Virus record (IMG/VR): IMGVR_UViG_3300017989_000063
Reading direction: 5' to 3' (one strand)
From: an uncultured virus (IMG/VR IMGVR_UViG_3300017989_000063)
Lineage: Duplodnaviria > Heunggongvirae > Uroviricota > Caudoviricetes
Length of the DNA: 64,000 nucleotides
Below are positions 1-64,000 of this stretch, one piece after another. Every line of letters starts with the position of its first letter. Position 1 is the first letter of the stretch. Position numbers and translations under genes: made by a program. A model generated the notes under the pieces. It was not told the DNA's origin, searched no databases, and saw only the letters and a program-made list of their open reading frames with translations.

Positions 1-1240
1 GCCTGGACATGCCCGCGGCGCACCGTAACCAGGGGACCTAACCTAGACGGCCGAGTCGTGTACCACCGCAACATGCCGCGATAGACCCATCCCTACCTGG
101 ACGGCCGAGGCGCACGTTGACGGGTCACGACTCACCCAACCTTGGCGGCCCAGCGATACCGCTGACCTGATTCGCCCGAACTAGTGTTGCCCGAACAGGA
201 CTTGTCACGACAGGCTCGCCTCGCGGAAGCCTAGACTTCCAAGGTCGCGCCTTCCATGACAGCCAGAACAAGAACCCGGGATGCCGACCGTGCTCCACCT
301 AGACGGCCCTGCCAAGTCGATGCCATCCATTCCAGGACTCACGTCGGCAGACCGTAACGGGACGGCCGGGACGTGCCGCAGCCCAACTAAGGATAGCTAG
401 CCCAACCCTGACGGCCAAGACAGCGCCATCCTAAACGGGACTCGTCCCACCGATGTTGACCTAACCGCAACGGCCAAGTCGCGCAATACCTAACCCAGAC
501 TCGGCCCACCGTAGTAGACCTAACCTCGACGGCCTCACAGCACCAGGTGCAACCAACAGCACGACTCGCGGAAACTCGTCCAACCTAGACGGCCAGACCT
601 CTCCGCACCAATGCACACAAGTCGTACCATTCCTTGACGGCCTCGACAAAGCTGACCATGCCGACCGGTCCTGGACGCGACTCGTCTTGCCTTGACGGGC
701 GAGCCTTAACGCGTCCTGCCTCTTCGGACCGTACCTCTCCACTTCTCAACACGACGGCCGCACCATCAACGAGCAGCGCCAGCGACCTGTCTTGCCGAAC
801 GGTAGCTTGCCTTGACGGCCAAGACCAAGCCCACCATTCCGTACCGCATTCCGAAGCCGCCTCACGCAGCCACGACGGCCGCACCATCCCAGACCTGACA
901 TGGCTCACTATGCCTGACCTCGACGGCCCCGACCTGCCGTACCCTCCATAACAGGAGCAACCGGAACTCTCCAAGACGGCCCGGCCAAACAGAACCTAGA
1001 CATCCGATTCCTGGACGCGACTCGCCTCGACGGCCACGCCCCCCGCAGCACCTCAACTCAACATTACAAGTTCTACCAAGACGGCCTGGCCGAGCCATAC
1101 CCCGGCGCACCATGATAGTCGATGCCTGACATGACGGCCTAACCATAGCGCGCCTGACCTTGGGAAACCTCACCCCGCCACTGCGCGAAGTACCATGACG
1201 GCCCCACCAATCCGCACCACGTCTTCTGTCTCGGATTGGA
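1..1240 (-). repeat. Non-coding array of >=22 units of 44-65 nt with 5-nt GGY-NN periodicity (putative guide-RNA array); runs off the left edge
   Basis: GACGGCC or a close variant on + at 46,100,144,209,258,302,361,410,469,528,588,636,694,753,814,874,922,975,1029,1080,1133,1197. Between anchors the sequence reads NN-RCC-NN-RCC, e.g. from 1087: TG GCC GA GCC AT ACC CC GGC GC ACC AT. Lies directly downstream of the 1747..2526 and 1241..1750 genes. Confidence 0.9.
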
Positions 1241-1750
1241 CTAGAGCGCGTCGATCTCGGCGAAGACGCCGGCGAGCTGCTTCAGGTCCCGGTACTTCTC
1301 TCGGAACGCCTTGAGCTCACGCTTCGCCGTGCGAAGAGCAGCATCTCGCATCTCCGCGTTGCTCATCACCACCTTGGTCGGCGCGGTCACGCGCTCGATG
1401 GTGACGTCCATCGTGTCGGGTTCGGAGGGGTCGGCCTCCTCGAACTCGACGTCGAGGGTGAGGAACGCGCGGATGGGGTGCTGCTCCTCATCGTCGGTCT
1501 CGGGCAGGTAGAGGATGGACCGCAGGACGTACCCAGCCTGGCTGCGCCAGTGGGCCTCGGCGGCCTCCTCCACGGTGCGGTCGAAGATGGCCTGCCCGAG
1601 CGGACTGCGCTTCGCCCGTCGGGCCGCGGTGACCAGAACGTCGGCGCCCGCGTCGCCGTGCTCCTCGTAGAGCTCGAGGATCTGATCGCCGATGGCCTGG
1701 GCGTCGTGGGCCAGCAGCCCGCGCGCCATCTTCTTCCACGAGAAGATCAT
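1241..1750 (-). CDS. Accessory protein (169 aa) coupled to the RAMP-like gene
   Basis: ATG at 1750 overlaps the TGA of the upstream gene (ATGA). Sequence DAQAIGDQILEL..AARRAKRSPLGQAIFD..AAEAHWRSQAGYVLRSI, with a helical C-terminus. Confidence 0.85.
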   Translation of the reverse strand: MIFSWKKMARGLLAHDAQAIGDQILELYEEHGDAGADVLVTAARRAKRSPLGQAIFDRTVEEAAEAHWRSQAGYVLRSILYLPETDDEEQHPIRAFLTLDVEFEEADPSEPDTMDVTIERVTAPTKVVMSNAEMRDAALRTAKRELKAFREKYRDLKQLAGVFAEIDAL

Positions 1751-2526
1751 CGCTTCACCACCATGAAGCGTCCCCACTGGCCGCCCTTCTCCGGGCGGTT
1801 CTCGAGGACACCGACACCGAAGCCCGCGCGGTCGAGCAGGTGGGTCAGCTGGTTGGGCTTGATGAGGGAGGGGTCGTACTCGATGGTGACGTCCGCCTCC
1901 CACTCGGCGAACTCGCACCGGAAGCGGAGGTCGGACTTGCCCATGCCGATGGTGACGTTGTCCTCGCGCATCGTCGGCGGGTTCTTGCTCTGGATGGTGA
2001 CCAGGTCACCGTCCGCAGCGTCGCCGACCACGAAGAACATGCCGCGGGTCGCCGCCATCGTCGGACCGTCGATGTGCCGGACGGCCGACACCATCGCCTT
2101 GGCGAACGCCACGGACGGGATGCCGAAGGTCCCCTTGGCGAATGCCTTCTTCAGCTTGTCCGTGAGCTCGAGCAGCTTGTTGTAGTCGAGGGTCTCGCCC
2201 TCGGCGAGCTGCGGGATGACCAGGGGATCGACCTCGGAGGGCTTGCCCTTGATCCAGTACGCCGAGTCGACGCACTCCTTGTGCGGGTTGCGGGGGCCCT
2301 TCTTCTGCTTGGGGATCTGGAGCTGCTTGGCCAGGATCTCCAGCTTGCCCTTCTCGGCCCACTTGTGCGGGACGAGCGGAGACCCGGGCCGGTTGCGCAC
2401 CCTGACGCGGATGCGCTCCGTCCTCACCGGCGGGAACGAGACGGACACGAGCCCGCCTCCTTTCTTCGCCGCGGGCTTCTTCTTGGCCGGCGCCTTCTTC
2501 GTCGCTGTCTTCTTCGCAGTTGCCAC
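1747..2526 (-). CDS. Stand-alone Cas7/RAMP-superfamily-like protein with a Lys/Ala-rich N-terminal tail
   Basis: GTG start with AGGAGGTG RBS. RAMP-like motifs: RIRVRVRN-PGSPL, FGIPSVAFAKAMVSAV (cf. IPGSSLKGALR), RFRCEFAEWEADVTIEYD, and the terminal Gly-rich loop AGFGVGVLENRPEKGGQWGRFMV. Confidence 0.75.
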   Translation of the reverse strand: MATAKKTATKKAPAKKKPAAKKGGGLVSVSFPPVRTERIRVRVRNRPGSPLVPHKWAEKGKLEILAKQLQIPKQKKGPRNPHKECVDSAYWIKGKPSEVDPLVIPQLAEGETLDYNKLLELTDKLKKAFAKGTFGIPSVAFAKAMVSAVRHIDGPTMAATRGMFFVVGDAADGDLVTIQSKNPPTMREDNVTIGMGKSDLRFRCEFAEWEADVTIEYDPSLIKPNQLTHLLDRAGFGVGVLENRPEKGGQWGRFMVVKR

Positions 2527-2560
2527 AGAACACCTCCTATGCCCCGTCGTAAATATGGGG

Positions 2561-2578
2561 CTTCATTAAACTTATACC
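2561..2578 (-). promoter_or_regulatory. Phage ATAAG promoter-like motif upstream of the RAMP-like operon
   Basis: Minus strand GGTATAAGTTTAATGAAG; one of 12 similar copies in the window. Confidence 0.7.
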
Positions 2579-2615
2579 GGATGAGTTGCCGGTTTGCTGG
2601 AGGGCACTGAGCAAT

Positions 2616-2653
2616 AAAAAAGACCGGACACCTCCCGAAGGAAGCGCCCGGCC
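2616..2653 (-). terminator. Intrinsic terminator closing the tmRNA/tRNA-like cluster
   Basis: GGCCGGGCGCTTCC-TTCG-GGAGGTGTCCGGTC followed by T6 on the minus strand. Confidence 0.8.
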
Positions 2654-2701
2654 AGCTGCGAACAACCGCGCTACGCCACTCGCGGCTTGTTCTTGAATGG
2701 G

Positions 2702-2786
2702 TGGCCGCCTGCAGGAGCACGATCTCGCTGCAGGAGGGGGGGAAAGCACTAAGGGAGCTGTGGTCCCAATCCCCTGCAGGCGGCCA
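2702..2786 (-). ncRNA. Unassigned stem-loop RNA candidate
   Basis: Perfect 14-bp terminal stem TGGCCGCCTGCAGG (2702-2715) / CCTGCAGGCGGCCA (2773-2786), lying between the tRNA-like RNA and the terminator. Confidence 0.4.
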
Positions 2787-2792
2787 TAGAAC

Positions 2793-2890
2793 TGGAACAG
2801 GGGGCGGGATTTGAACCCGCGAAGCTCAGCGCAGTCCGGCTTTGCTGAGCACCATCGTGGGCGCCTTTGGCCTGTCTCGGCAACCCTGTT
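2793..2890 (-). tRNA. tRNA-like RNA without a canonical anticodon arm (isotype not assignable)
   Basis: Acceptor AACAGGG/CCCTGTT, D arm GCCGAGACAGGCCAAAGGC, T arm GCGGG-TTCAAAT-CCCGC, 3' CCA. The central region carries a GCTCAGC/GCTGAGC stem instead of a standard 5-bp stem with 7-nt loop. Confidence 0.6.
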
Positions 2891-2897
2891 CGAGAAC

Positions 2898-3273
<376 letters not shown>

Positions 3274-3308
3274 AAGCTGTCAGAGAGCTGTGTCCTAGGG
3301 TACCTGGT

Positions 3309-4301
3309 CTACTCCGGTCTGTCCATCCGTTCGAGGATGGGCTCGAAGATCGCGCGCAGGTACTCGATGGTCTTGGCCTGCGTCCAGGCGTGGACGACGA
3401 TGCAGGTGGACAGCGCACGGTCCCCCTTCCAGACGCCCTCGTTCTCGTAGGTCACGTTGTCGGCCGCGGCTAGGTCCCGGATGCGCTCCACACAGAAGAG
3501 GTTGTGGCACTCGACCTTGATGTTGATGACGCGCTTCCGCGGACCGATGGTGAGACGGAAGAGGGGGAGGATGTCTCTGCACTCGAACCAGGGCTCGTTG
3601 TTGTTCTGGTCCGAGTAGTACTGGTTCGGGATCTCCTCGCGCTCGACGGGGTGGCCGACGATCTCCTCGATGGCGGCGAACACGCGATCGAAGTACTTGT
3701 CGTGGCGGACGCGGATGGGGTCCTGCGGCAGCTCGGCCTCGCGGCAGACACTGGCGTCCATCACGACCCAACCGTCGCTCTTGTTGCCGGTGCGCACGAC
3801 GAGCCGGCCGTCGAGTCCCGGGAGCATCGGCTCCGGCTTGAGGTCGGGGTTCGCCTCGAGCACGGACTCGAGGATCTTCTTGTCGTTGACGTCCGGGGCG
3901 AGGCTCTTCTCCTGGGCGCGCAGCACCTCCCGGAACGTCTCGAGCTGCTTCTTGTCGAGGTCGCGCCAGGTCGTTCCTTCGGCGTGACCGAGCTCCTTCA
4001 TGATCCGTGCGGCGCCGGCCCTTCGGATCTCGGTGCAGAGATCGTCGATGCGCTCTCCGCGGATGCGCCACATCCGGAGGACGACTCCGTTGATGAACTT
4101 GTCGTCCTGCTCGTCGAACTCGTTGCGAGTCCCAGACGGCTGGAAGACGGCGGAGCAGTAGTTGGCAGCCAGGTAGATCGCAGGCTTGCCGCAGCTGCTG
4201 CAGGAGAAGTGTGACGAACACAGATCCGAGCTCATCATTCCTCCGCCTCCGGACCAGGCGTGAGCTCCGCACAGGCAAGGGGGCATGTCTTCGTGAAGCA
4301 T
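3309..4301 (-). CDS. Phage hypothetical protein with N-terminal Cys cluster
   Basis: ATG overlaps the upstream stop (TGATG); CLC..CSSC; C-terminal EPWF..IGPRKRVINI..VHAWT block. Confidence 0.8.
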   Translation of the reverse strand: MLHEDMPPCLCGAHAWSGGGGMMSSDLCSSHFSCSSCGKPAIYLAANYCSAVFQPSGTRNEFDEQDDKFINGVVLRMWRIRGERIDDLCTEIRRAGAARIMKELGHAEGTTWRDLDKKQLETFREVLRAQEKSLAPDVNDKKILESVLEANPDLKPEPMLPGLDGRLVVRTGNKSDGWVVMDASVCREAELPQDPIRVRHDKYFDRVFAAIEEIVGHPVEREEIPNQYYSDQNNNEPWFECRDILPLFRLTIGPRKRVINIKVECHNLFCVERIRDLAAADNVTYENEGVWKGDRALSTCIVVHAWTQAKTIEYLRAIFEPILERMDRPE

Positions 4302-4618
4302 CAGGTGGGCTCCTTTCCGCTCGGCAACTCGAGGTCGACGCCGAAGCGCTTGAGGTCGTGGAAGAGAATGCGCGTCTCGATCTTCGTGCGCAGTCCCTCG
4401 AGGGGATCCGTCTCGCACCAGAGGAACAGCTCCGACTCCGGATCCGCGCCGGAGTCAGTGAACTCGTCGAAGACCTGGCGCAGCACGAGGTTCTTCCGGA
4501 CCATGACGATCTTGCCCTCGACGTGCTCCTTGCCGACTCGAAGAGGGAGCTTCCACGGACGTCCTGGGATGTAGTCGGCGATGCGCTCGGCGAAGCCGGT
4601 GATGGTCTCGGTCTCCAT
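4301..4618 (-). CDS. Hypothetical protein
   Basis: GGAGG RBS; follows the promoter motif at 4657. Confidence 0.75.
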   Translation of the reverse strand: METETITGFAERIADYIPGRPWKLPLRVGKEHVEGKIVMVRKNLVLRQVFDEFTDSGADPESELFLWCETDPLEGLRTKIETRILFHDLKRFGVDLELPSGKEPT

Positions 4619-4656
4619 CTTCTTCCTCCCTGTTAAGGTGAAACGAGCCTGCCTCG

Positions 4657-4674
4657 CTTCATCCTACTTATACC
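4657..4674 (-). promoter_or_regulatory. Phage ATAAG promoter-like motif
   Basis: GGTATAAGTAGGATGAAG, identical to the copy at 10790-10807. Confidence 0.7.
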
Positions 4675-4788
4675 GGGAGAGTCCGTCTTCTCACACGTAA
4701 GCGAGAGACCCTGGTGGTCTCTGCGCTCTCGTTGGGAATCGCGTCCACCCCCGGACGGGGGCGACTGGTTGCTCGCGGTGTGGATCCG

Positions 4789-5097
4789 CTAGCTGGCGGC
4801 GGCCTCGGTGGCCTCGCGCTCGGCCTTCTTCTCGCGGTGGTTGCGCACGATCCAGCCGACGCCGCGGCGCAGGCCGGTGGTCGTGACGAGCGCCACGCCG
4901 GTGGTCACGAGGGTCGCGGTCACGGGCTTGTTGATGAAGGTCTCCTCCGCGACCCGACGCCCGACCGCCAGCGCCACGCCGGTGACCGCGCCGCCCACGA
5001 CGCCGTCGAACGGCGACAGCAGGCTGCCGCGCATGAACCGCTCGCCGATGCCCGGTCCGTCTTTCTGGGCCTTCTCGTCCTTCTTCTTCGCTGCCAT
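4789..5097 (-). CDS. Small putative membrane protein
   Basis: GGAGG RBS; two Gly/Val/Thr-rich hydrophobic stretches; motif at 5195-5212 upstream. Confidence 0.7.
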   Translation of the reverse strand: MAAKKKDEKAQKDGPGIGERFMRGSLLSPFDGVVGGAVTGVALAVGRRVAEETFINKPVTATLVTTGVALVTTTGLRRGVGWIVRNHREKKAEREATEAAAS

Positions 5098-5244
5098 GGT
5101 CTCGCACCTCCTCGAGGGTTGGTTGTTTCGACGACCGCGGGCCTGTCCCACAGCCGTCGACCTTGCAAGGCAAGATTTTTCAGCGAACCTTTCGCTTCAT
5201 CTTTCTTATCCCAGGAAGCTGACTGGATTTTCGGGTTTTCTAGG

Positions 5245-5955
5245 TCAGCCACTCCAAATGGAGTCCATTTGCTCTTCTAGATCCATCAGGACGTGCCTCC
5301 CGGTGATCTCCATCTCCAGAAACCGGACAGGCTCGTCAGGAGGAAGCTGTGGATACCGAGGTCGATCGTCAAGGAACCTGAAAGGAGAGATAGCCTCAAA
5401 GTCGAGGCGTGGCCCACTGTACTCTCCCCTGACATGAGTCCCCTCAAACCACTCCGGAGGCGTCGTAAGAGGCAAAGAATACCCACGGGATCCGATCTCC
5501 TCCGACCTCTTTCGTCTCTTCTTCCGACGACGCTTCTTCTTCTTTTGTCTCTCCAACCTCTTTCGACGTCGGTACTCCTCGGACAGTCGTTTATCTTCCT
5601 CTTCGGGGATCCCGAATAGATCGATTGCGTGGATCCAGTCGTAGCCATCACACTTTTGCCGAATGACTGTGATTTCCAGCCAATCGGACAGGAATTTGGC
5701 TCGATAGATCTCGCGGTAGTAAGTGCACTCCTTGGTGAGTTTCACAAGCTGTAGAGAAACTCCAGCCCTTCTGATGAGGCGGTGAGAGACCAGCTTGTCG
5801 GGGGAGAATACAGCAGCTAGAGAGTCACTCACTTCTCTAGATCGATACACGAAAAATTGATCGAGCCTGTCCCAGATTAGGTCGGTAATGCTGAGAGGTC
5901 CATAGACGGCTTCTGGTATAGCTGCGACGTTGGCGGGGAGCTCAATCGTTTTCAT
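5245..5955 (-). CDS. Hypothetical protein, lower GC, with an Arg/Lys-rich tract
   Basis: 236-aa ORF with AGGAG RBS. Confidence 0.65.
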   Translation of the reverse strand: MKTIELPANVAAIPEAVYGPLSITDLIWDRLDQFFVYRSREVSDSLAAVFSPDKLVSHRLIRRAGVSLQLVKLTKECTYYREIYRAKFLSDWLEITVIRQKCDGYDWIHAIDLFGIPEEEDKRLSEEYRRRKRLERQKKKKRRRKKRRKRSEEIGSRGYSLPLTTPPEWFEGTHVRGEYSGPRLDFEAISPFRFLDDRPRYPQLPPDEPVRFLEMEITGRHVLMDLEEQMDSIWSG

Positions 5956-5989
5956 CAGGTACTCCTCTCCAACGAAGCGCAGAGACTAG

Positions 5990-7150
5990 TCAAGGCTTTT
6001 CACTCATCTTGCTCGAGCCCGACGTGATCGGGTCTCCAGGCTTGCCACCGCGTGGATAGGGGTTGATGAACCGCAGCTCGGGCCTCGAGTGGCCCGGTCC
6101 GCACCAGTAGATCTTCTCGTGGAACGTGACCATGTGCCGCCGCGGCGACGTGCGCCGATCGCCAGCCGGTCGACGACCCTCGTACACGGCGCGCTCGATG
6201 CTCTCGCCCACGATCCGGATCTCAGAGAACGACCGACGGCTGTCTCGGCGCTGCTTCTTCGGGTTCTTGCTCTTCGTTCTGGGCACGGGCTTGATGATCC
6301 GGATCTCGGGCTTGCCAGTGAGGTAGAGCAGCAGCGAGAAGACGACCCGGGCGCAGCGCGTGGCCGTGGCCTGGTGCTGTCCGGCCGTCACCGGGTCGCT
6401 CGTCAGTACGGTCGGGTCGGTCCACCCCTTCTTCTTGTGGGCCTCCGAGACGCTGATGAGCGCGCGAGTGCTGACGGCGTCCTCGACGTCGGAGTAGCGG
6501 TCGGGGAAGTCGTCCATGAAGATGCCCATGTAGCAGATGGCGTCGTCTCCGAAGTCGGAGCTATTCTCGTTGGGCATCCCCCACATCAGGATCCGGATGG
6601 CTCCCAGCTCTCCTCCCTCGCCCGGGCCCGGCTCGTCGAATCGAAGGTCCTTGCGAATCTCGGAGACGATGTTGTGCTCCTCAACCAGGATCTGCTGACT
6701 GTCCCAGCACTCCTGCTTGGTCAGCATGGAGACGTAGACCCCGCCGACGGTGTGCCACTCCGTGGGTCCGCCCCACAGCTTCCACTCGCAGCCCGGGAGG
6801 GCGACGTAGAACGAGGGGATCGGGGTCCGGATGTGCTCGGGCTTGATGACGGAGAGGTCCGTGCGTCCCATCATCCGCTGCAGCTCGGGCCCGATGGCGT
6901 AGACCTTCTGGCCGTAGCGAATGAAGTCCGCGGCCGAGAAGATCGTCTGCTCCATCGACCCTCGGACCTCGTAGGGAACGGCGAAGCTGATCGACGAGAA
7001 GAACTCGGTGATGTTCGACTCGGCGTGCTCTCGCTTCCCGGCCGAGATCAGCTTGGTCGTCTCGAGTAGCTGGTCGAGGACGTTGCTCCTGGCGCACGCC
7101 TTCTTCCACTGGGTGTAGTGCTCGAACGGCTCGACGTCTCTCCTGTTCAT
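5990..7150 (-). CDS. Phage hypothetical protein (386 aa)
   Basis: RBS before ATG 7150; C-terminal SPRRHMVTFHEKIYWCGPG..RFINPY motif. Confidence 0.8.
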   Translation of the reverse strand: MNRRDVEPFEHYTQWKKACARSNVLDQLLETTKLISAGKREHAESNITEFFSSISFAVPYEVRGSMEQTIFSAADFIRYGQKVYAIGPELQRMMGRTDLSVIKPEHIRTPIPSFYVALPGCEWKLWGGPTEWHTVGGVYVSMLTKQECWDSQQILVEEHNIVSEIRKDLRFDEPGPGEGGELGAIRILMWGMPNENSSDFGDDAICYMGIFMDDFPDRYSDVEDAVSTRALISVSEAHKKKGWTDPTVLTSDPVTAGQHQATATRCARVVFSLLLYLTGKPEIRIIKPVPRTKSKNPKKQRRDSRRSFSEIRIVGESIERAVYEGRRPAGDRRTSPRRHMVTFHEKIYWCGPGHSRPELRFINPYPRGGKPGDPITSGSSKMSEKP

Positions 7151-7306
7151 CGTGGTCTCCCCTTCCACAAGAAACAAAAATGAAGTCGCAGGACTCGAAC
7201 CTGCGATCATCTCCTTGCGCTTCACCAGTCTTATCACCGTTTCCATCTTCGTTTTTCGCTTGACATCCGAGGAGAATCTGATCAGTCTGGCGGCGGAGGT
7301 AGAACC

Positions 7307-7513
7307 ATGACCACAGCCCATCTGATCGCCATCGTATTGCTCGTCCTCTTCGCGCTCCTCGTCATCGCGACGATGATCTACGTGATCGTCTTCCGCGGTA
7401 ACGAGCAGCCGAACGACGAGCACAGTGATGGTCCAGATGGGCTTGGATCGACCCCTTGGACGAGGCACGCCGTGGCGTGCACCGCGCAGACCCTGGGCGT
7501 CTGTCTGCGGTAA
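7307..7513 (+). CDS. Small single-TM membrane protein
   Basis: GGAGG RBS, TTGACA at 7260, N-terminal hydrophobic helix. Confidence 0.65.
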   Translation: MTTAHLIAIVLLVLFALLVIATMIYVIVFRGNEQPNDEHSDGPDGLGSTPWTRHAVACTAQTLGVCLR

Positions 7514-7764
7514 CGGGTGAGGCTGATCGACTACGATCGCTGGAGCCCACGCCATGGAGCGTAGCCGACTCTAAGGGGGAGTCGTAGCTACTCGAGGCCG
7601 GTCGCCGCCACGTAGGGTGGGACCGGCCTCGTCCTATTCTTGGGAGTAAAAGTGGGCCGTCGAGAGGTATCGACGGCCCGGGGTGCCTCCCGTGCCCGAC
7701 CGTCGGCCTCTCAGCCTATGGTCACTACGATCCCATCGCCACCTTCCTTCCGGGCCCTCGAGGG

Positions 7765-8187
7765 CTACACCATCGCGCGAATCGGCGCCAGCAGGGGGTA
7801 GGCGAGCCGCGGCTCGTCCACGATGCCCCACCAGGTCGCCGTCACCTGCACCGGGTCCTTCTCGTCGCCCTCGTCGTGGTGGACGTTGACGACCTGCATC
7901 CGGGGGTAGCGCTTCTTGACCATCTGCTTGATGAGCTCCACCTCGTCCGGCTCGAGCTCGTCGCGCAGGACGATGTCGACGTAGAGCCCGTAGTCGGCGA
8001 GCCCGCAGTCGATCATCGCGCGCCTGAACTCCAGCTGCAGGTCCTGCGGCATCAGCATGATGAGGTCGATGTCGACGACGGCCTGGTTGAGCTCGGTCAC
8101 CGTCAAGGAGCCGAACCTCGCCGCCATCGACCTCAGCTTCTGCAGCATGTTGTGGCCACTGATTCCCAGCATCTCGAACCTCCCCAT
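7765..8187 (-). CDS. Hypothetical protein
   Basis: 140-aa ORF with typical codon use; motif at 8237-8254 upstream. Confidence 0.75.
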   Translation of the reverse strand: MGRFEMLGISGHNMLQKLRSMAARFGSLTVTELNQAVVDIDLIMLMPQDLQLEFRRAMIDCGLADYGLYVDIVLRDELEPDEVELIKQMVKKRYPRMQVVNVHHDEGDEKDPVQVTATWWGIVDEPRLAYPLLAPIRAMV

Positions 8188-8407
8188 CCACCCCGCTGAC
8201 GCAGAAACGAGATGGAAGCCACGGGGGTCAGCTTCCTCTCATCCATCTTATCCCAGGAAAAGCCTTTGCTTTTTCTGCGCAACAAACAGGTTGTCCACAC
8301 CCTGGGGATAACTCCAACACGGTTGTTGCTCAGGAGTAAAAAACCCGCACCACCGACTCCCGAAGGGCGGCGCGGGCGAGGACCGGGGCGGGGGGGAGAC
8401 CCCGGCC

Positions 8408-8638
8408 CTACTTACCAGCTCTGTTCCGAAGAGGAGTCACATTGCTGCGCGCATCGACGGCCCGATCAGCATCGGCGTTCTCGTTGGCATTCCTGATGGC
8501 GTCAGCCAGACCCTCACCCTCCTTGATGACGCCGTCCTCGACGAGCATCTTGAGGATCTTCTTCCGGATGAAGTAGACGGCCACGCCGGCGGCAGCCGGA
8601 GCGACGACGTACTTCAACAGCTCCTTCCAGATAGCCAT
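8408..8638 (-). CDS. Small membrane-anchored protein
   Basis: GGAGG RBS; YVVAPAAAGVAVYFI; motif at 8678-8695 upstream. Confidence 0.7.
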   Translation of the reverse strand: MAIWKELLKYVVAPAAAGVAVYFIRKKILKMLVEDGVIKEGEGLADAIRNANENADADRAVDARSNVTPLRNRAGK

Positions 8639-8895
8639 GACGAACCCTCCCATCCACCAAAGGAGATTAACTCTCCGCTTCATCTTTCTTATCCCATGAT
8701 ATTACAGGTAATTTTAGACCGGCCCGCTCGGGCCGGTGTCGACGTTCTCTAATCCGGAGCGCTCAACGTGATTCCTCGGCGGTCGCCGACCTCTGGACGC
8801 AGTCCAACCTCCAGCCTCCCCTTGCTTGTGTGAACGGAACTAAAATGTCCCTTGCTCATCATACTTATACCGGGCGCCGGCTCGCACTTTCGGGT

Positions 8896-9022
8896 AAAAA
8901 AGATGGCCGGGGGAGGAGCTCGTTCGCACGAGCTGCAGGCCCTCCCCCGACCTTGGCCCGAGGGGAGGTGCGTCAACCTCTGCTCGGGCACCAGCGGCAA
9001 GATTTAGGGTTTCCCACCTCTG
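8896..9022 (-). ncRNA. Candidate ~125-nt structured small RNA
   Basis: Promoter motif at 9018-9035, long hairpins at 8956-8989 and 8905-8952, T6 at 8896-8901. Confidence 0.55.
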
Positions 9023-9113
9023 TCATTCTTATACCCGAGTACGTGATCGCTTTGAGATAAGAGGAGGCCGGGCGTGAGCCGCGGCCTCGAGGTAGGTCGA
9101 AGAGGTGGACCCG

Positions 9114-9440
9114 CTAGTAGCGGGCCCTCTTGTAGATGGGGTTGTCGTCGGTCCCGTCCCAGCCGAGGAGCCAGCCGGGAGAGACACGGAGGGCGAACGC
9201 GAGTTCGGAGACCGTCCTCGAGCTCGGAGTACGGGTGATGCCCTTGAGGAGGTTGCTGACGGTACCGGGCCAGAGCCACGATCTCCAGCACACGTCGACG
9301 ACGCGCATGCGGCGCTTCGCCATCGCGATCTCGAGGCGGCGAGAGATCACGGACGCGCGGTGGGCCCACTCGCGGTTGGCGGCGTTCTTGCCGCTCTTCC
9401 AGGTGCGGTCCCCGAAGCGGGGCTTGCGCTTGCTAGCCAT
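9114..9440 (-). CDS. XRE/Cro-C1 helix-turn-helix regulator
   Basis: MRVVDVCWRSWLWPGTVSNLLKGITRTPSSRTVSELAFALRVSPGWL. Confidence 0.85.
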   Translation of the reverse strand: MASKRKPRFGDRTWKSGKNAANREWAHRASVISRRLEIAMAKRRMRVVDVCWRSWLWPGTVSNLLKGITRTPSSRTVSELAFALRVSPGWLLGWDGTDDNPIYKRARY

Positions 9441-10074
9441 CGGGGTTCATCCAGTCCGGGCGCACGTCGACCGGAGGCAGCGTCAGCTTCTGCCCCTCGC
9501 CGAAGAGCGCGTTGGCCCAGCGGATCGCCCAGGTCATCCGACGGCGGAAGTCACCGTTGGTGATGATGGCCTTGGCGGCGTCCACCTCCTTCTGCGCCGC
9601 CTCGAGCTCGGACTCGGCCGCCTTGAGCTCGGACTCCTTGTCCTCCACGCAGCTGATGGCCTTGGCCACCTCCTCCTCGGCCCGGTTGATGTCCTCCGGG
9701 TCGGCGTCCTTCTTCTTCTTGAGCTTCTCGAGCATGGTCTCGGTCGCATCGAGGCTCTTGTTGGCCTTGGTCAGCAGTCCACGCTTGGCGGAGATGGCCT
9801 TCTTGCGGCTGACCTTGATGGCCTGCAGCGGGCCGGGCGCGTCGAGGAGCTTCTGCAGCGAGCCGAGCTCGTTCTTCATCCACTCCTTGTCCGCGTCCGT
9901 GGCGTTGCCGGTGGCGATGCGCCGCTGCGGCGTCCACTCCTCGACTGGCAGCTCGGCGTGGGCCTGTAGGCGCTTCTTCTTCTCGCGCTCGGCCCGGGCG
10001 AACCTGCGCCGCCCCAACTTGCTCTCGCGCAGGCGCCGCTGCCGGGCGGCGACTCCACCCTTCTTGCTCGGCAT
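9433..10074 (-). CDS. Basic coiled-coil protein
   Basis: Heptad-rich Lys/Ala/Glu sequence. Confidence 0.75.
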   Translation of the reverse strand: MPSKKGGVAARQRRLRESKLGRRRFARAEREKKKRLQAHAELPVEEWTPQRRIATGNATDADKEWMKNELGSLQKLLDAPGPLQAIKVSRKKAISAKRGLLTKANKSLDATETMLEKLKKKKDADPEDINRAEEEVAKAISCVEDKESELKAAESELEAAQKEVDAAKAIITNGDFRRRMTWAIRWANALFGEGQKLTLPPVDVRPDWMNPDG

Positions 10075-10075
10075 G

Positions 10076-10537
10076 TCAGCACCCCCGCGAGCAGCACACG
10101 CTCCGATAGAACGAGTGCAGCAGGTTGGCCATCAGTCCGAACTGGCCATTCATGGTGCCGTCCGCCGGCCGGCTGCCGTCGCACCGGTGGGGCTTGCGGA
10201 GCTCGTCGTTGATGAGCCGGGAGAGCTCCAGGCGCAGGTCCTCGTCGAGGGGGCCGCCGTCACCGACTCCGTAGCGGAGGGCGCGGCAAGTGGACAGGAT
10301 CAGCGAGGCGCCCTGGTAGAAGAGCTTGCGCCTCGTTGAGTCGTGGATGCACTTGCGCGTCTCCTTGTGGATCTTGCCGTGGGTCCACTCGATGGTCCGG
10401 CTGGCCTTGCTGCCGGCCTTGCTGGCCTCGTAGATGAGGTCCTTGATCTTGCCGTCGAGGGGAACCTGCGTCATCGCCCCGATCACATCGGTCAGCGCGT
10501 CGCGGAGTTCTTCGAGCTTCTGTCTCGCGTTCGGCAT
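10076..10537 (-). CDS. Hypothetical protein
   Basis: GGAGGTG RBS; operonic packing. Confidence 0.75.
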   Translation of the reverse strand: MPNARQKLEELRDALTDVIGAMTQVPLDGKIKDLIYEASKAGSKASRTIEWTHGKIHKETRKCIHDSTRRKLFYQGASLILSTCRALRYGVGDGGPLDEDLRLELSRLINDELRKPHRCDGSRPADGTMNGQFGLMANLLHSFYRSVCCSRGC

Positions 10538-10565
10538 TCTTCACCTCCGAAGATGTGGCGGGTGC

Positions 10566-10754
10566 CTATCCCGCGGTGTGGACCGTGAAGCGCGCCTCCT
10601 TCAGCGCCGACACGATCTCGTTAGTCGAACCAGTAAGGACCCGGACGTCGGTCTGCCCATCGGCATACACGGAGAATTCCTCGACGCCCATCTTCTCCAG
10701 CACCTTGCGAACCCTCTTGGCCTGCTTCCGGTTCGCGCAGGCCACTCTCACCAT
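10566..10754 (-). CDS. Small hypothetical protein
   Basis: GGAGG RBS; motif at 10790-10807 upstream. Confidence 0.65.
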   Translation of the reverse strand: MVRVACANRKQAKRVRKVLEKMGVEEFSVYADGQTDVRVLTGSTNEIVSALKEARFTVHTAG

Positions 10755-10879
10755 TGGACACCTCCCTACTCGGTAACTAAAGACTTCGACTTCATCCTAC
10801 TTATACCTGCGTGGGGTGAGAGCTTTCAGGTGTAACGAAAGGGCCGAAGCCCCTTCGGTTGTGCGGACGGATCCGCGTC

Positions 10880-11047
10880 CTAGTGCAGCCGCGGGAGCCG
10901 AGGCTCCTGCACCTGCTTCCCCGACACCTGGCTCGCGAACTCGGCGGCCTCCTTGGAGTTGCCGGCCACAATCCAGGCCCCCTGGTTGAACGAGACCTTC
11001 CACTTGTTCGAGGCCTCGTCCCACCGGAACAGGATGACGATGCCCAT
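10880..11047 (-). CDS. Small hypothetical protein
   Basis: GGAGGG RBS before ATG 11047. Confidence 0.6.
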   Translation of the reverse strand: MGIVILFRWDEASNKWKVSFNQGAWIVAGNSKEAAEFASQVSGKQVQEPRLPRLH

Positions 11048-11063
11048 CTCCCCTCCTTCCTGC

Positions 11064-11681
11064 CTACTGGCAGACGCGGCGGATGTAGTCGTCCAGCGGC
11101 TCACCTGCGATGAGCACCTGGTCCGCGCTCAGGTTCAGCACGTCCAGCTTGCCACCGAGGTAGGTGGTGATGTTGAGCCGGTTGCCTGTGTTCTCCCCAG
11201 AGGTCGGTGGACGGTACTGGATGAAGCCACCCTCGATGTGCCCACCATCGGTCCCGTTGGACACGAAGTAGATGGCGCCCTCTCCAGCCTCCGATCCGGA
11301 GGGCGCGCTGCCCACGCCGATGAACGTCTTGCCCGCGTCCCGGTCTCCGAGGATCTGTGCGTTACCGAGGACGGAGACGGAGCTGGTGATGTCGCCGCCG
11401 GCGAGACCGTTGACGGCCGTCCTGGGCTCGCCAGGGTCTCCCTTGTCACCCTTCGGTCCGACCGGGCCCTGCTCGCCCTGTGGACCGCGGTCGCCAGGAA
11501 GTCCCTGCTCACCTCGAGGACCCTGCTCGCCCTGCGGACCCTCAGGGCCGGGAGGTCCTTGCGGACCGACGTCCCCCTGGACACCAGGATCACCGGGCTC
11601 GCCGGGCTCACCGCGGACGGTGTCGTCGCCGGCGCAGGCGAGGAAGAAGAAGAGAGGCAGAACAAAGAAGAAGCGTTTCAT
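11064..11681 (-). CDS. Collagen-like lipoprotein
   Basis: Signal peptide with lipobox ([16 protein letters not shown]) followed by 21 Gly-X-Y triplets. Confidence 0.85.
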
Positions 11682-11750
11682 GATACACCTCCAAAAATAC
11701 ACTTCCCTTTCATCTTTCTTATGCCCGCGTGAGCCTTTGTTTTTCGGGTC

Positions 11751-11779
11751 TTGACCGCTTCAGCCGCCGGCGGTACTCT
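11751..11779 (+). promoter_or_regulatory. Sigma70-type promoter
   Basis: TTGACC-17 nt-TACTCT at the strand switch. Similar sites at 40228 (TTGACC-17-TAGAGT), 53208 (TTGACC-17-TACTAT) and 19380 (TTGACA-18-TATAGC). Confidence 0.7.
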
Positions 11780-11795
11780 TGCGGTGGAGGTCGTC

Positions 11796-12629
11796 ATGCT
11801 CGAGGTCGTCAACATCCAGGTCAGTACCCTCGACCTGAACTACTCGCACCTGACGTGGGAGCTGCGTGTCACCGGCGAGGATCCTCTCGACTGGGACTTC
11901 TACATCCTGCGCTCCGGATCCATCGGAGGTCCATACGATGTCGTCACCGGACCGATCCGGCAGGACACCTACGACTTCCTCGATGGAGACCTGAGCCACC
12001 AGGCTCGAGCACTGCGGCCGTACTTCTACAGGATACGGGCCGTGCGCAGGTCGACTGGAGAGACCAAGGACTTCCCGAAGGACAGCGGGTCGTTCATCAA
12101 GGCCAAGACGCCCCTGCACGCCATCGAGATCCAGAGGCAGGAGCGGGTTCTCTTCCGAGAGTTCGTCGGCCGCCGAGCGGTACTGCTCCCGGTGAGGACG
12201 TTCGGCATTCGTTGTCCTCGATGCTGGAACATCGTCGCCGGTCGCCGAACGGTGTCGGATTGCCTCACCTGCTTCGACACGAGCTGGGTCGGGGGATTCC
12301 TTCAGCCGATGGAGATCTTCATTCAAATGGATCCGAGCCCCCTCGTCGTTCAGGACACCGTGCATGGACGAGAGAGCCAGGATAACACCTCGGCACGGAT
12401 GGGCAACTTCCCTCCGGCCAAACCCAACGACGTCATCGTCGAAGCCGACAACTCCAGGTGGCGCGTCGTCCGTCGATCGACGACGCAGAGACTCCGTGCG
12501 GTAGTACACCAAGAACTGCAGCTGCACCGAATCGTCCCCGGGCAGATCGAGTACCAGTTCCCCATCATCTGGCCGGACCAGATGGACGCTAGCCCGGCCC
12601 GCGAGTTCACCAACCCTCAGACCTGCTGA
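11796..12629 (+). CDS. Putative virion neck/head-completion protein with Zn-binding Cys pairs
   Basis: Fn3-like N-terminus, CPRC..CLTC..GGF, and a C-terminal PNDVIVEADNSRWRV beta-rich region. Confidence 0.5.
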   Translation: MLEVVNIQVSTLDLNYSHLTWELRVTGEDPLDWDFYILRSGSIGGPYDVVTGPIRQDTYDFLDGDLSHQARALRPYFYRIRAVRRSTGETKDFPKDSGSFIKAKTPLHAIEIQRQERVLFREFVGRRAVLLPVRTFGIRCPRCWNIVAGRRTVSDCLTCFDTSWVGGFLQPMEIFIQMDPSPLVVQDTVHGRESQDNTSARMGNFPPAKPNDVIVEADNSRWRVVRRSTTQRLRAVVHQELQLHRIVPGQIEYQFPIIWPDQMDASPAREFTNPQTC

Positions 12630-13192
12630 TGATCCACTGGAAGTCGCTGCCATTCGATCAGTGGTGGGAATCCATCCACATGCACCAGAACTACTGGGGC
12701 CAGAGAGCAGAGCTGGCCGTCTCGCTACTGGCAGGAATTCAGCTTGGGTCCGTTCACGACTTCGGGTGTGGGGAGATGCTGCTGAAGAGCTTCATCCCAC
12801 AGTCTGTTCCCTACTACGGCTACGACGTGAACGACTCGCAGGGAGCCATCGTACTGGATCTGGATGAGGAGCTTCCAGACCTGCACCCACCTCCTAACTC
12901 GGTGGCCGTCTTCTTGGGTGTGCTCGAAACCAGAGGGGAGCAGCTGGATCGTATCCTGTTGTGGGCGGCAGAGCACTTCTCATGGATACTCACATCCTAC
13001 ACGGACCGAAGGCTGGACGAGAGACCCGACTGGTCCACCTTGCTGACACAGAACGAGATGAGATCGAAGCTGGGGGACCTCGGACTGGTGGAAGAAGATC
13101 GCTATCTGCACCATGTCGTCTACGCGGTGCGGGTGACGGAATCGGAGGTTTCTCTTGACGGGGATGATGCCAAAGTGGTATCAGGTGGGTAG
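12629..13192 (+). CDS. Class I SAM-dependent methyltransferase-like protein
   Basis: SVHDFGCG motif I; YYGYD. Confidence 0.75.
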   Translation: MIHWKSLPFDQWWESIHMHQNYWGQRAELAVSLLAGIQLGSVHDFGCGEMLLKSFIPQSVPYYGYDVNDSQGAIVLDLDEELPDLHPPPNSVAVFLGVLETRGEQLDRILLWAAEHFSWILTSYTDRRLDERPDWSTLLTQNEMRSKLGDLGLVEEDRYLHHVVYAVRVTESEVSLDGDDAKVVSGG

Positions 13193-13255
13193 TGACTCCC
13201 TCCTGATGCCTCCCCCGAACATAGCACTCGTGCTCAAGTAGGGGGAGGCCCCTCC

Positions 13256-13966
13256 TTGCTTATTTTGGTCGCAGGGCTAGGACGATCTGGGACCCATCTT
13301 CTTGGGAGGCTGCTTGGATCTCACCCACAGGTGTCAGTAGACCTGGAGAGGCAGCCCCAGTTCGACCTGGTCACCAGGATGGCCGTGAACAGGACTGAGC
13401 GGCATCGGATGCCCGAGCTGGTCGAGGTGTATCGCCGACGGATGAAGACGTGCGGGAGCAAACACCTGGCCGACAAGTCTCATCCAGTCCTGTGGATCTC
13501 ATCCGAGCTGTCCAAGCTGATCCCGGCCATGAAGGTCGTGGGCATTCGTAGGGAGGCTCTCCCGAACATCTCCAGTATGCTGAAGCACCCAGGGGTCCTA
13601 TCGTGGTTCAGTCGGTGGAGAGGGTACCCCGTCCCCAACGGATTCCTCGGCATCGGCAGGTCGGACATCCGACGCTACTGGAAGCTGTCTGTGGAGGAGA
13701 GGTGTGCTCTTCGGTGGCTGTCCCATCAGCGAAGGCTAGATGACCTCGAGGCCGATGGGGTGCTGGTCGTATCGTTCGAGGAGCTCGTGAGCGACCCCTC
13801 GGTGCAGAAGAAGATTTGGGACTACTTGCAGCTCGATGCTCCCATTACCTACACCCAGTTCGATAGAGCGCCGCTGAAGAAGTGGCGTCTGCACCTGAGC
13901 CTGCGTCAGCAGAAGAAGATCTCGGGCTTCATCGAAGAGGAAAGGACTCGAAGAGCCTCTTCTTGA
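13256..13966 (+). CDS. Sulfotransferase family protein
   Basis: GLGRSGT PAPS-binding loop; GSHP, DKS, IRR..NISS, VSFEELVSDP. Confidence 0.85.
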   Translation: MLILVAGLGRSGTHLLGRLLGSHPQVSVDLERQPQFDLVTRMAVNRTERHRMPELVEVYRRRMKTCGSKHLADKSHPVLWISSELSKLIPAMKVVGIRREALPNISSMLKHPGVLSWFSRWRGYPVPNGFLGIGRSDIRRYWKLSVEERCALRWLSHQRRLDDLEADGVLVVSFEELVSDPSVQKKIWDYLQLDAPITYTQFDRAPLKKWRLHLSLRQQKKISGFIEEERTRRASS

Positions 13967-14717
13967 TCTCTTCTATTCCGGGCCGTCTGTAGGGCCCGAT
14001 CTTGTCGATGATGGTCTTGTTAGTGTCTCGGCTGTCGAGAGTGATCGGATTCTTCCGGATGCCGAACGCGCTGTAGTAGTCGTCGAATTTGAAGCGGCCG
14101 CCTATGATGCCCTTGCCGTCCGCGAGCCAGAGCCAGCGATTGGGGATGCCTAGAGAGTCAGCCAGCACGAGTCCGTGGAGCGACGAGGAGACGATGAACT
14201 CGCAGCGCTGTGCCTCGACGATCACGCGAGGCACCAGCATCCGGATGTTGATGAAGTGGATTCCAGGTCTCCTCGACAGCTCCCGCACGATTCGATGCTT
14301 GTGGTGGATGAGGTGAGGAATGAATCCGACTCGGTGGGTCTTCTTCACCCCGCTGCACTTCAGCAGGTGAGCGAGCAGACCGGGGTCACCGAGGACCGTC
14401 TTCTTCGGATCTACTCCGAGCTTCTCCGCAGTCCTGGTTCCTCGAACGGCCGCGATCTTCGCCCGGGGGAAGAGAGGGTCTGGGACGTCGTCCTTGATGA
14501 ACCCGGTGCCCCAGATGTGGCCGTCGTAGTCTCGGCTGATCCACTGCAGCAACGAGCCTGCTCCGACGATCTGGCAGCCGGGCTTCTTGCGAGCGTCGGA
14601 GAACTCCACCTCCCGGCCGGAGAGGATTCGACAGAGGAATGGGGTGAGGTCGTCCCCGAAGTTGGTGGTGCTGCCCAGCCCACCTCTGCCGTGCCAGTAT
14701 GCCTTGACACTGTCCAT
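13929..14717 (-). CDS. Polysaccharide pyruvyl transferase family protein
   Basis: NFGDDL, GAGSLL, WGTG, AVRG, GDPGLL, SSSLHGLVLADSLGIP, FKFDDYY. Confidence 0.88.
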   Translation of the reverse strand: MDSVKAYWHGRGGLGSTTNFGDDLTPFLCRILSGREVEFSDARKKPGCQIVGAGSLLQWISRDYDGHIWGTGFIKDDVPDPLFPRAKIAAVRGTRTAEKLGVDPKKTVLGDPGLLAHLLKCSGVKKTHRVGFIPHLIHHKHRIVRELSRRPGIHFINIRMLVPRVIVEAQRCEFIVSSSLHGLVLADSLGIPNRWLWLADGKGIIGGRFKFDDYYSAFGIRKNPITLDSRDTNKTIIDKIGPYRRPGIEEIKKRLFESFPLR

Positions 14718-14783
14718 GCAGCGAGCCTAAACCAGGTTGACGCCGTTCGGCAAGCGGTCTAGGCTTCAACCAGGAGGTAGGAC

Positions 14784-16652
14784 TTGCGAGACAAGGTCAC
14801 GGCCTCGATGGCCACACACCCTCCTCGGAAGGGTAGCGTGGTTCTGGCTGCGAAGAGTCTGCTCCCACAGGTGGACAGGCTGAACATCTACCTCAACAAC
14901 TACTCCTCTGTCCCTCGAGCTCTCCGTCACCCGAAGATCAACGCGGTGCTGTCGAAGAACGGCCGCGGAGATCTCGGGGATGCAGGCAAATTCTTCTGGG
15001 CCGACCAGGTGGAGGGCTATCACCTGACGGTGGACGACGACATCCTCTACCCGTCGGACTACGTCAGCCGGCAGGTGCAGGCGGTAGAGAAGTACCGTCG
15101 GCGCGCCCTCGTTGGTGTGCACGCCAGGATCTGGAGAGGAGGATTCAAGGACTACTACAGACCGAAGAGGGTGATCGGCTGGACGCAGCCATCGAAGGAG
15201 GACGTCTTCGTCCACACCCTCGGGACGGGGACGCTCTGCTACCATACCAGCACGCTGAAGATCGACCCGACCTTGTTCCGGTACCCGAACATGGCTGACA
15301 TCTGGCTCACCGTCCTGGCCAAGAAGCTCGGGGTTCCGATGGTCAGTCTGAGCAGGAAGTCCGGCTGGATGACCATGGTCCCCGGATCTCAAGAGGTGTC
15401 CATCTTCAGCAACACCTGTCCGCAGGGTGACACCAGGGCGAAGCACCGAGAGATCATGAGCGGGTACAACTGGAACGACCGGGGCATCAAGGTCTCGGCC
15501 GTCATTCCCGTGCAGAACGAGGAGGATGTCGAGCAGGCGAGGACGACGCTCGTCTCTCTGCTGCGTCAGCACCGGAGACCTGATCACATCGTGGTCCGAA
15601 CGAACAGCAACCTCTTCGACAAGATCGGGCCCGACCTCATCGACCGTGCCGAGGCCGTGAGAGGTGACGGTCCCGAGGAGCTCGCCGAGCTTCTGATCCC
15701 GGCGGGCGTCTTCCTGCCTCCTCTTTACATCTGGGAGTGTCTGGACCGCCTGGCCGATCGCGACGTGGTGGCCGTGCCCAACATGCTGGCCGAGCAGAAA
15801 GGGCCTGCGGATCTCTGGGGCCGTGTGACCTTCTGGAGGCCTGATCGCGGAGTAGTAGCGAGGAGGACAACGGGAGATGGTGGTCGCACCTCTCGGTTGT
15901 TCGGGTCAGTGAGAAGAGGAGGGGCCGTCAAGGACAGCAAGAGCACCGGAGTGTCTCGGGGGGTCACGCTCATCATCCCTACCTACAACAGGAAGGAGAA
16001 GGTCATTAGGGCCATCAGGTCCATTCCTAGGAGAGAGGTGGATGAGGTCCTGGTGGCGGACGACAACAAGAAGCCGATGCGGTTGATGATGGACGGAGTC
16101 ACGTTCATCCCGACGGGAGGCATCGGGGACGAGGGAGGATCCTACTCTCGCAACTGCGGCCTATTCGCGGCCTCGTTCGACAAGATCGTCTACCTGGACG
16201 ACGACGACTACCTCAGCGGTCCTGGATCCGTCTCCTCCAGGTCGGACGCTCTCGACGAGCACGAGCTCGTGTGGGGGGACATCCAGTTCGACGACTACGC
16301 TGCGGTGCCATCGAAGATGAGGGTGGTGAAGTCGATCAGGTACCGGAAGGGCTCGCTCTACACGAACCACAACAACACGATCATCGGATCCCAGATCGCG
16401 CACCGACAGGACCCGGACAAGTTCAGGTGGATACCTGGAGGCAGAGAGGCAGATAAGCGATTCATCCTGGCTGCCAAGGAGGCCGGAGCTGACGGTGCTC
16501 GAGTTCCTCGGGTGGTTGCTCACTACGGCCGCTCGGTACCGTTCTGGGGATCCAGGGCGAGAGTCCCCACACCCGGAGTGGAGGTCAGCCGAGCTGCATC
16601 CTCGGCTCACAGGAAGCCCCTTCGCCGAGACCCCAGGAGACATCGGAAATGA
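14784..16652 (+). CDS. Glycosyltransferase with tandem GT-A (GT2-like) domains
   Basis: TVDDDILYP in the N-terminal domain; IIPTYNR..VADD..RNCG..YLDDDD in the C-terminal domain. TTG start uncertain. Confidence 0.85.
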   Translation: MRDKVTASMATHPPRKGSVVLAAKSLLPQVDRLNIYLNNYSSVPRALRHPKINAVLSKNGRGDLGDAGKFFWADQVEGYHLTVDDDILYPSDYVSRQVQAVEKYRRRALVGVHARIWRGGFKDYYRPKRVIGWTQPSKEDVFVHTLGTGTLCYHTSTLKIDPTLFRYPNMADIWLTVLAKKLGVPMVSLSRKSGWMTMVPGSQEVSIFSNTCPQGDTRAKHREIMSGYNWNDRGIKVSAVIPVQNEEDVEQARTTLVSLLRQHRRPDHIVVRTNSNLFDKIGPDLIDRAEAVRGDGPEELAELLIPAGVFLPPLYIWECLDRLADRDVVAVPNMLAEQKGPADLWGRVTFWRPDRGVVARRTTGDGGRTSRLFGSVRRGGAVKDSKSTGVSRGVTLIIPTYNRKEKVIRAIRSIPRREVDEVLVADDNKKPMRLMMDGVTFIPTGGIGDEGGSYSRNCGLFAASFDKIVYLDDDDYLSGPGSVSSRSDALDEHELVWGDIQFDDYAAVPSKMRVVKSIRYRKGSLYTNHNNTIIGSQIAHRQDPDKFRWIPGGREADKRFILAAKEAGADGARVPRVVAHYGRSVPFWGSRARVPTPGVEVSRAASSAHRKPLRRDPRRHRK

Positions 16653-17698
16653 AGATCCTGCAGCTCCTGGCCGGGTACGACAGCGCAGGGCTCTTCGGAT
16701 CTATCACCCCTCTTATCTCGGAGCTACGACGTAGAGGGCACGACGTCCAGGAAGCATTCGTGCCTCTCAGGACCAAGCAGATCAAGGACGTCGTCTACTC
16801 GGCCGAGAGAATGGCGTCCGTGTCTCCCCAGATCAGGGCGAGCGACGTGGTCCACGTCCACACCCCGACGGTGCACCTGATGGCCGCGACGACCGGCATC
16901 GTGCCGGACAACGTCGCTCTGGTCTCCTCCAGACACGCCACCGGAGTCCCTCGAGGAGAGGACTGGCGTCGAGCGTACAAGCGGACCGACATCATCGTTC
17001 CTGTGGCCAGGTATCTGGTGCAGGAGTTCTACGACGCCGGCGCCCCGGCCGGGAAGCTGTTCCCGGTCCACAACGGAGTCAACCTGGTGGATTACGAGGG
17101 CGACCGGACCGAGGCGAAGAAGAAGCTCGGAATCAGCCCGGACACGGTGGTGGTGGGCTGGACCGGTAGGTTGAGCTGGGTGAAGAACCTTCGCAACACG
17201 TTCGGGGCGACAGCGGCCGCGATCAAGGCCGCGAAGCGTCCGGCCGTGTTCCTCGTCGCCGGCGCCGGCAAGGAGGGAGGTCGCCTGGCTGCTCTCGTCA
17301 AAGAGAACGGCTGGGAATCCAAGGTTCGGATGCTGGGCTTCTTGAAGCGCCCCGAGCTGCTCGAGTTCCTCCCCGCTCTGGACATCGCGGTCCACTACTC
17401 CTGGACGGAGGCGTGCAGCGTCTCTCTCATCGAGTACCTAGCCAGTGGGGCCGCGGTCATCGTCTCTCCGGTCCCAGGCAACAAGGAGGTGGTGGGCAAG
17501 TCCGGACTCGTGGTCGAGATGACCCCTCCGGCGCTGTCCTCGGGCATCAGGATTCTGATCGACGACGAGATCTACAGGAGGAAGATGCAGGCCGCCGCGA
17601 GGGACCGGGCCAGGATGTTCGACGTGTCGGTTACAGCCTCGAAGATGGAGATGGCGTACCAGATGGCCGTGGAGCGCCGTTGCGGCGCAGGAGCATGA
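16649..17698 (+). CDS. GT4 (GT-B) glycosyltransferase
   Basis: VHNGV, GRLSWVKN, EACSVSLIEYLASG (E-x7-E). Confidence 0.9.
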   Translation: MKILQLLAGYDSAGLFGSITPLISELRRRGHDVQEAFVPLRTKQIKDVVYSAERMASVSPQIRASDVVHVHTPTVHLMAATTGIVPDNVALVSSRHATGVPRGEDWRRAYKRTDIIVPVARYLVQEFYDAGAPAGKLFPVHNGVNLVDYEGDRTEAKKKLGISPDTVVVGWTGRLSWVKNLRNTFGATAAAIKAAKRPAVFLVAGAGKEGGRLAALVKENGWESKVRMLGFLKRPELLEFLPALDIAVHYSWTEACSVSLIEYLASGAAVIVSPVPGNKEVVGKSGLVVEMTPPALSSGIRILIDDEIYRRKMQAAARDRARMFDVSVTASKMEMAYQMAVERRCGAGA

Positions 17699-18125
17699 CC
17701 TGCTCCGACTTCGTACCACACCTGCAGACCCTGGCGACGGTGTAGCCCTCGGGCTCGAGCACGTCTGCTACGTCCCTGGGTGTCCAGTGGGTCGGTCCGT
17801 GGCTGTTGTCGACGAAGACGATCAGGTCTCGGAAGCCGAGCTTGGACCAGCCCAGGAGGAACTTGCGGCCGCGGCCCGGGCTGAGTCCGGCCAGGATGTC
17901 CTTGGTGCACAGCATCGTGTTCATCGGCCCGGAGTCCACAGCCTTGGCGCCGAGCCCGCGCAGGGCCTGTTGAACACCGAGGGCGTAGGTCGAAGCACCC
18001 GACACGATCTTGACCGATTTGCCGCGGAGCCCGGCGCGGCCGAGGAGGTTGAACAGGGCGGTCGCCCGGCGGGCTCCTCTCCTCGTCTTCCTCGCGCTCT
18101 TCACAGCCAGGGCTTGCAGTTCCAT
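17631..18125 (-). CDS. Hypothetical protein
   Basis: 164-aa ORF with GC3-rich codons, convergent with the GT4 gene. Confidence 0.5.
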   Translation of the reverse strand: MELQALAVKSARKTRRGARRATALFNLLGRAGLRGKSVKIVSGASTYALGVQQALRGLGAKAVDSGPMNTMLCTKDILAGLSPGRGRKFLLGWSKLGFRDLIVFVDNSHGPTHWTPRDVADVLEPEGYTVARVCRCGTKSEQVMLLRRNGAPRPSGTPSPSSRL

Positions 18126-18161
18126 GTCGAGGAGGGTAGCATCGCGCGTGGAGGTAGGTCA

Positions 18162-18485
18162 ATGCACCCCAAGGAGATCGAGATCTTCGTCAAGAGGATC
18201 GAGCAGAGGACTCGGCAGTCGCTGATGGCGTTCCGCGGACGTACCATCGACGACGAGCTCATCGAGAAGATGGGCCGGCAGCTGGCCTCGGACATCGGTC
18301 CCATCGTCGCCGAGTTCATCGGCCCGATCATCCGCAACCTGAGAGCGGTCAACGTCGGCAAGGACAAGGTCGAGATCACCGGCGAGCTGGTACTGGGTAC
18401 GCTCAACAGGCTGCGCGACTTCTCCAGGTCGGGGAATGTCCAGCCGATCATCGACCGCGTCGATCAGCTTCGGCAGAAGAAATGA
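18162..18485 (+). CDS. Hypothetical protein
   Basis: GGAGGT RBS; coupled to the next gene. Confidence 0.75.
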   Translation: MHPKEIEIFVKRIEQRTRQSLMAFRGRTIDDELIEKMGRQLASDIGPIVAEFIGPIIRNLRAVNVGKDKVEITGELVLGTLNRLRDFSRSGNVQPIIDRVDQLRQKK

Positions 18486-18910
18486 ACCGCCTGATGCGGC
18501 CGGTCACGCGGTCCGTCTTCAACCTGCTCCTTCCTCGGGCAGGCCAGCGACACGACCGCATCATCGACATCCTCGACATCTGGATTCGAGGTTGGGAAGA
18601 GGGCAAGCTGGCCGTCGAGATCGGGGAGGAGATCTGGCAGAACATCAAGTCCCAGTCTCCGGTGTTGAAGGACAGGGCCGCGTTCTTCCTCAAGGCCTTG
18701 GCGGCCGGGTGGGGTGCTGGCGACGTCCTCGTCTGGTACCTGCAGACGGGAGGGAGGTGGACCGATGAGCCGAGTGAAGTCGGCCCTGCGATCCTTGGAA
18801 CCGATCCTTTCCCCGCGCTCGCAAGCGGCAGTCCAGTCCGCAAGATCGGCGCGGAGCGTGCTAAAGCCGGTGGGTCTACTGGTGAAGTCGCTCCTCAAGA
18901 GGAGGATTGA
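18482..18910 (+). CDS. Hypothetical protein
   Basis: Start overlaps the upstream stop. Confidence 0.7.
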   Translation: MNRLMRPVTRSVFNLLLPRAGQRHDRIIDILDIWIRGWEEGKLAVEIGEEIWQNIKSQSPVLKDRAAFFLKALAAGWGAGDVLVWYLQTGGRWTDEPSEVGPAILGTDPFPALASGSPVRKIGAERAKAGGSTGEVAPQEED

Positions 18911-19263
18911 GCGTGGCCCGCGTCGTACCGTTCGTCGGTAGGTTGCAGGACAACCAAGCCCGGTTCTACGAGCGCGAGCTCGGAAAGGTCCTGCACATCC
19001 TCTTCGTCAACGTGGTCGGCAACCCACACGACTCCAACGAGTTCATCGTCTTCGTCGGTGGAGACAGGAAGTACGGCCTCGAGGCGGTGAACATCGGGAC
19101 GGAGGTCTCCCTCAATGCAATCCGATCGAAGTACCTCAGGTTCGCCCAGCACCGATTCAAGATCAGCTGCCAGATCGGCACGCTCGCTTCCCGCTTCGGC
19201 GATGCGAAGGACCGCTCGATGCACTCACTGCGGCAGCGGGAAGACAGCGCGGTACAAGGCTGA
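18907..19263 (+). CDS. Hypothetical protein
   Basis: TTGA overlap; GAGGAGG RBS. Confidence 0.65.
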   Translation: MSVARVVPFVGRLQDNQARFYERELGKVLHILFVNVVGNPHDSNEFIVFVGGDRKYGLEAVNIGTEVSLNAIRSKYLRFAQHRFKISCQIGTLASRFGDAKDRSMHSLRQREDSAVQG

Positions 19264-19378
19264 TCTGCAGGCCGGCAAGTCGTTCTACTTGTGCCTCTCG
19301 TGCGACCAGCCGTTCGAGGTGAAGCTCCTCAACGTCCGCGTCAACGTGAAGCGAGCTCCGCGGCCCTCCCAGAAATAG
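19202..19378 (+). CDS. Small zinc-ribbon protein
   Basis: CTHC..CLSC. Confidence 0.55.
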   Translation: MRRTARCTHCGSGKTARYKADLQAGKSFYLCLSCDQPFEVKLLNVRVNVKRAPRPSQK

Positions 19379-19417
19379 CTTGACAGGATACACACGGCGT
19401 CTGTATAGCTCAGAACC

Positions 19418-19843
19418 ATGAGCGGCGACGACCAGAAGAGTCCTGACCCTAGAGAGAATCCGGATCCGAGAGATCAGGACGACCTCGATCAGCGGCTGCA
19501 AGGAGGCGAGTCCTCCGGCGCCGGAGTCGAGGAGCGGAGAGAGGGTGCGTTCCGCTCCATCAAGCGCAGCGAGGATCTTCAGGACTTCCTCGAGCGAGCC
19601 AACAAGGGAAAGAAGGGCAAGATCAAGCGGGCGTGCCCTGCCTGCGGCTCGAAGAACTACGAAGCCCGCAGCACCCAGAATTACCTCCTCTACCGATGCC
19701 GCGACTGCGGCCAGAAGTGGGAGGCACTGGTTCAGCCGAACACCGTCGGACCGAGGATTCCGGAGGACCCGATGCAGAAGGTTCTGGACAACCTTCCGCG
19801 ACATCGGGACCCCAGAAAGGTACGGAGTGTGCCCGATGAATGA
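19418..19843 (+). CDS. Zinc-ribbon protein
   Basis: CPACGS..YRCRDCGQKW. Confidence 0.75.
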   Translation: MSGDDQKSPDPRENPDPRDQDDLDQRLQGGESSGAGVEERREGAFRSIKRSEDLQDFLERANKGKKGKIKRACPACGSKNYEARSTQNYLLYRCRDCGQKWEALVQPNTVGPRIPEDPMQKVLDNLPRHRDPRKVRSVPDE

Positions 19844-20846
19844 AGGACAGGGAACTCCCCCGCACGTCCATTCCCCGACTGCCAGCGGCATGGCTGATCG
19901 AATCCGTCGAGGCAAGGAGGCCAACGCGGCGACCAGCGCAGCCAAGGCGAGAGGGACAACCAGAGGGGGGCTGGGCGGCCCTCCGCAGCCGGTTCCTCCC
20001 CCACCGTCCGTGTCGACTCCGGCACAGCCCGGGCAGGTACCGTTGCAGGCACCTCCCGGTCAGCCGCAGCCGCCGCAACAGCCGGGGATGCCTCCGGGGG
20101 TGGGCTCTGCCTATCCGGAGGCGCAGGCAGTGAGCTTCGGTACGGTCCCGGTCCCTCCGCCGGCGCCGGCGCAGGCAGGCCCACTCCGTCCGGAGACCAT
20201 CGCCGGCGTCCAGGCGTTCGAGGAGGTCCAGAGGCAGCACGCGACCCAGCAGCCGGGACAGCCCCAGCAGCAGGTCCAGGTCCCCGTGCCGCCGGCCCCC
20301 CCGGAGAACGAGACCAGGGAGGAGGAGCCCAAGCCGCGGCCTCAGCTCGCAGCTCTCTTCGACGGACTCGAGGGTGACGACCCGTTCGGTATCCGCGAGC
20401 TGATGATGGGAGACGCGAGGCGCGAGATCATCGAGAGCCGTCTCGACACCCTGGACTTCGACTCCTGGATCCAACACCTCGAGCTCCGGCAGCGGGTGCC
20501 GATCATCCAGGGTCGGTTCGAGCCTATGTTCAGAACGGTGAGCGGGCGCGAGGACCTCTTCGTCAAGGAGCTCATCGGACACGAGGTCGGCGGCCATCGT
20601 TACGTGCTGGACAAGTTCGCGGTGATGAACCTGGCTCTCGGCCTGGTGGACATCAACGGGACCATCCAGTACCCGAGTCACATCGACCAGAAGACGCGGG
20701 AGCCGGACGAGAAGCTCTTCGAGCAGAAGCTGGCCGACATCCTGCGGCTGCCTGTTCAGATGCTCGCCGACCTGGCAGTCAACTACATGTGGTTCGACCA
20801 CCGGGCCCGCAAGCTGCTCACGCTGGACACGGTAAAAAATGGGTAG
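19836..20846 (+). CDS. Putative tail assembly chaperone (Pro/Gln-rich N-terminus), with -1 frameshift extension
   Basis: Ends GTA AAA AAT GGG TAG (slippery A AAA AAT at 20834-20840); the -1 frame stays open to 21253. Confidence 0.65.
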   Translation: MNEGQGTPPHVHSPTASGMADRIRRGKEANAATSAAKARGTTRGGLGGPPQPVPPPPSVSTPAQPGQVPLQAPPGQPQPPQQPGMPPGVGSAYPEAQAVSFGTVPVPPPAPAQAGPLRPETIAGVQAFEEVQRQHATQQPGQPQQQVQVPVPPAPPENETREEEPKPRPQLAALFDGLEGDDPFGIRELMMGDARREIIESRLDTLDFDSWIQHLELRQRVPIIQGRFEPMFRTVSGREDLFVKELIGHEVGGHRYVLDKFAVMNLALGLVDINGTIQYPSHIDQKTREPDEKLFEQKLADILRLPVQMLADLAVNYMWFDHRARKLLTLDTVKNG

Positions 20847-21253
20847 GTACTCCACTAGGCTGGGCCCGCGCCAACTTCATCTACGAGAAGGAGGAGCGGC
20901 CCTTACCCGGAAGCCTCGTGGAGGCCGTGTTCATCATCGTGTTCTTCAAGAAGCAGCGTGCGGAGTTCCAGAAGGTCCGGGTCTTGTCGCAGGCTGCGAT
21001 CGATCAGAAGGGGGACGACACCCTCAAGGCGTTCGAGGAGTTCCGCAAGGCGTTCTTCCCCTACGAGCGGACTGCCGCTCTTCAGGAGTACGCGCAAGAG
21101 AAGCAAGCTCTCGAGAAGTGGGTCAGCGGTGGTCCGGTCGGTGTGACTCCGCAGATGCTGTCTAGGCAGGAGATGAAGATGCTTCGACAGGGACGGGCCG
21201 CGATGGTCGAGAGACAGCAGGCCGAGCAGCTCGGCACCGTTCGGAGGTTCTGA
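20834..21253 (+). CDS. Frameshift-accessed C-terminal part of the tail chaperone (GT-like)
   Basis: No convincing independent start; reads KKWVGTPLGWARANFIYEKEE in the -1 frame. Confidence 0.6.
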   Translation, partial: KKWVGTPLGWARANFIYEKEERPLPGSLVEAVFIIVFFKKQRAEFQKVRVLSQAAIDQKGDDTLKAFEEFRKAFFPYERTAALQEYAQEKQALEKWVSGGPVGVTPQMLSRQEMKMLRQGRAAMVERQQAEQLGTVRRF

Positions 21254-21447
21254 TGGCTACCTGCTTGCTGAAGAACACCATGTGCAGTGACGACTGCCCA
21301 GCCTACGATGATCGTCAGGAGGGAAGCAGCTGCGCCATCGTGAGGGCAGCGGAGAAGGTCGGCCGCGCAGCCGACACCGTCAACAAGTTCTTCAAGAACC
21401 TGAGCGGGGGCGCGCCGTCGCCGATGCCGCCTAGGACGGGAGTGTGA
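21253..21447 (+). CDS. Small Cys-rich protein
   Basis: CLL..CSDDCPAY..C. Confidence 0.65.
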   Translation: MATCLLKNTMCSDDCPAYDDRQEGSSCAIVRAAEKVGRAADTVNKFFKNLSGGAPSPMPPRTGV

Positions 21448-21448
21448 G

Positions 21449-21850
21449 ATGGGACCCATCTCGGTCAAGGAGTTCACGCAGGGGCTCGATGTACAGAGCG
21501 GCGAGGAGTTCGCGGCCCTCACGTTGACCAACGGACAGTCCAACTGCCGTATCCGGATCAACCCGGAGGACGTACACCAGTTCATCGCCCTGGTGAATGA
21601 TACCCCTCGGGTGGAGGTCGAGGAGTGGCGTTCTGATCCTTCGGCTCCTGTCGAGCCGTTCCTAGCTCCCCCGCAGCAGCCGCTGCCCCCGGAGCCTCCG
21701 ATGGACCCTCTGTTCCAGGCGGTGTCTCCGCAGCAGCCCGAGGTGGACGACTACTCCCAGACGCCGCAGGAGCTCCTCCGTCAGTCGGCAGAGCCGAGCG
21801 TCGATCCTGGCGAGCTGTCGAGTCGGGTGAGAGGAGCGCACCAGATATGA
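21449..21850 (+). CDS. Hypothetical protein
   Basis: Operonic ORF. Confidence 0.7.
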   Translation: MGPISVKEFTQGLDVQSGEEFAALTLTNGQSNCRIRINPEDVHQFIALVNDTPRVEVEEWRSDPSAPVEPFLAPPQQPLPPEPPMDPLFQAVSPQQPEVDDYSQTPQELLRQSAEPSVDPGELSSRVRGAHQI

Positions 21851-22275
21851 TCTACGTCTGCAACGTCTGCGGGCTCGTCATCAAGGTGTCTGACCCCACG
21901 TCTCCTTATGCCGGGCCGCTGTCGGAGGAGAAGTTCCTCCCGTGTGTCAACGAGAGCTGTGGAGGAAAGCTGGTCGACGCCGCTCTTCTCCCGTCGTGGG
22001 CCCGGGACGAAGAGGGCCTCGCGAATGAGGCCAAGGAGTTCACGTCCGAGCAGCTGTTCAAGGCGGCCAAGGGCTTCGGACTTCCGCAGGAGCGCATGGC
22101 TCCTGACACCGTCATCGACCTGCTGAAGAAGCACAAGGTGGTCGAGGTGGTCGGACAGGAGGCAGGCAAGCTCCCTCGGCTCGTGATCGACAAGCTCGTA
22201 CTCGAGGGAGGGTGGGCGTTGCACTTCGCACCCTCGATGTATGGAGCGACCGTCTACAAGGTGACCCATGAGTGA
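21847..22275 (+). CDS. Zn-binding hypothetical protein
   Basis: CNVC..CVNESC. Confidence 0.7.
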   Translation: MIYVCNVCGLVIKVSDPTSPYAGPLSEEKFLPCVNESCGGKLVDAALLPSWARDEEGLANEAKEFTSEQLFKAAKGFGLPQERMAPDTVIDLLKKHKVVEVVGQEAGKLPRLVIDKLVLEGGWALHFAPSMYGATVYKVTHE

Positions 22276-22663
22276 GAAGGCAGACGTTCTCCTTGAGCAT
22301 CTAGCTGTGCTCGAGTGCAAGCTCGATGGGGTGATGCAGGTGCTGGTCCAGCTCGCCGCGGCCAGCGGTGTGGAGCTGCAGCCGGTGGTCACAGAGAACT
22401 ACCGGTGCCCCTACTGCAAGCAGCTCGTCTCGTTCCAGATCTCGTTCCCGGCCGGTGCTGTGGAGAGGTCGTGCGGATGTGGTACGGGCTTGATTCCGCC
22501 TCCGACGCAGGAGGCAGTCGCGAAGATGATGGAGCAGACGGCTCCGCGAGGAAGGGAGACTCAAGATGGCGGTACGGGAAGGGGTGAAGATGACGCAGCC
22601 GCGGCGGCAGAGGCGGCTGACGACCTTGCCACCGCGCTCTCTGATCAGCGTCAGAGACGCTGA
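22268..22663 (+). CDS. Zn-binding hypothetical protein
   Basis: CPYC..CGC. Confidence 0.65.
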   Translation: MSEKADVLLEHLAVLECKLDGVMQVLVQLAAASGVELQPVVTENYRCPYCKQLVSFQISFPAGAVERSCGCGTGLIPPPTQEAVAKMMEQTAPRGRETQDGGTGRGEDDAAAAAEAADDLATALSDQRQRR

Positions 22664-22931
22664 GCTGAAGGTCGCGGCCTACGTCGACGGCAACCGGGTC
22701 GAGCACACCCGGCTGATGCTGGTGACCTCGGACGACGTGTTCGTCTACGACGAGGACCTCCGCAGCGCCGGCGCCACCAAGGCGGCGGGGTGGCTCGAGG
22801 ACCTGGTCAAGAAGGAGGTCCACGGCAACGGCAAGCAGCCGGCCAAGCCGGCGAAGAAGGGCAAGCGCAGTGCCAAGAAGGGATCCCAGAAAGGTAAGGC
22901 CGCACGGCCCTCGCGTGCTCGTTCGGTGTGA
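22590..22931 (+). CDS. Hypothetical protein with a basic tail
   Basis: GC3-rich ORF; start uncertain (22566 or 22590). Confidence 0.65.
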   Translation: MTQPRRQRRLTTLPPRSLISVRDAELKVAAYVDGNRVEHTRLMLVTSDDVFVYDEDLRSAGATKAAGWLEDLVKKEVHGNGKQPAKPAKKGKRSAKKGSQKGKAARPSRARSV

Positions 22932-23310
22932 GCCGCATCCCGGAGCCACCTCGAGCGGGCTCATCGTCCTGCCAGAGGGCTTCTCGGAGATGGAGCAGCG
23001 AGATGTCAGGGCCGGCATCGTCGTCCGCAAGGGGACGGCCAGAGAGCTGTGCCCGGCGCGCCGATGCAATCCTCGGGAGCCGTCGTACCTGGGTCGGCTA
23101 CTCGCTGGGGTCAAAGTGGGGGACAGGGTCGTCTTCAGGAAGTTCATCGGGGAGATGAACGACCTGAGCGCGCAGTGGGGCTTCGACGCCGACGATGGGG
23201 ACTACTCCATCCTCGACATCGAGGACGTCCTCTGCGTCGTGGGAGATAGCGTCGGGGTCGGCAACCTCTGCATTCGGGGAGAGAACTATGGCAAGAAGAA
23301 GGCACGCTGA
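22870..23310 (+). CDS. GroES/Cpn10-like co-chaperonin
   Basis: RVLVR..TSSGLIVLP..GIVVRKG..VKVGDRVVFRKFIG..YSILDIEDVLCVV; start uncertain. Confidence 0.8.
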   Translation: MPRRDPRKVRPHGPRVLVRCEPHPGATSSGLIVLPEGFSEMEQRDVRAGIVVRKGTARELCPARRCNPREPSYLGRLLAGVKVGDRVVFRKFIGEMNDLSAQWGFDADDGDYSILDIEDVLCVVGDSVGVGNLCIRGENYGKKKAR

Positions 23311-23797
23311 GGGGACGCAGGTGCCAATGCACCGCAGCAAGCAGCAGATCGAGACGATGCTGCTCGACTGGGGTGCCAAGGCCATCGAGTTCCGGGACAA
23401 GATCGTGGGTGACCACCAGGTCATCGAGCTGCGCTTCGTGTGGATGTTCGACGACATCCCGCTGAGCGCGTGCTTCAAGATGGCGGTCGACGAGGAGGAT
23501 CTCATCGAGCGCTCCAGGCACGGTCGGACGGGCGAGGTGCTGTCCACCAAGCTCGACCGCAACCGAGAGAACTGGGGCAAGGAGACCCTTCGGCTGCTGC
23601 ACACGTTCCTCAAGGCGTCGCTGCACGCCGTCAACGAGGGACTCATCACGGCCGAGCAGGTCTTCATGCCGTGGTTCGAGGACGCCAGCGGAACCGTGCT
23701 GAGCGACGTCCTCGACCCAAGGAAGCTGGCCGAGAACATGAGCGCCAAGCGTCTGATGGGACAGACCACCAGGCTGCTGACCTCCGGAGGTGAGTGA
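23288..23797 (+). CDS. Phage hypothetical protein
   Basis: GGGGAG RBS; T.VP..RSK.QIE.ML..WGA pattern. Confidence 0.75.
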   Translation: MARRRHAEGTQVPMHRSKQQIETMLLDWGAKAIEFRDKIVGDHQVIELRFVWMFDDIPLSACFKMAVDEEDLIERSRHGRTGEVLSTKLDRNRENWGKETLRLLHTFLKASLHAVNEGLITAEQVFMPWFEDASGTVLSDVLDPRKLAENMSAKRLMGQTTRLLTSGGE

Positions 23798-23958
23798 TGC
23801 TGCCGCTCGTCAGATTCATCCCCGGTACCGTGACCGCCACCTTCCAGCATCGGGAGACGAGGAGAAAGGTCAAGATCTATCTCGTGGCCATCCACCCGCT
23901 CACGTTCGCCGCCATCACGGTGATGACGTTCCTGGCGGGCTACTGGGCTCAGCTCTAG
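23797..23958 (+). CDS. Small membrane protein (possible holin or lysis helper)
   Basis: 53 aa, TGATG-coupled, C-terminal hydrophobic helix, directly before the endolysin. Confidence 0.5.
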   Translation: MLPLVRFIPGTVTATFQHRETRRKVKIYLVAIHPLTFAAITVMTFLAGYWAQL

Positions 23959-23967
23959 GAGGTCAAG

Positions 23968-24507
23968 ATGTCCGTCGAGATGGAAGCCGTGTCGTTCGAG
24001 GTCGCACATTGGCCGAAGCCTCCACTCCCCGTGAAGAGGGGGCTCGACCGGTTCTACGGGTCGTTCAAGACGGCTGAGCTCTCCGGTGGAAACGTCCGCA
24101 TCCTCGGCGACTGGATGCAGGACAACATCGTGACCGTCGGGGTACGAGTCCGCTCTCCTCGAGAGAAGTCCAAGAGGATTCGGAAGATCCAGGTGCATCG
24201 GAAGATCGCCCCGATGTTCGAGGATCTGATGGCCTACATCTTCGAGCAGTTCCCCGGCTATCCGATCCTACAGCTCGGCGGGTTCTGCCCGAGACACAAG
24301 ATGCACAACCCGGAGCGCGGACTCTCGGTCCACTCCTGGGGCGCGGCCATCGACATCAACTGGAAGAACAATCCAGTCTCGCGCCGGCTGAAGACCGACT
24401 TCCCCGACGGCTTCGTCGAGGTGTTCGAGGCCGCCGGATGGAACTGGGGTGGCCGCTGGAACGGGTTCAAAGATGCGATGCACTTCCAGTTCACGAAGGG
24501 AGCCTGA
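23968..24507 (+). CDS. M15-family peptidase (L-Ala-D-Glu peptidase-type endolysin)
   Basis: R..SVHSWGAAIDIN..WGGRW..DAMHFQ zinc-binding motifs. Confidence 0.88.
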   Translation: MSVEMEAVSFEVAHWPKPPLPVKRGLDRFYGSFKTAELSGGNVRILGDWMQDNIVTVGVRVRSPREKSKRIRKIQVHRKIAPMFEDLMAYIFEQFPGYPILQLGGFCPRHKMHNPERGLSVHSWGAAIDINWKNNPVSRRLKTDFPDGFVEVFEAAGWNWGGRWNGFKDAMHFQFTKGA

Positions 24508-24508
24508 C

Positions 24509-24673
24509 GTGGCCAAGGCCAGGGACCAGGTCTGGGTGAGGCTCGACATGAAGCTCCCGCGGGAGCTGAAGGACTTCGCCCAGGAGTACGCCAAGAAGAA
24601 GGGAACCACCCTCTCACAACTGATCCGGGATTTCCTGGTGGGGCTGAAGAATGTCAACCCACGACAGTTCTGA
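24509..24673 (+). CDS. Ribbon-helix-helix DNA-binding protein
   Basis: RLDMKLPRELKDFAQEYAKKKGTTLSQLIRDFL. Confidence 0.75.
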   Translation: MAKARDQVWVRLDMKLPRELKDFAQEYAKKKGTTLSQLIRDFLVGLKNVNPRQF

Positions 24674-25208
24674 ACAGCAGGAGGGGCTGGGGCAGTCCTC
24701 TCGTAGGACAGTGACCGAGTCGTGGCCCCTCAAGGAGAACACGCTGGATGGCATCTACGATGCTATCGGACAGATCGTGTCCGCTCCGGGGGCTGTGAAG
24801 TCCATCCACATCACCCAGGGTCAGCCGATCAGCGTCGAGAGGGTGGTGGGGCCAGAGGACGACCTGGCCAAGTTCATCGGGGAGGATCCGACATCCACGT
24901 TCGACGTCGTGCGGACGCGGGCCCAGATCCACGAGTACATAGGACAGGTCTCTCCCCACCAGCAGATCTGGGAGATGTTCTTGTTCATCACGCAGCAAGG
25001 CCTCGAGGTGAACCGTGTCCTTGTCGGCAGCTCGGATCAGCTCTCGCGCTGGTTGGCTGCGGGGGAGGCCAACATTCCTCGAGTTCTCGGGTGCAGAATC
25101 GACGAGGAGCCGGAGATTCCGGCGAACGTCATCCTCGTCTGTGGCGCACCCTTCCGTATCTCTCCGATGGTCGAGGTCACCCAGGCCATCAAGGGGGTGA
25201 TGGGATGA
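24651..25208 (+). CDS. Hypothetical protein
   Basis: Operonic ORF. Confidence 0.7.
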   Translation: MSTHDSSEQQEGLGQSSRRTVTESWPLKENTLDGIYDAIGQIVSAPGAVKSIHITQGQPISVERVVGPEDDLAKFIGEDPTSTFDVVRTRAQIHEYIGQVSPHQQIWEMFLFITQQGLEVNRVLVGSSDQLSRWLAAGEANIPRVLGCRIDEEPEIPANVILVCGAPFRISPMVEVTQAIKGVMG

Positions 25209-25450
25209 GTCAGAGATCCAAGGTCGTTCGTCACATCCTCCGCTCGGGCATCGTACCGAGGGACGTGCTTCGACACCTCGTAAGCGCCGGCGTGGCATCA
25301 GCCACTGAGGTCGAGGAGCACTACGGGAAGGAACCCCTCCCGGACACGGAGGAAGGTCGGCAGGAGTGGTCCAAGGAACTCGCCGGGTTCCTCGAGGACC
25401 GCGAGATCGAGTTCGTCGAGGAGACGAGGCTCGACAACGAAAGGGGATAG
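25205..25450 (+). CDS. Hypothetical protein
   Basis: ATGA overlap. Confidence 0.65.
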   Translation: MSQRSKVVRHILRSGIVPRDVLRHLVSAGVASATEVEEHYGKEPLPDTEEGRQEWSKELAGFLEDREIEFVEETRLDNERG

Positions 25451-25454
25451 TGCC

Positions 25455-25787
25455 ATGCCGAAGTGCAACGGGTGCGACAAGAACGTGCGGAAGGACCGCC
25501 TGAAGCTGGTCGAGGTGGACGGGGAGAAGAAGGCCCTCTGTCCGACGTGCCGCAAGGAGAACAAAGAGGGGAGCGGCAGGGCCGACGTGCGCCGCCTCTT
25601 CGCGATCCCCGGCGGTGCCGGCGGCAAGAAGGTCGGACACGACGTGACCTACAGCTACTCGGGCGACGGCTTCGAGGTCCACATCAAGCTGGGCGAGAAG
25701 ACCGGCGCCATCCGGCTCGATGTGGGGCCGGTGAAGCTGGCCGTCGAGCTCGACTGGGACCAGCTGAAGGCCGTGATCAACGGATAG
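25455..25787 (+). CDS. Zn-binding hypothetical protein
   Basis: CNGC..CPTC. Confidence 0.7.
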   Translation: MPKCNGCDKNVRKDRLKLVEVDGEKKALCPTCRKENKEGSGRADVRRLFAIPGGAGGKKVGHDVTYSYSGDGFEVHIKLGEKTGAIRLDVGPVKLAVELDWDQLKAVING

Positions 25788-25796
25788 GAGTTCCAC

Positions 25797-26315
25797 ATGG
25801 CTCGCCGTAGGATGACCAAGGCCGAGCGAGAGGCCTACGAGGAGACGAAGGCGGAGATCAACTTCGCCCGTAACCAGCTCGCCGCGGCCCTCAACGCCAC
25901 CAGCATCATCCAGGTGGTCAACAGGGCGGCCACGCAGACGCAGGCTTCCGTGCTCTGTCGGGTGAAGGAAGAGGAGCTGTTCATGCAGCTCATCTGGTAC
26001 CTGCTGTCCCAGGAGCAGGAAGCTGACGGGAAGTGGTCGATCTTCATTGCCCAGCAGTACTTCCTCGACGAGAACCAGGAGCTCCGCTTCGGCTGGCACA
26101 TCTCGCTGACGTCCCAGAACATCGCCTGGGCCATCAGCCAGATCCGGAAGCTCATCGAGCTCGTGTCCTCGAGCCTCGGAATCCAGTTCCGGCTGGAGAG
26201 CATGCCGCTGCCTCACATCACCGCGGCCGACAGGAATCAGCCCAACGAGAAGGGTGGTGGTGTGGTGGGCACTACGGACGGGCTCATCCCGGCCATCCTG
26301 CGCAGTGGGAGGTAG
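25797..26315 (+). CDS. Hypothetical protein
   Basis: AGGAG RBS. Confidence 0.75.
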   Translation: MARRRMTKAEREAYEETKAEINFARNQLAAALNATSIIQVVNRAATQTQASVLCRVKEEELFMQLIWYLLSQEQEADGKWSIFIAQQYFLDENQELRFGWHISLTSQNIAWAISQIRKLIELVSSSLGIQFRLESMPLPHITAADRNQPNEKGGGVVGTTDGLIPAILRSGR

Positions 26316-26319
26316 GGAG

Positions 26320-27108
26320 ATGGGCAAGAACGACGACCTCACTCCAGCTCCTGCACCGACCGGCCCGGTCACTCCTCCCCGTGAGGAAGGCAAGACCGTG
26401 CCGACGATGTCTCCGACTCCCTTCCGGGAGCAGGGCACTGACCAGCCGATCGATCCGGCGGTCAAGGCTGACTACCTTCAGGGGGAGAGCCTCATCCACC
26501 AGCTGCAGGGCACCGTCGCCAAGTTCAAAATCGAGGTGATGTTCGGCCGCGGTCGTACAACCCAGGGCCCCAACGCCTACGCCATCCGGGTCTTCGAGTC
26601 CGGTCGGGCGCTCAGTGGCGAGGGCGACGTGCAGATCCCGTTCTGCTCGGAGGTCGACGCAGGGCATCCCTCCGTCGGCAAGTACCCTCCTCGGCCGAAG
26701 GACAAGAAGGCCGGCTGCGGATACCCGATCCCGGACAGCTGCATCAGGTACGCCACCATCATGGCCCGGGACGGGAGCGGAGCGTTCAGCACCAGGGTGG
26801 CTCACTGCCCGCACTGCCAGGGGGACATCCCGGCCGAGCTCGCGGCCACGGAGATCTATGCCAGGACCACCACGGACCACCTGGCCGAGAAGCTGGCGGA
26901 GATCTGGAGGCAGCTCCAGGGCAACGCTGACATCTACCTGAAGTTCTCCGCCGGGGACATCCGCTACCAGGCCTGCGAGAGGAAGTACGGCGGTGAGAAG
27001 GCACGCCAGCTTCGAGGCTTGCACATCTACGACCTGCCTCGTATCCTCAAGGACACCGGGGCCGGCTCGAGCCTGGTGGAGCGCTTCAAGGCGTTCCTGA
27101 AGAGCTGA
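26320..27108 (+). CDS. Zn-binding hypothetical protein
   Basis: FC..GCG..CPHC; ADIYLKF. Confidence 0.75.
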   Translation: MGKNDDLTPAPAPTGPVTPPREEGKTVPTMSPTPFREQGTDQPIDPAVKADYLQGESLIHQLQGTVAKFKIEVMFGRGRTTQGPNAYAIRVFESGRALSGEGDVQIPFCSEVDAGHPSVGKYPPRPKDKKAGCGYPIPDSCIRYATIMARDGSGAFSTRVAHCPHCQGDIPAELAATEIYARTTTDHLAEKLAEIWRQLQGNADIYLKFSAGDIRYQACERKYGGEKARQLRGLHIYDLPRILKDTGAGSSLVERFKAFLKS

Positions 27109-27294
27109 GGGCTAAAAAAGATGAACGAGCGCAGCGCACAGAGTGTCCTACAGGGTCCAGGCATGTCTGATTGCTGCGCCGGTCGCATCGGGTGCGGGCA
27201 ACGGGGCCGCGGTTCCACCCGAAGCAGCTTCCCGCATTGGGAGCCTCTCCACGGTCCCGGGCGACATCCTACTTATACCGGAAGGGTCTGATAC

Positions 27295-27663
27295 ATGGCA
27301 ACCGTCGAGCAGATTCTGAGCCAGCTCTCCAACAACCAGCAGCTCCTGGGCGTTTGGGAGCACGTCATTCACTACCTCGAGAACAACTACATCGATCAGG
27401 ATAGTGGGGCTGCCCCGAAGCGCCTGGCGCTCGAGGGGTGTGTTGAGGCCGCTGTCACACAGGAGATTCTGCACGAGGTCATCACTGAGATCTCCGACAA
27501 GATCATGGGCCCCCTCCAGGTAGAGGTGGCCAAGCTACTCAACTCCAAGGTCGGCGAGGAGAAGAAGCCCAAGAAGGCGCCCAAGAAGGCGACGAAGAAG
27601 GGCGGCAACTCCAAGAAGAAGGGGAAGAACGGCGATGAGCAAGCCCAGTCAGCAGAAGAGTAA
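27295..27663 (+). CDS. Hypothetical protein
   Basis: 122-aa ORF with a basic tail. Confidence 0.7.
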   Translation: MATVEQILSQLSNNQQLLGVWEHVIHYLENNYIDQDSGAAPKRLALEGCVEAAVTQEILHEVITEISDKIMGPLQVEVAKLLNSKVGEEKKPKKAPKKATKKGGNSKKKGKNGDEQAQSAEE

Positions 27664-28258
27664 GAAAAAGGCAGCCAAGAAGAAGGCCGCCAAGAAGAAG
27701 ACGCCCAAGAAGACCAGGTCGAGGCCTGACCTCTCTGGCATCAGGTCGTTCGTCGCCGATGTGAAGGAGGCCATCCACCGAGAGGCCTCCGACATCGTCG
27801 CTCGGACCCACGGGCACACGATCCACAGGCTGACGGTGATGAACGCCATCCCGGGCGCTCTGCTGGCGCTGCTCTACATCGTGTTCAACAACTTCCGCAA
27901 CACCCAGATCAACGACAACACGACGCTCACGGCGAACCAGCAGAGCCTCTCCCGGCACCAACTCGAGATGGACAAGAACACCACCATCCTGATGAAGCTG
28001 GCCATGGAAGAGTACGGAGAGGAGCGGATGGCCGAGCTGCTCAAGAAGTTCCACATCGACATGGGCATCGTCGCCCTCGTCCAGTGGGTGGTCCCCGATG
28101 AGGTCAAGAGGGAGCTACTGATGCCCGACCCGGAGGAGATCCCCGAGGATGTCGAGAAGGCGTTCAAGCCCGACGATCAGATCGCGGAGGACGGGGCTGC
28201 GCCATCCGGAGCATCTCACCCGGACGGGGCCACGTTCTTCGGCGGAGGTGAGGAATGA
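27635..28258 (+). CDS. Hypothetical protein with a Lys-rich N-terminus and a hydrophobic segment
   Basis: AIPGALLALLYIVF. Confidence 0.7.
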   Translation: MSKPSQQKSKKKAAKKKAAKKKTPKKTRSRPDLSGIRSFVADVKEAIHREASDIVARTHGHTIHRLTVMNAIPGALLALLYIVFNNFRNTQINDNTTLTANQQSLSRHQLEMDKNTTILMKLAMEEYGEERMAELLKKFHIDMGIVALVQWVVPDEVKRELLMPDPEEIPEDVEKAFKPDDQIAEDGAAPSGASHPDGATFFGGGEE

Positions 28259-28422
28259 AGAAGGTCAGGGCCCCGGCGCGTAGACCGGACCAGCTCCGGA
28301 GGGGCAAGACCCCGAAGATGGCGTGCCCGAAGTGCAACGGGACTGCCACCCTCGTGCCCGACGGCAGAGGCGGCATGGTCTATCGGTGCAACACCTGCGG
28401 GCGTATGTTCAGCAGTAGCTAG
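28255..28422 (+). CDS. Small zinc-ribbon protein
   Basis: ATGA overlap; CPKC..YRCNTCG (55 aa, below the ORF-track cutoff). Confidence 0.7.
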   Translation: MKKVRAPARRPDQLRRGKTPKMACPKCNGTATLVPDGRGGMVYRCNTCGRMFSSS

Positions 28423-28784
28423 AGCACGCCCTCCTTGCGGAGTTCGGAGAGGACGTATGCCGACAGCGAAGCCACACCCTCTCGCTTGGCCTTACGAGCC
28501 CACCAGCCGATCTGCTGGGCGTGGGCGAGAGGCAGGTGGCAGTCGCGGCAGAGATCGGCACCACCGAGCTCGTAGACGTTCCCCCTCGGGAACGTGGCGT
28601 AGTAGCCGATGTCATCTCGGGGGGCGTAGCAGCAGTCGCAGCACTTCTGTCCAGTGTTCGGGTCCACGAAGCACTTCTTGTTCATGTCGAGGACGACTCC
28701 GTGGTTCTCCTCGACCCACTTCGCCAGCTCGGCGATCTCCTCTGGTGTAGCGTTGTCCAGCCAGGGCTTATCTCGGTCGGGCAT
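28419..28784 (-). CDS. Cys-rich hypothetical protein
   Basis: GGAGG RBS; CCDCC..LCRDCH. Confidence 0.65.
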   Translation of the reverse strand: MPDRDKPWLDNATPEEIAELAKWVEENHGVVLDMNKKCFVDPNTGQKCCDCCYAPRDDIGYYATFPRGNVYELGGADLCRDCHLPLAHAQQIGWWARKAKREGVASLSAYVLSELRKEGVL

Positions 28785-28820
28785 GGGAACCTCCGGAGGT
28801 GATACCAGAATGGTATCAAC

Positions 28821-29096
28821 ATGAAGGTGACGCTGTCCACTCGTCTGCCCAGGATCCTGCACGAGCAGGTGTCGGCAGCGGCGGACAGAATCGGCGTGTC
28901 GGTGAACCACTTCATCATCGAGGCCGTCCGGCACTACCTGCTGGTGGTTGTCGAGGAAGAAGCCGAAAGGAGTAGGCGGTGGACCCCAAGAAGCTCAGTA
29001 AAGAAGAGTCAGCGCGGATCAACGAGGAAGCGGACGACCGCATCCAGAAGTTCCAAGACTGGCTCCTCTCCCAGAAAGGGGAGACGGAGCCGCTAG
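28821..29096 (+). CDS. RHH/Arc-like DNA-binding protein
   Basis: LSTRLPRILHEQVSAAADRIGVSVNHFIIEAV. Confidence 0.7.
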   Translation: MKVTLSTRLPRILHEQVSAAADRIGVSVNHFIIEAVRHYLLVVVEEEAERSRRWTPRSSVKKSQRGSTRKRTTASRSSKTGSSPRKGRRSR

Positions 29097-29182
29097 CCCG
29101 GCCGGAGAGAGCGATCGTCAAGACCTTCATCCTGTGGGAGAAGTTCTATGAGGAAGGTTCTTCCGGGAGTGCCGGGGCTTAA
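28979..29182 (+). CDS. Small hypothetical protein
   Basis: AGGAG RBS; GTG start. Confidence 0.6.
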   Translation: MDPKKLSKEESARINEEADDRIQKFQDWLLSQKGETEPLARPERAIVKTFILWEKFYEEGSSGSAGA

Positions 29183-29198
29183 CGTCGGAGGATACGCC

Positions 29199-29459
29199 AT
29201 GGCCAGGAAGACAGTCATCGAGATCACCTGCGACAGGTGTGGGAAGACGGAGCACGTCACCGACCCGAGCAGGGCCGAGAAGGATCCCCCCGACTTCTCG
29301 GGCTCTCTCTTCTTCGACGAGGACTCGAACGAGGAGAAGGAGTTCCAGGATCTGTGCGGCCGCTGTCGCAAGGCGGTCAGGAACTACTGGAACAAGATCC
29401 TGCTCAAGGACGGAGAGTCGGACGATCCTCCGGAGACTGGGCCACCGATCGAGGAGTAA
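29199..29459 (+). CDS. Small Zn-binding protein
   Basis: GGAGG RBS; CDRC..DLCGRC. Confidence 0.75.
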   Translation: MARKTVIEITCDRCGKTEHVTDPSRAEKDPPDFSGSLFFDEDSNEEKEFQDLCGRCRKAVRNYWNKILLKDGESDDPPETGPPIEE

Positions 29460-29688
29460 AAACTGAGCCCCGGCCGGGACGTTCGACGGGCCCTGACTAC
29501 AAGAGCCTACTCCCGTTATAGCTCAGCGCCTCATCCAAGCCCGCGCTGCGACGCGCAGGTCTTACTAGCTTTTCGGCAGCACTGATCTTCTTATACAGGA
29601 AAGCTCTAGGCTTTTCGCTGTCACCTCCTTTGGTGAAAGGCTTGCGTGGTGGTGCCAGGGGCGCTAGACTTGGCGGACAGGAGACCTG

Positions 29689-32600
29689 ATGCCCTACACG
29701 TCGAACGACATCGCGATGGCCATCTCCCAACAGAACCAGGGGTTCATGCAGGGTGCGCACATGGCCAACGTGATGGGGATGCCCGGCGTTCCTCCCGCGA
29801 TGATGGGCGGCCCACAGCCATTCAACCAGGGCGGCTACGACCCGACCGCGATGACCGGAATGACCGGAGCCAATGTCGGTCGAGTCGGTACCGCCGCCAC
29901 GCTGGGAATGCTCCCGTCGCTGCCCTCGATGATGGGTGTCGTGGGGGGAGTGGCCGGCGGATTGATGGGGAAGAGCTGGGCTCGTCCTCTGCAGATGTTC
30001 GACCCGTTCTCGATGGGCATCGGTGGGTACCAAGCCGGGGGCGTTCTCGGAGGGCTCGCCGGCGCAGGGCTGAGCCTCGGGGCTGGAGCCGCGGTCAGCT
30101 GGGGCGCCCAGCAGATGTACCGGGGGGCCGTGGACTACCAGCGTACAGGAGCCATCCTGAACCAGACCCTCGGCCGCACGTTCCAGCCGGCCGAGATGGC
30201 CTACACCGGAGGCGAAGGCTTCACCGCGACGCAGAAGAGGCAGATGAGCGCCCTGATGCGGAGGATGGAGTACATCCCCGAGCTGATGACCAGCACCGAC
30301 GAGCTGCAGCGGCTCCTCGTGAAGATGGAGCAGACCGGGATGTTCTCCGGGGCCGTCGGAGTCACCGAGATCGGTCGACGCTTCAAGGACGGCATCAAGA
30401 CCATCCGCACTCTCGCCTCGATCATGGGCACCACGATGGAGGAGGCACTCCCCCTCTTCCAGGAGGCTCGGACCACCGGCTTCTTCACGGCCAGCGACAT
30501 CCTGAAGAACGCAGTCAACCGCCAGGTCGTGGCCGGTACCCTGGGGTTCACCCAGAACCAGGTCGGTGCGGTGTCCGCCGCCGGCGCGGCGATGGTCACA
30601 CAGCTCGGAGGGTCTGCTCGGGGAGCCGGAGCTCTCGGTGCCCAGCGCGGGCTCGGTCAGATCGGGATGGCTCGCCGGATGGGGCTCGTGACCGAGCAAG
30701 AAGTCGCGGCTGCCACCGGAGGGCAGACGGGCACCCAGGGGGCTGTGGCGCTGCAGCAGCAGTTCATGCAGGCCGGGATGCAGCTCGCCCAGAGCGGGAT
30801 GGGGAGGCTGGTCGCCGCGGCCTCGGCAGAGGTCGGAGAGGGAGGTAGGCTCACCGGACGTCTTCGAGGAGACGTGCTCGAGCAGCTTCGCGGAGGCAAC
30901 ATCGGCCGCGGGGAGCTGATGCGGATGGCCCGGGAGAACGTGCGTGGCCGCCGAGGTCAGTTCGCGATGATGGAAGAGGAGCTCACCAGCCAGCTCGCCG
31001 CCTCTGGTCCGCAATCCATCGTCGCCGTTCTTCGGTCTGCCATCGACCAGCGCGGTGCTTGGGGCGAGGACCTCGAGCAGGTTGTCGGCCACATCCTCCG
31101 CAGCTACACCAACCTGGCGAAGCCGGCCCGCGACCTCCTGATCCGGATGACCAGGGAGTCGGGCCAGATCCAGCGTGAGATGAACACTCAGCAGCGCCAG
31201 CGCATCGAGTCCCTGAAGATCAAGGAGCTCTACAGGACCAGAAGCCTGGGCTACAGGTGGGAGCAGCTCAAGACCGAGATCGGGCAGTACACCACCGAGC
31301 CTCTACGCGGCGCCGGCGAGACCATTAGCTACGGGTTCGAGCGCCTGGGTGAGGAGGCCAACCGCTGGCTCACTGGGGTGGACGTCACCAACGTGAGTGC
31401 TTTGGGTGAGCGGGGAATTCGCACCGGGCTGGCCACGGGGGCCACGAACGTCCTCGGTGGTGCTCGAGGAGGGGAGGCCCTGAATCAGAGGATCCTGGCC
31501 CCCGGAGTGGGGGAGGCCGACTTCTGGGGGGATAGCACAGCCGCCAACCTGTCGGCGTCGGCGCGCCTCTTCGGGCTGCAGACACAGCTCGGCAGAGGAG
31601 AAGCCGGGGTCGTCACCGGGGTTGGTGGGGCAGGGGCCGTGGGTATCACCCCCGAGGCCATGAGGCGCGCCGGATCCTCCGAGCTGTTGTCCAGAACCAA
31701 GGACCTAGAATCCCTGGCATCGGCCAAGAGGTTGAGCGGTCAGCAGAAGAGTCGGCTGCGTACCCTCGTCAGGAAGATCGGTAGGACCACCCGCGTGGAA
31801 GGGGAGGACCTGGCCGAGATGACGATGCAGGAGAAGGCCAGGTTCTTCGAGCAGCGGTTCGGACGTGATCTCGCAGCGATCGGCGGTGACATCAATCTGG
31901 GTGAGGTCCTGCGAGTAGCGGAGATGGAAGAGGGACTCACCGGGATGCGTGGGTGGACCGACACGGAGAACATGCTTGCGTCCGTGGCGAGTGCCGGAGC
32001 CGCTGGGATGCTGCGCGACGCAGCGGAGACCAAGACAGAGGCCATCGACGTCGCCGAGGCCATGTTCAGGTCGGGGGGAGTCAGTGGAGAGTCCCTCTCG
32101 GCCACCAGGAAGTTCATGCAGGAGGAGGCCGTCGGCGCTGGGCGTCTGATGAAGGCCGCCCAGCAGGGTGAGCTCGACGAGATCACCAAGCTCGTCCACC
32201 GCAGAAACCGCTTCGAGGAGATGACGGACGCAGAGCGTGACAAGCTCACCCGCTTCGGGGTCACGGGGGACAACTATGCCCGGGCGGCCGAGTTCATCAA
32301 GGGCCTTGAGAAGGTTCAGCACACACGCGGGCTGCTGCAGCAGGGCGAGACGATGGCAGCCCTCGGCCAATCCATCTTCGCTCCCCTACTCGAGTCCGGG
32401 ATGCAGGCCTACGGGGGCATGGGCGGGATCGGGGAGACTCTGGCCGGCGCAGGCCAGGCAGAGGCTCAGCGGGCGACCAGACGACGGATGGTGGAGACGG
32501 CCCAGGAACTGACGGCCGGCATGGGCACCAGAGCCGGTGCAGGAATCCTCGGTCGGGGAATCGATCTCACCTCACTGACAGAGCAGCTACGGACAGGACA

Positions 32601-33135
32601 GGGTGCAGAGGCCCTCGGTACTGCCGAGGACATCATGATGCGCATCTCCAGCATGGGTCGAGATCGGACGGACGTCATCAAGGCTCTTCAGGGTATGGGT
32701 GGCGCCGGCGAGGGGCTTGCTGCTGGTGCGATGGCCGCCAGAAGCATCGGGCAGATGCGCGGACCTCGAACCATCGCAGCTCTCGGGACCAAGGGTATGA
32801 TCGGCGAGGAGAGAGCCGCAGAGCTCGCCGGCGCCCTCGGGATCGAAACAGCATCTGGCAAGCCGCTGTCGAAGGAGGACGCGGAGACCCTCACCCGCGC
32901 CATCGTCAAGGAGGTCTTCTCCACTGGCGTCACGCAGAAGGGCGCGCTGGCTGCGTTCGACACCAGGACGCAGTACGAGCAGAACTTCATGACTATGCTC
33001 AACAGCATGAAGAGCGGCGCCGACGCCATGAATGCGTTCGTGTCCACAGTCGATAGGGTGATCCCGAACTGGAAGGACCAGGTCTCCAACCTCAACAAGG
33101 AGACGGGCCCCTCCGAGGCACTGGCAGGTCTCTGA
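29689..33135 (+). CDS. Tail tape measure protein
   Basis: 1148 aa, Ala/Gly/Met/Gln-rich and helical; heads the tail/baseplate cluster. Confidence 0.75.
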   Translation: MPYTSNDIAMAISQQNQGFMQGAHMANVMGMPGVPPAMMGGPQPFNQGGYDPTAMTGMTGANVGRVGTAATLGMLPSLPSMMGVVGGVAGGLMGKSWARPLQMFDPFSMGIGGYQAGGVLGGLAGAGLSLGAGAAVSWGAQQMYRGAVDYQRTGAILNQTLGRTFQPAEMAYTGGEGFTATQKRQMSALMRRMEYIPELMTSTDELQRLLVKMEQTGMFSGAVGVTEIGRRFKDGIKTIRTLASIMGTTMEEALPLFQEARTTGFFTASDILKNAVNRQVVAGTLGFTQNQVGAVSAAGAAMVTQLGGSARGAGALGAQRGLGQIGMARRMGLVTEQEVAAATGGQTGTQGAVALQQQFMQAGMQLAQSGMGRLVAAASAEVGEGGRLTGRLRGDVLEQLRGGNIGRGELMRMARENVRGRRGQFAMMEEELTSQLAASGPQSIVAVLRSAIDQRGAWGEDLEQVVGHILRSYTNLAKPARDLLIRMTRESGQIQREMNTQQRQRIESLKIKELYRTRSLGYRWEQLKTEIGQYTTEPLRGAGETISYGFERLGEEANRWLTGVDVTNVSALGERGIRTGLATGATNVLGGARGGEALNQRILAPGVGEADFWGDSTAANLSASARLFGLQTQLGRGEAGVVTGVGGAGAVGITPEAMRRAGSSELLSRTKDLESLASAKRLSGQQKSRLRTLVRKIGRTTRVEGEDLAEMTMQEKARFFEQRFGRDLAAIGGDINLGEVLRVAEMEEGLTGMRGWTDTENMLASVASAGAAGMLRDAAETKTEAIDVAEAMFRSGGVSGESLSATRKFMQEEAVGAGRLMKAAQQGELDEITKLVHRRNRFEEMTDAERDKLTRFGVTGDNYARAAEFIKGLEKVQHTRGLLQQGETMAALGQSIFAPLLESGMQAYGGMGGIGETLAGAGQAEAQRATRRRMVETAQELTAGMGTRAGAGILGRGIDLTSLTEQLRTGQGAEALGTAEDIMMRISSMGRDRTDVIKALQGMGGAGEGLAAGAMAARSIGQMRGPRTIAALGTKGMIGEERAAELAGALGIETASGKPLSKEDAETLTRAIVKEVFSTGVTQKGALAAFDTRTQYEQNFMTMLNSMKSGADAMNAFVSTVDRVIPNWKDQVSNLNKETGPSEALAGL

Positions 33136-33347
33136 TGGCGAGACATCACCAGTTCAAGCTGAAGTCGAAGACCGGAGTCGAGATCACGTTCTCGATGCAA
33201 GACTCTCTCATTGTCGACGACCTGGTCGTGGCGTCTGGCAAGACCGAGGCTTTCCGTAGACGGACGGGCAAGGATGCAGGGACGGACGTACCGAGCAGGG
33301 ACATCCGCGACTACCTCATCAAGCTCGGCGTCGTCTTCCCGGAGTGA
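33135..33347 (+). CDS. Small hypothetical protein
   Basis: TGATG-coupled to the tape measure gene. Confidence 0.65.
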   Translation: MARHHQFKLKSKTGVEITFSMQDSLIVDDLVVASGKTEAFRRRTGKDAGTDVPSRDIRDYLIKLGVVFPE

Positions 33348-33350
33348 GCC

Positions 33351-34973
33351 ATGACGACGTTCTACATCACCGACTACTTCGGCACATTCGACGACCCGTA
33401 CTCTGAGTTGTCGACTGCGGAGAGGACGCGCAACTCGAGGGAGCAGTCTCTCGACTTCGAGCACCTGAACATGCCGGAGGTGTGGGATCCTCAGTTCACC
33501 GGGGTTGGGCAGTACGACCACGTCCGTCGCCCGATGCGTGGGATCCAGCTCAAGGACGAGACCTACGCCTCGATCTGGGTGGAGGACAAGGACGGCAACA
33601 AGAAGTGGATCATCAACGAGTCGTATCAGATGACCGATGTCAACGATCCATTTTACAGCATGACGTCCAACTTCCTCCTGCAGAGCGTGAACGAAAGCCG
33701 CGCCGAGAAGCAGCAGGTCGTGGAGACGTTCGGTCCGACCTACATCTTCTTCTTCGGCGAGCGCCCCAGGGTACTCAACTGCGCCGGCATCCTTCTCAAC
33801 ACGGCGGACTTCGCGTGGCGCTCGGAGTGGTGGGAGAACTACGAGAGGTACTTCAGGGGCACCCAGCTCGTCCGCGAGGGAAGTACGTTCCACATGGAGT
33901 ACGACGACGTGCACGTCGTGGGCTACATCCTGTCCTCGAACGCAACGACGATGACGGAGCAGCCTTACCACATCGTGCTCAACTTCCAGATCTTCCTCAC
34001 CGACTATGTCGATCGGCATCGGTGGTCGACGGAGTTCCCCAAGCAGACATCGGTGGTCAACCCCATCGACATCCCGGACCCGCCTCCCGACCTGCAGCAG
34101 ACCACGGCTGGAAAGGTGCGTCAGCTCGCGCTGGCCGACTACCTGTCGTCGCAGGCGCAGTTCAGCGCAGGGAAGTTCGCTTCGGCCGTGAGCAACCCGG
34201 GAGCAGTGTGGCAAGGAGCAGGGCTGCAGCCCTACGCCTACCTGAAGAAGATCGAGGGCTTCCTGTACGGTCGGCCAGAGGTGATCCCCAAGGGGTACGC
34301 CGGATCCGAGGCCGTTGCTGGATTCCAGCAGCTGACGTTCGCCGGAGGAACGGCTCTCGACCCCTACACCCTCGATGTCATCTTCGGAGGCGACGCCAGC
34401 CTCATCCGGCAGGCCGAGAGCTTCAAGAGGTCATTCAACTACCTGAATCAGAGGAAGGGAATCTACTACGAGATGGCCCAGGAGGCGGCCCAGCGAACCA
34501 AGTTCAGGATGAACTTCGACGAGTTCCCTGCCGGTGGCTACGTCTACTCCAACGGGATGATCTACGCACTCGAGGACGCGGTAAAGGAAGGCCAGCGCGT
34601 GATCGAAGAGTCGGCCGCCGCCGGCCGAGAACTCCTGGTTGCGGAGGACGAGGCTCGCTTCTTCGAGGAGGTGGCGAGGCAGGAGTTCATCTCCAAGGGC
34701 GTCGACCCCGACAGCTGGCTGTCCAGCACCTGGGCCAGGATGGGTGCGGCTGCGGTAGGTACGGCCATCGCGGCCAGCGGAGCATTCCTGCTCTCTCCGG
34801 ACTCAGTAGTTGGTCGCGCCGCGGCTGACTCGGACTCCGCTGACCAGTGGGGTGTCCCCGGGAGCGCCAGGACTCGCTACGAGGGGCACGTCCCCAACGA
34901 TACCCCTCGGTGGTGGGAAGACCCCGAGGCGCAGGGCTCCGCTGAACGGAGACCCTTCTCCACGGCGACATGA
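33351..34973 (+). CDS. Putative baseplate hub/tail tube initiator protein
   Basis: Position after the tape measure gene; beta-rich N-terminal half (FLLQSVNESRAEKQQVVETFG..FFGERP). Confidence 0.5.
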   Translation: MTTFYITDYFGTFDDPYSELSTAERTRNSREQSLDFEHLNMPEVWDPQFTGVGQYDHVRRPMRGIQLKDETYASIWVEDKDGNKKWIINESYQMTDVNDPFYSMTSNFLLQSVNESRAEKQQVVETFGPTYIFFFGERPRVLNCAGILLNTADFAWRSEWWENYERYFRGTQLVREGSTFHMEYDDVHVVGYILSSNATTMTEQPYHIVLNFQIFLTDYVDRHRWSTEFPKQTSVVNPIDIPDPPPDLQQTTAGKVRQLALADYLSSQAQFSAGKFASAVSNPGAVWQGAGLQPYAYLKKIEGFLYGRPEVIPKGYAGSEAVAGFQQLTFAGGTALDPYTLDVIFGGDASLIRQAESFKRSFNYLNQRKGIYYEMAQEAAQRTKFRMNFDEFPAGGYVYSNGMIYALEDAVKEGQRVIEESAAAGRELLVAEDEARFFEEVARQEFISKGVDPDSWLSSTWARMGAAAVGTAIAASGAFLLSPDSVVGRAAADSDSADQWGVPGSARTRYEGHVPNDTPRWWEDPEAQGSAERRPFSTAT

Positions 34974-37900
34974 CCACTGACATCCACGGGAAGCCACTTG
35001 GGCTGCGTATGTTCCTCGAAGGAATCGAGGTCCCTTGCATCGCCGTCCACATCAAGATCGGGATGAATGGCCCAGCCGCGGCCGACATCGAGGTGGTTCC
35101 CACCGACAAGGTGATGGGGCTGATGCCTCGGACGATGGTCCACGTCTTCTACTTCGACCCAGAGTCCGCCCCGAATGCCCGGCACGAGAACGAGCAGTAC
35201 CGGCTCCTGTTCATGGGTGAGGTGATCAGCTCCAATTTCATCAAGACGCCCCAGAGCCGGGCGGCCGTACTGCAGTGCCTTGACTTCTCGTTGTACTGGG
35301 ACACGGCCTACCAGATGATGATGGACTTCGGTCCCCAAGGCAACTTCTTCATGGGCAACGCCTCGGCGTTCCTCGGGGCCAAGACCAACCTCTTCAACAG
35401 CCTGGGGATCGGTGGCGACCCGACCACGGTTCTCTCGAGGCTCATTCAAGGACAGCCGCAGACTCCCGGGCTGCGTGATCTGCCGAGTGGGCTGCTGGCA
35501 GGCATCATCAAGATCATCGAGTCTGTGGGAGGGGTGCCCTCCGAGTTCACCGGCGTCAACGACTTCTTCACCATCGGTGAGCTGCGCTCAAGGCTGTTGC
35601 ACCAGATCGGGGCTGCACCGAGCGACAGGACTCCCGAGTACCTGCTGCGGCGCAGAGCATTCAACAAGTTCCTGCGCAGCGAGCTCGCCGGAGGAGGGGG
35701 CCTGTTCAGCATCCGCGACATCATCAAGATGATGCTCCGCTACATCGTCCACGACGTGGTCCCCAACCCGGTGGCCATGTACAAGGGCGTCAGCCTGAAT
35801 CGGGTGAAGGAGAACTACACACCTCTCCGTGACCCGCGGATGCTGAGCACCTGGAAGAGCATCCGGGAGGCTCTGAAGCTCATCAAGAAGGCGCAGCAGG
35901 CTCTTCGTTCGACCGACAGCTACATGGAATCCATCGGACGCAACCCGCCCCAGTTCGAGGCCAGCAACAGCGCGCTGCAGACGCAGAGCGACAACCCCAG
36001 GACGAAGTTCAAGGCCTATCAGAACCAGAGGCGCAGCGAGCACCGCATCAACCGAGGACGGCAGGCGATCCTCACCCCCGTGACGCTGGCCCTCGACGCC
36101 AGGAACTTCTGCTACGCTGCCGAGAGAGAGCTGCCCACCAACGCTGCGGCTGTGGTCAGGAAGTACCTCGGGCAGGCCGAGCAGATCCTGGCCCTCAACT
36201 GGGACCTCTTCTCGGCCATCGGTATCTCCTCCGTCATCGTGTCCGACGGATCCACTCCCGTCTCGGTGAGGTCCTCCAGCTCGAGGATCCTCTTCGAGAC
36301 CAATCTCAACGTCTCGTTCGACGAGAACTTCACTCCGACCAAGAAGACGGCGTCGCAGATGGCCACCGCTGTGAAGGACCTCGACAGCCGGCTCAAGCAG
36401 GTCAGAGGGATCCTGCAGAAGGCTCGCTCGGCACTCTTCTCAGAGGCCCGAGACGTGTGGGAGGTAGAGGACGCCAGAGTGCCGACGCAGCTCTTCTTCC
36501 CCGACATCTGGTTCGCGTCTCCACCTGTGTGCAACGTCGTCTTCCCCTCGGATCATCTGCAGCTGAACTTCCAGCGGGGAATGCTCCGAGAGGTATCCAG
36601 ACTGCAGCTCTCCTCGGCGATGATGTTGGGTGGGCGGGTGATTCGTGACCGGTTGCTGAAGACCTACTATTTCGCGCCGGCCATCGAGGAGTTCCAGCGC
36701 ATCACCAAGGGCTGTCGATGGTTCATGTCCAGCCCGACGATCATGTCCCACGAGATCCACACTGGCATCATTCCGAAGCTGGAGAGCATCTCCGAGGTCG
36801 GTCGTTACGTGAAGCGAGCCCAGAGGGAGATCACCGGCAGGGACACGGGGAGCAAGATCAACTACATTCAGCGCATCGCCAACTACAACTTCTTCAGGCA
36901 TCGCTACTCAGCGAGGACGGTCGCGTTCTCCGGGCCGAAGAGGGAGAAGCTGGTGTGTGGGCTGCCCGCGGCCATCATCGTTCAGGGAGTGCCAAACCCC
37001 AAGCTCATCAAGGAGGGGGAGGACAGCGGAGGCAAGACGACGCTGAAGACCGTCCCACAGACCCCTGTGGCTGCCATCGAAGCCATCGTCAACGGGGGGA
37101 TGCGCATCGAGAACAGCCCGATGAACCTGATGGGGAAGCTCGTGGCCCTAGGCCACTCTTTCACCCAGCAGGGAGGCCACACCAACGGCACTCTCCAGTT
37201 CGTCAGGACACACTCGGACGACGACATCAACATGATCCAGGCGATGCTCGGGGAGCAGATCCAGAAGGCGAAAACGACCGGCAAGAAGACCTACACGCTC
37301 AACGTCAACACGTTGGTCAAGAACCGGGATGTGAAGAGTCTGGCTCTGCTGGCAGCGGTTACGCCGCAGAGAAAGAGAGACAGTCAGGGCCAGATCGAGT
37401 CGGGAGCCGTCCCAGACAAGGCACGGCTGTCGGTGGGCAGCAAGGACCCTCTCACTGGCAGAAAGATCATATCCATCCGGTTGCAGTCGAGGGGACAGAC
37501 CAAGGATGGATCTGCGAAGCTGTCGTCCCAGAGAAGCCTCTCGAGGAAGCCGGACGGAGGGGGTCTCATCTACTTCGGTGGTCAGCTCTCCGATGCCCCG
37601 GCCGGGTTCCCCACGATGGTGGACCTCGACATCCTCGAGGTGGCCAAGAACGGCACCAACGACCCCTGGTTCTGGGCCCTCCTGAACAGCTTCGACGTGG
37701 CGACGTCAGCGACCATAATCGTGGAGACCACCACTGCGGTGAGGGAGGACATTGTCAGTACTCCATTCGAGGAGAGAATCCGCCCTTACTGGATGGACAC
37801 GGGTACCTACCACCCGAAGAACATCGCAGACGAGTTCTACTTCCCTATGCTCGGGTGCTACCCCATCACCGACAAGCTGAAGATCGGTCTGCTGGTGGAG

Positions 37901-38467
37901 AACGCCACCGACGATGAGCTCGCACAGCTCACGGAGCCCATGTCCGTGGACCAGGCCGTTGACGTGTTGTCCATCCTGTACGGTGCTGCCTCCGTTCAGC
38001 CAGGGGCCGTGGACAGGTTCGTGCACGACTACACCGACCGGCCGGTGGCGAGCATGGTGGACATCCTCGGAGATCCGTGGCTCACCTACGACGTCGACCA
38101 GGACACAGGGGAGTTCACGGTAGGCTCGCTACTCACGGGGTCGTTCGCGGAGTCCGTCAACCGGGGGGAGTACGTGAGGTCCGCTCCGGGCGCTACCCAG
38201 ACGCCGGAGATGGAGGGCCTCTCCCTCGAGGGGTTCCACAGCCGATCCGTCTCTCCCATCCTCTCGGACACAGGGAACCTGGTGGGTCTTCTGCCGGGCG
38301 CGTCGGTGGTGCGAGATCGGAAATTGACGAAGGGCCGCAGGGATATTAGAATCCCAGGCAGACTGGACCCGAGGCCAGAGAAGCGAGAGAGGGTCGTGGC
38401 TTACGTGGAGCAGCTGGCAATCGGCTCCACGGGCATCAGGTCAGGTGCCAAGGGCCTGGAGGGGTGA
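34970..38467 (+). CDS. Putative baseplate hub protein (large)
   Basis: LFLEGIEVP-type N-terminus, LQCLD; synteny in the tail cluster. Confidence 0.5.
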   Translation: MTTDIHGKPLGLRMFLEGIEVPCIAVHIKIGMNGPAAADIEVVPTDKVMGLMPRTMVHVFYFDPESAPNARHENEQYRLLFMGEVISSNFIKTPQSRAAVLQCLDFSLYWDTAYQMMMDFGPQGNFFMGNASAFLGAKTNLFNSLGIGGDPTTVLSRLIQGQPQTPGLRDLPSGLLAGIIKIIESVGGVPSEFTGVNDFFTIGELRSRLLHQIGAAPSDRTPEYLLRRRAFNKFLRSELAGGGGLFSIRDIIKMMLRYIVHDVVPNPVAMYKGVSLNRVKENYTPLRDPRMLSTWKSIREALKLIKKAQQALRSTDSYMESIGRNPPQFEASNSALQTQSDNPRTKFKAYQNQRRSEHRINRGRQAILTPVTLALDARNFCYAAERELPTNAAAVVRKYLGQAEQILALNWDLFSAIGISSVIVSDGSTPVSVRSSSSRILFETNLNVSFDENFTPTKKTASQMATAVKDLDSRLKQVRGILQKARSALFSEARDVWEVEDARVPTQLFFPDIWFASPPVCNVVFPSDHLQLNFQRGMLREVSRLQLSSAMMLGGRVIRDRLLKTYYFAPAIEEFQRITKGCRWFMSSPTIMSHEIHTGIIPKLESISEVGRYVKRAQREITGRDTGSKINYIQRIANYNFFRHRYSARTVAFSGPKREKLVCGLPAAIIVQGVPNPKLIKEGEDSGGKTTLKTVPQTPVAAIEAIVNGGMRIENSPMNLMGKLVALGHSFTQQGGHTNGTLQFVRTHSDDDINMIQAMLGEQIQKAKTTGKKTYTLNVNTLVKNRDVKSLALLAAVTPQRKRDSQGQIESGAVPDKARLSVGSKDPLTGRKIISIRLQSRGQTKDGSAKLSSQRSLSRKPDGGGLIYFGGQLSDAPAGFPTMVDLDILEVAKNGTNDPWFWALLNSFDVATSATIIVETTTAVREDIVSTPFEERIRPYWMDTGTYHPKNIADEFYFPMLGCYPITDKLKIGLLVENATDDELAQLTEPMSVDQAVDVLSILYGAASVQPGAVDRFVHDYTDRPVASMVDILGDPWLTYDVDQDTGEFTVGSLLTGSFAESVNRGEYVRSAPGATQTPEMEGLSLEGFHSRSVSPILSDTGNLVGLLPGASVVRDRKLTKGRRDIRIPGRLDPRPEKRERVVAYVEQLAIGSTGIRSGAKGLEG

Positions 38468-38772
38468 TGGTCGATCACACAGCTGCTGCGTTCACCGACG
38501 AGCTGACGAAGCTGGCGCTGAAGCCGGCTCATGGTATCGGAGAGCAGGTTGGCCAGTCCATCCAGGAGGCCGGTCAGCGGGTCGGAGGTGCCCCGGGACG
38601 GGCCATCTCCCTGGCCGGCAAGTACTGGAAGCCCATCGCCATCTCGGCCGGCTCCATCTACGCCTACCGGCAGGGCCAGAAGGTGATGCAACGGGCCCGG
38701 GAGCTGAGCGCCTACAACAAGGCCCTGTCCGCGCAGAGGAAGCAGGAGAGGGCACAGCGGAGGTGGGTGTGA
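38464..38772 (+). CDS. Small protein with AFTDELTKLA motif (possible virion internal protein)
   Basis: Motif shared with the next gene. Confidence 0.65.
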   Translation: MMVDHTAAAFTDELTKLALKPAHGIGEQVGQSIQEAGQRVGGAPGRAISLAGKYWKPIAISAGSIYAYRQGQKVMQRARELSAYNKALSAQRKQERAQRRWV

Positions 38773-39254
38773 TGGGCTACTGGGGCTCCGTCTTCGAGAA
38801 GTTGAGTCAGCGGTCGGTCGATGTCACGAAGGGCTCCCCTCTCTACGACCTCGTGAAGAAGGAGCGCCAGCTCGGTCCTGCCACTGGCGACAACAGCGCT
38901 GGCCGTATCATGTACCTCCAGCTGAAGGCCAAGGGTGTCGTGCCAAACGATCCTCCCGTGACGGCGGAGCCGCTCTCTCGGTCCGTGGGCGGAGGCAGCT
39001 TCGGCGGCTACGATCCCGATGCCACGAAGACCTCGGCCGTGGCATTCACGGATGAGCTCCGGAAGATGGCGGCCGTGCCTGATACCCAGATGCAGCAGAA
39101 GCAGCTCAACGCCAACCGTCGGGTGGGCCGCTTCCTCGGCACCATCGATCATCAGAAGCTGTACGGTCCCGGCCCGAGCTACAAGATGCAGGCGGTGCTG
39201 CAGGGTGGCGGCCAGATCGACACCCCGGCATCGGTCAAGGGAGCCCTTTCTTGA
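38772..39254 (+). CDS. Hypothetical protein with AFTDELRKMA motif
   Basis: TGATG-coupled. Confidence 0.65.
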   Translation: MGYWGSVFEKLSQRSVDVTKGSPLYDLVKKERQLGPATGDNSAGRIMYLQLKAKGVVPNDPPVTAEPLSRSVGGGSFGGYDPDATKTSAVAFTDELRKMAAVPDTQMQQKQLNANRRVGRFLGTIDHQKLYGPGPSYKMQAVLQGGGQIDTPASVKGALS

Positions 39255-40003
39255 TCCATGGGTGGGCCGACTTCGAGAAGGTTGCTGCTGGGTCGCTGAA
39301 GAAGACCCAGCAGTTCGAGCTCAAGCAGTGGGAGAGGTGGAAGACCGGAGGCGAGAAGCCCGAGGACCTGAGACCTCTGCTGCGCTCCCTCAACCCCCTC
39401 GTCCAGAAGCGCATGTCCCAGTGGAAGAACCGGGTTCCGATTCCGCCGGCGGCGATGGAGGCCGAGTTCAAGAAGCACCTGCTGACTGGCCTGCGTACCT
39501 ACAACCCGGACCGTGGGGCGCAGCTCAGTACTCACGTCTATCACCAGATGCGTCGGGCTGACCGCTGGATCAAGACCCACCAGAACTTCGGCTACATCCC
39601 CGAGGAGCGCGTCGACAAGATCGGGCAGTTCCGCCTGGCGGAGCATGAGACGCAGCAGGAGATCGGGAGGCCTCCAACGACAGACGAGCTCGCGCAGAGG
39701 CTGAAGTGGTCTCCCGCCCAGGTCAGCCGGATGCAGCGAGAGCTGCGGGCCGACATCCCCGCCTCCGGTTTCTCTACCGACCCGGCCGCCAACCTCCCCA
39801 GCAAGGAGCGCGAGGCCCTTCGGCTTGTGCAGTGGGAGCTCACTCCAGAGGAGAAGATCGTCTTCGAGCACAGCACGGGGATGAATGGGAAGGAGCTCCT
39901 CACGCCCGGGCAGATCGCACAGAAGCTCAAAATGTCGCCGTCGAAGGTGTCCAGGCTCCGCAACGCCTACAGCAAGAAGCTGTCGAGGCTCCTGTATGGC
40001 TGA
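39251..40003 (+). CDS. Phage sigma70-family (FliA/SigF-like) sigma factor
   Basis: Region 2 YNPDRGAQLSTHV, region 3 EIGRPPTTDELAQRL, region 4 LTPEEK..TPGQIAQKLKMSPSKVSRL. Confidence 0.88.
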   Translation: MIHGWADFEKVAAGSLKKTQQFELKQWERWKTGGEKPEDLRPLLRSLNPLVQKRMSQWKNRVPIPPAAMEAEFKKHLLTGLRTYNPDRGAQLSTHVYHQMRRADRWIKTHQNFGYIPEERVDKIGQFRLAEHETQQEIGRPPTTDELAQRLKWSPAQVSRMQRELRADIPASGFSTDPAANLPSKEREALRLVQWELTPEEKIVFEHSTGMNGKELLTPGQIAQKLKMSPSKVSRLRNAYSKKLSRLLYG

Positions 40004-40223
40004 TGACGTACCCTACAGCGACATCCTGGACGACCTCGAGGAGGCGTTCAAAGAGATGAGTTCCCAGGAGAGGAAGCGGCTGGAGAGCGAGCGCGACTTC
40101 CTGAAGAAGGTCAGGGACGCCAGCGGGCTGTCGCAGTCGGCCGCCTCCAAGTTCAGCAGCCTCTTCATGGTGGACAAGGTCGAGCGGTTCTTCCAGGACA
40201 CAACTCCCTCCTCCTACAGTTAG
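39996..40223 (+). CDS. Small hypothetical protein
   Basis: Overlaps the sigma gene stop. Confidence 0.65.
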   Translation: MADDVPYSDILDDLEEAFKEMSSQERKRLESERDFLKKVRDASGLSQSAASKFSSLFMVDKVERFFQDTTPSSYS

Positions 40224-40287
40224 ATTCTTGACCCTGACAGCATTTTTTCCTAGAGTGTTCGGCAGACCATGACACGGAGGTAGGAAC

Positions 40288-40767
40288 ATGGCAGATCCGA
40301 AGACCGATCAGCAGAGCGAACCCCAGAACACCGCGCCGGAGGCCCCTCCGGACAACCAGTCTCCCGAGCCGAACGCCCAGGCCCCGGGGCAGCCCCAGGT
40401 CGCCGCCGCGATGCAGCCGCCACCGCCGGAGCTGAACCCCACCCAGGCCGACTTCTACAAGCTCATGGCCGCCCGGATGAAGATGCAGCTCGCGGCCAAC
40501 GCATTCTCGGAGCTGCAGCGCCAGGCCGGCGTCATCCGCAAGGAGATGGACGAGTCCCGGGAGAAGCTGACCGCCATCGAGAACGACCTGCAGGCCAAGC
40601 TGGAGAGCCCCATCCCGCTGCGGATCTACCAGCTCGACGAGAAGAACGAGAAGCTGTTCCTGGACCCCCAGATCCTGGGCCAGATGGGCGCCGCAGTTCC
40701 GGGGATGCAGCCGGGCGCGCCGCGCCCCAAGCCGACCCCGGTGCCGCCGGCAGCCAACGAGGGGTGA
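40288..40767 (+). CDS. Coiled-coil hypothetical protein
   Basis: GGAGG RBS; sigma70-type promoter at 40228. Confidence 0.75.
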   Translation: MADPKTDQQSEPQNTAPEAPPDNQSPEPNAQAPGQPQVAAAMQPPPPELNPTQADFYKLMAARMKMQLAANAFSELQRQAGVIRKEMDESREKLTAIENDLQAKLESPIPLRIYQLDEKNEKLFLDPQILGQMGAAVPGMQPGAPRPKPTPVPPAANEG

Positions 40768-40770
40768 CCC

Positions 40771-41802
40771 ATGGCCTTCGTCTCCAGGGTGGCCGAGAGC
40801 TACGCCAACTCGAGCGAGTTCTACGCTGACGGCGTGAACGGGCTGCACGCCCTTCTGCTCGCCGCCGGGTGGACCGTCCACGACGAGCTGGACGCCACCC
40901 CGGGGTCGGAGGACCGGGTCTACCTCGCGCTCGGCGAGGACGGGACGGAGAAGCTCTACCTTCGGGTGACACACAACCTGATCGCAGAGCGGCTCTACTT
41001 CCGGGCCTACGGCTTCTGGGACGAGGTCAACCACACCGGCTACTTCGAGATCGGGGACGACGCGGGCGCGACGGCCATCCAGCTCGGCGTGACCATGACG
41101 GGCTGGATGGCCGTCGATCGTGACGGCATCATCCTCGTAGCCAAGGTGGGCTCGGACTACCACAAGTTCTTCGCCCGGCGGCTCGTCCGCAACGACCCCT
41201 ACGGCCAGCGCGGGCGCACGACCCTCGCTGCCCAGAAGCCTGGCTACAACCAGGCCGGCGACAACAAGCTCTTCCTCGACTCCGCGGCAGCGTTCACCGA
41301 GTTCGGGCCTGGATACGTCTGGGTCGTCAACCAGAAGATCGACAGCGGTGTCAACGCCGAGCTCGTCGAGGTCCTTTCGGTGGATGCTGTCAACAGAGCA
41401 TTCGTCCTCAACGCCGCCCTGGTCAACAGCTACGACTTCGGCGCCCTGGTCGCACAGAACCCCGTCCCGCTGGTGTTGGTGGGCGACTTGGCCGGCGTGC
41501 TCGAGGCCGCGGAGGCCTACAGCTTCTACGATCCGGGATCGTTCGGCTCGTCGGTGGTGACGATGCCCAATCTACTGGGTAGCATCCTGTCGGCCGCGGA
41601 CGACTACGGAAACCTCCCCAGCAGCCCACTCGTCTTCTCCAGTGATGAACCCGGGCAGCGCAACGTGAAGGGCTCCAGCGGGGACTTCTTCGTGGAGGTG
41701 CCCTGGGCGTCGGTGTCTGATGAAGATACCGTCGAGCTGATGGGCAACAACTACGTCATCTTCCGGGAGCCCAGCAGGGCGTTCGCCCTCAAGGTGTCGT
41801 GA
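40771..41802 (+). CDS. Putative virion structural protein
   Basis: Beta-rich; L.AAGWTV N-terminus; tail context. Confidence 0.6.
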   Translation: MAFVSRVAESYANSSEFYADGVNGLHALLLAAGWTVHDELDATPGSEDRVYLALGEDGTEKLYLRVTHNLIAERLYFRAYGFWDEVNHTGYFEIGDDAGATAIQLGVTMTGWMAVDRDGIILVAKVGSDYHKFFARRLVRNDPYGQRGRTTLAAQKPGYNQAGDNKLFLDSAAAFTEFGPGYVWVVNQKIDSGVNAELVEVLSVDAVNRAFVLNAALVNSYDFGALVAQNPVPLVLVGDLAGVLEAAEAYSFYDPGSFGSSVVTMPNLLGSILSAADDYGNLPSSPLVFSSDEPGQRNVKGSSGDFFVEVPWASVSDEDTVELMGNNYVIFREPSRAFALKVS

Positions 41803-42200
41803 TGGCCTCCTGGGCTGGATTCACCATCACCCCTCTTGTCAGCCTGGGGACGCCGGCGTACCTCGTCGGTGAGGGGATGTGCCTGCTCTACGTCCGGTTG
41901 TCGGACATGGAGGGCCGTCCGATCGTTGGACAGCGGATCTTGTTCTACGAGCCGCCCAACACGGCCATCGAGGGACCGATCGTAGAGATCGAGACCGGAG
42001 CTGACGGACGGGCCGAGGTGGAGCTGCTGCGTGGACGAGAGGTGGAGGTGGCGTTCCTCGGGACGTCGTTCATCCGCAGGATCATCGTTCCCGACCAGGA
42101 GGCGGCGGACATTCTCGAGGTGGCCAATCTGTCTGTCTTCGACGCCTTCGCCGTCGTGAAGCTCGATCCCATTCCGGCGATCCGAAGGAGCATCCCGTAA
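41802..42200 (+). CDS. Ig/prealbumin-like structural protein
   Basis: DMEGRPI..ETGADGRAEVELLRG. Confidence 0.6.
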   Translation: MASWAGFTITPLVSLGTPAYLVGEGMCLLYVRLSDMEGRPIVGQRILFYEPPNTAIEGPIVEIETGADGRAEVELLRGREVEVAFLGTSFIRRIIVPDQEAADILEVANLSVFDAFAVVKLDPIPAIRRSIP

Positions 42201-43129
42201 TGGCGCTGCAGACCGTCAACGTCTTCGTCGAGGACAACCAGGTCATCCCACAGCCCATCGAGGATGTGACCGTCCGCGTCTTCATGATGGACGACGTCAC
42301 CATCGTGACCGAGGGTCTGACGGACGCGGCGGGGCAGGTGTCGTTCACCCTGGACGATGTCAACCCGAGCTACTTGCTGCGGTACTACAAGTTCGGGGTG
42401 GCGATCCCGCAGCCGCAGCAGATCAATCTCACGGGGGCGGCGCCGTTCGACTTCGAGACTGTGGGGGAGAGGTTCACGCACCCGGTGGCCACCGACCCGT
42501 TGATGTGTCGCGTCAGCGGTTACCTGCGAGACCAGTTCGGCAACGCCGTCGACGGGCGCAGCATTACAGTGAGGCCTGTGAGAGACCCTGCTATCAGCGG
42601 ACTCAACCCCTCGACTCCCATCGTTGGCGAGGACTACGTCACCACCGTGGACGACGGCTACGTCGTGTTCGACGTCTACAAGGACGGCCTCTACGATGTA
42701 CTGGCGCCTGGGTGGATCGACGAGGTCCTCCGCTGTGAGGTACCGGCCGACAGGGACTGGATGGACATCGCCGACTTCCTCTTGCCCACCGCGGTGCTCG
42801 TTGAGTTCTCGGACACCCCACCTCTGGTCATCCCCATCAACGGGACGGGGACAGCGAACCCCATCGTGAAGCTGAGCAACGGCATGTGGCTCCACGAGTC
42901 CCAGGTGTACGACAGGGCTCTGGTCGAGTACTCTTCCTCCGACGATGGTGTGATGACGGTCGACATGCCCAGCAACCGGACGGGGGTCACACAGGTGGTC
43001 ATGGCAGGGGTCGGACTGGGGGTCGCACAGCTCCAGGCCGAGATCGTGGAGCCGGAGCGCTTCTTCGCCAGGCGCGTGCCGGAGGCGCCGACCTCCTCGA
43101 CACCTCTGGACGTGGTCGTGGTGTCGTGA
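42200..43129 (+). CDS. Tandem prealbumin/Ig-like structural protein
   Basis: TDAAGQVSFTL; CRVSGYLRDQFGN..DDGYVVFDV. Confidence 0.6.
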   Translation: MALQTVNVFVEDNQVIPQPIEDVTVRVFMMDDVTIVTEGLTDAAGQVSFTLDDVNPSYLLRYYKFGVAIPQPQQINLTGAAPFDFETVGERFTHPVATDPLMCRVSGYLRDQFGNAVDGRSITVRPVRDPAISGLNPSTPIVGEDYVTTVDDGYVVFDVYKDGLYDVLAPGWIDEVLRCEVPADRDWMDIADFLLPTAVLVEFSDTPPLVIPINGTGTANPIVKLSNGMWLHESQVYDRALVEYSSSDDGVMTVDMPSNRTGVTQVVMAGVGLGVAQLQAEIVEPERFFARRVPEAPTSSTPLDVVVVS

Positions 43130-45919
43130 GTGGCCTTCACGGACGAGCAGCTGCTTAGGGCAGCGGAGTCGGTTCTCTCACGGGCTCGAGGCAACTACCG
43201 AGATAGCAACGGACAGCTCAGCGACGAGGAGCGCTTCGAGAGAACGGTAGGCTCCCTCCTCCCCCTCTTCCTCGTCTACCCCAAGATGATCTATGCCCTG
43301 GCGGTGAGAGCTAGGAACAAGCTCTTGACCTCTACCAGAGACATCGCCAGCACCGTGGACGAGGTCATCCGGTCGATCCCCGACATGGGGAACAAGAAGA
43401 CGGAGTTCGACGAGGATAGTCTTCGGAAGGCGGCAGAGACGGCAGCCAGGATGGACAGCACTGCCGGCGCCGGCAACGTCGACTTCAAGTCCCAGACGAG
43501 CGTGCTGTCCGGTCACCTGACTCGCTTCCTCAATGCAGCCAGGAAGTCCAACCGGGCCTCGAGTCCTGATGCGGCCGCGGCCGCGGTCACTGGCCCTCTT
43601 CCAGGAGTGGCAACCGACCTTGAGGTGCTCTTCGACGACCTCAACTACTTGCTGCGTGTTGGAGAACAGCTCGACTTCGTGGACGTCCGACAGCGAGCCG
43701 CGACGTACATCATCCAAAACATGAGACGCCTGTCGGAATCGGCCCTCGAGGCCGTCGAGGCGGAGGACGCGCAGGAGAGAACCGAGGACATCATCTCGGA
43801 CGTGTTCGCTGTTCAGTCCGCCGCCTCCATGCTGTCCGGGTACGAGAGCCCCGACGAGAGGTACGTCAAGTCGCCTCCGGTGATCGCTGACACTCGCCAG
43901 AGGGTCAAGGCCGTGCCGAAGAACACCGACTACATCGCCAGGCCGGTGGGAGATGTGGAGCTCCCTCGCTTCGTGATCAAGAGCGGGGCTCCTTACTTCA
44001 TCGAGAACCTGGCGCTGGGGGTGGACCACTACCTGCGCCTACGCTACGTCGACCGACAGTCTGGAGAGGACGTCACCGAGTCGTGCCTCGTCCCAGAGAC
44101 GGAGCCCATCAACGGAGCATTCTTCGCCGACGGCCGCAAGATCGTGTCCGAACGAGACATCGATCCGAACACCATCCTCCCTGTGGGGCTCGTCCTTCTG
44201 GTCAGGGTCACGTTCGGAGCATCAGAGGTCACCGTCGTCCACAACGTGCCTGGAGGCATGACCGTGGACGCAGCTCTTCCTGGCATCGTTGTCGCGTTCG
44301 CATTCGCCGCCCACTGGCACCTCGGACTGGACACGTACCAGAGACCCGCCCTCGTTGCCTATCCCGGCATCGACAAGATCGAGATCGTGGACGACTACAT
44401 CGACATGTCTGGCGTCCAGTACACGAACACAGCAGCCAGGTACTTCGGGTGGGAGTCCGGACAGAGGGATCGAAGGACCTACACGGCCGAGGAGCTCGCG
44501 TTCTGCATCAACTCCCAGATGACCAACTGGCAGGCGTCTGTGGGAGGCGGATGGGAGAACTACCGGCCCGAGCGGCAGTACTTCCTCGAGCAGGTCGTGG
44601 AGATAGATCCGACCGCCAGCCTGGAGCAGCTCGGGGAGTTCGCTCCAGAGGGTGGTGAGGTACAGGCGACGTTCGAGGGCTTCAGCGGAATCGTCAGGTT
44701 GAACAGACGCCTGCCCAACGAGGCCACCGGCTACATCCTGCGGGTCCTGGAGGGACCAGCTCTGGGAAGCTACCAGCTCCGAACACCGCTCGATGGAGGA
44801 GACAGTTCATTCCGGTGGACACTCCGCGATCGGTTCGGGGACAGCGACGCTCCTGCGGACACCGTGACTGTGAATGCAATCCTCGACTCTCAGCACGTCG
44901 TCATTGACCTGCAGGGAGATCACTCGCACCAGACGGAGGCGTTTGCCGAGTTCGATCCGGACGCACCACTCGAGGACCTGCTACCGATAGGGGACCAGTC
45001 CCTCTCCTATCGAGACGAGATCGAGTTCGTCGGCACCCGTCCGGACGCCAAGGGCGACTGGAGGTTCGACTTCGCTCGCGCTGGCGTGGAGAGGGGGGAC
45101 GTCCTCAAGCTGCTGCCTAGATTCCTGGGTCAGACCGTGACGGTCGAGGGAAATCTCATCGACTCGGTGATCGACTCCGATAGATCCTGGGGGAACCTGC
45201 AGGACTCGGTGGGGACGGGCCGCAGGCTGAAGCTCAACACGAAGATTCCTGGAGTCTTCTTCGTCCCTCCGGACTCATGGGAGACGTCCGAGCTGATGGA
45301 CGGCGAGATCCGCACCTACTTCCAGTACTGGGAGCGGGAAATGCTCTCCACGATGAGGCGCTTCAGGAACGAGTGGCTCAAGGGAATCTACCTCGTTCGG
45401 TGGTACCCTCTCCTCGACGCCGGCGCCCTCCCAGACGAGGTGGCCAACATCCTGGGCCGTATCCAATCCAGGAACGCCAAGGTGGTTCTGGCTCGAGACC
45501 TGGCCATGCTCGAGCTGAGCCTGGTTGGGGAGATCTCTGACGACGCCCTGCTGGCGTTGAGGAAGATGGGGATCGACATCTCCCTGCCGGAGGCTTCCAC
45601 CCCACTCGTGGACGTGCTCAACGCCTACGCCCCGAACATGGAGGGTTCCGATGCAGCGTCGGCAGCAGCAGGAGCTCTCTCCACCCTGGAGGAAGCTGGC
45701 TACGACCGGGCCGCGGACTTGCTGTCGTCGTTGAAGCTGCCGGAGTTCCTCGCACTCGAGGAGCCGCAGGCGTCCTACGAGAGGAACATGCAGAACGCCG
45801 CCCTCCGCGTGATGGGGCACATCCCTTACACGGAGGACTCACTCGCAGAGCCAGACACCAGGACGAGTCTGGACGTCAGCGAGGATCAGAGCACCGAGGG
45901 CGACGAGGTAGAGGTGTAG
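43130..45919 (+). CDS. Large virion/baseplate-region protein
   Basis: 929-aa ORF in the structural operon. Confidence 0.6.
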   Translation: MAFTDEQLLRAAESVLSRARGNYRDSNGQLSDEERFERTVGSLLPLFLVYPKMIYALAVRARNKLLTSTRDIASTVDEVIRSIPDMGNKKTEFDEDSLRKAAETAARMDSTAGAGNVDFKSQTSVLSGHLTRFLNAARKSNRASSPDAAAAAVTGPLPGVATDLEVLFDDLNYLLRVGEQLDFVDVRQRAATYIIQNMRRLSESALEAVEAEDAQERTEDIISDVFAVQSAASMLSGYESPDERYVKSPPVIADTRQRVKAVPKNTDYIARPVGDVELPRFVIKSGAPYFIENLALGVDHYLRLRYVDRQSGEDVTESCLVPETEPINGAFFADGRKIVSERDIDPNTILPVGLVLLVRVTFGASEVTVVHNVPGGMTVDAALPGIVVAFAFAAHWHLGLDTYQRPALVAYPGIDKIEIVDDYIDMSGVQYTNTAARYFGWESGQRDRRTYTAEELAFCINSQMTNWQASVGGGWENYRPERQYFLEQVVEIDPTASLEQLGEFAPEGGEVQATFEGFSGIVRLNRRLPNEATGYILRVLEGPALGSYQLRTPLDGGDSSFRWTLRDRFGDSDAPADTVTVNAILDSQHVVIDLQGDHSHQTEAFAEFDPDAPLEDLLPIGDQSLSYRDEIEFVGTRPDAKGDWRFDFARAGVERGDVLKLLPRFLGQTVTVEGNLIDSVIDSDRSWGNLQDSVGTGRRLKLNTKIPGVFFVPPDSWETSELMDGEIRTYFQYWEREMLSTMRRFRNEWLKGIYLVRWYPLLDAGALPDEVANILGRIQSRNAKVVLARDLAMLELSLVGEISDDALLALRKMGIDISLPEASTPLVDVLNAYAPNMEGSDAASAAAGALSTLEEAGYDRAADLLSSLKLPEFLALEEPQASYERNMQNAALRVMGHIPYTEDSLAEPDTRTSLDVSEDQSTEGDEVEV

Positions 45920-45920
45920 G

Positions 45921-46334
45921 ATGGCAGACCCATCTGCTCCCAGCACTGACACTCCCAAGAACCTGGATGAGCTCGCTCTCCAGAAGAGAGCCCAGGAGCT
46001 GCGTGTCCGCCTCTTCGACATCTTGGAGTTCACCAGGAGCACGCAGCTGCGGAACCGGGTGGCAGCTCTCACCTTCGGGGACATGATCCAGGAGGCTATC
46101 GAGGCCATCGACTCCGACGAGCGTCCTGATGATGCAGAGAGGCTGCCCTTCGAGGTCCAGACTCCAGGAAAGTTGCAAGATCTGTCCGAGCTTGAGAGTA
46201 TTGCGGACGAGACGTTCAAGGGAGTCAGGGCGTTGCTGAAGGATCCGCTGTACGGCGACCTCGAGAAGGATGATGACATCACCGTCCAGGAGGGCGGTGA
46301 ATTCTCTGCGGGCTTCACCAGTGAGGAGGGCTGA
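45921..46334 (+). CDS. Acidic hypothetical protein
   Basis: Operonic ORF. Confidence 0.7.
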   Translation: MADPSAPSTDTPKNLDELALQKRAQELRVRLFDILEFTRSTQLRNRVAALTFGDMIQEAIEAIDSDERPDDAERLPFEVQTPGKLQDLSELESIADETFKGVRALLKDPLYGDLEKDDDITVQEGGEFSAGFTSEEG

Positions 46335-46987
46335 TGGACATCCAGTTCGTCCAGTACCTCGACCTGCTGCCGTTCAAGCAGGTGATCGCTCTGCCCAACG
46401 CGCCGGTACCTACGCTGGACGTCTACGGCAACGACTTCTCCTCGGTGTCCACTGTCTACGTCAACGGGATCGAGTCTCCCTCGGTTGTGGCGGTCAGCAA
46501 GAGCCGTCTATGGGTGCAGGTACCTGACTCGATGCGCGGGTCGAAGATCTCCGACCTGGCGGTCTACAGCAACGGGGTCATCGCCACGGAGAGGTCGAAG
46601 ATCGTCTACAGCCTACGAGGCAGGAAGTCCACCCGAGGCATCACGAAGCTCATCCAGTACTTCGTGAAGCTGCTCGTCCAGAAGAAGGGCCGAGACGTCT
46701 ACGACGGGGGAGTGGGTGGAGGCCTGAACGCCATGATCGGCAGGCCGATACAGCACAATGCCAGGAACCGATTCGAGAGCGTGCTCTTCGGCCAGATCAA
46801 CAGCGTGGCGGCCTACATCAGGGGTGTCCAGCAGAGCAACGGGCGTGTGCCCTTGGACGAGCGGCTGCTCGCTGCTACTATCCAAGGCATCGGCTACTCC
46901 CCGGATACAGGGAGCGCCAGTGCCCGGGTGTTGATACGAAGCGAGGCCGGGGGAGCGGGTCTCGCCGGGCTGACGACGGAGGCCTAG
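46334..46987 (+). CDS. Baseplate wedge gp25/gpW-like protein with an N-terminal Ig-like domain
   Basis: GITKLIQYFVKLL..G.D..GGGL..DERLL; directly precedes the gpJ-like gene. Confidence 0.6.
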   Translation: MDIQFVQYLDLLPFKQVIALPNAPVPTLDVYGNDFSSVSTVYVNGIESPSVVAVSKSRLWVQVPDSMRGSKISDLAVYSNGVIATERSKIVYSLRGRKSTRGITKLIQYFVKLLVQKKGRDVYDGGVGGGLNAMIGRPIQHNARNRFESVLFGQINSVAAYIRGVQQSNGRVPLDERLLAATIQGIGYSPDTGSASARVLIRSEAGGAGLAGLTTEA

Positions 46988-49900
46988 ATGACTGAGGATC
47001 AGCTCCGCGAGTTCATCGAGGAGAGACTGAGGGAGTACGACCCTCTCATCGATCTCACACCGGGCTCGGATGCCCAGTCCGAGATCGTAGAGCCGCTGAT
47101 GCAGCGGGTCGGCCTCGAGTTCCAGAACACCGACTTCCGGCTGTTTGCCCAGGACCGCCTCTTCCAGGACCTCCGCATCTCGACGACCGAGAATGACGGC
47201 ATCGACGATACCCTCATCAAGCCGACGACGCTGCTCCTCGAGCCCGTGAAGCGCGCCATCGCCTCCGTCCGTGGAAGCCAGAGCATCCGCTATCCGGACA
47301 GCCTCAGCGAGGAGGAGGCCGACGCCATCCTGGCCAACTGGTTCTCCGCCAGGCGCCCGGGCGACTACGCGACTGGTATCGGCCGGATGCTCTTCACCAT
47401 CCCCACGGCCCTGTCCGTGACGCCCAGCACCAGGTTCCTCTCGACGACGGGCCTGGTTTTCTACCCGACCGAGACACAGAGCATCACCACCGAGCAGATG
47501 CTGCTCCAGAAGTCCGGAGGGTACTACTACTTCGACGTCGTACTGCAGGCGGAATCACCGGGCGAGGAGTACACCCTCGAGCCCGGGGAGCTCGTCGCAG
47601 TAGAAGGAATCGGCACCACCGTCCAGGTCACCAACCTCCGTCGCTTCTCTGCCGGGCTCGATCGGGAGACCAACGAGGAGTTCACCCAGCGCGCAGAGGA
47701 CAGCCTCACCGAGAGATCGCTGACGAGCTCCCGTGGCAACCGGGCGAGGCTCGGGGAGACCTTCGACGACATCGTGAGCATGGAGCTCGTCGGCTACGGC
47801 GACCCGGAGATGCAGAGAGACATCCTCACAGGAAAGGGTAACGGGGACGTCTTCGCGTCCGGGAAGTGCTTGATGGTCCGGCAGTACATGCTGGCATTTG
47901 ACGGCTACGAAGACCGAGGAGAGGATGGTCAGACTCGGCCGGAGGTGGGCGACGAGGTCATCCTGAACTACTCCGTTCCGTGGCACGTTGGTCAGCCTGG
48001 ACAACCGCCCTCGGCGGTCGATTGGACCAAGAAGCACGAGCGCTTCTACATCACCAAGATCCTCTTCAGCTCGCTGGACTCGGGCTTCACTGGATGGCGC
48101 GGCATTTTCCTCTACGAGCTCGACCACGTTCCGGTCGTCCTCGACCCGCCGGCGATGTCATTCACGCCGTGGCTCTCGAACATCTTCCTGGCGACGTTCG
48201 CCCACTTCAAGGAGGGGACGATCACCATCTCGGGGATGCCTGGTGGGATCAGGAACCCCAACACCGTGGACGGACGACTCCGGGTTCTGGCCAACCAGAT
48301 CCATGTCGGCGGCCACCACGATGTCTACCTGCGCTCGGCGACGTCGGCCGCGGACTCCCTCGTGCTCGACAACCTCACCGACAACCTTCCGCTCGTTTCC
48401 GGTGACCACCTGCGCACCTTCGGCGGAACAGACCTGGCCAACGTGGTCGAGGGGTGGGTCAACGGTGAGGAGGTGAACTGGATCCGTATCGGCGTGCTCC
48501 CGGGCATGACTCTCGTCATCGAGAACGGCCTGGACGCCGGCTCCTACAAGGTGCTCGGAGTTCGCCCCGACTCGCTCATCATCGACACCGAGCTGACCGC
48601 GGTAGCGTCGGGGCTTCGGTACCGGGTCCTCGACGAGGTGAACGTCGACCTCATCAACCCGAGGAACATCAAGTTCCCTAAGGAGGGGACTCCTCCCAAC
48701 GACCTGTCGACCACTGCAGGCTCGGATCAGCTGGTCCTCGGCACCGACCTCTTCGAGCACGGCGTCGAGGTGGGGGACATCATCGAGATCGAGTCTGGCG
48801 CCGATGCAGGCAGCTTCACCATCCAGCGCTTCGACGAGACCCTTGGTGGTCGCGGTCCTGTGGTCGAAAGGGATCTGACGGCCACGTCCTCCAACCTCGG
48901 CTACACCGTCTACAGCAGCCAGGATGGAATCCAGCTTCCGCTCATCCGAGTCAAGTCCATCGAGGTACTCGACTCCTCGCAGCAGCCGTCCGGCACGACG
49001 GTACCCTATGCGCTGCCGGTGATGTGCAAGAACACCTGCTGCTACACCGGCTCCGAGCACCTCTGCGACGGTATGAACGGCTTCGTGATGCCCGACCTGC
49101 AGGCCATCGAGCCCAACCCTGACTACAGCGAGTACGAGGGCTGCTACGAGCAACACCTCCTCGTGTCGGAGATGGTCAGCGGGGTGGAGATCGACCAGAC
49201 GTGGTACGAGCTGGGAAGCATCTGCCCCGAGGTCGATCCCCCTCCGGACTGCATCCCGTCTGCGCTCTGGGACACGGCCAGAAGGCACTGGGCGAAGCTC
49301 TTCGGAGATGAGGGAGCGTGGGAAGCTCTCGGCCTGCCGGAGAACCCCGACGACTGGGTGCTGGACGCTCCGTCGTTCATGTGGGACATCGCTGTCTCCG
49401 GTGGAGCGGTACCTGAGCGGGTGCCGTTCATCGAGGTGCTCTTCCAGATGGCCGGCGGAGCCATTCTCTTCTACTCCAACGACATGGTCCTCGAGAATCC
49501 TGACCTGCTCGGAGAGGACGCTCTGCTGTGGAGCTGGCTGAACAAGGAGCAGGACTTCCTGTACGGCGAGCCCTACGAGGCCCTCGGACCGTTCCGCGTG
49601 AGGCGCTGGTACAGCGAAGGCTGTCGGGAGTGCGACGGGCACATCATCTGCATCTGCCTCGACTACAACACGCAGTTCGAGATCTGTCTGCCCTCCGCGC
49701 TCTTCGACGGATGCAACAACGTCTTCGTCGGCCTGCCGGACATCAACATCGGAGAGCTGCTCGACCACCTCGAGGAGGTCGTGTACCAGCACCGCCTGAC
49801 CTCGCAGCACCAGGAGACGTTCGACGAGTACGACTACGATTACGGAGAGATCGAGGGCAGCTACGATCCCGGCAGCTACGACGAGACTCCCATTCAGCTC

Positions 49901-52885
49901 CAGGAGGTCATCCGTGACCTAATCAAGCCCCCATGCCTCTGCGAGTCGGAACCCGGGGACATCCTCACGCTCAACTCCGGTCCGAACTCGGGGAACTACG
50001 TCATCAGCGAGATCCACACCATCTCGCTCGATGGCTCTCTCGTGCTCGAGGAGGGAGACGACGAGCGTCTGCAGCAGATCCTGAACAACGACAACGTCTT
50101 CTACGACGCCATCCGAGGCATCTCCTATCACACGTTCCCCATCGACATCTGTCTGGCCAAGATCGAGGGGCAGTTCCCCTCTCCTGTGGGTGACTGGCTC
50201 AACAACCTCTACTCCGAGCCCGTGACGATGCAGGACTTGGTGGGCGACTACTACAGCTACCTGCTGGCGTTCCTGTCGAACATCCTGGGTCTGGCCTACG
50301 ACCCGGAGAACCCAGGGAACTCCGCGCTCGGGCAGTGGTGGGACGCCTACCGCGAGGTCGACCTCCGTGAGGTCACCATCAACATCCTCCGAGAGTTCGG
50401 CGTCGACATGGGGTCGGTCAACGACCTCCGCATCCCACTGAAGTGGGGCTGTGACCACGAGGGGCTTCTCGAGAAGCTCTTCCCGACCCAGCACTTCGAC
50501 ACCTGGGAGGAGTGGTTCGACGAGATCGAGAAGTCCTACCACATCGACAAGGAGACGATCGCTCTGCTCGTGGTGATGTTGCGTAGGATGAACGCATTCG
50601 GCGTCGCCGGTCTGTGGGACTTCGTGTCCGAGAACGCCGGCGAGTTCGAGTTCGACCTGGAGGCGTGGAGCAACCGCTGGGAGGGCCTCGGCTTCGACGC
50701 GGACGCCCTCATCTACGGAGGGGGCCTGCAGTTCTCTCCTCTCGTCGATCTCTTCAACATGATCGTCCAGGTTGTCTTGAGCGGCTTCATCGAGCCAGGT
50801 AGCAGCCTCGCCATCGTCTTCTACATCCTCCTCGCGATCTTCGGGAACTTCCTCTACGCGATGCTGTACATCCCGTTCGCTACCATCTGGAGCATCGCGG
50901 TCGAAGGCAACCCAGATCTGATGCCGGAGAAGATGGTCATCAACCTGGAGAGCGTGTGGCAGTTCATCAGGGAGCTGCTGTTCACCCCCTACTCGGTTGG
51001 GAAGCCCATCTGCGACAACCACATTCGGGCCTACTTCATGGAGCCCACGACCGTGGAGTTCGACGCAGGTCTGGGCGCCTGCGACTCGGCCGTGCCGCTC
51101 GTGCCCTCGATGTTCGCCACCAGGATCGGCGAGACGGAGATGCTCTTCTCGGCCTCTTCGGACGTCGCTCCCTACGACATCATGCCCTACAACGAGGGCA
51201 GCGTGGTTGCGGACCTGGACCTCCCGCGAGACATCGCAGTCCTCGACCCCGCAGTCCCCTCGCACCGAGACAAGATGGTGTTCACCGACCCGTCTCTCGG
51301 GGCTCCCATCTCCAACGGTATTGAGCCAGGTCGAGACGAGCTCGAGCTCTTCGAGCAGCGCTTCATCCTCCCGGCCCCGGAGCCGAGTAAGGTGAGTGGC
51401 ATCGTCATCGCCAACAAGGAGATGGTGCCCGGGCTGATCACCACCGAGGGCTCTCCCTACGTGGAGATCCCCGACACCGCGGTGTACGGCTGGTCTTCCA
51501 ACCACGTAGGAGACATGATCTTCATCGAGCGCGGGGACGACGAGGGAGGGTACCGGATCATCCGGATGGTCAACGGGAAGAAGGTCGAGCTCGACCGGCC
51601 TCTCACCTACTCCACGATGGGCATCCTCAAGGAGGGATACCGGGCGACGTTCAACTTCCAGGTCGACGGCACGTTCGAGGACCCGGATGCCGAGTTCGAG
51701 GACTCGGACGAGGGCCGCTACATCACCATCTACGGATGCCCGCTGACGACCCACAACGGCTCCTACCGTATCAAGCAGCGGTTGAGCCTCACCTCGGTGG
51801 AACTCGACGTCTCCGGCGCCACCTACTTCACAGGAGAGGTACAGGCCATCGGTCAGTGGGTGATGACCAACGCTCCGGACGATACCCCCGAGATCTACTC
51901 CGACAACAGCGGTCGCGAGCAGGTGGGCGTCGTGCCTTTCCGCCAGTACTTCGGTGAGCCCACCATCTTCCAGGTCGTAGGCATCAGCACGTCGCTCTCG
52001 TCCGACGGCTACATCCGCGTCGACGCCCCTGGACTGATGAAGGGGATGCAGCGCTACCCACAGGACGGCTACATGCAGCCGTTCAGGATCGTGCGCCCAG
52101 GCGTCCAGCGATTCACCTCGACCCAGATGGCTGACAACATCGAGGACGGTCTCTACTTCGTCGATGTGAAGGTTCGCTCGCTCGGCGCCGGCGACCAGTA
52201 CAACCTGCCGGAGGGCACCAGGTTCTGGGCCGTCTTCGGTAGCTACAAGAGCGATGGCTACCGCTACGTCGTGGAGGACACCGTCTACTCCTACTCCCCG
52301 GAGGAGCGTGTCGGGCTCATCTTCAGTCCCCGGATCCTACCTGTGGGATCTCCGGACAAACCGGAGTCCATGATCCAGCTCGTCGGACAGAACATCCAGG
52401 TGAACTACGAACACAGCCCGACCGTGCTCAACGTCCACCAGTTCATCAACAGCCGTGAGGACCGGCCGCTGGACGCCAACCCGATGGCCCGTCACTACCT
52501 TCCAGCTTGGGTCTACGTGTTCATGTACTACCAGGGTGGGGGAGAGCCCCCGGACCTGGCCGACGAGATCATCGAGTACATCAAGACCCTCGGGCCGCTC
52601 GACGCGCTCCAGGTGGACAATGTGGAGAAGTTCGTCAAGAACTCCGGGGCCACCTACATCCAGCACCCCATCGTCCTGCGCGCCGCGATCCTCGACATGC
52701 GCAGGAACTGGATCGTCATCGAGTCGGACAACTTCCTTCGTAGCACGGCAGAGGACCCCGAGTTCCTGGGCACCGACCGGCTCACCTACTTCAACCCGGG
52801 CGACAACACGAGCCGACTGACGGAGATTCCTCCGGGGCCGCAGGTTCGCCTCGAGCGTGTGCTGGTGGGTCCGCTACTGCGCTAG
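46988..52885 (+). CDS. Giant baseplate J-like wedge protein (1965 aa)
   Basis: N-terminal IDLTPGS..RRPGDYATG..AESPGEEY..VTN..FSAGLDRETNEEF, a gpJ-type signature. Confidence 0.7.
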   Translation: MTEDQLREFIEERLREYDPLIDLTPGSDAQSEIVEPLMQRVGLEFQNTDFRLFAQDRLFQDLRISTTENDGIDDTLIKPTTLLLEPVKRAIASVRGSQSIRYPDSLSEEEADAILANWFSARRPGDYATGIGRMLFTIPTALSVTPSTRFLSTTGLVFYPTETQSITTEQMLLQKSGGYYYFDVVLQAESPGEEYTLEPGELVAVEGIGTTVQVTNLRRFSAGLDRETNEEFTQRAEDSLTERSLTSSRGNRARLGETFDDIVSMELVGYGDPEMQRDILTGKGNGDVFASGKCLMVRQYMLAFDGYEDRGEDGQTRPEVGDEVILNYSVPWHVGQPGQPPSAVDWTKKHERFYITKILFSSLDSGFTGWRGIFLYELDHVPVVLDPPAMSFTPWLSNIFLATFAHFKEGTITISGMPGGIRNPNTVDGRLRVLANQIHVGGHHDVYLRSATSAADSLVLDNLTDNLPLVSGDHLRTFGGTDLANVVEGWVNGEEVNWIRIGVLPGMTLVIENGLDAGSYKVLGVRPDSLIIDTELTAVASGLRYRVLDEVNVDLINPRNIKFPKEGTPPNDLSTTAGSDQLVLGTDLFEHGVEVGDIIEIESGADAGSFTIQRFDETLGGRGPVVERDLTATSSNLGYTVYSSQDGIQLPLIRVKSIEVLDSSQQPSGTTVPYALPVMCKNTCCYTGSEHLCDGMNGFVMPDLQAIEPNPDYSEYEGCYEQHLLVSEMVSGVEIDQTWYELGSICPEVDPPPDCIPSALWDTARRHWAKLFGDEGAWEALGLPENPDDWVLDAPSFMWDIAVSGGAVPERVPFIEVLFQMAGGAILFYSNDMVLENPDLLGEDALLWSWLNKEQDFLYGEPYEALGPFRVRRWYSEGCRECDGHIICICLDYNTQFEICLPSALFDGCNNVFVGLPDINIGELLDHLEEVVYQHRLTSQHQETFDEYDYDYGEIEGSYDPGSYDETPIQLQEVIRDLIKPPCLCESEPGDILTLNSGPNSGNYVISEIHTISLDGSLVLEEGDDERLQQILNNDNVFYDAIRGISYHTFPIDICLAKIEGQFPSPVGDWLNNLYSEPVTMQDLVGDYYSYLLAFLSNILGLAYDPENPGNSALGQWWDAYREVDLREVTINILREFGVDMGSVNDLRIPLKWGCDHEGLLEKLFPTQHFDTWEEWFDEIEKSYHIDKETIALLVVMLRRMNAFGVAGLWDFVSENAGEFEFDLEAWSNRWEGLGFDADALIYGGGLQFSPLVDLFNMIVQVVLSGFIEPGSSLAIVFYILLAIFGNFLYAMLYIPFATIWSIAVEGNPDLMPEKMVINLESVWQFIRELLFTPYSVGKPICDNHIRAYFMEPTTVEFDAGLGACDSAVPLVPSMFATRIGETEMLFSASSDVAPYDIMPYNEGSVVADLDLPRDIAVLDPAVPSHRDKMVFTDPSLGAPISNGIEPGRDELELFEQRFILPAPEPSKVSGIVIANKEMVPGLITTEGSPYVEIPDTAVYGWSSNHVGDMIFIERGDDEGGYRIIRMVNGKKVELDRPLTYSTMGILKEGYRATFNFQVDGTFEDPDAEFEDSDEGRYITIYGCPLTTHNGSYRIKQRLSLTSVELDVSGATYFTGEVQAIGQWVMTNAPDDTPEIYSDNSGREQVGVVPFRQYFGEPTIFQVVGISTSLSSDGYIRVDAPGLMKGMQRYPQDGYMQPFRIVRPGVQRFTSTQMADNIEDGLYFVDVKVRSLGAGDQYNLPEGTRFWAVFGSYKSDGYRYVVEDTVYSYSPEERVGLIFSPRILPVGSPDKPESMIQLVGQNIQVNYEHSPTVLNVHQFINSREDRPLDANPMARHYLPAWVYVFMYYQGGGEPPDLADEIIEYIKTLGPLDALQVDNVEKFVKNSGATYIQHPIVLRAAILDMRRNWIVIESDNFLRSTAEDPEFLGTDRLTYFNPGDNTSRLTEIPPGPQVRLERVLVGPLLR

Positions 52886-53193
52886 TCGTTCTTCACGAAC
52901 AAGTCGACCACGGTGGGTATCGGTCTGTAGGACTCGCCGACCTCGACCCGGATCTCGGTGTCCGGGTCGAAGAGGCACTTGCACTGGGTGCAGTGGAGCA
53001 AGCATTTCGGGGTGAGCCGGCCGGGGATGAACGGCTGCTTCTCATCCAGCACGGTGTAGCAGGGGGCTCCGCACTCGGGACAGACCTTCGAGGCGTAGTA
53101 GGCCTCGTCCTCGGCTACCTTCTCGGCCAGGACGCTCTTGTGTCCCTCGAGCAGCCGCCTGATCTCGTCCGGGTCTGCTGGCTGGAACTCCAT
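52882..53193 (-). CDS. Zinc-ribbon protein
   Basis: CPECG..CTQC; divergent from the 53270 gene. Confidence 0.7.
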   Translation of the reverse strand: MEFQPADPDEIRRLLEGHKSVLAEKVAEDEAYYASKVCPECGAPCYTVLDEKQPFIPGRLTPKCLLHCTQCKCLFDPDTEIRVEVGESYRPIPTVVDLFVKND

Positions 53194-53269
53194 GAGGCTC
53201 TCGTTTCTTGACCGATGCTGCCTGCTTTTATACTATGTGACAGCAATCCAGGGCAAGTTCGGAGGAACG

Positions 53270-55642
53270 ATGACCCTCCACATCGTGAATCGGCTGCCGC
53301 ACCCCGATCAGGAGGATGTGCAGCTGGCGCGACCCATCAGGTTCGGACTGCGGGAAGACACGAGCTACGTCGCGCTCTCCTCCGTACAGGCCAACGCCGC
53401 CTACGGGCGCGCCGTGTGGCTCGATGACGAGGACCTGCCGGAGGACCTCTTCGACCCCGGGCTCCTGCCGGTCAGGGTGGAGTACCTGGGCTTCGACGAC
53501 ACCATCGGGGACCCCACGCACCTCAACCCGCCACTCGTCCCGGCCGTCCAGGGTGCCTCCCCTGCGAGGTACATCGAGTTCTTGCGGCCGGTGGATGGAG
53601 GGCACGACCGGGACTCGTTCTACTACACGAGCTACGAGCTCCTACCGGGCCGGCTGGCGATGGTCGACTTCCGGGTGGATCTCCCGGTCTTCCACACGCC
53701 CAACACGGCGCCCGTCGCACCTGTCCCATACCTCCCTACCGAGATGGACTTCACCGGCTTCGTGGCCGGGACGGTGTACGGCCCCACGAGACAGGCCCTC
53801 TTCGTATTCTTCTTGCACGACGGGATCCAGGGCCTTATCCGGATCGCCGGTCCGGCCATCGGCGGTGTGCGATCACCGGACGTGACGCTGGCCACGGTAC
53901 CCTGGGTACCTGGCACACCCTACTCACTGAAGTTCGTCTGGAGTCCTGATCGGGGCCAGGTCCAAGTCCTCGCCGACAACACCGGGGACTGGACTGACGC
54001 GCAGGACGAGCTCCTGGCCGAGATCAACATGGAGGACATCAACGAGCTGCTGCCCGGCATCGTCTTCGGCCGTCAGAGATACTACGAGGGCGTCGAGAGC
54101 TGCACCGCGGTGGTAGGGCTGGACGGCTACCTACAGAATGATGAGGCCAAGGTCTACCTCTTCGGGCCCCAGTCCGCTGGCGCCGACCTCATCAAGGACG
54201 GCTCGCCTACGGGTGGGGTCAGTGTCTACTCGACCGGGGACAGCGCGCTGCTGCTGGACGTGGGCAACCTGCCAGACGAGCAGGACTCTCCATGGTTCCG
54301 ACCCGACCCAGGCATCTACCCCCCGTTCCCGGACTCCTACACGTTCGGGACGACCGAGGTGGATGAAGATGCCCTCAAGCTGAGCAAGGAGGGGGAGGTC
54401 TTCAACAACTACTTTCGGCACGAGCCATCTCTGGCCAGCCTGCTGGATGCCTACGGGATGGTCGAGCTTCAGGCGAAGATCGACACCACCTCCAGGTACG
54501 CCGTAGGCGCCGATGGTGTGGGAGCGCGTCTCGACTTCCTGGATGCGTCCCTGCAGCTCGGGGTGCTGGCCGACGCGAACGTGGGTCTCTTCGCTGGAGG
54601 CAACCCGGCCAACAGCTTGGACTACCACGTCGACACGGCGAACCCGGTGGACCTCGAGGACTACCATCTGCTGCGTCTGCTGATGAACAAGGACCGCCAC
54701 CTCGTAGAGCTCTACATCGACAACGAGGATACCCCGAGGGTGTCGGTACCGCAGCTCCTCGCCAACTTCGCCACCCCGGTTCTCGGGTGGCCTCCTGTGG
54801 TGATGTTCGGGTTCAGTCACGACTTCGACGTCACGAGCGACTTCTACGTGCAGCACCTTCAGTACTCCCTGCACATGGAGGCCTACGAAGCCATCGACGG
54901 TCTTCTGGCGACTGCAGCGCCGACACCGTGGCTGACACACCAGCACCCAGGGACGGCCACGGTGTCGATCACGGCCGATAACCGACTCCTCATCGACGAC
55001 CCGACCTACTCGCTGGCAGCCTCCGGATACTTCGCTCACCACCGGCCGTTCCCGGCCGCGGCCATCATCCCCTACTGGGGGGCCGACTTCAGGATGCGCA
55101 TCACCGAGTGGAGGACACCGGAGGGCAAGGTGAACTCGGCCAGCTCGTGGGGAGGGGCCGGCATCGCTCTCTTCGATGGTACCAGATGGCTCTACCTGAC
55201 GTTCGTGAGTAGCCGGGGAGAGAAGTTCCTCGTGGTCCCAGGTGAGGACATCGACGGAGACATCGAGGATGCCGTGGCCCAGAACTCTGCCGGTCGGGCC
55301 ATCTCGGCCGCTGTGGACTGGTCGATGGAGCACGACTACCGAGTGGCCAAGGAGGGGACCAAGGTCCTCGTGTACGTCGACGACATGGTGACCCCTGTGC
55401 TCGAGCTCGACTCGCCACAGCTCCCGCTTACCTCCCTCTTCGGGTGGGCTGGGGTCGCCTCGTCGTTCTTCGGCTCGATCGCTCCTGCTGTGGCCTCCAA
55501 GTCCGAGTGGCGCTACTTCCGAGTCTTCTCTTCCCGTGGCTACGACTTCGCCCTCGACCAGGGTGACGTCTACACCGAGGAGTTGAAGGACGCCATCTAC
55601 GATGGGTTCGGCAACGTCACCCTCGAGGCGGAGAGCGTCTGA
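53270..55642 (+). CDS. Virion protein with concanavalin/LamG-like beta-sandwich repeats
   Basis: Repeated H.YRL....VELYID / HDYRV..VLVYVD motifs; GGAGG RBS. Confidence 0.6.
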   Translation: MTLHIVNRLPHPDQEDVQLARPIRFGLREDTSYVALSSVQANAAYGRAVWLDDEDLPEDLFDPGLLPVRVEYLGFDDTIGDPTHLNPPLVPAVQGASPARYIEFLRPVDGGHDRDSFYYTSYELLPGRLAMVDFRVDLPVFHTPNTAPVAPVPYLPTEMDFTGFVAGTVYGPTRQALFVFFLHDGIQGLIRIAGPAIGGVRSPDVTLATVPWVPGTPYSLKFVWSPDRGQVQVLADNTGDWTDAQDELLAEINMEDINELLPGIVFGRQRYYEGVESCTAVVGLDGYLQNDEAKVYLFGPQSAGADLIKDGSPTGGVSVYSTGDSALLLDVGNLPDEQDSPWFRPDPGIYPPFPDSYTFGTTEVDEDALKLSKEGEVFNNYFRHEPSLASLLDAYGMVELQAKIDTTSRYAVGADGVGARLDFLDASLQLGVLADANVGLFAGGNPANSLDYHVDTANPVDLEDYHLLRLLMNKDRHLVELYIDNEDTPRVSVPQLLANFATPVLGWPPVVMFGFSHDFDVTSDFYVQHLQYSLHMEAYEAIDGLLATAAPTPWLTHQHPGTATVSITADNRLLIDDPTYSLAASGYFAHHRPFPAAAIIPYWGADFRMRITEWRTPEGKVNSASSWGGAGIALFDGTRWLYLTFVSSRGEKFLVVPGEDIDGDIEDAVAQNSAGRAISAAVDWSMEHDYRVAKEGTKVLVYVDDMVTPVLELDSPQLPLTSLFGWAGVASSFFGSIAPAVASKSEWRYFRVFSSRGYDFALDQGDVYTEELKDAIYDGFGNVTLEAESV

Positions 55643-58600
55643 TGCCCCCGAGGTACAACTTCTACGGGTACCGCGTCGCTCCCAGGAACGAGAAGCCTGT
55701 CGCCCTCATCTCCCCCGAGGACGAGCAGACCAACTCGCTCGGCTCGATCATCAAGCTCGACGGACGCAGGAGCTACGATCCAGAGGGGGCGACCATCACC
55801 TATCGCTGGTCGCTCACCAAGATCCCTCTGGGGAGCAAGGTGACCGACTCCGATCTCATCTACCTCGAGGACGACTTCTCGGTCGTCACGTTCCTCCCGG
55901 ACCGCATCGGAGCCTACGAGCTGCAGCTCATCGTCAACGACGGTGTGCAGGACAGCGACCCGGCCCTGTCCGTGGTCAACATCCAGCTCAGCTTGGTTCC
56001 GCTGTGCAACCCGACGGCTCCCGACGCGAGCTGGATTTGGGGCACGCTGTCCGACTTCTGGTCGTTCGTGGCAGACCGGGAGTGGGTGGAGGATGTCTGG
56101 TCCGCACTCATCCAGATCGTCGGATCGGAGGTCCTGCGCCTCTATCAGCTCGACTACAACAAGTCCATCCGAGACATCCAGGACTACGTGCGCCGGCGGT
56201 GGCTGCCCTATTCTGCGCGATGGGACTTCGAGGACGACGAGTACCCCTACCTAGTCATCGGGAATCAGGACTACGGGGTCGATGCTGCCACCGGCTCTCT
56301 CGGCCTCATTGGCACTGGCGCGCTCATCGGCAACCGTGAGATCTTGATGGTCGAGGGCGCCGCTAGTCCCAAGTACGTGGGCTCCAACGTCGACATCATG
56401 AGCAGCGCGAGCTCTCCTGGCAACGTGGGGACCTACGAGATCACCGGCATCGGCCCTTCGAGCCAGACCTACGTTCTGTCGGCCCTCACCCCCCTACCTT
56501 CCATCGCCGACGAGGTGCTCCTCGAGGCGTTCAATGCCGCGACGACGGCTGGTTCTACGGAGGTGTCGATCCCGGGGGCGGCTCTTCTGTCCCTGTCCCC
56601 CACACCGGAACCAGGAGACGTCCTCAAGGTCTTCTCCGGGGCCGATGCCGGCTACTACCGCATCGACACGCTCACCGACGACGCCGTCTTCCTCACCCAG
56701 AGGATGAAGGCGACCGCCGCGGCGTTGCACATCCAGATCCTGAACTCTGTGGACCTCGAGATCGGCGCCGTCAACGAGGGGGACTTCACCGACACCATCA
56801 GCGTGCCCCTGGCCACCGACCCGGACGACATCACCGACCTCGGACTGGCTGACTTCACAACACTCAACACCTCGGAGATCTCCGGAATCGCAACCATCAT
56901 CGGAGCCAGGGAGGTGTTGGTACCAGATCACCTCGTCTTCGACGATGCTCCTGGACGCACTCTGGTCGTCAGGTCTGGGACGAATCGAGGTGAGTACACC
57001 ATCTCGGGCATCAACGCGACACGGACCGGCTACCTGTGCACGTCGGCCAACTTCACGGGGGAGTTCCCGCAGACGGCCGTCAGCATCACCATCCGCGGAG
57101 TCCGAGCTTCTGCCGGCCGGATTATCGTCATCGGCAACAGGGCCTATACTATCTCCCGTGTGTACAACGAGACGGCCCGGATGGAGCCACGGACCGTAGC
57201 AGTCATCAGCCAGAAGTCCCTCGCCCCGAGTCTTCAGGGAAGGGCGTGGAGGATCCCGGCCACTCTGGTCACGCAATCCAACCTCGAGGACCTCGGTGTT
57301 CGCGCCGGCGACCAGCTGATGCTCGAGATCACCAGGAGCGATACCCAGAAGACTGCCGAATATCCAGTGGCAGTCCTTGGGGTGGACGAGAACAGGCTCG
57401 GCTTCGAGATGAGCGTGGGCCCGTTCTCCGCATCCGAGCCAGGGTCTCCTACCGAAGAGGAGATCCTCAGCCTCGTAAGCCAGCTCGGGCTCGAAGGGGC
57501 CAACAAGAACCTCATCACCAACCAGTGGGAGTACTCCGACGAGGTTGCCGAGGTCGCGGGTACCATCCAGAGCGAGGGATTCGCCAACAAGTTCTTCAAC
57601 GTCCCGATCTCGGAGACGACCATCGTCGATCTGGGCCTCTTCACCGTCTCGATCAAGCCCACATACATCATCCGCAACTCGCTCATCCCAGTTGACACCG
57701 AAGTGGCGTCCATTCCCTGCCTCTGCGAGTTCATTCAGGACCCAGAGCTGACGGACGACCAGGTTCCCAGCCAGGTGTTGATGAATGGGGAGGTGGAGGA
57801 GCTGGGATTCTTCCCGGTCTGCTTGCGCGAGAACGCCGACTACGTTCTCGAGTCGGACTCGGAGATCTACGGCTCGGACGCGACCATCGTGGCGGGCAGC
57901 TCGTCGATTTATCTGCCCAGATCCGACCTATTTGGGCGACGTGTCGAGGTCGGCGACACTATTATCGTCACCGACAGTGTTGCGGCAGGCGATTACAGCA
58001 TCGTCGAGGTGGTGGATGAAGAGAATGCCATCATCTACCCGACGCCGATCGCTTCCGATGACGACGCCAGATACGTGATCGTGCGTCGAGTGCCCGGCAG
58101 GTTCCTGCGATTCTACGGATACTACACGCCCAGGATGCCCGCTCCGGACCGTCTGTGGGCCGAGAACACGTTCTTCGACAACGGACAGGCCATCGAGGAC
58201 AACTTCGGCTACATGGTCGGTCTCAGCAGGCAGGATCTGCTCGACATCGGGTCCGAACTCTCCTACAAGTCCGCCGTCTCGGGCCTGATGTACTCGTGGG
58301 CTCACGGTCCCACGCTCAAGAACGTCGAGCTGGGCGCGCAGATCCTCCTTGGCTTCCCCTACGCCGACACGGACGGCTACATCACCGAGATCCGAAACGA
58401 CTACCAGACCGACGAAGATGGATTCCCCATCCTCGGGCGAATGCTCTTCGACGAAGTGCGAGATGGAGAGCGTACCGGCATCATCAGGGCGTTCTTCTAC
58501 CCCCCGCACGTCACCGAGACGGACCCCGACACCGGGCAGCTCATCGACATCACGGATCCGTTGACCACCGGGCTCGCCGACAATCCGGATACCGGCCAGA

Positions 58601-60369
58601 CCTGGGCCGAAGGAGACTTCGTTCCTCAGTACTCGGTGCTCACCAAGGGCGTGCGCGTCAGGGACTACGTGGATGAGCCGGACTGGTTCGTCATGGGCGG
58701 CGTCAGCCTCATCTCCGAGGTCGAGAAGTTCCACTCGTTCCAGATCCTGACGAATGCAAGCCTCGTCGACACCAACGACACCAGCTTCGTCTACGAGTTC
58801 GCTCGCGCCATCAAGCCGGTGTGGACGAAGCTCGTCTTCGTCGTGTCGAAATGGTTCCGGGACGACGTCATCGTCGAGGACGACTTCAGCCTCAACGTCC
58901 CCTACATGCTGTACGACACGCCGGGCTTCGGAATCGAGGCCTGCATCCGCGAGGACAACTTCAACGAGGCGTCCTTGCTGAACGCCCCGCTCGAGAGCGA
59001 CACCCTTCGGACAATCACACTGGAGATCGGTAGCGACCTGCGCACCACCAACGGCAGTCCAGTCGTCCAGATCTCCCAGGGAGTCGTCTACCCGCTCCCG
59101 TTCGCCAAGCACGGCGCTCCGACGATGTTCCCTGGCGACATCCTCTACATCCTGGAGGGTCCGAACACAGGGAAGTACGTCATCGACGACATCCCCGTGG
59201 ACCTGTCCAACGATACCGACATCGAGCTCTACACGACCCCGGAGTACTTCACCGGACGCAACCCCCTCAACTTCGAGACACTGGAGAACCAGCGCTACCA
59301 GGTGATGCGGAGGGTGAGCTACACGCCTGTGGAGTTCACCGCGGTCAGCTGCGTGCTCAACTCTCCCATCGTGACCCTCGATCTGTGGTCCAACCTGCCG
59401 TTCGCTCCTGCCCCGGTGCCGATTCCGGCCCCAGACCTCTTCCAGGCCGGTGTGATGGCCGACGACGTGCTCCTCATCGGGTATCCGGGTATTGGTCCGT
59501 CTCTGAACCAGGGCCGATACCGCATCAAGAGCATCAGCAGCAGCGGATCCTGGCCGATTCCGGGCGGCAACTTCCAGCAGGACGTGCTCGAGGTGGAGCC
59601 GTTGGACTGGCCTCCGAATCCTCCATGGTGGACGGGCACTGGGATGGTGGCCAACAGCGGAGGAGCTCCTGGAACGGCCGAGTTCGCTCGGATCGTCCGT
59701 GAGTCGCTGCTTGCCAACCCCATTGAGATCCTCGGAGCGTCCCCGGCGGTGTCTGCGGCCGGGAGATACCTCACCTACGGCACCGACAGGCTCGCCCAGA
59801 GCGTCATCAGGCCTGGGGACGAGTTCTGGCAGTTCTACAACAACCCCGTGGTGGACGATCGGGCCGTGATGGGGCTCCGATTCAGAGTCCTGGACGTGGA
59901 TTTCACGACGGGGCGCATCTACGTGTCTCCTCCGCCCACCCTGGCCGACGAAGGGTCGCCTCCGGAGCTCGTTCTGGTGCGTCCCAACAAGCGGTGGCTC
60001 AACGGGAGGTGGTGGTTCTACACCTACCCCGTGGATAGGCACGAGTACCAGTACTTCTCCTCGGATCTGGCGGCATCGAAGGTGCTTCGAGACCTTCCCG
60101 AGGACGTCATCGAGGTCTCCATCCAAGGAACGACCTTGAGCATCGTCAACGGGAGTGATACGGTCTCCTTGGTTGGCCAGAATGTGAACGATCTCAACAT
60201 CAATGCGGGCGACTGGCTGGACATCTTGAGCGGAGTGGCAGAGAATGGGTCCAGCATCGTGGTCATCGAGGTCGCTCCGGGAGCTGTGGTGACGGACTTG
60301 AGGGTGAGCCGCAACCTGACGGGGACGGAGGCTCCCTTGGACTATCGAATTCGGCGGGTGAAGCGATGA
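55642..60369 (+). CDS. Large baseplate/tail protein with an N-terminal PKD/REJ-like Ig domain
   Basis: LDGRRSYDPEG.TITYRWSL..P.GS..GAYELQLIVNDG; IKPVWT as in gpI-like C-terminal domains. Confidence 0.65.
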   Translation: MPPRYNFYGYRVAPRNEKPVALISPEDEQTNSLGSIIKLDGRRSYDPEGATITYRWSLTKIPLGSKVTDSDLIYLEDDFSVVTFLPDRIGAYELQLIVNDGVQDSDPALSVVNIQLSLVPLCNPTAPDASWIWGTLSDFWSFVADREWVEDVWSALIQIVGSEVLRLYQLDYNKSIRDIQDYVRRRWLPYSARWDFEDDEYPYLVIGNQDYGVDAATGSLGLIGTGALIGNREILMVEGAASPKYVGSNVDIMSSASSPGNVGTYEITGIGPSSQTYVLSALTPLPSIADEVLLEAFNAATTAGSTEVSIPGAALLSLSPTPEPGDVLKVFSGADAGYYRIDTLTDDAVFLTQRMKATAAALHIQILNSVDLEIGAVNEGDFTDTISVPLATDPDDITDLGLADFTTLNTSEISGIATIIGAREVLVPDHLVFDDAPGRTLVVRSGTNRGEYTISGINATRTGYLCTSANFTGEFPQTAVSITIRGVRASAGRIIVIGNRAYTISRVYNETARMEPRTVAVISQKSLAPSLQGRAWRIPATLVTQSNLEDLGVRAGDQLMLEITRSDTQKTAEYPVAVLGVDENRLGFEMSVGPFSASEPGSPTEEEILSLVSQLGLEGANKNLITNQWEYSDEVAEVAGTIQSEGFANKFFNVPISETTIVDLGLFTVSIKPTYIIRNSLIPVDTEVASIPCLCEFIQDPELTDDQVPSQVLMNGEVEELGFFPVCLRENADYVLESDSEIYGSDATIVAGSSSIYLPRSDLFGRRVEVGDTIIVTDSVAAGDYSIVEVVDEENAIIYPTPIASDDDARYVIVRRVPGRFLRFYGYYTPRMPAPDRLWAENTFFDNGQAIEDNFGYMVGLSRQDLLDIGSELSYKSAVSGLMYSWAHGPTLKNVELGAQILLGFPYADTDGYITEIRNDYQTDEDGFPILGRMLFDEVRDGERTGIIRAFFYPPHVTETDPDTGQLIDITDPLTTGLADNPDTGQTWAEGDFVPQYSVLTKGVRVRDYVDEPDWFVMGGVSLISEVEKFHSFQILTNASLVDTNDTSFVYEFARAIKPVWTKLVFVVSKWFRDDVIVEDDFSLNVPYMLYDTPGFGIEACIREDNFNEASLLNAPLESDTLRTITLEIGSDLRTTNGSPVVQISQGVVYPLPFAKHGAPTMFPGDILYILEGPNTGKYVIDDIPVDLSNDTDIELYTTPEYFTGRNPLNFETLENQRYQVMRRVSYTPVEFTAVSCVLNSPIVTLDLWSNLPFAPAPVPIPAPDLFQAGVMADDVLLIGYPGIGPSLNQGRYRIKSISSSGSWPIPGGNFQQDVLEVEPLDWPPNPPWWTGTGMVANSGGAPGTAEFARIVRESLLANPIEILGASPAVSAAGRYLTYGTDRLAQSVIRPGDEFWQFYNNPVVDDRAVMGLRFRVLDVDFTTGRIYVSPPPTLADEGSPPELVLVRPNKRWLNGRWWFYTYPVDRHEYQYFSSDLAASKVLRDLPEDVIEVSIQGTTLSIVNGSDTVSLVGQNVNDLNINAGDWLDILSGVAENGSSIVVIEVAPGAVVTDLRVSRNLTGTEAPLDYRIRRVKR

Positions 60370-60902
60370 GATTCTCGGATCCAGTCACTGTCGAGTGCAA
60401 CTTCAGGATGTTCGCCACTGAGCGAGGAAAGATCGTCCGAGGGTCGCTCCGAGAGGGGCACAACGTCTGGACCGTGACCGGCCGCACCTATCTCGCGCAG
60501 TCGATCGCCTACAGCGACTACGCCGCGCTCACCCCCATCCGTAGCGACAAGGTCTTCTACATGGGTCTGGGCTCCGGAGCGCAGCCGGAGGTGGCCTCCG
60601 TCGAGGCTCTGGCAAACCCCGTCCCCTACCTCACCAACCAGTACATGAAGCCGATCCAGTCGGCCGAGTTCCCCACGGACCCGATCACCTCGGTGGCGTT
60701 CAACACCGAGTTCCTCGAGGGTGAGATCAGCATCGGCGCCGGCGCCTCGGTCGAGCTGCGAGAGGCCGGCCTCTACACCGAGAACGAGTCGGGTCACGTC
60801 TCCGACGGGCTCGGCGCCCCGGTCGCGTACAAGAACTTCGAGCCGCTGGTGAAGACCACGCAGTTCCGACTGCAGGTGCGGTGGGAGATCAGATTCCGAT
60901 GA
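60366..60902 (+). CDS. Tail-fibre attachment/baseplate protein (gpH N-terminus-like)
   Basis: HNVWTVTGR..YMGLGSG..LREAGLY..K..LQVRWEIRF. Confidence 0.6.
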   Translation: MRFSDPVTVECNFRMFATERGKIVRGSLREGHNVWTVTGRTYLAQSIAYSDYAALTPIRSDKVFYMGLGSGAQPEVASVEALANPVPYLTNQYMKPIQSAEFPTDPITSVAFNTEFLEGEISIGAGASVELREAGLYTENESGHVSDGLGAPVAYKNFEPLVKTTQFRLQVRWEIRFR

Positions 60903-63900
60903 GAGACTACACCGTCCTTCGTCGACCGATGCTCACGGGGAGGACTCCCACCCCGCGAGAAGGTACCCCCTACATCCAGGGCTCGAGGACATTCGCCCAG
61001 ATTGGGGATCCCGTCTTCAGTCTGCTGGACACGACCGGCGGCCTGGTCTGGAAGCTGCGGGTGGCGGCATGGAACCCGTTTGGTGCCGACCTCGATGTGA
61101 CGGTGACCATCACCTCGGACCTCATCACGGACGTCGTCGACGACATCAACGGCTCGGCGCTGAACACGGTCCTCACCGCCAGGATGGCAGGCCGCTCGGT
61201 CGCCCTCGAGCACAAGTACGCCGACGACCGATCCTACATCTGGGTGCGCAAGCCAACCCTCACGCCCCCTCTCGACAGGGACGCTGCGTACCCTCTAGGG
61301 TTCGGAGTGGAGGACGACCCGTTCGCCTACGTGGCCGGTGGGGACGTCCGCTTCAGCTTCGGTGAGATCGACGACACAGGTCAGTACCGGGTGACTGGCC
61401 CAGGCACGGCGGCCCACGACTTCGGGTCGGACTGGACCGCGGTCGGCTTCAACCGCCAGGTCGACCTCCTGTCTCGGGAGCTCGACCGCCAGGATGCTCG
61501 AGGACGCCGACACGTCGGCCACGACAGCCTCATCCCGGTCAACTTCGCCGGGTACCCCCACACCATCAAGCAGGTGACGGGCGCCGACCCGCTCTGGTAT
61601 CGCTCCTCGAGGCCGCTGGGGTGGTACTACGCCGTCGAGATCGATCCGACCGAGTTCGTGTTCCTGTACGACAAGCCGAACTACGCGGTCGACCCCGTGG
61701 ACGACTGGATGGAGCTCCTCCACGAGAGGTATGCCATCCTCGACCAGTGGGGCAACGAGATCCTGGGCTACACCGGCAACGCCTGCAGCGTCATCGCAGT
61801 CACCCGGGGCGATCCGGACGTGGGCATCAACCCGGACTTCATCAACGCCTCCTGGCAGGCGGACACGGATGGTGCCGGGGCCGCCGGCGTGCGCTGGCAG
61901 GCCGATGGAGGCACCAACCTCCTCGGCGTGACTACCGTCAAGGAGATCGACGCCGCCGGTACCACAGCCGCGACCATCGGAGACATCTACTACGGGACCG
62001 CCATCCGCGTGGTGGACGGATCCGGAGACCCCATCGACCTCGCGGGCTACATCGAGCCGGGAGATGTCGCCACCATCACCGGGCACCCCGACGATGCGCA
62101 GCCGTTCAACCACAATGGCAGCTACCTCGTCGAGCGCGTGGTCAAGGACCCGCTGCTGGACGTCAGCTCAGTGGTGTTCTTGCGGCCGACAGCTCCCCCG
62201 ACAGGAGATCCGGAGGAGAGCCGCGGAGTACTCAACCACCGGACGGCCGGGGGATTCGGCAACGTCTCGTTCTACGCCGGCGGACACTTCTCGGACCATG
62301 TCTGGTTGATGATCGACCCGCCGATCCCTCCGTGGTACACGGACATCTACCTGCGCGTCGGTCTCCGGGGGGAGTCGTCCTACCCGAGCGAGGACAGCTA
62401 TCTGACGGACGTCGAAGCCCAGGGCGCCACCGCGCTCGAGCAGCTCAACATCCTTCGGATGAAGGGCACCTGGGTGTCGACGACCCTGGACTGGCTCGCC
62501 GACCCGTTCACTGTGGGCCAGCCCGACCCAGGGATGCCGCCGTTCACCTACACCCCGCCCACGGGATTCCCGGGCGACAACCAGCTCTCGATGGAGGACC
62601 TCGGGTACCGAATGGACCTGCAGGGCATCTACCAGGGCATGGCCCGACAGGCCGGAGGAGGTTCCTGGGCCGGTATCGACAGCGAGCCGTTCGAGACCAT
62701 GTCGATGCACGGTACCCAGCTCCCGCAGCGCAAGGACGGCGCGCTCGTCACGACCATCAACAACGTGATCGCCAGGGTGAGCTTCGCCAGGGATGGTCTC
62801 TTCTTGAGCTCGCCGACCACGGACTTCCGGTTCGACCAGCTCGGCGATATGGTCAAGTTCACCTACCTGCACCCCGACCTCGGCATCAACCTGGTGGCGT
62901 CCCTGCGGCTGACCAACTACGTGCTGCCGACCCAGATGTACGCCAAGCTCGACCATGTGATGGCCGAGCTCGCTCCGGGCACCCTCATCGAGGACGCTCC
63001 GGCCAGCGGGAAGGTGGACATCGAGATCCGTCAGGGAGGGAGCCACTGGAAGCGTGGGATCCTGGAGTCCAGCATCGGGCGAGGAGAGGGCACGGTCCCC
63101 AGGGCATCGACTGTCGCTACGGAGGTCTCGGCCTCGGACGCATACGAGTTCTCGCACGGGGACACCCACGACATGTTGCTGGTCGATGCCCCGATGGAGT
63201 GCGAGCTCAACACCGACGGCACCATCACGTTCGACGACGGAGGGTTCGGGTTCGGATACCAGCTCCTCGGCATCTTCCTGTGGGGAGGCGGCTACTGGGG
63301 GATGTTCCCCACTCCGATCCACCTCGAGTTCGTGCCAAATGCGGGAGGAGATGGCGGCGGCCGCTACGCCGTAGAGAAGATCCTCACACGGAGCGACATC
63401 ACCGGAGTCGTGACTGCGCAGCTGTGCGAGGTGGGGGTTCCGGGATCGTTCTCAGGTCCGACCAACAACGGAACGACCGGGTACTGCTTCCTGTTGTCTG
63501 GGCAGGGGTACTACAACACGATCCCCTACCACGATGTCGATGAGGACGATGAGGTCAACTCCAGCTTCTTCGCCCGGGCCTCGTTCAGCGGTCCCGGAAT
63601 CACCGGAGACGCCACGTTCGACCAACCTGCGTTCTGGGGCCGCGCCTGCGTCCCAGCTGGGAGGGGCTTCGGGGCTGCCTGGCAGCCGACGGACTCGTTC
63701 CCCATCTTCGTTGGGCAGGTGCACCAGCCATACTGGGGCGACTCGTGGTGGCCTGCGCTGGGATCTGCGCTCTTCGAGCACCATGGCGAGATCTGGGAGT
63801 CCTCCACTCGCGTGAAGGCCAACCAGAACGTGCTGGGTGAGACCGTCGTCGGTAGGTTCTATGGGCAAGGGGCTGATGGTTCCGGGGCCGGTGGCTTCTT

Positions 63901-64000
63901 CCAGAGCATCCCCTACGAGGCCGGTCCTCCGGTGGGCAACCCCGGCAGTCCAGCTCTTGGGGCGTGGGGCGAGGACGTCGTCCGGACGACGGACATGCTG
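60899..64000 (+). CDS. Large tail/tail-fibre protein, truncated by the window end (>=1034 aa)
   Basis: ATGA overlap; MRDYTVLRRPMLTG...; the same frame is still coding at the window end. Absent from the ORF track because it has no stop. Confidence 0.75.
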   Translation, partial: MRDYTVLRRPMLTGRTPTPREGTPYIQGSRTFAQIGDPVFSLLDTTGGLVWKLRVAAWNPFGADLDVTVTITSDLITDVVDDINGSALNTVLTARMAGRSVALEHKYADDRSYIWVRKPTLTPPLDRDAAYPLGFGVEDDPFAYVAGGDVRFSFGEIDDTGQYRVTGPGTAAHDFGSDWTAVGFNRQVDLLSRELDRQDARGRRHVGHDSLIPVNFAGYPHTIKQVTGADPLWYRSSRPLGWYYAVEIDPTEFVFLYDKPNYAVDPVDDWMELLHERYAILDQWGNEILGYTGNACSVIAVTRGDPDVGINPDFINASWQADTDGAGAAGVRWQADGGTNLLGVTTVKEIDAAGTTAATIGDIYYGTAIRVVDGSGDPIDLAGYIEPGDVATITGHPDDAQPFNHNGSYLVERVVKDPLLDVSSVVFLRPTAPPTGDPEESRGVLNHRTAGGFGNVSFYAGGHFSDHVWLMIDPPIPPWYTDIYLRVGLRGESSYPSEDSYLTDVEAQGATALEQLNILRMKGTWVSTTLDWLADPFTVGQPDPGMPPFTYTPPTGFPGDNQLSMEDLGYRMDLQGIYQGMARQAGGGSWAGIDSEPFETMSMHGTQLPQRKDGALVTTINNVIARVSFARDGLFLSSPTTDFRFDQLGDMVKFTYLHPDLGINLVASLRLTNYVLPTQMYAKLDHVMAELAPGTLIEDAPASGKVDIEIRQGGSHWKRGILESSIGRGEGTVPRASTVATEVSASDAYEFSHGDTHDMLLVDAPMECELNTDGTITFDDGGFGFGYQLLGIFLWGGGYWGMFPTPIHLEFVPNAGGDGGGRYAVEKILTRSDITGVVTAQLCEVGVPGSFSGPTNNGTTGYCFLLSGQGYYNTIPYHDVDEDDEVNSSFFARASFSGPGITGDATFDQPAFWGRACVPAGRGFGAAWQPTDSFPIFVGQVHQPYWGDSWWPALGSALFEHHGEIWESSTRVKANQNVLGETVVGRFYGQGADGSGAGGFFQSIPYEAGPPVGNPGSPALGAWGEDVVRTTDML

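What the first reader, a model, noticed from the sequence alone, without database searches (positions are those of the whole stretch)
1..1224. Array unit lengths are quantised at 5n+4 nt
Anchor-to-anchor spacings are 54,44,65,49,44,59,49,59,59,60,48,58,59,61,60,48,53,54,51,53,64. Eleven of 21 are exactly 5n+4 and eight more are within 1 nt. The RNA therefore reads as a continuous GGY-NN register interrupted by a 4-nt CGTC insertion once per unit (GGC-CGTC-NN-GGY-NN...). Example on + from 53: GA GTC GT GTA CC ACC GC AAC AT GCC GC GAT AG ACC CA TCC CT ACC TG GACG. The scaffold triplets are degenerate and the dinucleotides differ between units. That fits neither a minisatellite nor codon periodicity. 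The CGTC punctuation is the natural candidate for a processing site or unit boundary (inference).
Basis: seen in the sequence. Interest (0 to 1): 0.85.

Follow-up and report, generated by a model that had tools for sequence, protein, structure and literature searches.

The report
Phage VIPR guide-RNA array, staggered type
The five-letter rhythm is real and marks a row of at least 22 guide RNAs of a phage "VIPR" system, a CRISPR-like RNA-guided DNA-recognition system first described in a 2026 preprint, so this is a new example of a very recently described kind rather than a new kind.

Summary
Window 1-1224 is a non-coding array. It has 22 GACGGCC anchors on +, which read GGCCGUC on the minus strand. 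The Fourier peak lies at 4.92 nt and there is no period-3 signal.

On the minus strand each unit reads (YNNGG)x8-12 + CCGUC. The last C of CCGUC is also the first Y of the next unit, and this 1-nt overlap produces 5n+4.

The two genes directly upstream on the same strand complete the system:
- 1747-2526 encodes a Cas7/Csm3-like RAMP. It is homologous to the small RAMP-like protein beside the YNNGG tracts of phage SUSP1.
- 1241-1750 encodes a small accessory protein.

This is a VIPR locus (Vipr + Vap + GGY/NN vrRNAs) as described in bioRxiv 10.64898/2026.04.26.720920. Its layout is the "staggered, 1-nt overlapping" array that the preprint figures but does not list among the architectures confirmed by small-RNA sequencing.

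The same module occurs in 13 IMG/VR contigs and in cultured Mycobacterium and Gordonia phages.

Read with the preprint's 1-nt-skip rule, two guides spell helicase motif III (VGDxxQxIYxFR). No exact target was found.

Expression is untested. Verdict: new member of a known kind.

The parts
1..1203 (-). Staggered vrRNA array. It holds 21 complete units (anchor to anchor, 1197 down to 46) and one unit cut by the window start. Each unit is (YNNGG)x8-12 followed by CCGUC, and the last C doubles as the first Y of the next unit.
   Evidence: Contigs of two runs continue past window position 1, so the array may be longer.
1207..1239 (.). 8-bp inverted repeat (1207-1214 / 1232-1239, 17-nt spacer) between the vap stop codon and the first CCGUC. 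It may be a leader hairpin of the array transcript.
   Evidence: Read directly. Not tested further.
1241..1750 (-). vap-like accessory gene (protein B, 169 aa, phrog_15946). Its ATG overlaps the vipr stop codon (ATGA).
   Evidence: The model has a weak winged-helix-like N-terminal part and a long C-terminal helix. It is not similar to the protein encoded next to the SUSP1 RAMP.
1747..2526 (-). vipr gene (protein A, 259 aa, phrog_4652). It is a Cas7/Csm3-like RAMP with a Lys/Ala-rich N-terminal tail of about 25 residues.
   Evidence: Model pLDDT 89.9. Foldseek top hits are Csm3 and type VII Cas7. VIA-align Z is 11.7 and 11.4, and the top 35 rows are all CRISPR RAMPs. HHalign to SUSP1 agp039 gives probability 97.5%.
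2622..2653 (-). Terminator-like hairpin (14-bp stem plus a T run) between the tmRNA gene and vipr. It marks the upstream limit of the vipr-vap-array unit.
   Evidence: a consensus scan only.

Best explanation
Window 1-2526 (minus strand) is a VIPR locus (Viral Interference Programmable Repeat) of a large uncultured phage. It reads vipr (1747-2526), vap-like gene (1241-1750), then a staggered array of at least 22 vrRNAs (1203-1 and probably beyond).

Shown here: the anatomy, the RAMP fold, homology to the SUSP1 protein, and conserved synteny.

Inferred from the preprint's experiments on type II systems:
- The array is transcribed with or after vipr/vap and cut into RNAs of about 45-65 nt.
- Vipr subunits line each RNA with a 5-nt step, holding the GGY part and presenting the NN dinucleotides.
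- The NN dinucleotides pair with double-stranded DNA under a 1-nt-skip rule (xNN), so that a guide of 8-12 pentads reads 16-24 target bases, mostly codon positions 1-2.
- Binding silences genes of competing phages, satellites or prophages.

The 5n+4 quantisation follows directly from the layout. Every vrRNA is a whole number of pentads, and neighbouring vrRNAs share one nucleotide.
For: 1. Periodicity and logo match YNNGG with free NN.

2. Protein A is a RAMP.
- The model has pLDDT 89.9.
- Twenty-two PDB chains reach Foldseek E <= 0.001. The listed ones are CRISPR effector-complex chains, led by Csm3 and type VII Cas7.
- The VIA-align wide search gives Z 11.7 (6s6b_I, rmsd 3.5, 152 aligned) and 11.4 (9g9a_D), and the top 35 rows are all CRISPR RAMPs.
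- Invariant C-terminal glycines G235, G239 and G252 fit a G-rich loop.

3. The profile of A aligns to agp039 of phage SUSP1 with HHalign probability 97.5% and E 6.6e-12. SUSP1 is the preprint's model phage. agp039 is a 195-aa protein flanked by YNNGG tracts.

4. Synteny.
- A complete IMG/VR scan returned 65 loci. Nineteen of them, from 13 contigs, carry period-4.9 arrays.
- All 9 loci with an A homologue (8 contigs) also have an array.
- In those loci and in the window the array lies downstream of A, with its G-rich strand on A's sense strand.
- B homologues sit next to A in 6 viral contigs.
- Mycobacterium phage Saal and Gordonia phages Pipp and ODay also have B beside A, plus short arrays with units of 59, 59 and 44 nt.

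5. Preprint text: Vipr + vap + 9-16 YNNGG repeats, seven types, and staggered arrays overlapping by 1 nt.

6. Decoding with xNN.
- Unit 1197-1133 reads [IM]TAVG[DE][FL][KN][HQ]A[IM]Y.
- Unit 1029-975 reads [DE][DE]A[HQ][IM][IM]YS[FL]R.
- Both fit SF1 helicase motif III (the motif is recalled, not taken from a call).
Of these, 116 are in open frames carrying V-G-D..Q.I-Y.
- A 16-base subset of another guide hit only 10 sites.
- None of 20,000 shuffles of the NN dinucleotides gave two such core matches, and 71 gave one.
Against: - There is no RNA evidence. No RNA run holds this DNA, so transcription, strand and processing sites are inferred.
- No exact target was found. The two helicase-reading guides were searched in full in IMG/VR and in the metagenome contigs. 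An 18-base subset of a third guide was searched in IMG/VR. All five scans returned nothing.
- The helicase motif was recognised after the fact.
- Only 11 of 21 units are in perfect frame. Position 5 is G in only 55% of pentads, and middle pentads are often degenerate.
- B is unrelated to the accessory protein of SUSP1 (HHalign probability 0.2). Its DNA-binding fold is weakly supported (Z <= 6.5, below the tool's own bar; Foldseek found nothing).
- Some related contigs carry arrays with no vipr within 4 kb, and one carries arrays in both orientations relative to neighbouring ORFs.
- That agp039 is the published Vipr is my reading of the SUSP1 locus. The passages I read give no locus tag.
Confidence: 0.88

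Rival explanations
1. The array is an RNA scaffold or decoy, not a set of guides. Protein A coats the GG-periodic RNA to build a filament that sequesters a host factor or a host CRISPR/RAMP component, as an anti-defence sponge. On this view the NN dinucleotides carry no targeting information.
For: Middle pentads are degenerate, and no exact target was found for any guide searched. Arrays without a nearby vipr exist.
Against: Positions 2-3 are close to maximal entropy while positions 1 and 4 are held, as expected for information-bearing positions. Two guides decode in codon phase to the same conserved protein motif. The homologous SUSP1 system is reported to be programmable through NN alone (preprint).
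Confidence: 0.06
2. The array works as DNA. It would be a row of protein-binding sites (iterons, a partition or packaging site, or a replication origin) with half-helical-turn phasing, and the strand skew would reflect R-loop or G-quadruplex formation.
For: In one related contig the module lies in a replication/recombination neighbourhood, between an AAA_24 protein and a weak replication-initiator-like HTH protein. The (GGNNN)n tract could in principle form two-tetrad quadruplexes (inference).
Against: The period is 4.92, not 5.25 or 10.5, and there is no power at 10-11 nt. The conserved partner is an RNA-binding RAMP fold. The orientation relative to that gene is fixed in 9 of 9 loci with A and in the window.
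Confidence: 0.03
3. The array is a decaying minisatellite or slippage product with no function.
For: Two neighbouring 59-nt units are 80% alike, so the units arise by duplication.
Against: The register, the boundary word and the 5n+4 rule are kept while the sequence between differs. This holds across 13 IMG/VR contigs and in cultured phages of two host genera.
Confidence: 0.02

Closest known systems
VIPR systems (Vipr + vap + vrRNA), bioRxiv 10.64898/2026.04.26.720920, 25 Jun 2026. I read the abstract, Results, Discussion, the type-classification method and the figure-legend passages.
   Same: It is phage-encoded. It has a small stand-alone RAMP, a two-gene locus, and flanking non-coding tracts of YNNGG pentads with conserved GGY and free NN. 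The array architecture is 'staggered', with 1-nt overlap between neighbouring vrRNAs.
   Different: The characterised type II vrRNAs (SUSP1, P. fulva) are about 100 nt long with a structured 3' tail of about 40 nt. Here the only constant part is the 5-nt CCGUC. The array is long, with at least 22 units against 4 vrRNAs in SUSP1. The accessory protein is unrelated to that of SUSP1. Vipr carries a Lys/Ala-rich N-terminal tail. The preprint's wording names the hammerhead-interspersed and single-vrRNA systems as confirmed by sRNA-seq, and does not name the staggered arrays.
Class 1 CRISPR backbones (Cas7 / Csm3 / Cmr4 on crRNA)
   Same: The RAMP fold is shared. A protein filament steps along a guide RNA with a fixed register. 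Guide lengths are quantised by the subunit step (for type III crRNAs this is 6-nt steps; recalled).
   Different: The step is 5 nt, not 6. The register is written into the RNA sequence (GGY). There are no 23-50-nt direct repeats. No other Cas family was matched among the 7 proteins scanned against PADLOC. Targeting is non-contiguous according to the preprint.
TRAP on the Bacillus trp leader (11 (G/U)AG triplets with 2-3-nt spacers; recalled from knowledge, not from a call)
   Same: It is an RNA with a triplet-plus-spacer register of about 5 nt and about 11 repeats per protein assembly.
   Different: The protein fold and the biology are unrelated. I considered this early as an analogy and dropped it once the RAMP fold and the preprint were found.

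Membership tests
VIPR system | A Vipr protein: a small stand-alone RAMP (RRM core, G-rich loop, thumb) encoded beside the repeats | tested here: met
   Protein A has a Cas7/Csm3-like fold. Its C-terminal glycines are invariant. HHalign gives 97.5% to SUSP1 agp039. The thumb was not examined separately. At 259 aa, A is longer than the roughly 20 kDa quoted, partly because of a 25-residue basic tail.
VIPR system | vrRNA tract of tandem YNNGG (or a related pentad), at least 4 repeats and typically 9-16 per vrRNA, with conserved GGY and hypervariable NN | tested here: met
   There are 8-12 pentads per unit. Position 1 is Y in 84%, position 4 is G in 84%, position 5 is G in 55%, and positions 2-3 carry 0.04 and 0.01 bits. 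The Fourier peak is at 4.92 nt.
VIPR system | An accessory vap gene next to vipr | tested here: met
   B overlaps the stop codon of A (ATGA). It recurs next to A in 6 viral contigs and in Saal, ODay and Pipp. Which of vap1-6 it is cannot be told. It is not like the SUSP1 accessory protein.
VIPR system, staggered-array architecture | Neighbouring vrRNAs overlap by 1 nt, so that the end of one is the start of the next | tested here: met
   In the YNNGG frame the last C of CCGUC is the Y of the next unit. As a result 11 of 21 spacings here and 37 of 54 in other contigs are 5n+4. This is an anatomical match only. The processing itself was not observed.
VIPR system | vrRNAs are expressed and bound by Vipr | not testable with these tools
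   No RNA run holds this DNA. Only DNA contigs could be laid.
VIPR system | NN dinucleotides specify a double-stranded DNA target with a 1-nt skip, usually at codon wobble positions | tested here: inconclusive
   Two guides decode in codon phase to helicase motif III, and a control guide gave 10 hits against at least 120. No exact target exists in IMG/VR or in the metagenome contigs. Skip 0, 2 and 3 controls were not run.
CRISPR array | Near-identical direct repeats of about 23-50 nt separating unique spacers, with cas genes nearby | tested here: not met
   The only constant word is 7-12 nt. Tandem Repeats Finder finds just one two-copy 59-nt repeat. Seven neighbouring proteins gave no significant PADLOC Cas hit. 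The single row was a Csm3 model at E 0.0095 for Saal gp52.

The most novel reading that the evidence does not exclude
This clade may use tail-less, ruler-cut guides and aim some of them at universally conserved protein motifs.

Two guides of the array read, in codon positions 1-2, motif III of UvrD/PcrA-type helicases. One vrRNA could therefore silence a whole class of helicase genes across diverse competitors, or a host helicase, regardless of synonymous change.

The 5-nt CCGUC with its shared C would replace the 40-nt structured tail as the only processing and capping signal. That implies a different maturation mechanism from the characterised type II systems.
Probability: 0.3. Interest if true: 0.65.

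Novelty: new member of a known kind. Interest (0 to 1): 0.45.

Why it matters

For the field, this locus is a large natural example of the staggered array type, which so far has been figured but not listed as confirmed by small-RNA sequencing. The same module sits in cultured BSL-1 actinophages: Mycobacterium phage Saal and its relatives, and Gordonia phages Pipp and ODay. There, processing, Vipr loading and targets can be tested directly.

In Pipp the annotated gene 43 lies on the array and is probably not a gene.

The helicase-motif reading of two guides suggests that some guides are aimed at conserved protein motifs. If confirmed, this would bear on how VIPR keeps pace with target evolution.

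Tried and rejected
**Searches that gave nothing**
- DNA similarity to GenBank phages: none for the array, and only a 43-nt chance-like hit for the flank.
- Rfam: only the tmRNA.
- Earlier scan notes: nothing relevant.
- The search for related loci with protein A found no relatives by its word method. With alignment A1 it was not runnable.
- No whole genome is held for the window.
- Pfam, NCBIfam and PADLOC gave no family for A or B.

**Pattern scans**
- The first three-anchor scan of IMG/VR was mostly chance hits.
- Two false friends turned up there: L020 is a 30-nt tandem repeat, and L055 is a 15-nt coding repeat.
- The genome-contig scan was cut at 120 rows, and none was a true array. The one periodic hit, L230, is a simple 15-nt tandem repeat, and its genome has no A homologue. 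This truncated sample says nothing on how common the arrays are in cellular genomes.

**Other tests**
- Whole-array RNA folds were uninformative.
- No RNA holder was listed.
- Laid DNA contigs showed no variants. The same sequence appears in a sediment run and a seawater run from different studies, both flagged as possible sources of this DNA.
- Target scans found no exact match for guides 1197, 1029 or 528. There was no near match in the window itself at 3 or fewer mismatches. The control subset of guide 753 gave 10 hits, none extending beyond 3 of 6 further positions.
- Fold of B: only weak winged-helix-like matches (Z <= 6.5), and nothing from Foldseek.

**Ideas held early and dropped**
- A TRAP-like ring on RNA.
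- Two-tetrad G-quadruplexes.
- An R-loop origin.
- Iterons or partition sites.
- Telomere-like repeats.
- An analogy to immunoglobulin switch regions.

These were dropped once the RAMP fold and the preprint explained the register.

Full report
**Observation.** Window 1-1224 has no convincing ORF and is strongly skewed, with the + strand rich in C and A (GC skew -0.22, AT skew +0.24).
- GACGGCC occurs 17 times there, always on +. The whole 64-kb window has 56 copies on both strands, against 23 expected.
- Four more copies carry one mismatch.
Eleven are 5n+4 (P 0.00097, or 0.0048 after correcting for the choice of residue). Nineteen lie within 1 nt of 5n+4.
- The strongest Fourier component of the region is at 4.92 nt with power 16.4. 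The largest band value in 1000 shuffles was 4.8. There is nothing at 3 nt or at 10-11 nt.
- When the units are right-aligned on the anchor, the pentads can be read by eye: ACCTA, GCCCA, TCCAT and so on.

**Anatomy on the minus strand.** Framed from its 5' end, each unit is (YNNGG)x8-12 followed by CCGUC. The last C of CCGUC is the first Y of the next unit.
- A unit is therefore a whole number of pentads, and neighbouring units share one base. This gives anchor spacings of 5n+4.
- In the 110 pentads of the 11 units that are in perfect frame, position 1 is Y in 84%. Position 4 is G in 84% and position 5 is G in 55%. Positions 2-3 carry 0.04 and 0.01 bits.
- The first and last pentads of a unit are nearly always canonical, and the middle ones are looser.
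- Ten units contain an internal 1-2-nt slip.

**A family, linked to a gene.** A three-anchor scan of IMG/VR returned mostly chance hits, but five loci had the same pentad arrays.
- A sharper pattern, run to completion, gave 65 loci. Nineteen of them, from 13 contigs, carry period-4.9 arrays.
- In these contigs 37 of 54 anchor spacings are 5n+4. Some of the contigs are close relatives of one another.
- tblastn showed that the protein encoded at 1747-2526 (A) recurs beside these arrays.
- With a profile of A, 9 of the 65 loci (8 contigs) have a homologue, and all 9 have an array. In those loci and in the window the array lies downstream of A, with its G-rich strand on A's sense strand.
- The next gene, B (1241-1750), recurs next to A in 6 viral contigs.
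- Some contigs have further arrays with no A within 4 kb. One 73-kb contig has at least three arrays. One contig has arrays in both orientations.

**What A is.** No Pfam, NCBIfam or PADLOC family matches A. PHROGs places it in phrog_4652, of unknown function.
- An exhaustive profile-free search found 2286 cluster representatives at E <= 0.001.
- A model built on 45 sequences has pLDDT 89.9.
- The Foldseek top hits are Csm3 and type VII Cas7 chains.
- An independent all-against-representatives alignment gives Z 11.7 and 11.4, and its top 35 rows are all CRISPR RAMPs.
- The invariant residues include three C-terminal glycines, as in a RAMP G-rich loop.
- The first 25 residues or so form a Lys/Ala-rich low-confidence tail.

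**Literature.** A full-text search brought up bioRxiv 10.64898/2026.04.26.720920, dated 25 June 2026. I read its abstract, Results, Discussion, the type-classification method and the figure-legend passages. It reports the following.
- VIPR systems consist of a phage-encoded ancestral RAMP (Vipr), an accessory vap gene, and vrRNAs made of 9-16 YNNGG repeats with conserved GGY and hypervariable NN.
- The NN dinucleotides recognise double-stranded DNA with one skipped base per pentad, usually the codon wobble base.
- Natural targets are competing phages, satellites and prophages.
- There are seven types.
- Among the array layouts are 'staggered arrays with overlapping vrRNAs', in which vrRNAs derive from 1-nt overlapping positions.
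- The text says that the hammerhead-interspersed and single-vrRNA layouts were confirmed by sRNA-seq. It does not say this of the staggered layout.

**Direct link to the published system.** I fetched the SUSP1 record using an accession I recalled, and the record confirmed the name.
- Two genes lie between two long intergenic gaps there. The gaps carry the strongest period-5 signals of the first 50 kb of the SUSP1 record and read as YNNGG tracts followed by a constant tail.
- The 195-aa gene product (agp039) aligns to the profile of A with HHalign probability 97.5% and E 6.6e-12, over the C-terminal 64 columns.
- Its neighbour (agp038) does not align to B (probability 0.2).
- That agp039 is the published Vipr is my inference from the layout.

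**Cultured relatives.** tblastn finds A homologues in 32 GenBank phage records: 25 Mycobacterium, 5 Gordonia, one cyanophage and one Pseudomonas phage.
- In Saal a 250-nt gap upstream of gp51 (A) reads as (NNGGC)n, with units of 59, 59 and 44 nt closed by CAGGC.
- In ODay the 213-nt gap between gp19 (A) and gp20 (B) does the same.
- In Pipp the tract is annotated as gene 43.
- B homologues are Saal gp52, ODay gp20 and Pipp gp44.

**Decoding the guides.** I applied the 1-nt-skip rule and read the NN dinucleotides as codon positions 1-2.
- Unit 1197-1133 gives [IM]TAVG[DE][FL][KN][HQ]A[IM]Y.
- Unit 1029-975 gives [DE][DE]A[HQ][IM][IM]YS[FL]R.
- Both fit motif III of UvrD/PcrA-type helicases, VGDxxQxIYxFRGA (the motif is recalled from knowledge).
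Of these hits, 116 lie in open frames. All 120 have V-G, 117 have D, 119 Q, 118 I and 117 Y. Thirty-eight continue with [FWY]R[GS]A. The best agrees at 22 of 24 NN positions.
- A 16-base subset of a different guide gave 10 hits in a complete scan, none extending further.
- Shuffling the NN dinucleotides among the guides never gave two core matches in 20,000 trials, and gave one in 71 trials.
- The motif was recognised after the fact.
- No exact full-length target exists in IMG/VR or in the metagenome contigs. The window holds no near match.

**Protein B and the flanks.**
- The model of B (pLDDT 80) has an N-terminal part with weak winged-helix-like matches (Z <= 6.5, below the tool's own bar) and a 37-residue C-terminal helix. 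Foldseek finds nothing. This is compatible with, but does not establish, the preprint's statement that some vap genes encode DNA-binding proteins.
- A terminator-like hairpin at 2653-2622 separates the tmRNA gene from vipr.
- An 8-bp inverted repeat lies between the vap stop codon and the first CCGUC.

**Context.** The window is phage-like: a baseplate J domain, a sigma-70-like factor, an M15 peptidase, several very large ORFs and a tmRNA.
- The identical protein A is on a contig of 199,302 bp.
- The DNA is held without differences by sediment and seawater metagenome runs flagged as possible sources. Their contigs continue beyond the window start, so the array may be longer.
- No RNA run holds the DNA.

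**Verdict.** The feature is a VIPR locus with a staggered vrRNA array. It is a new member of a kind described in a 2026 preprint, not a new kind.

What remains open:
- the processing at CCGUC;
- the VIPR type and the role of B;
- whether some guides really aim at conserved helicase codons.

Noticed in passing
window 2898-3273 (-): A phage-borne tmRNA gene with tag peptide ADDDTVEAPLANAA (ARAGORN; Rfam 106 bits). A strong terminator-like hairpin follows at 2653-2622.
   Followed up: partly
L308 4557-4826 (Gordonia phage Pipp, gene 43): The annotated 89-aa 'hypothetical protein' lies entirely on the period-5 (NNGGC)n tract between the Vipr-like gp42 and the vap-like gp44. It is probably a spurious ORF over a vrRNA array.
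   Followed up: partly
window 1747-2526 (-), residues 1-25: The Vipr-like protein carries a Lys/Ala-rich N-terminal tail (low pLDDT). NCBIfam gives a weak hit (E 0.028) to the Rv3852 family. The tail attracts many unrelated contigs when reads are laid (positions 2461-2517).
   Followed up: no
window 13256-17698: A cluster of sulfotransferase, polysaccharide pyruvyl transferase and two glycosyltransferase genes sits inside a phage-like region. This suggests glycan modification by the phage.
   Followed up: no
window 5245-5955 (-): A low-GC island (54% against 63%) encodes a 236-aa protein with a long K/R/E-rich stretch. It matched no family.
   Followed up: no
window 39251-40003 (+): A sigma-70 region 3/4-like protein lies among structural-looking genes that include ORFs of 1148, 1165, 1965 and 1575 aa.
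   Followed up: no
L120 (IMG/VR contig 3300032001_000013, 28000-45046): Four separate period-5 arrays lie within 9 kb. Two have the G-rich strand on the sense strand of flanking ORFs and two have the opposite orientation. No Vipr homologue is found in the 17 kb fetched.
   Followed up: partly
units 469-410 and 528-469 of the window array: These two neighbouring paralogous units decode to AY[HQ]SG[DE]PY[CW]L[FL] and [DE]YLTG[DE][CW]Y[IM]A[FL]. They share Y..G[DE].Y..[FL], as if aimed at the same region of two variant genes. No target was found for the one searched.
   Followed up: partly
L020 and L230: These are unrelated simple tandem repeats that contain the anchor word: a 30-nt unit in a viral contig and a 15-nt unit in an Actinomycetes MAG. 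They were picked up by the pattern scans.
   Followed up: yes
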